From an uncultured delta proteobacterium (GTDB taxonomy: Bacteria; Desulfobacterota; Binatia; Bin18): 38,946 nt of DNA. The notes beneath the pieces are model-generated. The model was not told the DNA's origin. It saw only the letters and a program-made list of their open reading frames with translations, and made no database searches. A program made the position numbers and the translations under genes. The first letter of the stretch is position 1. Every line of letters begins with the position of its first letter. Positions 1 to 38,946 of the stretch are shown piece after piece. The stretch covers positions 1 to 38,946 of the forward strand of contig CAVTCR010000002.1 of NCBI GenBank assembly GCA_963733195.1, given 5' to 3'.

Positions 1-54
1 TCAGCCCGTTGTCCGGCAATACTCACAGGAGTAAAACAGCTCCGAGGGTAAGCT

Positions 55-3000
55 ATGACGTTCGATGAGGTGCTAGAACAGGTCCGCGAACTGTTACAGA
101 GCAAAGGCCGCGTAGCCTATCGTGCGCTAAAGCGGCGTTTCGATCTGGATGACGAATATCTGGAGGATCTCAAGAGCGAACTCATCAAAGCCGAACGCGT
201 AGCAGTGGATGAAGATGGTGAGGTGCTGTTTGGGTAGGAAAAGGGATAAATGGAGAAGAGATCAACGTATAGAGTCGGAGGGAAAAGGTCGAGACTCGGA
301 AACCGTTAAGACCCTAGACCTCAGACGCCGGACACCGGACGTCTGCCGCCGAACGTCGCCAACTGACAGTGATGTTCTGTGACGTGGTAGGTTCGACTAC
401 GCTCTCCGAACAACTCGATCCCGAAGAGTATCGTGAGGTGGTGCGGGGCTATCAAGAGACCTGCACGAACGTGATCCGGCGATACGAGGGACATATTGCC
501 CAACATCTCGGGTGACGGTTTGTTAATCTACTTCGGCTATCCCACCGCGCATGAGGATGATGCCGTACGGGCCGTGCGGGCAGGATTAGAAATCATTACG
601 GCGTTGCGCTCGCAGGTCCCCTCTCCTCTTGTAGAACTAGGGAAATCCTCCTTTTTCTTCCTCCTCTCTCAAAGGAGGGGGCAGCAGAGCAACCCGTTCA
701 GGAAAGAGCGCACAGACGGGACAGTCGAAGAAGGCCAACTACAAGTCCGCATCGGCATTCACACAGGGTTAGTCGTCATTGGTGAGATCGGCAGCAGTGA
801 GAAACACGAAATCCTTGCCTTGGGTGAGACACCGAACATTGCCGCGCGCATCCAAGGGCAAGCTCACCCCGATGAAGTGATGATCAGCGCCTCCACCTAT
901 CGATTAGTCGAGGGCTTGTTTGAGTGTGAAGATCGCGGACAACCTGACTCAAAGGGGTAACGACACCGCTGACACTCTATCGCGTAGTGCAGGAGAGCGA
1001 AGCCCAGAGTCGCTTTGATGTGGCGGTCCAGGCCGGACTTACGTCCATAGTGGGTCGGGACGAAGAACTAGCTCTACTCCGACGCCGTGGGAGCAAGCCA
1101 CGATGGTGAAGGCCAAGTGGTGCTGCTCAGCGGCGAGCCTGGTATTGGCAAATCGCGGTTGGTGCAGGAATTCAAGACCAGGTCACGCAAGCGGGAGCCA
1201 TGCGCATTGAGTTTCGCTGTTCCCCCTATCACCAAAACAGTGCGCTGTATCCGATCATCGACCACCTGCAGCGCCTCCTCCAGTTTGCACGGGAAGATTC
1301 TCCGCACAAAGCTGGAGAAACTCCAACACATGCTGAGCCACTATCGCTTCCCGCAGGCGGACACGGTGCCCCTCTTAGCTGCCCTTTTGTCGTTACCTCA
1401 TCCGAAAGCTACCCGCCTATTACCGTCAGCCCCCAGAAGCAGAAGGAGAAGACGCAGGAAGCTTTAGTGGCGTGGCTAATCGAGGAGGCCGAGCAGAACC
1501 AGTCTACAATACCTGGGAAGACCTGCACTGGGCCGACCCCTCAACGTTGGAAATTCTCACGCCTCTCCTTGACCAAGTGCCCACGGCCCGGATGCTCATG
1601 CTGTTGACCTTTCGGCCCGAGTTTACGCCCCCCTGGGCACCCCGGTCGCATGTCAGTCACCTGGTCTTGAGTCGGTTAGGGCGGAAGCAGACCAGTGCCA
1701 TCGTCGAGCAACTCACCGTTGGAAAGTGCTACCGGCGGAAGTCTTACAACAGATTGTGAGTAAGACGGATGGAGTCCCATTGTTCGTGGAGGAACTGACG
1801 AAGATGGTGGTGGAACGCAATGTAGGGGCGTATCTGCAATACGCCCCTACCTGGGCATTCCGGCTACCTTACAGGATGCACTCATGGCCCGACTCGATCG
1901 GCTCGGGACCGCCAAAGAGATAGCGCAACTGGGGCGGTACGTGGGGCGGGAATTATCCTACGAACTATTGAGTGCGTTTCACCGTCAACGAGGAGACGCT
2001 GCAGCAAGGGTTGAGCAGTTAGTCGAGGCGGAGCTGCTCTATCAGCGGGGACTGCCACCGCAGGCGACCTATCTCTTCAAGCATGCGCTAGTGCAGGAGA
2101 CGGCCTATCAATCGCTGCTGAAGAGCAAACGCCAGCAGTATCACCAGCAGATAGCACAGGTGTTGGAGGACGGTTTCCCGAGACCAGCGAGACCCAACCA
2201 GAACTGGTCGCGCATCACTACACCGAGGCGGCCTCATCGGGCAGGCCATTCCTTATTGGCAGCAGGCGGGCCAGAGAGCCATCCAGCGTCGGCCAATGCG
2301 GAAGCGATCGGTCACCTCACCACAGGGCTGGAGTTGCTCAAGAGCTACCTGACACGCCTGAACGGGTCAGCAAGAACTGCTCACTGCAAATCGCCCTCGG
2401 GTCATCTTCATGGCTACCAAGGGCCAAGCCCCCGGAAGTAGGAAGAGCCTATACCCGGGCCCGGGAACTGTGCCAGCAGCTGGGGGAAACCCCCAGCTCT
2501 TCCCCGTGCTGTAGGGACTTACGATGTTTTATTTTCCAGCCGCGGAGAGTTACAGACGGCCAACGAGCTGGCGGAGCGGATCTGACGATGGCCCAGAGCG
2601 TGCACGATCCGGCTTCTCTTATAGAGCCCACATGCCCTGGGATCAACCCTGTGCTTTCTCGGTGAGTTCACCTCTGCCCAAAAGCATTTCGAGCAGGGCA
2701 TTGCCCTCCATGACCCCCAGCAGCACCAGTCCCTAGCCTTTCGTGTATGCATGGACCCCGAGTGTGTGCCGCTCCTATGCAGCTCATGTACCTTTGGTGT
2801 CTGGGCTATCCGGATCAAGCCTTGAAGAGACCACGAGGCACTGACCCTGGCCAGGAGCTGTCTCATCCCCTTAGCTTGGCATTGGCCCTGGACTATTACT
2901 GCTAGGCTCCATCAATTGCGCCGGGAGGCGCAAGCTGACCCAAGAGCGAGCAGAGGCATGTATGCGCTCTGCAGCGAGCAGGGGTTTCCGTTCTGTGGCA

Positions 3001-3553
3001 TGGAATATCCTGCGGGGCTGGGCATTGGTAGAGCAGGGACAGGGAGAAGAAGGGATTGCCCAGATGCACCAGGGTCTGACTGCCTTCCGGGCACGGGGGC
3101 AGGGATAGGACTGCCGCATTACTTGCCCTGCTGGCTGAGGCGTATGGGAAATGGGCGGGTAGAGGAAGGGCTAGCCATGTTGGCCGAGGCACTAGCTCTG
3201 TGCAGAAACTGAGGAGCGTTTCTAGGAGGCGGAACTGTATCGGCTCAAGGGCGAGCTGACAGCTAGTAGACAGTCGGACCAAGTCCAAAGTCCCAGAGTC
3301 CCGAGAGTCCGAAGCGAAGCCGAAGCGTGTTTTCTCAAAGCCATCGAAATTGCGCGCAAACAGCAGTGCGAAGTCGCTGGGAGCTGCGCGCTCGCAACAG
3401 CAAGCACTCGTACGCTCACGTGCCAGCAACAGATGCACGACAAGCTCGGCGAAGCACACACAGATGTTATCCGAGGTCTACAACTGGTTCACCGAAGGCT
3501 TTGATACCAAGGATTTGCAAGAGGCAAAGGCGCTGTTAGAAGAGTTATCGTGA
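55..3553 (+). pseudogene. Class III adenylate/guanylate cyclase - AAA (STAND) ATPase - TPR protein, split by many frameshifts (degraded gene or consensus error)
   Basis: Successive ORF pieces give the family order: N-terminal MTFDEVLEQVRELLQSKGRVAYRALKRRF, cyclase [16 protein letters not shown] / [11 protein letters not shown] / VRIGIHTG / GETPNIAAR, Walker A GEPGIGKS, Walker B EDLHWAD, DGVPLFVEEL, YLFKHAL, C-terminal YNWFTEGFDTKDLQEAKALL. Confidence 0.88.
1822..1850. repeat. GTAG-type REP palindrome inside cyclase gene 1
   Basis: GTAGGGGCGTAT-ctgca-ATACGCCCCTAC, perfect 12-bp inverted repeat. Confidence 0.8.
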
Positions 3554-3630
3554 CAGAGCCAAAGACAACCTCTGACATGCTCGACAGATTAAGGTCTACG
3601 ATACAATTGAGGCAGTGCTCGCGGCGTGGC

Positions 3631-3779
3631 GTAGGGGCGAAGCATTTGCGATGGAGTCGCCCGACTTGTGTCTACTCGGTTGGCAAATGCTTCGCCCCTA
3701 CAGGACTGTACCAATCCGTGTGGTTCGATTTAGATCTTTACACTTGAGGCGAGCGGGCGATCACGAGGATCGCCCCTAC
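3631..3779. repeat. Cluster of GTAG-type REP elements (intergenic)
   Basis: 19-bp perfect inverted repeat GTAGGGGCGAAGCATTTGC (3631-3649) / GCAAATGCTTCGCCCCTAC (3683-3701), plus GGGCGATC-acgag-GATCGCCCCTAC (3755-3779). Confidence 0.85.
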
Positions 3780-3908
3780 ATAAGACGCATAATACTGCAA
3801 ACCGTCTAGATACATCGGGGCATCGGGTCATGATGGAAAGACGTTTAACGACTCCCCTGCTCCACTGCGCTATCTCTGCCTCTTCACAGTGTAAGAAACA
3901 CCGTCACC

Positions 3909-5006
3909 TCAGAACCCATACAGACGATGGACGTTCTCGTAGGTGATCTTGCGTATTACTTCAGCAGGAATCCCAGCGAAGTTCTGCGCAATCACCTCTC
4001 GCGAGCGCGGCCACGTTGAGGCACGATGGGGAAAGTCAGATGCCCACATCAGATTGTTTGCACCGGCGAACTCGTAGGTCATCACCCCTGGTCGATCATC
4101 TTGGAACGTTGCGTACACCTGGCGCTTGAAGTACTCACTCGGTTTCATAGTAATCGGCGTGGGATCCACATAGCGCAAAGTGTCGTAACATCCATCGAGT
4201 CGATACAGATAGTGCGCAATCCAACCGATGTCATTCTCCGCCGAGACCAGTTTCAGCCGCGGAAACCGCTCCAGTACGCCGTTATAGAGAAAGTCGAGCA
4301 ACGAGGTTTGGACTTCATGGATGATCGTCACGGTGGACGCCACGCGCCCTTTGCCCAACTGCACTCCCTTTTTACCAGTCAGGATATGAAGACTCAGAGG
4401 TAAACCAAGATCCTGAGCCGCCGCCCAGAAGGGATCAAAGTGTGAATCACTGTAAGGCACATCTCCTGGAGGTGCAGCGTTAATCATCGCGCCTCGGAGG
4501 CCCTTCTTGGCGATCCGTTGCAATTCGCGTACAGCCTCATCCACATCTTGCAGAGCAATCAACCCCAGCCCGATCAGTCGCTGCGGGGCGTAGCTACTAA
4601 ACTCCGCCACCCAATCATTGTAGGCCCGGAAGCTTGCCCACTGCAGTTCCACATCTTTGAGATGAAAGAGAAACATTCCCAAGGTGGTATAGAGGACCTC
4701 GCCTTCAACTCCATCGATCTCTTGGTCCTTCACGCGTTCGACCGGGTCCCAGCCACTCGGACGTGCGTCCTCGTAGCCAACGCTTTGATTGGCCGCAAGA
4801 TCCTTTGGGTCTTTGCCGGCAGCAAAGCCGCCACCCACCGGAAACGGCGTCAGTCCTTCAGCAACAAATACGCTTCCTTTCTTTCCTTCATAATTGTTGA
4901 TCACCCGCGGCGCACGGTCACGCCACGTACGATCCATACGTTGTGTCCAAAGATCCGCTGGTTCCATGGTATGCGAGTCAGCCGAGAAGATTGGTGCCTG
5001 CGCCAT
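3909..5006 (-). CDS. Amidohydrolase family protein (Amidohydro_2)
   Basis: SADSH metal motif, LSLHI, SAENDIGW, WASDFPH; AAAGGAGG RBS supports ATG at 5006 (MAQAPIFS) rather than 5108. Confidence 0.92.
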   Translation of the reverse strand: MAQAPIFSADSHTMEPADLWTQRMDRTWRDRAPRVINNYEGKKGSVFVAEGLTPFPVGGGFAAGKDPKDLAANQSVGYEDARPSGWDPVERVKDQEIDGVEGEVLYTTLGMFLFHLKDVELQWASFRAYNDWVAEFSSYAPQRLIGLGLIALQDVDEAVRELQRIAKKGLRGAMINAAPPGDVPYSDSHFDPFWAAAQDLGLPLSLHILTGKKGVQLGKGRVASTVTIIHEVQTSLLDFLYNGVLERFPRLKLVSAENDIGWIAHYLYRLDGCYDTLRYVDPTPITMKPSEYFKRQVYATFQDDRPGVMTYEFAGANNLMWASDFPHRASTWPRSREVIAQNFAGIPAEVIRKITYENVHRLYGF

Positions 5007-5042
5007 AATCGTTCCTCCTTTTGGTTCCGCTCTCGTTTCTGC

Positions 5043-5180
5043 CACGATCGAAGATAACCAGATCAGCTGCCTTACCCACCGCGAGCACGCCGCGATCCTG
5101 AATGCCAAAGAAAGCTGCAGGTTCTGACGTCACACGCTGAAGCGCTCGCTCCAGGCTCATGGCTCCTCCTTTTTTCCTCG
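5043..5180 (-). pseudogene. Short remnant of an N-acyl-D-amino-acid deacylase / dihydroorotase-type amidohydrolase C-terminus
   Basis: MSLERALQRVTSEPAAFFGIQDRGVLAVGKAADLVIFD is the typical GxxxxGxxADLVIFD tail motif; the rest of the gene is absent. Confidence 0.7.
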
Positions 5181-5321
5181 CCATACCATCCTTTGCGACG
5201 GTGGCCAAGAGCAGTGAAAACCATTGACAGGACCCACGAAGTACGTAGCATGGCGGCGCATTGTGTGCCCGTCTTCATACGCCGCCAACAAAAAGATGAG
5301 GCACGGTAGGAGGTAAGCGAC

Positions 5322-7406
5322 ATGGGGTATCGGATTGCGATTGATGTCGGTGGTACTTTTACCGATGTCGTCGTTGCTGACGATGCAGGACGCCTAACGA
5401 TTGGGAAGGGGCTCACAACCAGGGAGCGCATCTTCCGGGGTATGGGACAGGGCCTCGCAGTCGTAGCTGAGCAACTTGGCGAGCCAGACGTAAACACGCT
5501 CCTCCGCAAAGCCGACCTTTTTATCTATGGCACAACGACTGCAACCAATGCCGTGATTGAAGGACGAACCGGCAAGACTGCCTTCCTTACCACTGTAGGG
5601 TTTCCTGACATTTTGGTGCTACGGGAAGGTGGCAAAACCAATGCTTATGACTTCACCGTACCGTATCCTGAACCCTATGTCCCACGACGCCTGACGTTTG
5701 AGATTCGCGAGCGCATCAACGCTGAGGGAGAGGTGATGATCCCGCTCGATGAGGCACAGGTACGAAGTATCTTACAGCGCTTTCGCCCGCAGCGAATTGA
5801 GGCCATTGGTGTCTGTCTATTATGGTCGATCGTGAACCCAGTGCACGAACTTGCTCTCGGCAAGCTCATTGAAGAGGAACTACCAGGCATTCCCTACTCA
5901 CTATCCTCACAACTGAACCCCATTATCCGCGAATACCGGCGCGCCTCATCAACAGTCATCGACGCGTCGCTCAAACCGTTGATGCAGCAGCATCTACGCG
6001 AGGTAACCGAAGATGTACGTCATGCAGGATTTAACGGCGAGATTCTTGGCGCAACCTCTTCTGGTGGGGTTATGCGTCTACCTGCACTAGCAGAACGACC
6101 GATCAATAGTGTCCGCTCGGGGCCAGCGCTCGCTCCTGTGGTTGCACGTGCGTATGCCAAAGCCGAACTCGGCGTTATGGACGTCATTACCTGTGATACT
6201 GGTGGAACTAGTTTCGATGTCAGCCTCGTGCGGGACGGGTTGATCAAGTCAACACGGGAAACCTGGCTTGGTGGCCAGTGGGTCGGACATATGACCGGCA
6301 TGTCGTCGGTCGATGTCCGCAGCATCGGCGCCGGTGGTGGGTCGATTGCGTGGATCGACTCCGGGGGCCTGCTACGCGTGGGACCGGAGAGTACTGGAGC
6401 CAACCCGGGGCCAGCGTGCTATAGCCGTGGAGGCACACAACCGACAGTAACCGATGCTGCCTTAGTGCTCGGCTACCTCAACCCGTCGTATTTCCTTGGT
6501 GGTCGTATGCGTTTGGACGTAGAGGCTGCATGCCGTGCGGTAAACACAATCGCCGTACGGCTCGGACAGACAACCGACCAAACCGCTCAAGCCATTTTTA
6601 TCATCGCTAGCGAGGCCATGGTGCAAGCGATCCAGGAAATCACTGTCAACGAAGGCGTCGATCCGCGCGAGACTCTCGTGGTCGCCGGTGGCGGCGCCGG
6701 AGGTTTAAATATGGTCGCGATTGCGCAAGAACTTGGCTGTCGACAATTACTAGTGCCGCGCACCGCTGGAGCACTCAGTGCCTGCGGAGCGCAGTTCTCA
6801 GATATCGTGGCTGAGTTGAGTGTCAGTAGACCTGCAGTGACGAACGCCTTTGCCTATGACCAGGTCAATGCCGCCTTACAATCTCTACAGAACGAAATGG
6901 ACACACTGGAAGCCGAGTTACGGGCATGGGGTATCTCCCACTGTCAGCGTGATTTTTTCGTCGAAGCGCGCTATCCAACGCAAGTGTGGGAACTAGAGGT
7001 CGCGCTCGCACGCGGGCGATTCGATGGACCGGACGATGTGATAGCACTGGCTGAGGGCTTCCACCGGGTGCATGAGCGAGTCTTCGCCGTCAAAGAAGCA
7101 GGAGCTGCAGTTGAGTGCCTGTATTGGAAAGGCCGTCTGACCGGTCTGCTCGATCGTCCACCACTCACAGGGTCACTTACAAACATCACGCCTCGCAGCG
7201 CGCCAGTCCACGCCCACCGCGCCGCCTACTTTGCTGATCGAGGGAAAAGCGACGTTCCTGTATATATGGGATCGACCCTTACGCCTGGCATGGAAATGGA
7301 CGGACCTGCCATTGTCGAGGAACCCACAACGACTATCGTTCTGTACCCGCAGAGTCACGCTAAGGTGACGGCTCTGGGGAATTACCTAGTCAGTATCAGT
7401 CAGTGA
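5322..7406 (+). CDS. hyuA: Hydantoinase A / oxoprolinase family, ATP-binding subunit
   Basis: IDVGGTFTD, DTGGTSFDV, SIGAGGGSIAW, GANPGPACY, TVTDAALVLG; AGGAGGT RBS. Confidence 0.93.
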   Translation: MGYRIAIDVGGTFTDVVVADDAGRLTIGKGLTTRERIFRGMGQGLAVVAEQLGEPDVNTLLRKADLFIYGTTTATNAVIEGRTGKTAFLTTVGFPDILVLREGGKTNAYDFTVPYPEPYVPRRLTFEIRERINAEGEVMIPLDEAQVRSILQRFRPQRIEAIGVCLLWSIVNPVHELALGKLIEEELPGIPYSLSSQLNPIIREYRRASSTVIDASLKPLMQQHLREVTEDVRHAGFNGEILGATSSGGVMRLPALAERPINSVRSGPALAPVVARAYAKAELGVMDVITCDTGGTSFDVSLVRDGLIKSTRETWLGGQWVGHMTGMSSVDVRSIGAGGGSIAWIDSGGLLRVGPESTGANPGPACYSRGGTQPTVTDAALVLGYLNPSYFLGGRMRLDVEAACRAVNTIAVRLGQTTDQTAQAIFIIASEAMVQAIQEITVNEGVDPRETLVVAGGGAGGLNMVAIAQELGCRQLLVPRTAGALSACGAQFSDIVAELSVSRPAVTNAFAYDQVNAALQSLQNEMDTLEAELRAWGISHCQRDFFVEARYPTQVWELEVALARGRFDGPDDVIALAEGFHRVHERVFAVKEAGAAVECLYWKGRLTGLLDRPPLTGSLTNITPRSAPVHAHRAAYFADRGKSDVPVYMGSTLTPGMEMDGPAIVEEPTTTIVLYPQSHAKVTALGNYLVSISQ

Positions 7407-7426
7407 TATCAATGGAGACAGTGAAC

Positions 7427-9246
7427 ATGAGTGTCGAGACACAACAAGTGGGACAAGGAACCCCACACTTGACCCAACGCTGCTGGCGGTATTAGCCAAT
7501 CGCTTCGAGGCGATCGTGCGTGAGATGACACAAACGTTGCTGCGGGCCGGTCGCTCAGCAGCGATCAACATTGGTCGTGACTTTTCTTGTTCGATAACCA
7601 CCAGTGTCACTGGCCAACATGAACTGCTAGCAGCAGCCGAAGGATTACCAGTCCATATCTATGGCTCACACCTGCAAGCCCAAGCGATGGGCGACCTCCA
7701 TCCGGATGTGCGCGAAGGCGATGCCTTTCTCCATAATGACCCCTACTTAGGAAACTCGCACCCAGCAGATCACACGATTCTGGTGCCGCTGTTCTGGGAA
7801 GGGGAACATCTCTTTACCAGTGTAGCGAAAGCGCACTTATCTGATATCGGCAATGCGTTACCGACCTCGTACATGGCGACTGCGCGCGACGTGTACGAAG
7901 AAGGAGCGCTCCTGTTTCCCTGTGTCCGGGTGCAGAAAGACTATCGAGATATTGACGATATCATTCGCATGTGCCGCCGACGCATCCGCGTACCAGAGCA
8001 GTGGTACGGCGATTATCTGGCGATGCTGGGCGCAGCGCGAGTTGGCGAACGTCGTATCAAGGAGTTGTTGCATAAGTATGGGGTCACCACTGTCAAGACA
8101 TTCGTACATGAGTGGCTCGATTACGCCGAACGGCGCATGATCCATGCGATCAAACAACTGCCGAGCGGGACGGTGATCGGCACTGGCAAACACGATCCGT
8201 TTCCTGGGCTACCTGACGGGCTGCCGCTCAAGGCTATTATTTCCATCGACACTGAGAATGGTCGAATTGACGTTGATCTGCGTGACAATCCGGATAACAT
8301 CGATGGTGGCGCTAATTCTTCAGAAGCCGTCGCTGTCTCTGCGGTGATGCAAGGCATTTTCAGCGTGCTCGATCCAGGCGTGCCACACAATGCTGGTAGC
8401 TTTCGGCGCGTGCTCGTCAAATTGCGCGAGGGCTGTGTCGTGGGCATTCCGCGCTTTCCTCACTCATGTTCACTGGCGACAACTAATCCTGCGAATCGAT
8501 TGGTCGGTGTGACGCAGTCTGCCTTTGCAGATCTTGGTGCGGAATGGGGGACGGCTGAAGGAGGGGTGGCACAAAATGGTGGTTATGCGGTGATCTCGGG
8601 GACAGACTCGCGGCGTAACGGAACGCAATATGTCAATCAAATGATCCTTGGCAACAATGGTGGACCAGCGTCGGCTCGGTGCGACGGTTGGGTCACGTAT
8701 GGTATCACCGTCATCTCTGGCCTGCTCTATCGTGACAGTGTTGAGATCGACGAGCAGAAATACCCCTTGGTCATCAAATCACTGAAGCTCGCGCAAGACA
8801 GCGGGGGACCAGGACGTTTTCGTGGCGCGCCGGCCGTTGAGGTGCAGTACGGCCCCAAAGGCGATCCGGTCACTTTCACCTTTCCGATGGAAGGCTACGA
8901 GACCCCAGCCAAAGGTGTGCGGGGAGGCCTGCCTGGCGGCAAAGCAGTGGCGACTAAGATTGATCGTGACGGCAACGAGACGCGGTTGCCGAATATCTTC
9001 GCCGGAGAACTGCAACCCGGCGAATTCCTGCGCGCGCGCGATTGCGGGGGCGGCGGCTACGGTCTGCCTACTGAGCGCGACCCGGAACGTGTCCGCCATG
9101 ATGTGATTGAACACTGGGTCTCGCGTGAACAGGCCCGATCTGTGTACGGCGTCGTTTTCACGGGCAGTGAGGAAGACGATACGCTGGCGGTCGATCCTAC
9201 GGCAACGGTGCAATTGCGGGAACAACTACGGACGGGAAAGTGTTGA
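7427..9246 (+). CDS. hyuB: Hydantoinase B / oxoprolinase family subunit (probable 1-nt frameshift near 5' end)
   Basis: NDPYLGNSHPAD, AKAHLSDIG, DSGGPGRFRG, GGGGYG. The conserved LDPTLLAVLANRF lies upstream of GTG 7516; the RBS-preceded ATG at 7427 is out of frame with it. Confidence 0.9.
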
Positions 9247-9284
9247 GGAACAAACTACTGATTTTCAATATGCCCTAGTCCGTA

Positions 9285-9368
9285 TTTCCATTTTCCCTAT
9301 TCGCTCTTTCGCTTTTTTTCCTCTTTTCCTCTCCGTTTCCCCATTTACCCCTTTCCCCTTTTCACCTA
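9285..9368. repeat. Degenerate pyrimidine-rich ~8-mer tandem repeat (TTTCCCCN-like)
   Basis: ttccattttccctattcgctctttcg...gtttccccatttacccctttccccttttcacct; related stretches at ~237-258 (opposite strand) and ~31228-31255. Confidence 0.6.
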
Positions 9369-9395
9369 GCTTCCGATAACAAAGGAGGCCTTCCA

Positions 9396-9800
9396 ATGAG
9401 CACCAAGCAAGTACTAAGCACGTCATTCTGGTCGCGGCCAGGCCAGTTCGGTCCATGGTCGCAAGCAATTCGCGTCCCAGCGGGTCATGACCTCATTTTC
9501 ACCACTGGCATGACAGCGCGTGACGAACAGGGCAACACCGTCGCACCGGGTGAGCCTAGAGCGCAAGCCAGACGGATTTTTGAGCAGATGCGTGCAATCC
9601 TCGCTGAGGCTGGGGCGACGCTGGATGATGTCGTCCAGATGACCGTTTACGTACATACCATGGACGATGTGCTAGCGATCCAGGAGGTCCGCAACGAGTA
9701 CTGGACCAGCGCACCACCCGTATCGGCAACCGTCCAAGTTGTCCGTTTGGTTTCTGACGCTGTACGACTCGAAGTGCAGGCAGTCGCTGTTGTTCCGTGA
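9396..9800 (+). CDS. RidA / YjgF / UK114 family protein
   Basis: PWSQAIR, AQARRIFEQMRAILAEAGATLDDVV, LEVQAVAV; AAAGGAGG RBS. Confidence 0.9.
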   Translation: MSTKQVLSTSFWSRPGQFGPWSQAIRVPAGHDLIFTTGMTARDEQGNTVAPGEPRAQARRIFEQMRAILAEAGATLDDVVQMTVYVHTMDDVLAIQEVRNEYWTSAPPVSATVQVVRLVSDAVRLEVQAVAVVP

Positions 9801-10059
9801 GCCCTCTGCCCAACCATGAATGGTCGGGCTGTAAACGTTCGCCTAGTACATGCACTTTCGCGAGGGGCAGAGCGAACGAACGGGGAAAGCGAGGGCAGGA
9901 GGAATTACGTTGCAACACTTTTGGTGACTAAAGCGCCTGCTATGGACCAAGTATGGCAAAAGGCAGAGGCCTCGGGTGAACGACTCGTGATCCATGGCCC
10001 GATAGCGACATCACCCGGTCTGTGTGGACCGAGACTATGGCAGTGGGGCGGCGCAACGC

Positions 10060-11549
10060 TCAGGTGCCACAAAACGTTTGATACACGCGCTCACTTGGAG
10101 TGGGTGGATTGCCGTACTCCGCATGTTCGGGCTTCAGGTCAAACGGTGTGGACAGTACCACAAGTAATGTCTCTAGTGGTGTGAAGTCCCCCTGTTTGAC
10201 AGCAGCGTTAATCGCCGCCTCGACCCGATGATTGCGCGGAATGACGGCAGGATTGGTGGCGCGCATCAAAGTGGCGGCTTCATGCGGGGAATGGGATTCT
10301 TGTCCGAGTCGCTTGAGCCAGCGGGTCACCCACGCCTCGTAGCCCGGTGGGGCTGTATCGCCTTTTGCCACAGCGCACAGCAGACGGAAGGTGTTGGTGT
10401 AATCGGCCGCGTGTTCCTGCATCAACGCGAGCAGCGCGTCAATGAGGCTGACGTCTTCGGGCTGCTCGCTTACCAGCCCTAGCTTGCGACGCATGCCCTC
10501 TTGCCAATAACGCTCGAAATGCCCAGGAAACTGATTGATCGTGTCTTCGGCCATCGCGATGGCCTGTTCTTGGTTGTCATCGAGGAGGGGTAGCAGCGTG
10601 TCGGCAAAACGCGCCAGATTCCAGTGCGCGATGCGGGGCTGGTTGCCAAACGCATAGCGGCCATGATGGTCGATCGAACTGAACACGGTCGCGGGGTCAT
10701 ACGTATCCATGAATGCGCACGGGCCATAGTCAATGGTTTCACCCGAAATGGTCATGTTATCGGTATTCATCACTCCGTGAATGAAGCCCACCTGCATCCA
10801 GCGCGCGACCAGCGCGGCTTGTGCCTCACACACCGCGGCAAGCAACCCCAAGTAAGAGTTAGCGGTCGCTTGCAGTGCCGGGTAATGCCGAGCGATGGCG
10901 TAATCCGCCAGGATTTTTACTGCCTCTCTATCACCCTGAGCGGCGAAATACTCAAACGTGCCGACACGAATGTGACTTGCCGCTACGCGGGCTAGCACAG
11001 CCCCTGGCAACGTGGTCTCGCGGAAGACCGGCTCACCCGTGGTGACCACTGCCAACGAACGCGTCGTAGGGATACCAAGCGCATGCATGGCCTCACTGAT
11101 GATATATTCGCGGAGCATAGGGCCAAGGGTTGCTCTCCCATCGCCACGGCGTGAGAATGGGGTCTGGCCAGCACCTTTCAGGTGCAGATCACGCCGCGTG
11201 CCATCGCGGGCAATGATTTCGCCCAGCAAGATCGCCCGCCCATCGCCTAGCTGCGGCACGAAATGGCCGAACTGATGCCCTGCGTAGGCCATCGCCAGCG
11301 GTTCTGCCCAATCAGGCACGTGATTCCCGGACAAGATCGCTGCACCCACCTCACTCTCCAATGCTTGGCCTCCAGCCCCAACTCCTCGGCGAGAGCCGCG
11401 TTAAATTTCACTATGTGTGGGCTGTGTACTGGAGTGGGATTCAGCCGCACATAAAAACGCTGCGGCAGGCGGGCGTAACTGTTATCAAACTGTCTGCCTC
11501 CGAAATCAGAGGTATGAGGGGTCGTGTCGGTCGTTGCTGTTAATGACAT
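10060..11549 (-). CDS. selO: Protein adenylyltransferase SelO / YdiU (one frameshift near 11365)
   Basis: FDNSYARLP N-terminus in one frame; YAGHQFG, GDGRA, LKGAGQTPFSRRGDGRA, HGVMNTDN, DYGP and C-terminal YQTFCGT in the next. Confidence 0.93.
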
Positions 11550-12023
11550 AAGACTTCCGTTTTTCTCAAGCGATTTTCTCACGAGAATCGTAGCTGGCAT
11601 ACCACCCAAAAGGAAGTCTGGATGACAGGACGCGCTGCAATACTGTCGGACGGCAATGGCATAACCCACGGTCCCGTACTCAGCCTGTCCCTGCCCGCTT
11701 CCCTCGGAACTGTCGCAGACAGACAGAGAGTTCGTCGGATGTTCGTGAATGCGGCTCTATTTTCTTCTGTTGTGGTGGACCGCACCTCGGTCTTTCTTCT
11801 GAGGCTACACACCTGTGAACCTGTTCGAAGAATGCCAGAGTGAATATCGCTTTGAGTGATTTATACTCAAGACACAACATCACGATGCAGAGCAAGTGTT
11901 GCTCAGCCTACTCATGAACGGACATCACTCTCGTTTGTGCTCGAGCATTCCCAGAGAAAGTGCGATCAAGGCACCCGCAAAAAAACAAGCATGAGTTTCA
12001 TACATCAAGCCTTCCGTATATCT

Positions 12024-14720
12024 CTACGGACCACACTTCTCGGAGCACATCGAGTCTTGGCTAATAGAACAAACCGCGAACTTGTGTGTCACCGTCACGT
12101 CGTTGTCGCCATCATCGCCGTTGCCCATGCTTCTGGCGACCTCTTTGTAACCGCCTTCCTTGAGGTCGTCGGACAACGAGAGCCCACAGCCCTCCTCCCA
12201 AATCTTCATCGTATTTTGCTCGAAACGAAATTCCATGTGCTTGCATGGCGATCGCGAATGGCCGTCGTAGTAGTCGCTCGTACTGAGACTATCGTAGTCG
12301 CTGACTTCCAACCACGTTGTGGCGCTTTCGTTCTTTTTGATCGGACGGCTCGAATACTCCCATCCAGGATTCGATACCCGTCCGGCTGGGGTAATCTCCT
12401 TCCCCCACGCCGTGCCACACGCTCCGGCCGGCGTCTTTATCCAAAAGTTGTTAGTGTACCAATCGGTCTCTCCGTCATCGAACAAGGTGTCGTCGGATTC
12501 ATTTTCATCTATCAGTTCCGAAACAAGGTACCTGAGCCGGTTGTCGCGATTTGGATTCGGCGGCGGTGGCTCTTTTGCCTTCACCAAGCGGATGTGTGCA
12601 AAGACCTCAGCGTGATCCGATAGACATCCTTCCCAGGGAAACGTTGCGAAGTGACGATCGACTTGTGCGCGTGCAGGTTTTCCTGGCACAAACTGGAAAG
12701 CGTAGGTTGGGTGCTTCACCGTCGCGGGAATGATCATCACGTAGTCGACGCGAACGTTGTTGAGCATATCGGGAATAGTGGGCGTACACTCATTTGCCTT
12801 CGTTTCGCCGATTTGTCCGAGTCCTTCCGTTCCAATCCAACTCCCTTCACCTCCCGTATCCGCACTGATGTCATATTGAACGTAGCGATCGGGATTGCCG
12901 ACACCCATAATGTTCCGGTCATAGAGGGTGAGGCCCCAATTGCCAAGCTTCACCCGCATATCTTTGTACGCTTGGGCGATTTCCGGCTCATAGCCGCCAT
13001 TTTTAATGTCGGTATTGCCGGTCGGACTAAAACCAGCGAGCCACGCGCCCATCTGGACATCACCGTACGCGTCGGGCATGCTACGGGGCCCGACTTGATT
13101 GAGGTCGCCAAGCACGATGGCCGGGCGACTGAACCCATCCTCGGTGCCATCGAGGCTCGGGGGTCCCCGCTTTTCACGAATGTAGTTGCCAAGTGCAGCG
13201 AATTGCGCCTGTCGCTTGGCGTTGTTGTGGTGGTCTTTTTCTGCATCACACTCGGAGCTTCCCGACGGGGAGCAAGGCGCTTGGGTGTGGGTACAAAAAA
13301 CGTCGAGCCATTCGGTACTCGCTTCGACTTTGTCTGCGCGACAGTTACCGCTAACCGGGTCTATACCATACGTACATTTCGCCGGCGGTGAGAGCCGTGC
13401 CCAGACAACGCCCTTGGCTCCCCGCGAGCTGCCCAAGTAGGAGTCATCTGGCCCCTCGGCACCAGGGTCGAGATCCTTGAAGAGTTTTATATCTTGTTTG
13501 TCTACAGTCCAGGTCGTAAGAATGACGTTGTTCGGTTCCTTGTCCTCGGTGATGTTGACCGCGTGCATCGCCGGGAGATTATTTGCGTCCCTTATCTCGT
13601 TGACCCTTTTCACCAGTGCTTGGCGATCGGAGAGGGGCATGAGCTCGGCAAGGCACACGATATCACGCGACCAAACAGCCAGTGCGATTTGCTCCTCGTC
13701 ACCAACACCGCCGTCATTGACGAAGAGGTCGGAGACATTACTCAAATCGACGTCCAGCCCACTGGTGATGCTGGTAATGTCAGTGATGTTCAGCATCTGC
13801 CCCACGTTATAAACGGAAATTCCGAGCTCGGTATACGCCGGTTCGGCGAGATCGACGATTTGGTACGTGTCTTCAAAGCCCCAGGTGAGCCAGGTTGCGG
13901 CACTTTCCTGGGCGATGGGATCGTTCGGAATGGTCATGAGCCGCTGCGTGGGCTGACCGACACTATCGTAGTCCCTGTCGTCGTATCTGAGGCCAAACTT
14001 GAGCTTCTGCGCAGTATAGACACTCGCGGGAAGCGTGATTTCGAATTCAGCGAACACAAAGAGATCGCGTTGCGTATCGCCGAAGTCTTCGATGTTGACG
14101 GCATGCCGGCTCACAACAGACGGTGCGCCGGCAAGAGGGGCTGCACCCGTACAGTCAGTAGCAGGATTAACGCCTTTGTGCTCGCTCACACTATATGTGA
14201 TAGGGTTCATAGGCCATCCGTCAGCGTCGACGCTATCCGCGTCGGGCTGCGAAAAATCAAGCCGTATAATGCGATCGTCTGGCTGGGCGCAGCTATCGGT
14301 CATATCGAAGGCTAAATAAAGATCAAGGCGGCCAGAATCGGTCCTGGTCGTGACATCCCAAAAGCGTGGGATCTTGACGCCGACATACATCCTGCTCGGC
14401 TCCCAGAACGAATCTGGCGTGTGAATCTGGATGTATGCTTCGCCTCGGCGTGCTGGTGGGTTCGTCCGATCTCCGATGAGATTTTCCAATGGGATGATCC
14501 GACCTCTCAGATATTCGTACTGATCCATGCTCCCGGTCAATGTCCCCGTTTCGTCGGCGTATCTGCCATTGACGTGCACTATGAAGGCAGGATCTGTCAC
14601 GTTCTGTGGTTTTATCCATAGAGGGCGTGCAGCCAATGCCACGTCGGCATACAGGAATACTACTGAAAACAACAACAGGGTAACAGAGTGGATTGGATCT
14701 AGCCGTCGACGTAATTTCAT
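12024..14720 (-). CDS. Large secreted endonuclease/exonuclease/phosphatase (sphingomyelinase-like) protein with extra N- and C-terminal domains
   Basis: GGAGG RBS before ATG 14720; signal peptide ending VALA; EEP motifs in order: SVYNV, DIVCLAE, FCTHTQA, LGDLN, RVDYV, LSDH; acidic C2-like C-terminus (LEVSDYDSLSTSDY). Confidence 0.8.
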   Translation of the reverse strand: MKLRRRLDPIHSVTLLLFSVVFLYADVALAARPLWIKPQNVTDPAFIVHVNGRYADETGTLTGSMDQYEYLRGRIIPLENLIGDRTNPPARRGEAYIQIHTPDSFWEPSRMYVGVKIPRFWDVTTRTDSGRLDLYLAFDMTDSCAQPDDRIIRLDFSQPDADSVDADGWPMNPITYSVSEHKGVNPATDCTGAAPLAGAPSVVSRHAVNIEDFGDTQRDLFVFAEFEITLPASVYTAQKLKFGLRYDDRDYDSVGQPTQRLMTIPNDPIAQESAATWLTWGFEDTYQIVDLAEPAYTELGISVYNVGQMLNITDITSITSGLDVDLSNVSDLFVNDGGVGDEEQIALAVWSRDIVCLAELMPLSDRQALVKRVNEIRDANNLPAMHAVNITEDKEPNNVILTTWTVDKQDIKLFKDLDPGAEGPDDSYLGSSRGAKGVVWARLSPPAKCTYGIDPVSGNCRADKVEASTEWLDVFCTHTQAPCSPSGSSECDAEKDHHNNAKRQAQFAALGNYIREKRGPPSLDGTEDGFSRPAIVLGDLNQVGPRSMPDAYGDVQMGAWLAGFSPTGNTDIKNGGYEPEIAQAYKDMRVKLGNWGLTLYDRNIMGVGNPDRYVQYDISADTGGEGSWIGTEGLGQIGETKANECTPTIPDMLNNVRVDYVMIIPATVKHPTYAFQFVPGKPARAQVDRHFATFPWEGCLSDHAEVFAHIRLVKAKEPPPPNPNRDNRLRYLVSELIDENESDDTLFDDGETDWYTNNFWIKTPAGACGTAWGKEITPAGRVSNPGWEYSSRPIKKNESATTWLEVSDYDSLSTSDYYDGHSRSPCKHMEFRFEQNTMKIWEEGCGLSLSDDLKEGGYKEVARSMGNGDDGDNDVTVTHKFAVCSISQDSMCSEKCGP

Positions 14721-15576
14721 GGTCGGCCTCCAAATTATAGGCACTATTGTGGTTTGTAAGAGTCTAAAATTGAAACTAATATTCTAAGTCGTTAAAATAC
14801 TAGTAACCGCAATTCCCGACTCAAGACTAAGGTTATCTCATATCTTCGAGAACAAATGGCAGTATGAGAAATACTCCGACTGTTGCATTCCAGCCAAGGC
14901 AAAGAAGGGCGCAAGAACTGCGCCAAGTATCCACCCTTTGGAACACCACATTTCCTGCGTAGATAGCAGCATGGACCTCTATTGAAGATTGTCTGCCTGT
15001 CAAATTTACGAGACATAATTATTTACCAAGGAGAGAGAATCCTCACTGAATCACAGTGTTTACGTATCTTTTCAGCAACAGTTAACGTAACAACAAAAGT
15101 TGACATTGTTCTCTTTTCTCCGTCATCCAGCCCGGTCGTATTGCCTCTCTAACCCTCCCCCAACTCAATCATGTTGATAAGGGAGGAGTATGTGGAGTTT
15201 TTGATGCTCTGCATCGTATTCGTCTGAGGGAGAAAATTTTCGATGTAAAAATTATCACTACAAGTGATTAATATTCAGATACCGCGCCGGTCAACTTAAA
15301 CTCTTTGCGGCAGGTCGAGCCCACATATGACTAAAGGGAGATCGTGGTTTCTCTATAGAGCCACGGCTATATGTCACCATTGCGCTAGCACCGGATAGCA
15401 GGGGTCACCAGGAAATAATTGCCTCTTCCGCTCGGCAGGTGTCTCTGCTTATCGTCAGTGATAGAAGCAGGTGTATTATTGTCGGAACACCCCAAGGGAG
15501 AAATGCTATGACCAAAAGGCTCAGCGATCTACTAGCGTATTACTAAATGACGCGCGTGACTATCTGTTATCCTATC

Positions 15577-15795
15577 CGCAGCAGCAGCGGCCAATTCGAT
15601 GAAGGGGTTAGCAAAATGCTTGTATGCTTCCGGCAAGGAGCGGCCGCCAGGAAAGGGGGTGCGACGGCTCGTCGGAATGTGCGAATGTGCGCCCATGAAC
15701 AGGGATTCAAAGCCATGCGCTTCGGCCCAACGGGCTAATTCGACGGTGGGGATGGAAGAATCCGTCGTGATCGTGACGAGCCCGAAATTCAGCAT
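15577..15795 (-). pseudogene. Truncated LLM-class F420-dependent oxidoreductase (N-terminal ~73 aa only)
   Basis: ELARWAEAHGFESLFMGAHSHIPTSRRTPFPGG...PFIELAAAAA; similarity then stops and AT-rich non-coding DNA follows. Confidence 0.8.
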
Positions 15796-15862
15796 CGCGT
15801 TGTCCCTCCTGTTTTTCTGTAGCGATTATAACCAGTGACTATTTTCTTCGTTCTTACTCAGA

Positions 15863-16737
15863 TTAACGTATGAGGGTACGGGCGCCCTCTTCCATTTCCT
15901 TGAGCGTCGCATCAACAGTGGGACCCGCCATAAACAAGAGTATTTCCGTCACACCAAGCTCTTCGAATGTGGCAATCTTCTCCCGATCCTGCTGCAGGTC
16001 ACGTACATTGCCAATCATAGAAATCGACAGCTCCGCCATGCTCCGCCCCCGCTCTTCCATCAGGGTTTGCAGTTTGCCCAAGCGTTCGCGAAAGACCTCC
16101 ACCGGGATCGGACCAGGCTGCCACCCATCACCTAAATCTGCGATGCGCTTGAGGGCTGGCGTACTTTCTCCTCCAAAGATGATCGGAGGATGAGGTTTTT
16201 GCACCGGCAAAGGATTACTATGTAGCGTGGGAAATGAGAAATACTGTCCCTTGAAACGTCGCCGTCTCCCCGGACCACAGCGCTTTCATCACTTGCAGAT
16301 ACTCTCGTGTCCGTGCAGCACGTTCACTAAACTGTTCTCCTAACGCGTCAAATTCTTCTTTCAGCCAGCCAATGCCAACACCGAACTGATAGCGGCCATG
16401 GGAGACGAGATCGACTGTCGCGACGGCTTTCGCAACATGCAGTGGGTTGCGGTACGGAACGATCACTACACTCGTGCCGAGGAGAATGGTTTTGGTGACC
16501 GCTCCGATCGCAGCTAACAGCACGAACGGGTCTGGCCAGGGACTAGTTCCGGGCGAACCCGACCGCACCATCTTTTGTGTACGGATAGGGAGCGGCGATC
16601 TGCTCCGGAATCACGATATGGTCGCCCAGCCAGATCGAGTGATAGCCGAGCGCTTCGGCGTGCTGAGCAACGCGAATATAATCGTCACCCGTGGGATGGA
16701 CTCCTACTCCAAGGGAATAGTGAAGGCCAAATTTCAT
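15863..16737 (-). CDS. LLM-class F420-dependent oxidoreductase (two 1-nt insertions, near 16545 and 16249)
   Basis: Three ORF pieces join: AEALGYHSIWLGDHIVIP; DPFVLLAAIGAVT, LGTSV, GVGIGWLKEEF; PVQKPHPPIIFGGES, GDGW. Confidence 0.88.
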
Positions 16738-16984
16738 AACGTGTACTCCTTACTGACTGAAATAAAAGACTCAGGTTCCGTCACTGTTCGTCGGCCCGCG
16801 TTATATAGAAGCCAGGGTCCGGGCGCAATCGTTCTTTCTACCGCATAACGGCTTCTCTGGAGTTGTGCGGCAGGGTGCAGTACGATGCCGCCGTTTGCGT
16901 GCGAATGAACCTGAACGCTATGGAACACATAGGGAACCTGATTGTGGTCACGTTTAGACACATGCTTCGGCAAAGGAGGAAGAT

Positions 16985-18203
16985 ATGGAACAGACTGTGC
17001 GCATGCCGCTCGAAGGTATTCGGGTGCTCGATTTAACGATTTGGGTCCAAGGGCCGCTCGCCTCCATGATGCTGGCGGATCTCGGTGCAGAGGTCATCAA
17101 GATAGAAAAACCGGGGCAGGGGGATTTCTCGCGTGGGGCACAGTCCATGTTTGGCCAACCGCAAAAGCTCGCCGATGGGCGGAGTCTGATGTTCGAGATT
17201 GCCAACCGGAATAAGAAAGCAATAGCAATCGACTTGCGGCAGCCCGAAGGACAACAAGTATTCTATCGCTTAGTGGAACATGCGGATGTCGTGGTGACGA
17301 ATCTGCATCCTGCCACCCTGCGCGAATTTCGCGTGGACCGGGAAACGCTGCTCGCCATCAAGCCAGATCTCATTTATGCCCATGCGACGGGATTTGGGCC
17401 GCAGGGACCCCATGCAGAAGATCCGTGTCAGGACACGGTGGGTATGGCGCGCTCGGGATTTATGTTCAACACGCCGACCGCGGATGGTGCACCGACCTAT
17501 CCGATCGGTGCGCTGAGCGACATCTTGTCCGGCACGATGCTGGCGTTTGGCGTACTCGCCGCCCTGCTGGCGCGCGAGCGGTCAGGCGTTGCACAGGCAG
17601 TGTGGTCTTCGCAGCTCAGCGCCATGATGTGGCTCCAGTATTACAATGTCGCGCAGTACGCCAATATGGGAGCAGACTTTGCACCGTTTGATCGGACCAC
17701 CGTCGCCAACCCGCTCATGAATCTGTATCGCTGTGCTGATGGGCAGTGGATTGCGTGTGGCATGGCGGTGGCGCAACGTTTCTGGCCCGACTTCTGTGCG
17801 GTCATGGGCCTCTCAGAGTTGGAGCACGATCCTCGCTTCGCCAAAGATAAGCAACGGGCGGCCAACCGAACAGAGCTGATCGCGATCCTCGACAAAGCTT
17901 TTGCTACGCACCCCGCGAGCCCACTGGGAACGGCTCTTTCGGGAGAAAGGGTTTTGGTTCTCAGTAGTGAATCAGACGAGTGACCTTGCGGCTGATCCCC
18001 AAGTGATCGCTAATCAATACATGGTCGAGCTTGAGTCCGGGCTCAAAACGGTGGCGTTTCCTTTTGCCCTGGAGAAGACTCCTGTGCCACAGACCCACGG
18101 GGCACCGAACTTCAGTCAGCATACAGACGAGATCCTCCAACACGTGTGTGGCTACACACCGGAGGAGATCCTGGCGTTGAAAGAAAAAACCGTCGCGTGG
18201 TAG
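16985..18203 (+). CDS. CoA transferase family III (CaiB/BaiF), frameshift in a C run near 17912
   Basis: PLEGIRVLDLT, LADLGAEVIKIE, NRNKKAIAIDL; C-terminal APNFSQHTDEIL in a shifted frame; AAAGGAGG RBS. Confidence 0.92.
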
Positions 18204-18225
18204 ATAGTGCCGGCTTGTTCAGTCC

Positions 18226-18253
18226 GTAGAGACGTAGCATGCTACGTCTCTAC
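18226..18253. repeat. GTAG-type REP, perfect 28-bp palindrome between convergent genes
   Basis: GTAGAGACGTAGCATGCTACGTCTCTAC. Confidence 0.85.
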
Positions 18254-18273
18254 TACTCCAACTGGCTCGACTC

Positions 18274-19692
18274 TCAGGCGAGAGTCAGGGGTGGCCGTTG
18301 CTGGTGCCACGACGTCTGCCGCTCATAGGCATGGCCAATCTGCAGCACCGTTGCTTCATCAAACGCTTTTCCCACGATTTGCAAGGCAAGCGGTAGTTGA
18401 CTCTTGGTGAAGCCACAGGGCATCGTGAGTGCGGGCTGCCCCGTCAGGTTGAACGGGCACGTCGCGGAAATCAGCGCGGCCATGAGGCTGACCTCGCGAC
18501 CGTTAATGGTTGCCGTCCGGGCGTCGTGGATGGGAGGAGGAACTAATTCACCTGGCGTGAGTAACGCATCAATATTGGCAAAGGCTGCCTCCATCTCGCG
18601 GCACAGCTGTCTCTTGGCGCGTTGGGCACGTACGTAATCGACTGCTCCTGTGGGCTTCCCGCGCTCTAAGAACTTCCGGACTCCCGGACCGTAGTCTGCT
18701 GCCTGAGTGGCGAGGTATGGCTCGTGCCAGGCGTTGGCCTCGCCATTGAGAATGACTTGAGCAATGGACGACCATACGTTATCGAGTGCGGGCAACTCCA
18801 CTTCTTCAATGCGAGCGCCCAATCCGCTCAGCACCGTAACAGCTGCATTGAATGCGGTGGTCACTTCTGGGTCGGTGTACTCTGCAAAAAACTGCTTCGG
18901 TACTCCCAATCGCAGGCCGGTGATGTCACCCGTCAGCTTGGCCGTATAATCAGCAACCGGAGTGTTGCTCGATACCAGATCGCGTGCATCATATCCTGCT
19001 AGAGCTTGCAGCATCAACGCGGCATCTTTCACTGTGCGTGTCATCGGCCCAATGTGATCGAGCGACCACGCCAACGGCGTAACGCCGAAGAGGCTGACGC
19101 GACCGTGGGTCGCCTTCAGGCCGACAATGCCACAAAACGCGGCGGGAATCCGAATCGACCCCCCAGTGTCGGTTCCCAACGACCCAGCGCACAACCCTGC
19201 CGCGACAGCAGCGCCGGAACCGCTGCTGGACCCACCCGGACTATGGGCATGATTCCATGGGTTGTTCACTCGCCCAAAATGCAGGCTGGGCAGCATCGTG
19301 GCAAACTCATTCATGTTGAGTTTCCCCAACAGAATCGACCCCGCACTCCGGAGCCGGTCGATGACCATAGCATCATAGTCAGGGACATTATTCCGCAACA
19401 CTTTTGAGGCACAGGTTGTGGCGATGCCTTTGGTAGCGACGATATCTTTATGCGCGAGCGGAATGCCGTGCAGTGGTCCCCGATAGCCATTGGCAAGAAT
19501 CTCTGCTTCAGCGCGTTTAGCTTCCTGCAAAGCCCGATCTGCGGTGACGGTCAGATAGCTATTGAGCTGCCGATCGACCGCGGCAATACGATCAAGATAT
19601 GCGTGGGTAAGCTCGACTGGAGACACCGCCTTTTTCTGCAGGTGCTCGGCCATCTGCGCGATAGAGAGAAAACACAGCTCAGTGTTTGCCAT
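18274..19692 (-). CDS. Amidase signature family protein (GatA-like amidase)
   Basis: GPLHGIPLAHKD, GGSSSGSGAAV, GTDTGGSIRIPA (Ser-cisSer-Lys triad); no gatB/gatC neighbours. Confidence 0.93.
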   Translation of the reverse strand: MANTELCFLSIAQMAEHLQKKAVSPVELTHAYLDRIAAVDRQLNSYLTVTADRALQEAKRAEAEILANGYRGPLHGIPLAHKDIVATKGIATTCASKVLRNNVPDYDAMVIDRLRSAGSILLGKLNMNEFATMLPSLHFGRVNNPWNHAHSPGGSSSGSGAAVAAGLCAGSLGTDTGGSIRIPAAFCGIVGLKATHGRVSLFGVTPLAWSLDHIGPMTRTVKDAALMLQALAGYDARDLVSSNTPVADYTAKLTGDITGLRLGVPKQFFAEYTDPEVTTAFNAAVTVLSGLGARIEEVELPALDNVWSSIAQVILNGEANAWHEPYLATQAADYGPGVRKFLERGKPTGAVDYVRAQRAKRQLCREMEAAFANIDALLTPGELVPPPIHDARTATINGREVSLMAALISATCPFNLTGQPALTMPCGFTKSQLPLALQIVGKAFDEATVLQIGHAYERQTSWHQQRPPLTLA

Positions 19693-19891
19693 GGGATCGC
19701 CCTCCTTGGGCTAAGCACTCTACCATAAGATGCCGATAGGCGTCAGCCGTTCACGTCCGATATCCGCCATGGCCACAGAGCGGTGGTCAGCCAGGAAACA
19801 GGGCGCGCATCGCCGGAATAATCCACAATCGTCTTGACAACTTGTTTTCATTGGTGGAAACACCCAGTGTTGGAGATAGGAGGCGAGACAT

Positions 19892-21076
19892 ATGCCCAAA
19901 CTCACTGATCTAAGAGACCAAACGTGCATTGTTGGCATTGGCGAAACGGCGTACACGCGCGGCACACCGAAGAGCGCCCTCGAACTCGCTTTAGAAGCGT
20001 CCATGGGCGCGATCGAGGACGCCGGCATCAAACCTGAAGTTATTGATGCCGTGATTCTGCCGAGCGGTGCTGGCAGCGGTGGCACTGCCGGTGATTTTTG
20101 CGCGAATCTGGGACTTCAGGACTTGCACTACACAACGTCGCTGCAAGAAATGGGCGGAGCCATGTGCGTGTCTGCTGTCGAGTCCGCCGCCGTCGCACTT
20201 ACCAGCGGGATTGCTAACTATGCTTTGATTCCGCTGTGCAGTCGTTTCTATTCTGGACGGAAAGCACGACAGGTAACCTCAGATCCTGGTACGGGATTGC
20301 AGGCCGCTGAGACGATCCGCGACTTCTACGCGCCATTCGGTGTCGCTGCACCTCCGCAGCATTACGCCTGGATGGCGCAGAGGCATATGCAGCTCTATGG
20401 CACCACCCATGAGCAACTCGGCGCAGTGGCAGTAGCGATGCGCAAACATGCGCAGTTGCATCCCAACGCTCTGATGAAGCGAGCACCGATCACTCTGGAG
20501 GATTACCTGTCATCACGCTGGGTTAGTTATCCGTACCGACTCTTGGATTGTTGCCTGGAAACCGATGGCGCTGCGGCATTACTCATGACCACCGCTGAGC
20601 GCGCCAAAGATCTGCGCAAGCCTCCTGTGTACGTGATGGGCGTAACGTCAGGACATCCTTTCCCGCCACACGATATTCCCAACCGTCCCGATATTCTCAA
20701 AATCGGACTCGACTTCTGTGCGTCACGTGCATACGAAATGGCAGGGGTAACGCCGAGTGACATTGATTTTGCCCAAATCTATGACTGTTTTACCGGCCAA
20801 GCGATTCTGCAGATCGAAGCGGCAGGCTTCTGCAAGAAAGGTGAAGGTGGACCTTTTGTCGAGAACGGACGTATCGAACTCGGCGGTGCCCTCCCCGTCA
20901 ACACGCATGGCGGCTTACTATCACAGGCGCACAACACCGGTATGAATCACTTGGTCGAAGCGGTCGTGCAGCTCCGACACGAAGCTGACGCACGGCAAGT
21001 GCAGGACGCCGAGCTAGGGGTCGTAACTGGCTGGGGTGGCCACGGGCATGGCTCAATCGCGATTTTGCGGCGCTGA
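19892..21076 (+). CDS. SCP2-type thiolase-like / lipid-transfer (Ltp2 retro-aldolase-like) protein
   Basis: IVGIGET, DCCLETDGAAA, QIYDCFT, NTHGGLLS, EAVVQLR; followed by a DUF35 partner. Confidence 0.88.
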   Translation: MPKLTDLRDQTCIVGIGETAYTRGTPKSALELALEASMGAIEDAGIKPEVIDAVILPSGAGSGGTAGDFCANLGLQDLHYTTSLQEMGGAMCVSAVESAAVALTSGIANYALIPLCSRFYSGRKARQVTSDPGTGLQAAETIRDFYAPFGVAAPPQHYAWMAQRHMQLYGTTHEQLGAVAVAMRKHAQLHPNALMKRAPITLEDYLSSRWVSYPYRLLDCCLETDGAAALLMTTAERAKDLRKPPVYVMGVTSGHPFPPHDIPNRPDILKIGLDFCASRAYEMAGVTPSDIDFAQIYDCFTGQAILQIEAAGFCKKGEGGPFVENGRIELGGALPVNTHGGLLSQAHNTGMNHLVEAVVQLRHEADARQVQDAELGVVTGWGGHGHGSIAILRR

Positions 21077-21079
21077 GGA

Positions 21080-21517
21080 GTGAGCACTATGAACACTGAG
21101 AACAAAACACAGACAGTGAGATTACCCATCCTGCACGGCTACACGAAAGAATTCTACGAGTGGTGTCATAAGCAGGAGCTGCGTTTTCAGCGTTGTCAGA
21201 AGTGCGGGACGTGGCGTCATCCGCCGCGACCGATGTGTAACAGTTGCCACTCACTGCAATGGGAATGGGCACCTACCAAAGGGAAAGGCAAAGTCTATTG
21301 TTGGACGACAGTGCATCAGGCCCTCGATCCAGCCTTCGCCAATGACGTTCCGTATGCTGCAGTTGTAGTCGAATTGGACGAAGGCCCGCGCCTCACAACG
21401 TGGGTCACCGGCATTATGCCTGACGAGCTGCGTATCGGCATGCCGGTCGAACTGTGGTTCGACACCGTCACCGACGAAGTCACACTGCCGAAGTTCAAAC
21501 CTCAAGTCACTGCTTGA
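21080..21517 (+). CDS. Zn-ribbon / OB-fold DUF35 protein
   Basis: QRCQKCG...PRPMCNSCHS, PYAAVVVELDEGPRL, LRIGMPV. Confidence 0.92.
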   Translation: MSTMNTENKTQTVRLPILHGYTKEFYEWCHKQELRFQRCQKCGTWRHPPRPMCNSCHSLQWEWAPTKGKGKVYCWTTVHQALDPAFANDVPYAAVVVELDEGPRLTTWVTGIMPDELRIGMPVELWFDTVTDEVTLPKFKPQVTA

Positions 21518-21531
21518 GAGGAGACGGGTAC

Positions 21532-21984
21532 GTGCCGATTCCTTCCTTTGACAAGCGTGGCGATTTGCCGGTCGGACTTCACTTAGCGACGCTGGCTGAG
21601 GTTACTGAGCGCTTTGGACATGGCACGCCCCAGCGTGAACTGGCAACGACTCACCTTACACGCATCTACGAACTTGCTCGTGCTACAGGAAAGCTACTTC
21701 GCTTTGTTATTTTCGGGAGCTATGTCACAGCGAAACTCGAGCCCAATGATGTTGACATCATTCTGGTCATGGCAGACAATTTCGAGATGTCTGAGTGTGA
21801 TGAGCAAGCCAGGCCATTATTTGATCATTTACGTGCACAGCAGGTTTTTGGAGCCAGCGTCTTTTCTGTCAGACCATCAACCGCACTCCTAGTGTCGGTC
21901 GATGAATTCCTTGCCTATTGGCAGATCAAACGCGATCAAAGCCAGCACGGTATCGTCGAAGTTATTTCGGAGGAACTATCGTGA
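21532..21984 (+). CDS. DUF6932-like minimal nucleotidyltransferase-fold protein
   Basis: IPSFDKRGDLPVGLH N-terminus and FGSYVTAKLEPNDVD (GS...DxD) motif; GAGGAG RBS before GTG 21532. Confidence 0.75.
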   Translation: MPIPSFDKRGDLPVGLHLATLAEVTERFGHGTPQRELATTHLTRIYELARATGKLLRFVIFGSYVTAKLEPNDVDIILVMADNFEMSECDEQARPLFDHLRAQQVFGASVFSVRPSTALLVSVDEFLAYWQIKRDQSQHGIVEVISEELS

Positions 21985-22190
21985 TTCATAACGATACAGA
22001 GTTACAAGGTACTCAGGAGCGAATCGTCTTCTTCTCCCGTTTGGTCGCGAATATGCGCCAAGTCGAGAAACCGGAGAATTTCAAATATATGGCGAGCGGG
22101 TATCTAGCTGAAATCGAAAAGATGCACGCTGAAGTGATGGAGTATCTCAGCCGCCACGCTAGTGAGCCCACTCCGGCCGAGGCGGCTTAG
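21981..22190 (+). CDS. Small helical hypothetical protein (69 aa) coupled to the DUF6932 gene
   Basis: GTGA start/stop overlap, GGAGG RBS; MIHNDTELQGTQERIVFF...YLAEIEKMHAEVMEYL. Confidence 0.75.
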   Translation: MIHNDTELQGTQERIVFFSRLVANMRQVEKPENFKYMASGYLAEIEKMHAEVMEYLSRHASEPTPAEAA

Positions 22191-22387
22191 CCGTGGCTCG
22201 CGGTTTTTCGTATAGTATGGATCGTCTGGTTATCTATACTCGCCTTGTTGGTACTCAAGCTGAAGTGGGTCATTCAAATAGATAAGCAAAAGAAAGTGCG
22301 ATCATCCCAAGTGTAGAGTTCGATCATTGTGTACTCCGTTCTTTCTGTGAGTGTGCTATGACGCTCTGCGCAAAGGAGGAACTGCTG

Positions 22388-23690
22388 ATGTCAGTAGTAA
22401 TGGAACTGCCATGACCGTCACAGTCAGTCAAATGCGGACCACACCTGAGGGATACTTCACAATTCGCTGGGGGCAGCCTGAATACACGGACTGGATTGAC
22501 GAAAGCATGTCGTGGAAGGAGACGTGCTACATCGGCGACTGGTCTTTTTTGTGGGAGCGCCGTTTCAAAGGACCTGACGTACTGAAGCTGTTCTCGGATA
22601 TTTCGGTCAACAGCTTTGCCAAGTTCGCTATCGGTCAGGCCAAACACGTCATTCACTGCACTGACGCGGAAAAGTGATTCATGAAGGCATTCTCAATCGC
22701 CTTGGCGAAGATGAATACATGTTGTTCGGTCGCGGTGGTTTCTGGGTTGACTACAAGTTACGTCATGGTCGTTACGATGCGACCTCCGAGCAAGATGACT
22801 GGTTCAACTATCAGGTCTCCGGCCCGAGTTCTCTCCATGTCATTGAGAAGGCGGCAGGACAGAGTATCCGCGATATTGCCTTCATGCACTCGGCAAAAAT
22901 TCACATCAACGGCCGCGAGGTTCGTGCCTTGCGCCAGGGTATGGCTGGTGAGATCGGCTATGAAATTCAGGGACCACGAGTGTATGCCCAAGAGATCTAC
23001 GATGCGATCCTGGAAGCTGGCAGGGAATTCGGTATTCGTCAGCTCGGTGGACGTGCCGTTTTTATCAACCACCTCGAAGCGTGTTTCCCGACAATCGTGA
23101 CTGACTACCTGCCAGCGATCTTCGGAGAAGACATGAAAGAATACTTTGCTGAGTTTAAGGCAGCCATGCCCGCGTACGCCATCACCTTTAACCTCGCTGG
23201 AAGCTTTGAGGCTGATGATGTCAGCGCCTGGTATCGCAGCCCCGTCGAGCTAGGTTGGGCGAATCGCATCAAGTTTGACCACGACTTTATCGGGCGCAAG
23301 GCACTTGAGGAGGAAGTCGCTCATCCGCGGCGTGTAATGCGGACGCTGGTATGGAACGCAGACGATGTGGTCGAGGTCTACGCCTCGCTCTTTCACCAGG
23401 GCAAGCCATATCACTATATGGAAATGCCACGTGATCAGCGAGGCTTCATGTATGCGGATAAGGTTCTCAAGAATGGCAAGCTTGTTGGCGTGGCAACCTC
23501 GCGTGGATATAGTTACCATTTCCGACAAATGCTCTCGCTGTGCACGGTCGATGTCGAGCACAGCGAGCCTGGTACCGAGGTCACTGTCGTTTGGGGCAAT
23601 CCTGGCGAGCCGCAGCGAGAGATCCGCGCAACCGTCGCTCCCGCTCCGTACAAGCAGGACAATCGGCGCAGTGATGTAAGCAAACTATAA
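22388..23690 (+). CDS. GcvT-family THF-dependent aminomethyltransferase, LigM/DesA O-demethylase-like (frameshift near 22667; start 22388 or 22411)
   Basis: EYTDWIDESMSWKE, LRQGMAGEIGYEIQGP, SPVELGW, IKFDHDFIGRKALE, GTEVTVVWG. Confidence 0.85.
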
Positions 23691-23716
23691 ACTGAAAGCA
23701 AGGTAAGGAACATATT

Positions 23717-24487
23717 ATGGCAACGACAGAGCACCAACAGTGGAATCCTGAACAGTACGAAAAGAATGCCCGGTTCGTTTCTGATCTGGGGATGCCAGTT
23801 GTTACACTCTTGGAACCACGTGCCGGAGAACGTATTCTTGACGTAGGCTGTGGCGACGGACCGCTGACGAAGAAACTCGTTGAGATGGGATGTGAAGTAG
23901 TAGCTGTAGATGCCAGCCCAGCAATGATAGAAGCAGCGAAAGCCTTGGGACTTGATGCTCGCGTGATGGATGGACAGGCACTTCAGTTTGCCCGTGAATT
24001 CGACGCCGTGTTTTCCAATGCGGCACTCCACTGGATGAAACAGCCAGAGGCGGTCATTAACGGAGTCTGGCAGGCGCTGAAACCTGGTGGACGGTTTGTC
24101 GCCGAATTCGGTGGCGATGGCAATACAGCCACAGTCCTTCGCGCTCTCGACCTCGCGTTACGACAGCGAGGCCTCGACTTTCGCACGTTGAGTCCGTGGT
24201 ACTTTCCGTCCGTGGAAGAGTATCGCAGCAAACTCGAAACACGCGGATTCGTAGTCAACACCATCGCCCTGATTCCAAGACCAACACCGTTGCCAGGGAG
24301 CCTCGTCGGTTGGCTGGAGACCTTCGCGCAAAGCTTTGTCGCGCCATTGCCTGTTGCCGAACGTGCGCAGTTCCTTGCTGATGTAGAGAACCAGTGCCGC
24401 TCCACATTATGTGATGCGAATGGCAAATGGGCAGTTGATTACGTACGCTTGCGTTTCTCGGCAACGAAGCCAGATTCGGCATTGTGA
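23717..24487 (+). CDS. Class I SAM-dependent methyltransferase
   Basis: ILDVGCGDG, FDAVFSNAALHW, LKPGGRFVAEFGG, DYVRLRF. Confidence 0.92.
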   Translation: MATTEHQQWNPEQYEKNARFVSDLGMPVVTLLEPRAGERILDVGCGDGPLTKKLVEMGCEVVAVDASPAMIEAAKALGLDARVMDGQALQFAREFDAVFSNAALHWMKQPEAVINGVWQALKPGGRFVAEFGGDGNTATVLRALDLALRQRGLDFRTLSPWYFPSVEEYRSKLETRGFVVNTIALIPRPTPLPGSLVGWLETFAQSFVAPLPVAERAQFLADVENQCRSTLCDANGKWAVDYVRLRFSATKPDSAL

Positions 24488-24542
24488 TTAGATCAGGCCA
24501 CACGAGATTCGTACAGCTACTCACTCATCCATCTCTTCCTTC

Positions 24543-24595
24543 GTAGCGTACGCCATGCACACAAGCAGGGGGATCGTGCGCGCAGCGCACGCTAC
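24543..24595. repeat. Degenerate GTAG-type REP doublet between convergent genes
   Basis: GTAGCGTACGCCATGCACAC ... GTGCGCGCAGCGCACGCTAC. Confidence 0.65.
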
Positions 24596-24664
24596 AACGT
24601 GTTTGCCACTCTCGGATGTTCCACTTTAACCAAACCACCAGCAAAATCCTGCGAGCATCCAGTC

Positions 24665-26020
24665 TTACAGCGAGTCTAGAAACGCTAACACTTGAGTTTT
24701 CTGTTCGTAAGTCAATGTATTGTAACTATTTCTTACACTTGTGGCCTGCCCGGCATGACGGCGGATAGCTTCCTGTTTGGTGAACGACAGACCATCGTGC
24801 ATCAGGCGGTTACGAGTTCTGAGTGCCCACAGTGGAGCAGTGCGGATCTGACTCGCAGTTGACGCAAATTCGGCCGTAGGAAGAAAGGGGATGCCGTCGC
24901 CCGTACCAATGTCGTGTAACAAGAAGTCACTGTACGGATGGATAATCTTGTTCCCGAGAGCATCTGGAACTGTGAAAGCCTGGCCGTTGATCTTCGTGCC
25001 CGGACGCGCCGTAGTGATGGTAGGGGTGTGACAAACAGCACAGCCAATCTGGGTAAATAGCTGTTCGCCAGCGCGGACATCGGAAGTTATCGGCCCGCGT
25101 GAAGGCGCCTTGGTGGATCGCATGAAGTTGGCAAAGGCCACAATATCTACACCGTCGTCCTCAGGGTCAGCAACTGGATCGTATTTCGAACCAAAAGCAA
25201 CAGGATGGCCACTAGATGTATTTTCCTCCGGAAACAGCGGACTGGTTATCCCCATTTCGTTGAGGTAAGCATCGGCCGAAAACGATTCGAGGCTGGCGTG
25301 CTGACTCTTCCATCCGAAACGCCCGATCCGTGCTTTATTCCCGGCTTCGAGCACAGGGACACTAAGCGCAGTACCACGCAGGGCCTCTGGCTGCCGGTCT
25401 CGAATTGCTATGAGGGTGCTATCCGCTATGCTCTCGACGAAGCCATTGCCCAAAGTGTTCGTCGAGATACGGAACGTCCGCATAGTGTCCTTGACGGAGA
25501 CCCGCTCTACAATATCAGGGTGAGTAGCTCGCGATTGAACCAGTGAACCGCCCAATGATTCAAAGAACTCGTCATTCTCTACGTGCCCGGTCCGCTGCTC
25601 GGCTACCTGGCTTGCGCCCCCGGTGACGACGTTCTGATGGCACTCTCTACAACTCTGGCCGTTATATGTAGGCCCGAGTCCATCTGCGACGCTTTCAGCC
25701 TCCTCAAAGATGAATCTATTATCATTGAACGAGCGGAGCGGCACGACATTGTCTTCATTCAAGGTATCAAAACGTGGCCCCTGCACCGTGAAGCCATTGG
25801 TCAGGCTATCAAAGCCCGTGGGTGCTTCGGTCGTACCATTCCTCGCGACGCCAGAATCAGCTTGATCTTCGGCTTCGATGGCGCCGTTATGGCGGAATCT
25901 TTCCCTACGGGTTTGATTAGTTCCACTGCCAGATTGACCCTCAACAGAAAGAGTCAGTACTCCGAGGCTGAGCAGTGTGGCAGCCGCGGGCGTCAGCACA
26001 AAAAGTTTGTATGATTTCAT
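24665..26020 (-). CDS. Di-heme oxidoreductase / putative peroxidase (DUF1111, DHOR family), exported
   Basis: Signal peptide, GLGPTYN, CRECH and CAVCH heme motifs, GRFGWK, YSDFLLHD, RTAPLW, HDG. Confidence 0.9.
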   Translation of the reverse strand: MKSYKLFVLTPAAATLLSLGVLTLSVEGQSGSGTNQTRRERFRHNGAIEAEDQADSGVARNGTTEAPTGFDSLTNGFTVQGPRFDTLNEDNVVPLRSFNDNRFIFEEAESVADGLGPTYNGQSCRECHQNVVTGGASQVAEQRTGHVENDEFFESLGGSLVQSRATHPDIVERVSVKDTMRTFRISTNTLGNGFVESIADSTLIAIRDRQPEALRGTALSVPVLEAGNKARIGRFGWKSQHASLESFSADAYLNEMGITSPLFPEENTSSGHPVAFGSKYDPVADPEDDGVDIVAFANFMRSTKAPSRGPITSDVRAGEQLFTQIGCAVCHTPTITTARPGTKINGQAFTVPDALGNKIIHPYSDFLLHDIGTGDGIPFLPTAEFASTASQIRTAPLWALRTRNRLMHDGLSFTKQEAIRRHAGQATSVRNSYNTLTYEQKTQVLAFLDSL

Positions 26021-26801
26021 ACGTTAGCTGTTCCTTTCTAGTTTATTATTTCGTTGTCGAAGGCATACCCTCTCAGTTCGAGTTGCGCGGTCCACGCCTC
26101 AACGGAACGAATACATTCCGGAACACGTAATCCGCAGTTTATGTTACGATAAGGCACATCTGGTTTGACTTCATGAGCATTTTTGTTCCTCCTTTCACTG
26201 CTTATTTTCGTGCAACGCAGGCCGTTGCCCGCGGTCAAAAAGCCACTTAAACCCCAAACTACGACGAAGAGCATAGATTTAGCCCAGGCTAGCGATGGCT
26301 AACAAAGGAGTTCGAAAGGACGTTGAGCTCGTGTGACTCAGCCCCATGTACGAGAAGTACCAAGCAGAGTAGACGCAGTGCGTCACTCTGTTCTGTCCCA
26401 GAACTGGGATTCGCTATTAACAAGGTAACCTCAGAAAAGAGGTCGTCACCTACGCTCGTGAAAAAACTGACTGCGAGCCAGCGATCACAGAACACACTTT
26501 GTATCTGTTGTCGCCTTCAACACACTGTCAGCAAGCGTCACGATACGAGCGGGGACCGGGACCGGTCATACGAGAAAACGCAAGCGAACCCCTACAAGGC
26601 TAAAAACGCTCACGGTAATTAGAACGTATCATCGAAACACCCCCCTTTTGTTGTTGTTTCGGTGAGCTGTCTCTCTCTCCCACCATAGGGTTAAACGAAG
26701 GGGAGATTAAAACGAGATTAAAAGAAGGGGATGCTTCAGCATTATATAAAATTTTTTTCGTTTCTTGTCTTGCCGGATTTCCGTTTTTTCGGAAATGCTT
26801 T

Positions 26802-27488
26802 TTATGACGCATCTTCAGCCTTCGGCAGGCGTAACGTATAACCTGCTCCATGCACGGTTTGGATCAGTTTAACGGGATGCCCAACATCGATTTTCTTGCG
26901 CAGCATACGAATGTGGACATCGACGGTATTGGAAAAGACATGTTCGTTCATCCAAACACGCTCCCGCACCGCATCACGAGTGAGCACACATCCTTCAGAT
27001 GCCGCTAACGCCTCTAAGAGTTCGTATTCCCGATGACTCAAGCCAATAGTTTTTCCTGCACGCGTTACGCAGCGCTGTGCGGTATCGATCTCCAGGTCAC
27101 TCACTCGAATTAAACGCGTGCGATGAATCTTGTCTCGTCGTAGCAGTGCTCGCACCCGCGCTAATAGTTCCCTAAAGTCAAACGGCTTTGGGAGATAGTC
27201 GTCAGCGCCGGTATCGAGGCTACGCACGCAATCATCTACTGTGTCTCGGGACGTGAGCATGAGCACCGGAGTGCGAATACGCTGCGACCGCAGTTCCTCA
27301 CAAATGCGCCACCCATCTAGCTTTGGCAGCATGAGCTCTAAGACGATTAGGCCGTAGCTATTCTCCAACGCCAGCGTGAGGCCGGTTGCCCCGTCTGTCG
27401 CCAGATCAACTTGATAGTGCACTTCCTCCAGGCCACACCGGAGCATCTTCGCAAGATCTGCGTTATCCTCAACTACTAAAAGTTTCAT
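26802..27488 (-). CDS. OmpR/PhoB-family response regulator, orphan, Glu at the phosphoacceptor position
   Basis: MKLLVVED, LIVLELMLP, LMLTS, GADDYLPKPF; winged helix VDVHIRMLRKKID, IQTVHGAGY. Confidence 0.9.
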   Translation of the reverse strand: MKLLVVEDNADLAKMLRCGLEEVHYQVDLATDGATGLTLALENSYGLIVLELMLPKLDGWRICEELRSQRIRTPVLMLTSRDTVDDCVRSLDTGADDYLPKPFDFRELLARVRALLRRDKIHRTRLIRVSDLEIDTAQRCVTRAGKTIGLSHREYELLEALAASEGCVLTRDAVRERVWMNEHVFSNTVDVHIRMLRKKIDVGHPVKLIQTVHGAGYTLRLPKAEDAS

Positions 27489-27790
27489 TGTTGCACCGCA
27501 CAGATGAAATTGAGATGAAAATGTGGCAGAGGCATTCACCTCCTCAACATCATTGAGGGGGTAATGATAACATTCCTTAGCTAGCGAACAAAATCGACTA
27601 CGATTCCCGTCGTTCTGCTTTCCTCTGGACAGCGCCTCTACAATTTGCCGGAGGTGGATTTAGGACTTGTAGGAGAGCGGATTTACCACCTTTTGCCAGG
27701 CAGGGCATTCGATATCGAGCCTTGTGGGACAAGCTCTTCAACTTCTTTGCTGTTTCCTTTTAGAGGTCCAGTTTCATTCAGCACTGGGAG

Positions 27791-28390
27791 CTAATGAAAC
27801 CACCAGCCTGGCCATGCTTCAACCAGTGCGGCCAGTTTGGCATAACCTGCCGCACTGGGATGAGCACCATCACCTGTTGTTACTTCAGTTCATCCAAACG
27901 ACTATCCGTCTGCTAACTGGTCAAAGACGGACAAGAACGGGACTCCTTCGCTTTCCGCGACTTCCGCTAACAAGCTGGATAGTCGCTGAGTTCTGAGGTT
28001 TTGCTCTGCATCGGCATTAGGTGGTGGCCCAATCATGATGGTGGAATAGCGTTGCTTTGCTGTACGAAGCATCTCACGCGCGTTCACGACACTTTGCATT
28101 TCAGGGACGCGAGTCTGCCCCTCTTCGATGGTGGTATCGTTTACCCCGAAGGAGAATACGACAAACGGCATGCAGCTACTCGGCAATCGCGTTCGCACTT
28201 CCTGTTGCCATCGTTTTGCAATGTCACTGCTAGTTTCTCGTCGCACGCCAAGGTTGTAGCAGGTCAGATTGTACCCTTTGCGTCGTGCAGCAACCGACAC
28301 TCGTCCTGTCCAGCCGAGATACTCCGGATCACTCGTGCCGTTGATATAAGAGTCACCGACAAAGCAAATGCGTAAATCTTGGTCTTTCAT
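27791..28390 (-). CDS. GDSL/SGNH hydrolase (local indels near 27888-27910 create two stops)
   Basis: FVGDSY, YNLGVRRETS, FSFGVND; catalytic GDGAHP and GY...WW tail continue past the stops to 27791. Confidence 0.85.
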
Positions 28391-28437
28391 GAATACTTGC
28401 CTTCCTTTTCCGTGGGTACAAGTCGGCAAGGCCTTCT

Positions 28438-28752
28438 CTAGAGATATGGCTCCCCTTCCTCTCCAATAATGATTTCCGTGCGCGCGATGGCAGCCTGTCG
28501 CAGCGGCGCCAACTTGGCGAGCTCCGCATCTCCTCTGTATGCGTCAAATCGCTCCATGCTTGGAAATGAAACAATGTGGATCTCGTGTGGAGCGACACCT
28601 GATTGCGCGGAGACAGTCGAACGAATTACCCGTTCGATTTGCCCACCATATCTTTTCATAATCCGAGCAGCTTCGGTTTCGAACTGACGGAACTCAGCCT
28701 CGCGGCCAGCATGGATGAAAAGGGATACCACTAATATGATTCCAGAGCTCAT
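28438..28752 (-). CDS. DUF1330 family protein
   Basis: Ferredoxin-like pattern RYGGQI...IVSFPSMERFDAY...LR. Confidence 0.75.
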   Translation of the reverse strand: MSSGIILVVSLFIHAGREAEFRQFETEAARIMKRYGGQIERVIRSTVSAQSGVAPHEIHIVSFPSMERFDAYRGDAELAKLAPLRQAAIARTEIIIGEEGEPYL

Positions 28753-28791
28753 ACTGCACCTCTCTGCGCGATTAGCATTTGAGTCATGTTC

Positions 28792-29295
28792 TTAGCGGAA
28801 ACGCTTCTGCATATGGAACGACTGACCACCCACACGGTTGGTTAGTTCGCCAATGACGACAAAGCCGAATCGTTCATACAGCCGTTTCGCTGGGTTCGTC
28901 GCACGAACACTGAGATACACGGCAGGATAGGACGTAGCAGCGGTATTGAAGAGATGAGTCAGGAGTTGAGCGCCGATACCTTTGCCAGTGGAGGACGGAA
29001 CGACGGCAATAGCCAATTCTGGGGTCCCGTCTTCGATATCGTCACAGTTCTTGTCTTCACCGACGAAGACCCGTAGCCACGCGGCACCGACCAGCTGGAG
29101 AGTTCCCACCTCGTAGGCGATCACACCAAGATCGCCAGGTTGTCCCCAGTGAGTGACGTATTTGGTGAGAAACGGATTGTTCCTAGCTTTTTCGACCGAA
29201 CTATCAGGTTCCTCATCCACGTGCGCTGCGTAGTACAACATCTCCCACAAGAAGGGCTCATCAATGAGGTACACTGGACGGAACCGACAATTCAT
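28792..29295 (-). CDS. GNAT family N-acetyltransferase
   Basis: ELAIAVVPSSTGKGIGAQLL acetyl-CoA motif, NPAKRLYERFGF; GAGGAGG RBS. Confidence 0.92.
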   Translation of the reverse strand: MNCRFRPVYLIDEPFLWEMLYYAAHVDEEPDSSVEKARNNPFLTKYVTHWGQPGDLGVIAYEVGTLQLVGAAWLRVFVGEDKNCDDIEDGTPELAIAVVPSSTGKGIGAQLLTHLFNTAATSYPAVYLSVRATNPAKRLYERFGFVVIGELTNRVGGQSFHMQKRFR

Positions 29296-29311
29296 ACGCT
29301 CCTCCTCTCAC

Positions 29312-29347
29312 AAAAGAAAAAGGGCTGCGACTTTCACCGCAGCCCTT
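29312..29347 (-). terminator. Intrinsic terminator T2 in GNAT leader
   Basis: Minus strand AAGGGCTGCG-gtgaaagt-CGCAGCCCTT running into TTTCTTTT. Confidence 0.8.
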
Positions 29348-29351
29348 CAGG

Positions 29352-29391
29352 AAACAAAAAGGCCGCAGGAAGTATGCTTCGCCTGCGGCCT
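29352..29391 (-). terminator. Intrinsic terminator T1 in GNAT leader
   Basis: Minus strand AGGCCGCAGG-cgaagcatactt-CCTGCGGCCT followed by TTTTGTTT. Confidence 0.8.
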
Positions 29392-29422
29392 GTGAACGTT
29401 GCCTGTTAGTACAGTGTCTCGT

Positions 29423-29515
29423 TCAGACGCCGCGCAACGAAGCGCTCGTACGCACATGACGGCGAATACGAACGGCTTTGCTCACAGAAAGTCTGGAGAG
29501 AACACTGAGTGTCAT
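29423..29515 (-). CDS. Putative attenuator leader peptide MTLSVLSRLSVSKAVRIRRHVRTSASLRGV (30 aa)
   Basis: ATG follows an 8-nt gap after the -10 box, no RBS; its last codons and stop overlap a strand complementary to the 5' arm of T1. Confidence 0.6.
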   Translation of the reverse strand: MTLSVLSRLSVSKAVRIRRHVRTSASLRGV

Positions 29516-29523
29516 CGGAGGAC

Positions 29524-29552
29524 TTTATACGTTCGTCGAGAGCCAGAGTCAA
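29524..29552 (-). promoter_or_regulatory. Sigma70-type promoter
   Basis: TTGACT (29552-29547), 17-nt spacer, TATAAA (29529-29524). Confidence 0.72.
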
Positions 29553-29634
29553 CCGCATTGAGTAGCTGAACTGCGCGGTCAGATCTCCATGCTTCCTTAG
29601 ATGGTAGATCACTTCACCACAATTCCCTGACCTT

Positions 29635-30006
29635 CTAACGCAGTTGGGCGGCTCGGGCTATCGTTTCATTCAACGCTTCGCCAATCTCCGCTTGGATAAA
29701 CGGCTTGACTCCATCACTACCCGTCAAGGATAACCACAGAGGTCCACCTGCCGGTTGGACTTCCATACGAAAGCCAAAGAACGGACAACAAAGCTTTTCC
29801 CGCATGATAAACTCGGCAACCTTCAGCAATACCGTAGCTTCGTTTGGTAAGCGAAAAGCATAGCCATTAGGCAGTTCTTGAATCTCCTGCACCGCCTGAA
29901 AGACTTCACGAGCAGTAGCAACGTGTTGTTTGCGCTGACTCGGTTCAATTGCGCTCATATCACAGACAAATACAGACGCCATATCCGAACTTTGACAGGT
30001 TGCCAT
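29635..30006 (-). CDS. Hypothetical protein with ExxCCPFF motif (possible metal/metalloid-binding)
   Basis: FVCDMSAI, ELPNGYAFRL, REKLCCPFFGF, LWLSLTGSDGVKPFI. Confidence 0.72.
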   Translation of the reverse strand: MATCQSSDMASVFVCDMSAIEPSQRKQHVATAREVFQAVQEIQELPNGYAFRLPNEATVLLKVAEFIMREKLCCPFFGFRMEVQPAGGPLWLSLTGSDGVKPFIQAEIGEALNETIARAAQLR

Positions 30007-30056
30007 TTTTCGCACCCTCTATAATGCTAGCGTGGACAGCTCGGGAAGCATGGCCG

Positions 30057-30653
30057 TCACGACAGCTCCTGATGGGTTTCGATAATCCGCGAGACGATAC
30101 CGTACTCGATTGCCTCATCTGCGCTCATCCAGAAGTCACGCTCCATATCGGCAAGCACTTTCTTCAGTGATTGACCTGTCTGTTTGGCAATGACCTGGGC
30201 AATACGCTCGCGTGTACGCAGAATCTCCTTTGCTTGGATAGCGATATCGGTTGCCGGTCCGCCAGCTCCACCACCAGGTTGATGGATCATAAAGCGCGTG
30301 TTCGGTAAACAGACTCGCCGATCCTTTGGTGCCGCCAGAAAGATATGGGTCCCAGCGCTGGCCACCCATCCGGTACCAATCGTCGTCACCGGTGCGCGTA
30401 CGAATCTGATCATGTCATGGATTGCATCCCCGGACTCCACGTGACCTCCGGGTGAAGATATCAGGACGTTAATAGGAGCATCCGATTCTTGCGTCAGCGC
30501 GATCAGTCGTTCACACGTCGCTCGCGCGGCGGAGTGATTGATTTCACCAAAGACGAGCACAAAGCGAGCCTTGAACGAAAGCTGCTCCGCAAGACTTTCT
30601 GTTTTCTCAATCTTTTCTGGCTTTTCGTCAGTTGCATCCATTCGATGCGTCAT
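30057..30653 (-). CDS. clpP: ATP-dependent Clp protease proteolytic subunit (ClpP2-like paralogue)
   Basis: SPGGHVESGD, VASAG (catalytic Ser), RFMIHQP (His), ERDFWMSADEAIEYG (Asp); not in tig-clpP-clpX context. Confidence 0.95.
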   Translation of the reverse strand: MTHRMDATDEKPEKIEKTESLAEQLSFKARFVLVFGEINHSAARATCERLIALTQESDAPINVLISSPGGHVESGDAIHDMIRFVRAPVTTIGTGWVASAGTHIFLAAPKDRRVCLPNTRFMIHQPGGGAGGPATDIAIQAKEILRTRERIAQVIAKQTGQSLKKVLADMERDFWMSADEAIEYGIVSRIIETHQELS

Positions 30654-30680
30654 GGGTTTTCCTTTCTATAGAACAAAGCG

Positions 30681-31184
30681 TTATAAATTTTTGAACGCTT
30701 CATGATATTGGATGATTCCAGTCTTTCCGGCAAGGTAACCAGATTGCAATTCCAACACCATAAACGCTTCTTCAGGAGCCTCATACTCGCACCTGATACC
30801 ATAGCGAACAGAGGGGACAAAACCAAAGCGGGGATAGTACTCAATATGACCAAGCAGCACTACCGCACCAACCTCTAGAGCCCTGCATTTTTCCAGGCCT
30901 GATTTCACTAAAGCAGAGCCGATTCCCTTCCGTTGGTATCCTGGTAGGACTGCCATAGGAGCGAGGCCCATGATTCGTAGATCTGTATGACCTGAGAGAT
31001 GAACAGGAGAAAACAGAATGTGACCAATGATTGTTCCGCCTTCCTCGGCAACCAAGGAAACGATTGGGTGGCATTGTTCACGCAGAGAATTTACTAAATT
31101 GGCTTCAGCTGGCGTGGCAAAAGCCGCTTGATTGACTGCGAAAACCTCTGGCCAGTCGCTTTCCATCTCTTCTCGAACCCGCAC
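30681..31184 (-). CDS. GNAT N-acetyltransferase, YhbS-like
   Basis: GHILFSPV, LAPMAVLPGYQRKGIGSALV, LGHIEYYPRFGF. Confidence 0.92.
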   Translation of the reverse strand: MRVREEMESDWPEVFAVNQAAFATPAEANLVNSLREQCHPIVSLVAEEGGTIIGHILFSPVHLSGHTDLRIMGLAPMAVLPGYQRKGIGSALVKSGLEKCRALEVGAVVLLGHIEYYPRFGFVPSVRYGIRCEYEAPEEAFMVLELQSGYLAGKTGIIQYHEAFKNL

Positions 31185-31241
31185 GATACCTCCCTTCAGA
31201 GCAACTCTTCCCCGTGAGTTCCTGTTGTCTCCCTCTTCACC

Positions 31242-31688
31242 CTATTCCCCATCTTTGGACGTTTCCACCAACCTAGCCACTGCCTCAGGGGCTTCTGCAC
31301 GAGACGGTCGCACCATCGTGTCAAGCAAATGCTCAAGGGCAGCAGTCGGGTCCTTACACAGTCCGGTGTGTACGGGCGAGATCTGGATTATAGTGCTACG
31401 AGGGGCACTGAGCCAATAGAAGCGCTCCCGCTGGGAAAGTTGACCAATCGGCCCTGCCTGCTTTCCGCCAGTACAAATAGCGGGGATAGTTTCTAGGTGG
31501 ACCCGAAGGGAGTCCATATCCAGGGTCGCATCAAGTGCCATCAGCCGCTGCTCATCCAGGGCAATGCGGGCGTCAAGGAATCCTCGGGCCGAGCACAAAA
31601 CTATCACACCGACGTTGACGAACTCTTCACGTTCGACCTTGGGAACGACGCGGATTATAGCGTAATCATACGTATAGTGATCGTGCAC
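31242..31688 (-). CDS. DUF3037 domain protein
   Basis: YDYAIIRVVPKVEREEFVNVGV, ERFYWLSAPRSTIIQISPVHTG; GTG start inside the kinase 3' end with GGAGG RBS. Confidence 0.88.
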   Translation of the reverse strand: MHDHYTYDYAIIRVVPKVEREEFVNVGVIVLCSARGFLDARIALDEQRLMALDATLDMDSLRVHLETIPAICTGGKQAGPIGQLSQRERFYWLSAPRSTIIQISPVHTGLCKDPTAALEHLLDTMVRPSRAEAPEAVARLVETSKDGE

Positions 31689-32448
31689 GGATCGCCTCCT
31701 CCAGGAAACCATGCGGTGGCTCTAGCCGGCTTAGCAGGTATTCCAGGTACGCATCCCGGTGCTGAGTCTGCCCACCGAATGAGGAGTCTCCAACCAGCCA
31801 AGCGTCAGGAATAAGTCTCACTATACCCTCAATGATGCCTGGCGTGACCCGCCCGGTCATATTCGCGTCTACCTCTCGGAGAGAGCTGGCAAACTGAAGG
31901 AGGACGTGGTCTTTGATCATGGGAAAAGAGTCGCGGCTACGTTCGAGGTAAGTGTTTCGGGTGTGGTGGAAGTAGAGGGCCGCCCCGTGATCGATGAGCC
32001 AAAACCGTCGATGCCAGACAAGCATGTTCGTGTTACGTGGCGTACGGTCAACGTTTGTCACGTACGCATCGAACCAGACAATCGAAGAAGCCAGATCCGC
32101 GTCAGGCTTCTCTGCCACCGGGTCAAACATCACAGCGCCAGGCAAGTAGTCGAGCGCCAGATTAAGGCCGGCACTCGCTCGTATCAAGTCTTGGATCTCC
32201 GGGTCAGGCTCGGTGCGGGCGAGTTCGGGGTCGAGGTCGACAAAAACGATCTCAGGCACTGGCAGCCCCAATGCACGGGCGATCTCCCCCGCCACTAACT
32301 CCGCGATGAGCGCTTTGGGTCCCTGACCCGCGCCGCGGAACTTGAGCACATACATTCCATCATCATCGGCTTCGATTATCGCTGGAAGCGATCCACCTTC
32401 GCGCAATGGGGTGACATACCTTGTGGCACTTACTGTTCTCACGCTCAT
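31666..32448 (-). CDS. HipA-like (PI3K/PI4K-fold) kinase
   Basis: TPLREGGSLP, YVLKF, ALIAE, NVDRTPRNTN catalytic loop, LIDHG. Confidence 0.88.
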   Translation of the reverse strand: MSVRTVSATRYVTPLREGGSLPAIIEADDDGMYVLKFRGAGQGPKALIAELVAGEIARALGLPVPEIVFVDLDPELARTEPDPEIQDLIRASAGLNLALDYLPGAVMFDPVAEKPDADLASSIVWFDAYVTNVDRTPRNTNMLVWHRRFWLIDHGAALYFHHTRNTYLERSRDSFPMIKDHVLLQFASSLREVDANMTGRVTPGIIEGIVRLIPDAWLVGDSSFGGQTQHRDAYLEYLLSRLEPPHGFLEEAIRARSLYV

Positions 32449-32536
32449 CGTCTGTCGAGTCCTCTGCGATCATCTGCTTCCGCACTGCTTTGAGACCACT
32501 TTCGGTGGTGTAGCATCGCACCCTCAACAATCCTCT

Positions 32537-32947
32537 CTATGACAACCCAGGAACTTTCGGAAGGTCTGGATTCATGTAATCCCATGGTTGGGCGCGGGCG
32601 GTGAAAATGTCTTGGGTCGGTCGGAAACCACTTGGTTGATCTAAACTGCCAACTCGGATTGTTAATATGTCAGTCCGGGATTCGGGTCGGCCAAATAGCG
32701 GCGATCCGCATTCGGAACAGAAGGCCCGACTCGTTTTGCTCCCGCTGTCAGCTGTGACCTCGAAGTAACGTGGATTTCCTTGCAATAGCCGAAATCCCAC
32801 GGTAGGCACTCCTACTATAGGAGCGTAAGCCCCACCTGTTTCACGTTGACAATCCCGGCAGTGACAATTAATCGAGAATAGGGGTTCTCCGGTACTCTCA
32901 TAGCGAATTGCACCGCAAGCACATCCACCAATTAGCGGAAGAAGCAT
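32537..32947 (-). CDS. GFA (glutathione-dependent formaldehyde-activating / CENP-V) family protein
   Basis: GGCACGAIRY, CHCRDCQR, FCSECGSPL; AAGGAG RBS before ATG 32947. Confidence 0.9.
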   Translation of the reverse strand: MLLPLIGGCACGAIRYESTGEPLFSINCHCRDCQRETGGAYAPIVGVPTVGFRLLQGNPRYFEVTADSGSKTSRAFCSECGSPLFGRPESRTDILTIRVGSLDQPSGFRPTQDIFTARAQPWDYMNPDLPKVPGLS

Positions 32948-33024
32948 GGGAACATTCTCCTTCGTCATGGTAAATCACCACTAAGCAATTGCAAGCGCTG
33001 CAAGCGAAATGCAAACACTGCGAG

Positions 33025-33381
33025 TTATTCCTCACCGGAGAATCGCTCCCACGCGGCTTGACGGGTGACACCAAGTGCCTCACCAATTTGGGTCCAGGTC
33101 ACACCTCGCCCGCGAAGCTGCTGGACATGTTGCTTGAGTGTCTCTTCTACAGTCCTGACCGTGACTGCTGCTGGGCGTAGCGTTTCTAGCAGGGCATCAT
33201 CGCTTAACGTCTCCCAACCCGGAAATGGTGGCACCGACTCTCCAGCCAGAATCTTGTTGCAAAGGACAACACAGTCTCCACAAATATACACGCCCGGACC
33301 TCCAATCAGCTTTTCTACCGTATGCTCGTCCTTGCGACAAAAGGAACAATACAGCGTGGTCTTGCGTTTTGACTTTGTCAT
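33025..33381 (-). CDS. ClpX C4-type zinc finger fused to a C-terminal HTH
   Basis: CSFCRK...[18 protein letters not shown], then [26 protein letters not shown]; no AAA+ domain; GAGGAGGT RBS. Confidence 0.9.
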
Positions 33382-33402
33382 GATCGTCACCTCCTCAAGG
33401 TT

Positions 33403-33448
33403 GTCAAGGCATACTTGACGAATCAATATTTGTCAAGACAATCTTGAC
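33403..33448 (-). promoter_or_regulatory. Tandem palindromic operators GTCAAG-N5-CTTGAC overlapping a TTGACA -35 box
   Basis: 33403-33419 GTCAAG-gcata-CTTGAC and 33432-33448 GTCAAG-acaat-CTTGAC; minus-strand TTGACA at 33436-33431 with TATGCC 17 nt downstream. Confidence 0.78.
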
Positions 33449-33529
33449 GACCAAAGTCGAATAACAAAACCTGTCAATTGGCTTTCGTAGTCATACTGAA
33501 ATGTTGTCCGTCAATCGCCGCCGCTTGTT

Positions 33530-34201
33530 CTACGGAAGAGTCTTTAACGCTTGAAGAATCATGTCGTTGGTAGCGCGGACTTTGTAATCAACCTCAACAA
33601 ACTTCCAGCGCACGATACCCTGTTTGTCGATAACGTAGGTCGCCGGATGTGGCCAGCCTTTGCTCTTGGGGTTGAGTAAACCGTAGCGGTCGATCACGCG
33701 GTGATTGGCATCTTCCAAGAGAGGAAAGTCGACCGTGGTCGGTCCCGTCCGAGCGCCAGCGACGGAGCGCGAGTCTTTGTCACTCGGTTCCTGCGCCAGC
33801 AACGTCAGCAATTTTTGGGAGTCTTCGTGAGTGTCGATACTCACAGCAAGAATCTGGGTTTTCTCTTTCGCAAGCAAGTGCGACAGCTCAACGAGCTGCT
33901 TAACGCAGTATGGTCACCAATGCCCCCGATAGAAAACCAAGATGACGGAGTTTTTCCCACGAAATTGGGAGAGCATGATCGGTGTCCCATTTTCCGCTTC
34001 GAGAGTAAAGTCAGGAGCTGGATCGCCTACTTTGATGCGTTCGAGATCAGTGGGAACAAGGCCGTCACCATCTGCAGGGCCCAGGGTGTCTGCAGTCGTC
34101 AGCTCAGGAAAGATGCCGACAATCAAGAAAACCGCCACGATAAAGGGGCGAATTCTTGCGATCGACCAGCTTTGCCTCAACCGTTCTGTACTATTTTTCA
34201 T
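33530..34201 (-). CDS. Selenocysteine-containing AhpC/TSA (peroxiredoxin-like) protein, in-frame UGA at 33914-33916
   Basis: Two listed ORFs share a frame and read VGDPAPDFTL...VFYRGHW-TGA-PYCVKQL...LAVSID...HPATYVIDKQGIVRW; UGA replaces the first Cys of CxxC. Confidence 0.9.
33883..33899 (-). promoter_or_regulatory. Putative bacterial SECIS hairpin
   Basis: GCAGCUC-GUU-GAGCUGU stem-loop after a 14-nt gap 3' of the UGA; the loop opens with GU. Confidence 0.7.
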
Positions 34202-34333
34202 GAGCCCCCTCAACTAAAGATTTGTTTCATCTACACGGCAACTTATCAGCCGTCATAGTCTCTTGCGAGACGTTAGCCCGTGTGGTCTATACTGCCGCAG
34301 GTATATTAGGAGTGAGAGTCAAAAGGAAATCAC

Positions 34334-35107
34334 ATGAGCACTTTCGATTCCTACGCCACAAAGTACCAACACCTGCGGATGGAGCGTCGAGACGGGATTC
34401 TTCAACTCACGCTGCATAGTAACGGCAGTACGCTACGCTGGGGTGGAGGTCCACATGGAGAGCTAGGGCCTGCCTTTCGTGACATCGGGGCAGACCCGGA
34501 AACCAAAGTGGTGATTCTGACGGGAACAGGATCTGCCTTCATTGAGGAGGTCGATTCCAGCAATGTCGGACAACGGTTGCCGACGACGCAAATGTCACCA
34601 CGAGTGTGGGATCATATCTATTGGGATGCCAAACAGCTTTTGATGAATCTCCTGGATATCGAGGTGCCGATGATCGCAGCGGTCAATGGTCCGGTGTTTA
34701 TCCACGCTGAACTTGCTGTACTGTGCGACATCGTGGTGGCAGCTGATCATGCGGTGTTCCAAGATGCACCCCATTTTCCCAACGGCTTGGTACCAGGCGA
34801 CGGCGTGCATGTCGTATGGCCGCTGGTATTGGGCATCAACCGTGGACGATATTTCTTGTTGACTGGGCAGAAGCTTTCGGCCCAGGAGGCTTTGCGCATA
34901 GGTGTAGTAAGCGAGGTCTTACCTGCTGGCCGTCTGTTGCCACGAGCCTGGGAGTTAGCCGAGCAGCTTGTTAAGCAGCCACCCCTCACCTTGCGTTACG
35001 CGCGCGTGGTGCTTACGCAGCGACTCAAACAACTAATGCTGGACAATTTAGGTTATGGTCTTGCCTTGCAAGGACTAGCCGCCAACGATTATTGGCCTCC
35101 GTCATAG
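34334..35107 (+). CDS. Enoyl-CoA hydratase/isomerase (crotonase) family protein
   Basis: VVILTGTGSAF, PMIAAVNGP, QDAPHFPNGLVPGDG, LSAQEALRIGVVSEV. Confidence 0.9.
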   Translation: MSTFDSYATKYQHLRMERRDGILQLTLHSNGSTLRWGGGPHGELGPAFRDIGADPETKVVILTGTGSAFIEEVDSSNVGQRLPTTQMSPRVWDHIYWDAKQLLMNLLDIEVPMIAAVNGPVFIHAELAVLCDIVVAADHAVFQDAPHFPNGLVPGDGVHVVWPLVLGINRGRYFLLTGQKLSAQEALRIGVVSEVLPAGRLLPRAWELAEQLVKQPPLTLRYARVVLTQRLKQLMLDNLGYGLALQGLAANDYWPPS

Positions 35108-35142
35108 TCACCACTAGTGCTAAGTATCAGCAAGCGGGAGCG

Positions 35143-35846
35143 TCACCGTGACGTTCCTGCTTCTCCTGCAAGTAGCGCCGGCAAAGCGCTCAAAGACTGG
35201 AGTTCCGCGTCAGGAACCGTGCCTAGTCGTTCCCATTGCTGACTGAAACGGTTGATCCAGACCACCCGCAACCCAGCACTGGCAGCGCCCGCAGCATCCC
35301 AGGCATTCGCGGACTGAAAACTGATCTCGTGGGCAGTTACGGCTAACTGTTCTATCGCTAAGTGATAGACACGTGGTGATGGTTTGTAGATGCTGACCGC
35401 CTCGACAGAAAGGGTCGCGTCGATGAGATGAGAAATATCAGCGTGGGCAATGGCTGCGGCAAGCATCGTGGGAGAGCCATTCGACAAAATCGCCGTGCGA
35501 TAGCCTCGTTCTTTGAGCTGTTGAAGTGTTTCTCGAACTTCAGGATAGCAATCTAACTGGAGATACGCCTGCATAAGATCGTGACGCAAAGTCGGGTCGC
35601 TCACGCCATAGGTCGCGAAAGCAAAATCAAGGGCATCCTGAGTGACCTGCCAAAAGTCCCGATGCTGGCCCATCAGGCTTCGCAACCAGGTGTATTCGAG
35701 TTGTTTGGTACGCCAGAGTTGGGAAACACGGTCCGCATGCTCACCAAGACGTGCGCGATGTTTGCCAACCGCGGAGTGGACATCAAAAAGAGTCCCATAC
35801 GCATCAAACACACAGGCACGAATCTGTTTTCCCCAGACTGATCCAC
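35143..35846 (-). CDS. Haloacid dehalogenase type II (probable 1-nt indel just after the GTG start)
   Basis: FDAYGTLFDV, WRTKQLEYTW, ILSNG, YKP, SANAWD; AAAGGAG RBS precedes GTG at 35846. Confidence 0.9.
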
Positions 35847-36357
35847 TGAATTCTCCTTTCTGCTCTTGACGGATGTACCGCCTTGACCCGGAGAGTATGA
35901 GGAGCATCATACGCGGGAGGTTACATAGATCAATGATACAAATTCGACGAAGACGTGTTGACCGCGTTCAAGAAGATTGCCACGTTTAATGAACGGGTGT
36001 AGCCAGCGTTGGTAATCAGCGTGGAACCTCGTGATAGTTACTGTTAGGCCTCGCTACTCATGAACAAGGGACAAGTCCCTTAACATGGCTCACGCGGTAC
36101 TTAGATATGGAGTGTGGGCGCAGAAGAAGAGGTGACCGCTTGAAGATGGAGCGAACAGGATGAAGTTCTCCGAGATGGTCGATCAAGCTGGCGAGTTTCT
36201 GCGACAGGAGAGAACGCGTCTCGTATCGCGCGCTGAAACGCGAGTTCGATCTTGATGACGAGTCGCTCGAAGATTTGAAAGCGAACTCATCGATGCGCAG
36301 CGAATCGCCATCGATGAAGACGGGAAAGTGCTCGTTTGGATAGGAAAGGGCGAAAAC

Positions 36358-36466
36358 AGTCCAGCGTCTAGCGTCCAGAGTCTAGAGTCAACAAAAGTCC
36401 AAGGTTCAGAGTCCAAGGTCCAGAGTCAACAAGACCAGCCCCCAGCCCCTAGCACCCAGCCCCCAA
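36358..36466 (+). repeat. Degenerate heptamer tandem repeats (GTCYAGA / CCCYAGC types) forming the cyclase 2 N-terminal linker
   Basis: agtccagcgtctagcgtccagagtctagagtc...agtccaaggttcagagtccaaggtccagagtc...cagcccccagcccctagcacccagccccca; translates as SSVQSLES..VQGSESKVQS. Confidence 0.7.
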
Positions 36467-37831
36467 GTAGCTACACCCCACCCCACCTGGCCGAGCGCAT
36501 CCGAGCCGAACAAAGTGCCCTAGAAGCGCGTGGAGCCACGGACGGCGAGCGCAAGACCATCACTGCCCTCTTTGCCGATCTCAAGGGTTCGACCGCCTTG
36601 ATTGAAGGACTCGACCCTGAAGAAGCGCGGGCGATTATTGATCCCGCCTTGCAGCTGATGATGGATGCCGTGCATCGCTATGAGGGGTATGTCGCCCAAG
36701 CCTTAGGCGATGGCATCTTTGCGTTGTTTGGTGCACCGATTGCGCATGAGGATCATCCCCAACGTGCGCTCTACGCTGCGTTGCGTATGCAAGAGGAGAT
36801 GCGCCGCTACGGCGATACGCTCGGGCAAAAGGCTATCCCCCCTTGCCATGCGCGTGGGGGTAAACACCGGGGAAGTGGTGATGCGCTCGATTCGCAAAGA
36901 CGACCTGCATACGGACTATGTCCCGGTCGGCCATTCCACGAATTTCGCCGCGCGGATGGAACAAATGGCTACGCCGGGCTCGATTCTCGTCACCGACGTA
37001 CACGCATAAACTCACGACGGCTACTTCGAGTTCAAAGCCCTAGGAGACCCAGATCAAAGGGGTCGAAGAACCGCTCTCTGTGTACGAAGTGCTAGGCTCG
37101 GCCCATTACGCACGCGCTTACAGGTCTCGGCCACGACGCGGCTTGACGCGGTTTGTCGGGCGACAGAGGGAGATGGAGCAACTCACGCGCGCCTTAGAGC
37201 AAGCGAAAGCCGGGCACGGGCAGATCGTGGGCGTGATGGGCGAGCCCGGGTTAGGCAAGTCGCGCCTGTTCCATGAATTCAAGCTCCTCTCCCATGGGGC
37301 CTGACTGGCGCTGGAGGCCTATTCGGTCTCGTATGGCAAAGCATCTCCCTATCTGCCGGTGATCGAGCTGCTCAAGAGTTACTTCCAGATTGAGGCCGAA
37401 GATGATGAGCGGAACGACGGGAGAAGGTCGGCGGCAAGGTGCTGATGCTCGATCGCAGTTTAGAGGACACGCTGCCGTATGTGTTCGCCTTACTGGGGAT
37501 TGAAGAACAGCCCTCGCCCTTGCAGCAGATGGACCCGCAGATCCGCCGCCGCCGGACCTTCGAGGCACTCAAAAGCTGTTCTTACGCGAGAGTCTCAAGC
37601 AACCACTGATCCTGATCTTTGAAGACTTGCACTGGATCGACACGGAAACGCAAGGATTTCTGGATACCTTCAGTGAGAGGCGTCGCCTCTGCCAAGATCT
37701 TGCTGCTGACGAACTATCGCCCAGAGTATCGGCATGAGTGGGGAGAGAAGACCTATTACACCCAATTGCGCTTGGCACCGTTTGGTAAAGAGGAAGCTGA
37801 GGAATTCCTTGATGTGTTCTTGGGCGTTCCT

Positions 37832-38016
37832 GTAGGGGCCGACCTGCGTGTCGGCCCCCAGGGGCAGGGGCACACCGGTCGCCCCTCCACACCTCAAGCA
37901 GCTGATCCTGGCGAAGACCGAAGGCACGCCGTTCTTCATGGAAGAGGTGGTGCAGGAATTATTTGAGCAGGGGGTTTTGATCCGCGACGGTGTAGGACGC
38001 GCGTGCCGCCCCCTAC
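37832..38016. repeat. REP elements inside cyclase gene 2
   Basis: GTAGGGGCCGAC-ctgcgt-GTCGGCCCC plus a degenerate inverted partner (37832-37888); GTAGGACGCGCGTGCCGCCCCCTAC (37992-38016). Confidence 0.72.
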
Positions 38017-38946
38017 CCACGGACTGCACATCCCGACCACGGTGCAAGGTGTTCTCGCGGCCCGTATTGACCGACTCGCCCCCGACGAGAAAGCTCTCCT
38101 CCAGCAACTCGCCGTCATTGGGCGCCAGTTCCCACTGAGCTTGGTGCGCCAGTCATCGCCCAGCCGGAAGACGAATTGTATCGCCTCCTCCCTCCCCTTC
38201 AGCACAAAGAGTTTCTCTACGAACAGCCCGCGTTCCCGGAAGTCGAATACCTCTTCAAGCACGCACTGACGCAGGAAGTGGCCTACGGCACGGTGCTCCA
38301 GGAGCGCGAAAAGCGTTACATGAGCGAACGGCAAGCGCTAGAAGCCCTCTACAGCACCGTCGCTAGAGGAGCACTACAGTGAACTGGCGCATCACTACAG
38401 TCGCAGTGGCAACACCGAGAAGGCGATCGAGTATCTGCACTGGCTGGACAACAGGCGGTGCAACGCTCGGCGAATGCGGAAGCGATCACTCATTTGACGA
38501 CCGCTTTCTTTAGAGCTCCCTCAATACGTGTGGGCCAGACACCCGCTGGAGCGCGCCCAACAAGAACTCACGCTGCACCTCAGGTCATTGGGCGTAACCT
38601 CTGCAAGCCACCAAAGGCTTTGGCTCTCCAGAAGATAGGAGCGAGCGTATGAGCGGGCTCGACGAACTCTGCTGTAGAGATTGGGCACGTCCCGCAGCTG
38701 TTTCCGATCCTGCGCGGGCTCTGTGTGTTCCACAACATTCAGGCGAATTTTCACAAGGGGCACGAATTGGCGCAGCAACTGCTGACCTTGGCGGAGCAGG
38801 AGGGGAGTGGCTGGCCTTCGTGTGGAGGCCCATCTGGCGATGGGAGCACCCCTCTACTGGCGTGGCGAGTTTGCGGCGGCGCGCTCATCTATTTGGAACG
38901 GGCGCTTGCATCTCTATGAGCCCTCACAACATCACGGACACACTCT

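What the first reader, a model, noticed from the sequence alone, without database searches (positions are those of the whole stretch)
29296..29552. Leader-peptide attenuator with two cascade-coupled terminators in front of a GNAT operon
Seen on the minus strand: promoter TTGACT-N17-TATAAA; an ATG after an 8-nt gap (near-leaderless) opening a 30-aa ORF with VRIRRH; two terminators T1 and T2; then the GNAT RBS. The end of the leader ORF (GCUUCGUUGCGCGGCGUCUGAACG, 29443-29420, including its stop) is largely complementary to the 5' side of T1 (29398-29376), so it can act as an antiterminator. The freed 3' arm of T1 (CUGCGGCCUUU, 29368-29358) can then pair over 11 positions, 3 of them G-U, with the 5' arm of T2 (AAGGGCUGCGG, 29347-29337). 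One switch could therefore remove both terminators. Established: leader-peptide attenuators control antibiotic-response genes, and R/K-x-R/K is a macrolide arrest motif. Inference: ribosome stalling turns on GNAT-DUF1330-GDSL hydrolase, possibly as an unrecognised detoxification operon.
Basis: partly seen in the sequence, partly recalled or inferred. Interest (0 to 1): 0.82.

Follow-up and report, generated by a model that had tools for sequence, protein, structure and literature searches.

The report
Arg-codon leader attenuator with two terminators
A short upstream mini-gene and a chain of competing RNA hairpins, copied from this lineage's leucine-operon switch and re-coded with arginine codons, most likely decide whether transcription passes two successive stop signals into an acetyltransferase gene of unknown substrate.

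Summary
It is a real, conserved leader-peptide transcription attenuator. I found it in 25 loci (22 distinct). The 30-codon ORF keeps its ATG and stop in 22 of 22 and shows a coding-type substitution pattern.

The key new result is that it is a paralogue of the lineage's leuA attenuator, found in 49 of 54 related genomes. That attenuator has the same promoter-to-ATG spacing, the same terminator pair T1 and T2, and a Leu-rich leader. Five antiterminator base pairs differ on both sides between the two families yet stay paired.

The link between T1's 3' arm and T2's 5' arm (the "cascade") stays complementary in both families (99% and 94% of cells). No compensatory change proves it.

The Arg-rich stretch RIRRHVR (codons 16-22) sits exactly where the leu leader has its Leu run. 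The likelier signal is therefore slow decoding of Arg codons (low charged tRNA-Arg), not a macrolide arrest motif. This is inferred, not shown. The GNAT substrate is unknown.

Verdict: a new variant of a known kind (his/leu-type attenuation). Interest is moderate to high.

The parts
29547..29552 (-). -35 box TTGACT
   Evidence: Sequence. TTGAC is kept in 20 of the 21 sequences that reach this far, and sequence conservation among loci begins exactly here. Not listed by the consensus scan.
29524..29529 (-). -10 box TATAAA, 17 nt after the -35 and 8 nt before the leader ATG, with no Shine-Dalgarno in between (near-leaderless arrangement)
   Evidence: The leuA paralogue has the same spacing: ATG 37-40 nt after the start of TTGACA in 28 of 30. 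No transcription start site data.
29423..29515 (-). Leader ORF, 30 codons plus TGA
   Evidence: ATG and stop are conserved in 22 of 22. The only indel is an in-frame 3-nt insertion. Synonymous/non-synonymous single-difference codon pairs are 1247/1385 in frame, against 618/1815 and 527/1638 in the other two frames.
29450..29470 (-). Codons 16-22, R-I-R-R-H-V-R: the presumed control codons (Arg 16, 18, 19, 22; all CGT or CGC)
   Evidence: They occupy the same codon positions as the L-L-L-G-L-L-L run of the leuA leaders. Arg is kept in 18, 19, 19 and 21 of 22 at these four codons.
29414..29505 (-). P1 (1:2) long hairpin across the leader ORF; its 3' half holds the antiterminator strand
   Evidence: RNAalifold consensus with compensatory pairs at alignment A2 columns 23:113, 48:92, 60:81 and 61:80. 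-39.2 kcal/mol.
29420..29443 (-). Segment 2: 5' strand of the antiterminator; contains the leader stop codon
   Evidence: Pairs with 29398-29376. 97% and 89% of cells are paired in its two helices over 22 sequences. Five pairs are compensated between the GNAT and leu families.
29376..29398 (-). Segment 3: 3' strand of the antiterminator; overlaps the 5' arm and loop of T1
   Evidence: Antiterminator -35.1 against T1 -20.7 kcal/mol.
29353..29390 (-). T1: terminator hairpin (29390-29361) plus T-tract TTTTTGTT
   Evidence: Pairs at A2 columns 147:167 (GC 12, AU 8), 149:165 and 144:170 are compensated. At least 5 T in the next 8 nt in 22 of 22.
29337..29368 (-). 4:5 hairpin (T1 3' arm 29368-29358 with T2 5' arm 29347-29337): the proposed link that removes T2 when T1 is removed
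   Evidence: 11 pairs, 3 of them G-U. 99.2% of cells are paired in 22 GNAT leaders and 94.2% in 30 leu leaders, where the 10 core pairs are never unpaired. -18.4 kcal/mol.
29311..29348 (-). T2: second terminator hairpin (29348-29319) plus T-tract TTTTTCTT
   Evidence: Listed by the scan. Conserved in 22 of 22. At least 5 T in 8 nt in 22 of 22.
29301..29306 (-). Shine-Dalgarno AGGAGG of the GNAT gene, 5 nt after the T2 tail: no room for a separate promoter
   Evidence: GGAG is invariant in alignment A2.
28792..29295 (-). GNAT acetyltransferase, 167 aa: the regulated gene
   Evidence: Pfam Acetyltransf_7, _10 and _1. It follows the leader in 8 of the 9 genomes found by searching with leader DNA.
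28438..28752 (-). DUF1330 protein, 104 aa: a variable operon member
   Evidence: Pfam. Present after the GNAT in 4 of the 7 leader-GNAT loci whose held DNA reaches past the GNAT; the eighth, L022, ends there.
27902..28429 (-). GDSL/SGNH hydrolase: a variable operon member (the true start is probably the ATG of MKDQDLRICFVGDSY)
   Evidence: Pfam Lipase_GDSL_2. Position and presence vary among loci.

Best explanation
This is a ribosome-mediated (leader-peptide) transcription attenuator of the his/leu type.

A promoter places a near-leaderless 30-codon ORF at the 5' end of the transcript. The RNA can fold in two mutually exclusive ways:
- OFF: P1 (1:2) + T1 (3:4) + T2 (5:6), giving two intrinsic terminators in a row.
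- ON: antiterminator (2:3) + hairpin 4:5, which consumes one arm of each terminator.

A ribosome that runs to the stop codon covers segment 2, because the stop lies inside it. T1 and T2 then form and transcription ends. With no ribosome, P1 sequesters segment 2 and the outcome is the same. A ribosome held up in the middle of the ORF melts P1 but leaves segment 2 free. Segment 2 then captures segment 3 as it emerges, the freed segment 4 captures segment 5, and RNA polymerase reads through both terminators into the GNAT gene.

The element arose as a copy of the lineage's leuA attenuator. Its Leu control codons (codons 16-22) are replaced by R-I-R-R-H-V-R. The most likely physiological signal is therefore slow decoding of Arg codons, meaning a shortage of charged tRNA-Arg.

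Shown here: the anatomy, its conservation, the coding signature, the covariation of T1, P1 and the antiterminator, and the paralogy. Inferred: kinetic control, the role of 4:5, the near-leaderless start, and the Arg signal. My odds are about 0.9 that it is an attenuator, about 0.6 that 4:5 is functional, and about 0.45 that Arg-tRNA is the signal. The single confidence figure is for the whole statement.
For: 1. Conservation. The leader occurs in 9 of 55 genomes of the family (genera g1 3 of 3, g9 1 of 1, g10 5 of 6) and in 16 of 80 metagenome loci fetched with the GNAT protein. That makes 25 loci, 22 distinct. Conservation starts at the -35 box, while the upstream genes differ.

2. Coding. ATG and stop are kept in 22 of 22 and the one indel is in frame. 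The synonymous to non-synonymous ratio is 0.90 in frame, against 0.34 and 0.32 out of frame.

3. OFF structure. RNAalifold predicts 47 pairs, 10 of them with compensatory change.

4. ON structure. 94.4% of cells are paired, against 38-50% when the partners are slid. Antiterminator pairs 6:76, 7:75, 22:61, 25:58 and 26:57 of alignment A4 differ on both sides between the GNAT and leu families and stay paired. That is 106 cells against 45.9 in shuffles, and 0 of 500 shuffles reached it.

5. Energies. The antiterminator is more stable than T1 in 22 of 22 and 30 of 30. AT + 4:5 is at least as stable as T1 + T2 in 20 of 22 and 29 of 30. The 4:5 hairpin is weaker than T2 in 17 of 22 and 30 of 30.

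6. Ribosome scan. With a footprint of -12 to +14 nt and the transcript ending at T1, the antiterminator wins for at least one P-site position in 18 of 22 sequences. All such positions are at codon 20 or earlier. It never wins at the stop codon or without a ribosome.

7. Paralogy. The leuA leaders (30 loci, 10 genera) share the promoter-ATG spacing, T1, T2 and the 4:5 complementarity. They carry a Leu run at the codons where this leader has Arg. G000 holds just these two T1-T2 modules.

8. No promoter fits between T2 and the GNAT ribosome binding site.

9. Precedents. Chained alternative hairpins are known in the his leader (PMC4046918, Introduction passages). Arg-codon sensing by an upstream ORF is known at speF (PMC6386406, abstract).
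Against: - There is no transcription start site, 3'-end or expression data. The only RNA-library material is five read-length contigs at depth 2-4, which could be DNA carry-over.
- At equilibrium the full-length leader of the window's own sequence stays in the OFF fold for every ribosome position. The best case is P-site codon 10, with antiterminator 0.24 and 4:5 0.22.
- Truncated at T1, the window's sequence favours the antiterminator only at P-site codons 9-10, or at 9, 10, 17 and 20 if all RNA 5' of the ribosome is masked. Four of 22 sequences never favour it.
- With the transcript ending before segment 4, the antiterminator forms even without a ribosome (0.97). The switch must therefore be kinetic, which I cannot compute.
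- The 4:5 complementarity could be a relic of T2 being a diverged copy of T1. Every change seen is a transition that G-U pairing tolerates, and no pair needs a double change.
- Arg signal. The regulated GNAT is an accessory gene of three genera, not an arginine-pathway enzyme. Only 4 of the 7 control codons are Arg, and three leaders keep just 2. The Arg codons used are the genome's commonest, CGT and CGC, together 58%. argJ and argG of the same genome show no Arg leader.
Confidence: 0.5

Rival explanations
1. Drug- or ligand-dependent nascent-peptide arrest. The conserved peptide core KAVRIRRHVR stalls the ribosome mid-ORF only when a tunnel-binding antibiotic (macrolide or ketolide, at an R/K-x-R/K motif) or a small metabolite is present. 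The same RNA switch then turns on a GNAT that modifies the compound.
For: R-I-R at codons 16-18 fits the Arg/Lys-X-Arg/Lys motif at which ketolides stall (PMC8298421, abstract start seen in the listing). Leader-peptide attenuation of macrolide resistance genes is established (PMC4335068, abstract start). A stall with P-site codon 17 lies inside the window that favours the antiterminator. The core peptide is conserved at the amino-acid level with free CGT/CGC and CAT/CAC exchange. I-R-R recalls the HIRRXXH ornithine-recognition loop of SpeFL (10.1101/604074, passages). The nearest structural neighbours include detoxifying GNATs (PAT/BAR, ArsN, PA4866) and SpeG.
Against: The motif is absent from 6 of 22 leaders, five of them in front of an intact GNAT. 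The leuA paralogue shows comparable conservation of non-Leu residues (TPPGGSE), which RNA pairing explains, so peptide conservation is not diagnostic. The element descends from an amino-acid attenuator. GNATs are not known macrolide-modifying enzymes (recalled, not from a call). SpeFL stalls at its stop codon, and a stall there would mask segment 2 here and favour termination. The two His of HIRRXXH are not matched.
Confidence: 0.2
2. An unspecific gauge of translation speed, like the whiB7 upstream ORF. Any slowing of elongation in codons 5-21 relative to RNA polymerase switches the GNAT on, whether from starvation for several amino acids or from various ribosome inhibitors. Arg is only one contributor.
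For: The antiterminator-favouring window is broad (P-site codons about 5-20) in many of the 22 sequences. The control stretch mixes Arg, Ile, His and Val. The whiB7 upstream ORF responds to starvation for many amino acids, with specificity set by upstream ORF composition (PMC10274678, abstract).
Against: Four of seven control codons converged on Arg from a Leu/Gly ancestor state, which suggests selected specificity. The leuA sister element is clearly amino-acid specific.
Confidence: 0.15
3. Not a switch. The transcript is a small RNA or small-protein gene ending at a double terminator, or T1/T2 merely terminate the upstream gene. On this reading the GNAT is expressed by leak-through or from elsewhere.
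For: The OFF fold is the equilibrium state in all full-length simulations. One RNA-library contig ends at 29357, in the T1 T-tract (a single contig at depth 3.7). In one genome (G069, L029) the leader persists although the GNAT is gone.
Against: Upstream genes differ between loci while the leader stays attached to the GNAT: 8 of 9 genomes, and 16 of the 17 metagenome GNATs at 74% identity or more. There is no room for a GNAT promoter after T2. The antiterminator is maintained by compensatory change, which a plain terminator would not need. The L029 leader has the weakest antiterminator and 4:5 energies of the set, as expected for decay.
Confidence: 0.07

Closest known systems
Salmonella/E. coli his operon attenuator (hisL)
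   Same: A leader peptide with control codons. A chain of alternative hairpins, A:B, C:D, E:F against B:C, D:E, lets one stalled ribosome propagate a refolding down the leader (PMC4046918, Introduction passages). Without translation the default is termination.
   Different: Here the middle hairpin (3:4) is itself a full terminator with a T-tract (at least 5 T in 8 nt in 22 of 22). Two terminators must therefore be removed by one event. The control codons are Arg mixed with Ile, His and Val, not a pure run. The regulated gene is not the matching biosynthetic operon. No sequence or Rfam similarity.
The leuA leader-peptide attenuator of the same bacterial family
   Same: Homologous T1-T2 module (nhmmer E = 8e-19 and 1.3e-17 for the two copies in G000). 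The same distance from -35 to ATG, the same three-part antiterminator, the same 4:5 complementarity, and control codons at the same positions.
   Different: Leu run against R-I-R-R-H-V-R. leuA against GNAT downstream. Family-wide (49 of 54 genomes) against three genera. The antiterminator helices have different sequences. Neither copy matches any Rfam family at gathering score.
whiB7 upstream ORF attenuator of mycobacteria
   Same: Stalling in an upstream ORF gives antitermination. The amino-acid composition of the upstream ORF sets which starvation is sensed, and translation-targeting stress also induces. The system is linked to intrinsic resistance functions (PMC10274678, abstract).
   Different: Ala-enriched upstream ORF, a transcription factor as the regulated gene, and an unrelated sequence. 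The abstract describes no double terminator.
speF leader ORF (orf34 / SpeFL) of gamma-proteobacteria
   Same: A short upstream ORF in which consecutive Arg codons couple arginine supply to the mRNA's fate (PMC6386406, abstract). It has an I-R-R tripeptide inside its ligand-recognition loop HIRRXXH (10.1101/604074, passages).
   Different: It acts through Rho, RNase G and arrest at the stop codon, not through intrinsic terminators. The two His of the motif are not matched here. An arrest at the stop codon would favour termination in this element.
Macrolide-inducible leader peptides (erm, mef/msr)
   Same: A leader ORF whose mid-ORF stall refolds the downstream RNA. An R/K-x-R/K-type motif is present in 16 of 22 leaders (motif from the PMC8298421 abstract start).
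   Different: No known resistance gene lies downstream. The motif is not universal. The evolutionary origin is an amino-acid attenuator.

Membership tests
Ribosome-mediated leader-peptide transcription attenuators (trp/his/leu type) | Short translated ORF at the 5' end of the leader transcript | tested here: met
   ATG and stop in 22 of 22, an in-frame indel only. The synonymous excess is specific to this frame. Translation itself was not observed.
Ribosome-mediated leader-peptide transcription attenuators (trp/his/leu type) | Intrinsic terminator between the leader ORF and the structural gene | tested here: met
   T1 and T2: GC-rich stems with compensatory pairs and T-rich tails in 22 of 22. 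T2 is also listed by the scan.
Ribosome-mediated leader-peptide transcription attenuators (trp/his/leu type) | Antiterminator mutually exclusive with both the terminator and an upstream hairpin, overlapping the end of the ORF | tested here: met
   Segments 29443-29420 and 29398-29376. 89-97% of cells paired. Five pairs compensated between paralogues. Shuffle test 1 of 2000.
Ribosome-mediated leader-peptide transcription attenuators (trp/his/leu type) | Control codons for the amino acid made by the regulated operon | tested here: not met
   Arg at 4 of the 7 control codons, but the operon (GNAT, DUF1330, GDSL) is not an arginine pathway. The mechanism can still be the same.
Ribosome-mediated leader-peptide transcription attenuators (trp/his/leu type) | Read-through rises when the cognate charged tRNA is scarce | not testable with these tools
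   Needs a reporter or in vitro assay.
leuA attenuator family of this lineage | Homologous promoter-ORF-T1-T2 scaffold | tested here: met
   nhmmer finds exactly two modules in G000. Alignments A4 and both.aln.
leuA attenuator family of this lineage | Leu-codon run in the leader, and leuA downstream | tested here: not met
   Codons 16-22 are R-I-R-R-H-V-R and the downstream gene is a GNAT. It is therefore a paralogue, not a member.
Antibiotic-inducible leader-peptide attenuators (erm/mef/cat type) | Conserved drug-dependent arrest motif in the leader peptide | tested here: inconclusive
   R/K-x-R/K at codons 16-18 in 16 of 22 and absent in 6. No functional test.
Antibiotic-inducible leader-peptide attenuators (erm/mef/cat type) | Downstream gene is a resistance determinant for the inducing drug | tested here: inconclusive
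   GNAT with only generic matches. No NCBIfam model is above its cut-off. The best PDB profile hit has E = 3e-5 to an uncharacterised protein. Foldseek TM-scores are 0.6-0.74 to many GNAT classes.
SpeFL-type metabolite-sensing arrest peptides | HIRRXXH recognition loop and arrest at the stop codon | tested here: not met
   Only I-R-R is shared. A ribosome at the stop codon masks segment 2 and favours T1.
Any Rfam family | Score at or above the gathering threshold | tested here: not met
   The best hit is BjrC68 at 22.1 bits against 39. Trp_leader scores 17.1 against 41. The leu paralogue also has none.

The most novel reading that the evidence does not exclude
The leader is not a tRNA-charging gauge but a ligand-sensing arrest peptide. 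On this reading the conserved core K-A-V-R-I-R-R-H-V-R, together with the exit tunnel, captures a small basic molecule and arrests the ribosome mid-ORF. The molecule would be of the ornithine, arginine or polyamine class, as the I-R-R of SpeFL's HIRRXXH loop does for ornithine, or a tunnel-binding natural product. One arrest then removes two terminators and induces a GNAT that acetylates that compound; SpeG, PaiA and PAT-like enzymes are among its nearest structural neighbours. This would be a metabolite- or drug-sensing nascent peptide built by re-coding a duplicated leucine attenuator.
Probability: 0.08. Interest if true: 0.8.

Novelty: new variant of a known kind. Interest (0 to 1): 0.6.

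Why it matters
- It shows how a classical amino-acid attenuator can be duplicated, re-coded codon by codon from Leu to Arg, Ile, His and Val (each one base change away from a Leu or Gly codon), and attached to an unrelated accessory gene. That is a clear natural example of regulatory-module reuse.
- It offers a compact design in which one ribosome stall removes two consecutive terminators through a chain of five hairpins. This should give very low basal expression with full inducibility, which is of interest for synthetic biology and for understanding tandem terminators in leaders.
- If Arg-tRNA is the signal, an uncharacterised GNAT is tied to arginine starvation in an uncultured soil lineage. 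That gives a concrete handle on its substrate, for example an arginine antimetabolite, a polyamine or an aminoacyl compound.
- Neither this leader nor its widespread leuA sister is in Rfam, so both are candidates for new families.

Tried and rejected
- Rfam with permissive thresholds on the region and on the leu paralogue: nothing at gathering score.
- Pattern scan of 185,579 species' genomes for the T1-T2 junction: 74 hits, of which only 5 are real (2 GNAT-type, 3 leu-type). The other 69 are chance matches in unrelated taxa, and no third paralogue family appeared. The titles of the five real records disagree on taxonomy (Candidatus Binatia, Candidatus Methylomirabilota, 'uncultured Enterobacteriaceae'), so I do not name the lineage.
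- nhmmer of the T1-T2 module on the whole genome: two copies only. A strict regex missed the leu copy.
- Equilibrium folding with a ribosome footprint on the full leader never gave the ON fold as the dominant state. I therefore rely on kinetic reasoning, which is untested.
- I considered the GNAT as a short N-acetylglutamate synthase, because of the Arg-codon control. I rejected it as unsupported. No ArgA-type hit appears in NCBIfam or PDB searches. The gene is confined to three genera. The genome has argJ.
- Looked for Arg-codon leaders upstream of argJ and argG of G000: none seen.
- GNAT homologues at 58% identity or less (63 metagenome loci, and 2 genomes of genus g8): blastn found no leader in any. 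In those I read, the upstream regions hold other genes or unrelated AT-rich promoters.
- Sequencing runs: DNA holders carry at most 0.26 of the sampled words. Four RNA libraries gave five read-length contigs at depth 2-4, two in the leader, two in the GNAT and one upstream. They cannot show starts, ends or levels. The contig ending at 29357 is an anecdote only.
- Earlier scan notes by place and by sequence: nothing.
- Literature: no paper holds 'attenuator' + 'leader peptide' + 'tandem terminators' or 'Binatia' + 'attenuator'. These two searches are the basis for saying I found no published description.
Full report
**The observation**

On the minus strand the window reads as follows:
- TTGACT (29552-29547), then 17 nt, then TATAAA (29529-29524).
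- 8 nt without a Shine-Dalgarno, then ATG (29515).
- A 30-codon ORF, MTLSVLSRLSVSKAVRIRRHVRTSASLRGV, ending at TGA (29425-29423).
- Hairpin T1 (29390-29361) followed by TTTTTGTT.
- Hairpin T2 (29348-29319) followed by TTTTTCTT.
- AGGAGG (29306-29301) and the ATG of a 167-aa GNAT (29295).

The consensus scan lists T2. It does not list T1, because the loop is longer than its limit. It does not list the promoter, because the -10 lacks the final T it requires.

The leader folds far better than shuffles: -98.6 kcal/mol, z = -5.7, 0 of 200 shuffles as good.
- 2:3 duplex: -30.2 against -15.7 +/- 3.3 kcal/mol; 1 of 2000 shuffles as low.
- 4:5 duplex: -16.4 against -8.4 +/- 2.1 kcal/mol; 2 of 2000 as low.

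The downstream genes are GNAT, DUF1330 and a GDSL hydrolase.

**Conservation**

A DNA search of the 55 genomes of the family found the leader in 9: genera g1 3 of 3, g9 1 of 1, g10 5 of 6. It was found in 0 of 28 genomes of g8 and 0 of 8 of g3.

A metagenome scan with the GNAT protein gave 80 loci. blastn found the leader in 16 of them. These are all but one (L032) of the 17 loci whose GNAT is at least 74% identical. None of the 63 more distant homologues has it.

In total there are 25 loci and 22 distinct sequences. Sequence similarity begins exactly at the -35 box. The genes upstream differ: ClpP in four loci and unrelated genes in the others. The gene downstream is the GNAT in 8 of the 9 genomes found through the leader. 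The ninth (L029) has lost the GNAT and keeps a truncated GDSL remnant. DUF1330 and GDSL are not constant partners.

**Is the ORF translated?**

- ATG and stop are kept in 22 of 22. The length is 30 codons, or 31 in one sequence through an in-frame 3-nt insertion.
- Codon pairs differing at one base are synonymous/non-synonymous 1247/1385 in frame, against 618/1815 and 527/1638 in the two other frames. Third positions vary most.
- The strict use of ATG (22 of 22 here, 30 of 30 in the sister family) with no Shine-Dalgarno, 8 +/- 1 nt after the -10, fits leaderless initiation. That ATG is preferred there is established knowledge. No transcription start site data exist for this element.

**RNA structures**

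RNAalifold on the 22 sequences gives P1 (a long hairpin across the ORF), T1 and T2. It predicts 47 pairs, 10 of them with compensatory changes. An example is T1 pair 147:167, which is GC in 12 and AU in 8 sequences.

The alternative fold has 94.4% of cells paired, against 38-50% when the partners are slid. Few double changes occur within this family. This fold consists of the antiterminator (A2 columns 86-109 with 133-155) and the 4:5 hairpin (166-176 with 187-197).

Energies for the window's sequence:

| Element | kcal/mol |
|---|---|
| P1 | -39.2 |
| Antiterminator | -35.1 |
| T1 | -20.7 |
| 4:5 | -18.4 |
| T2 | -20.5 |

**The decisive lead: a paralogous leuA attenuator**

Short extra matches to the T2 region in other genomes turned out to be a second, paralogous attenuator in front of leuA. 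It has these parts:
- Promoter TTGACA, 17-18 nt, then a TATAG-like -10.
- ATG 37-40 nt after the start of the -35 in 28 of 30 loci.
- A 25-38-codon Leu-rich ORF, for example MFILSLGLLLGTLGLLLALLLTNPPGGSERSA in G000.
- T1 and T2, then the ribosome binding site and leuA.

This leu leader is present in 49 of 54 other genomes of the family, in all 10 genera. In it T1 + T2 are paired in 99.2% of cells, with 4 compensated pairs. The antiterminator is paired in 86.9% and 4:5 in 94.2%, and the ten core 4:5 pairs are never unpaired.

G000 contains exactly two such T1-T2 modules, this one and the leuA one. My results agree with it.

**Covariation between the paralogues**

In a joint alignment of 52 sequences (A4), the antiterminator occupies the same columns in both families but with different sequences:
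- GNAT type: UCUGAACG with CGUUCAGA, and GCUUCG with CGAAGC.
- leu type: UCCGAGAG with CUCUCGGA, and CCCGCC with GGCGGG.

Pairs 6:76, 7:75, 22:61, 25:58 and 26:57 differ on both sides between the families and remain paired. That is 106 cells against 45.9 in shuffles, and 0 of 500 shuffles reached it. This reflects essentially one evolutionary split, not many independent events. But five compensated pairs are strong support for the antiterminator.

**The cascade**

Segment 5 (T2's 5' arm) is nearly a copy of segment 3 (T1's 5' arm). It carries two transitions that turn two Watson-Crick pairs of 3:4 into G-U pairs in 4:5, and these wobbles are kept in 29-30 of 30 leu leaders. As a result 4:5 is weaker than T2 in 17 of 22 and 30 of 30, and weaker than T1 in 20 of 22 and 30 of 30. 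Antiterminator + 4:5 is at least as stable as T1 + T2 in 20 of 22 and 29 of 30.

Logically, a regulated T1 followed by an unregulated T2 would make the switch pointless. Both tails are T-rich in 22 of 22.

All compensatory changes seen in T1 and T2 are transitions that 4:5 tolerates. The data are therefore compatible with selection on 4:5 but do not prove it. Common descent of T1 and T2 is the neutral alternative.

The principle of chained alternative hairpins is known from the his leader: A:B, C:D, E:F against B:C, D:E (PMC4046918, Introduction). What is new here is that the middle hairpin is itself a terminator.

**Ribosome positions**

I used a footprint of -12 to +14 nt around the P-site codon with the transcript ending at T1.
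- The antiterminator is favoured for at least one position in 18 of 22 sequences.
- It is favoured only at P-site codons up to 20.
- It is never favoured with the ribosome at the stop codon or with no ribosome.

For the window's own sequence the window is narrow: codons 9-10, or 9, 10, 17 and 20 if all RNA 5' of the ribosome is masked. For the full leader through T2 the OFF fold dominates at every position. When the transcript stops before segment 4, the antiterminator forms even without a ribosome. The switch must therefore work kinetically, as in classical attenuators. I could not simulate that.

**What is sensed?**

In the leu leaders the control codons are L-L-L-G-L-L-L at about codons 16-22, ending 6 nt before the antiterminator strand. 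In the GNAT leaders the same codons read R-I-R-R-H-V-R, ending 7 nt before it. Each of these residues is one base change away from a CTN Leu codon or from GGC. Four of the seven became Arg.

Arg is kept in 18, 19, 19 and 21 of 22 sequences at codons 16, 18, 19 and 22, with free CGT/CGC exchange. By analogy with its parent, the element most likely reads the supply of charged tRNA-Arg. Arg-codon sensing by an upstream ORF has a precedent at speF (PMC6386406, abstract). Earlier notes of this scan report Arg-codon attenuators elsewhere (e1-4598412, e1-2329739, e1-2997775; I did not check these).

Points against the Arg reading:
- The GNAT is an accessory gene of three genera.
- It has only generic family and fold matches.
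- argJ and argG of the same genome carry no such leader.
- CGT and CGC are the commonest Arg codons.
- Three leaders keep only two Arg codons in the stretch.

The macrolide reading rests on R-I-R, a ketolide and macrolide stall motif (PMC8298421, abstract start). That motif is present in 16 of 22 leaders. It cannot be excluded, and the whiB7 upstream ORF shows that starvation and drug signals can share one attenuator (PMC10274678, abstract).

The I-R-R tripeptide also occurs in SpeFL's HIRRXXH loop (10.1101/604074, passages). But the flanking His residues are not matched, and SpeFL arrests at its stop codon, which would here favour termination.

**Expression data**

Four soil RNA libraries hold five read-length contigs at depth 2-4: two on the leader, two in the GNAT and one upstream. 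One ends at 29357, in the T1 T-tract, with an unrelated tail. This cannot distinguish RNA from DNA carry-over and shows no starts, ends or levels.

**Verdict**

The attenuator and its antiterminator are well supported. The two-terminator cascade is plausible and conserved but unproven. The antibiotic interpretation is less likely than Arg-tRNA sensing. The function of the GNAT is unknown.

I found no published description in two searches and no Rfam family. I rate it a new variant of a known kind.

Noticed in passing
G000 contig C31, about 12004-12240 (minus strand); locus L184: The genome's leuA gene has its own leader-peptide attenuator: a Leu-rich 32-codon ORF followed by T1 and T2. It is the parent of the element studied. 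It is present in 49 of 54 other genomes of the family and matches no Rfam family.
   Followed up: yes
window 29635-30015 (minus strand): A 126-aa ORF with no Pfam or NCBIfam match sits between ClpP and the leader promoter. In the same-genus genome G001 (L022), ClpP is followed directly by the leader, so this ORF looks like a local insertion.
   Followed up: partly
L029 (G069:C438), locus positions 1480-1800: The leader with both terminators persists, but the GNAT gene is gone and only a truncated GDSL-like remnant follows. This copy has the weakest antiterminator and 4:5 energies of the set, which looks like decay after loss of the regulated gene.
   Followed up: partly
L032, locus positions 1-240: A GNAT 89% identical to the window's has no leader. 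Another gene and a single different hairpin precede the same T-tail and ribosome binding site, so the junction of the replacement lies inside T2.
   Followed up: partly
window 31242-32448 (minus strand): A HipA_2-type kinase gene (31666-32448) overlaps a DUF3037 gene (31242-31712) by 47 nt, a candidate two-gene module. A second GNAT (30681-31184) and ClpP (30057-30653) follow on the same strand.
   Followed up: no
L219 (G000:C65), locus positions about 1090-1220, upstream of argG: A repeated CTGCAAAATAA-like motif in the long untranslated region before argG. It may be operator boxes of a repressor, which would mean arginine genes here are protein-regulated, not attenuated.
   Followed up: no
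G005 contigs C30 and C254 (L191 and table): This genome holds two copies of the leu leader, each followed by a leuA-like start. This is either a gene duplication or a mixed bin.
   Followed up: no
L116, L119, L141, L144, L151: Record titles of close relatives disagree on taxonomy: Candidatus Binatia, Candidatus Methylomirabilota, and three 'uncultured Enterobacteriaceae' labels that are clearly wrong for these sequences.
   Followed up: no
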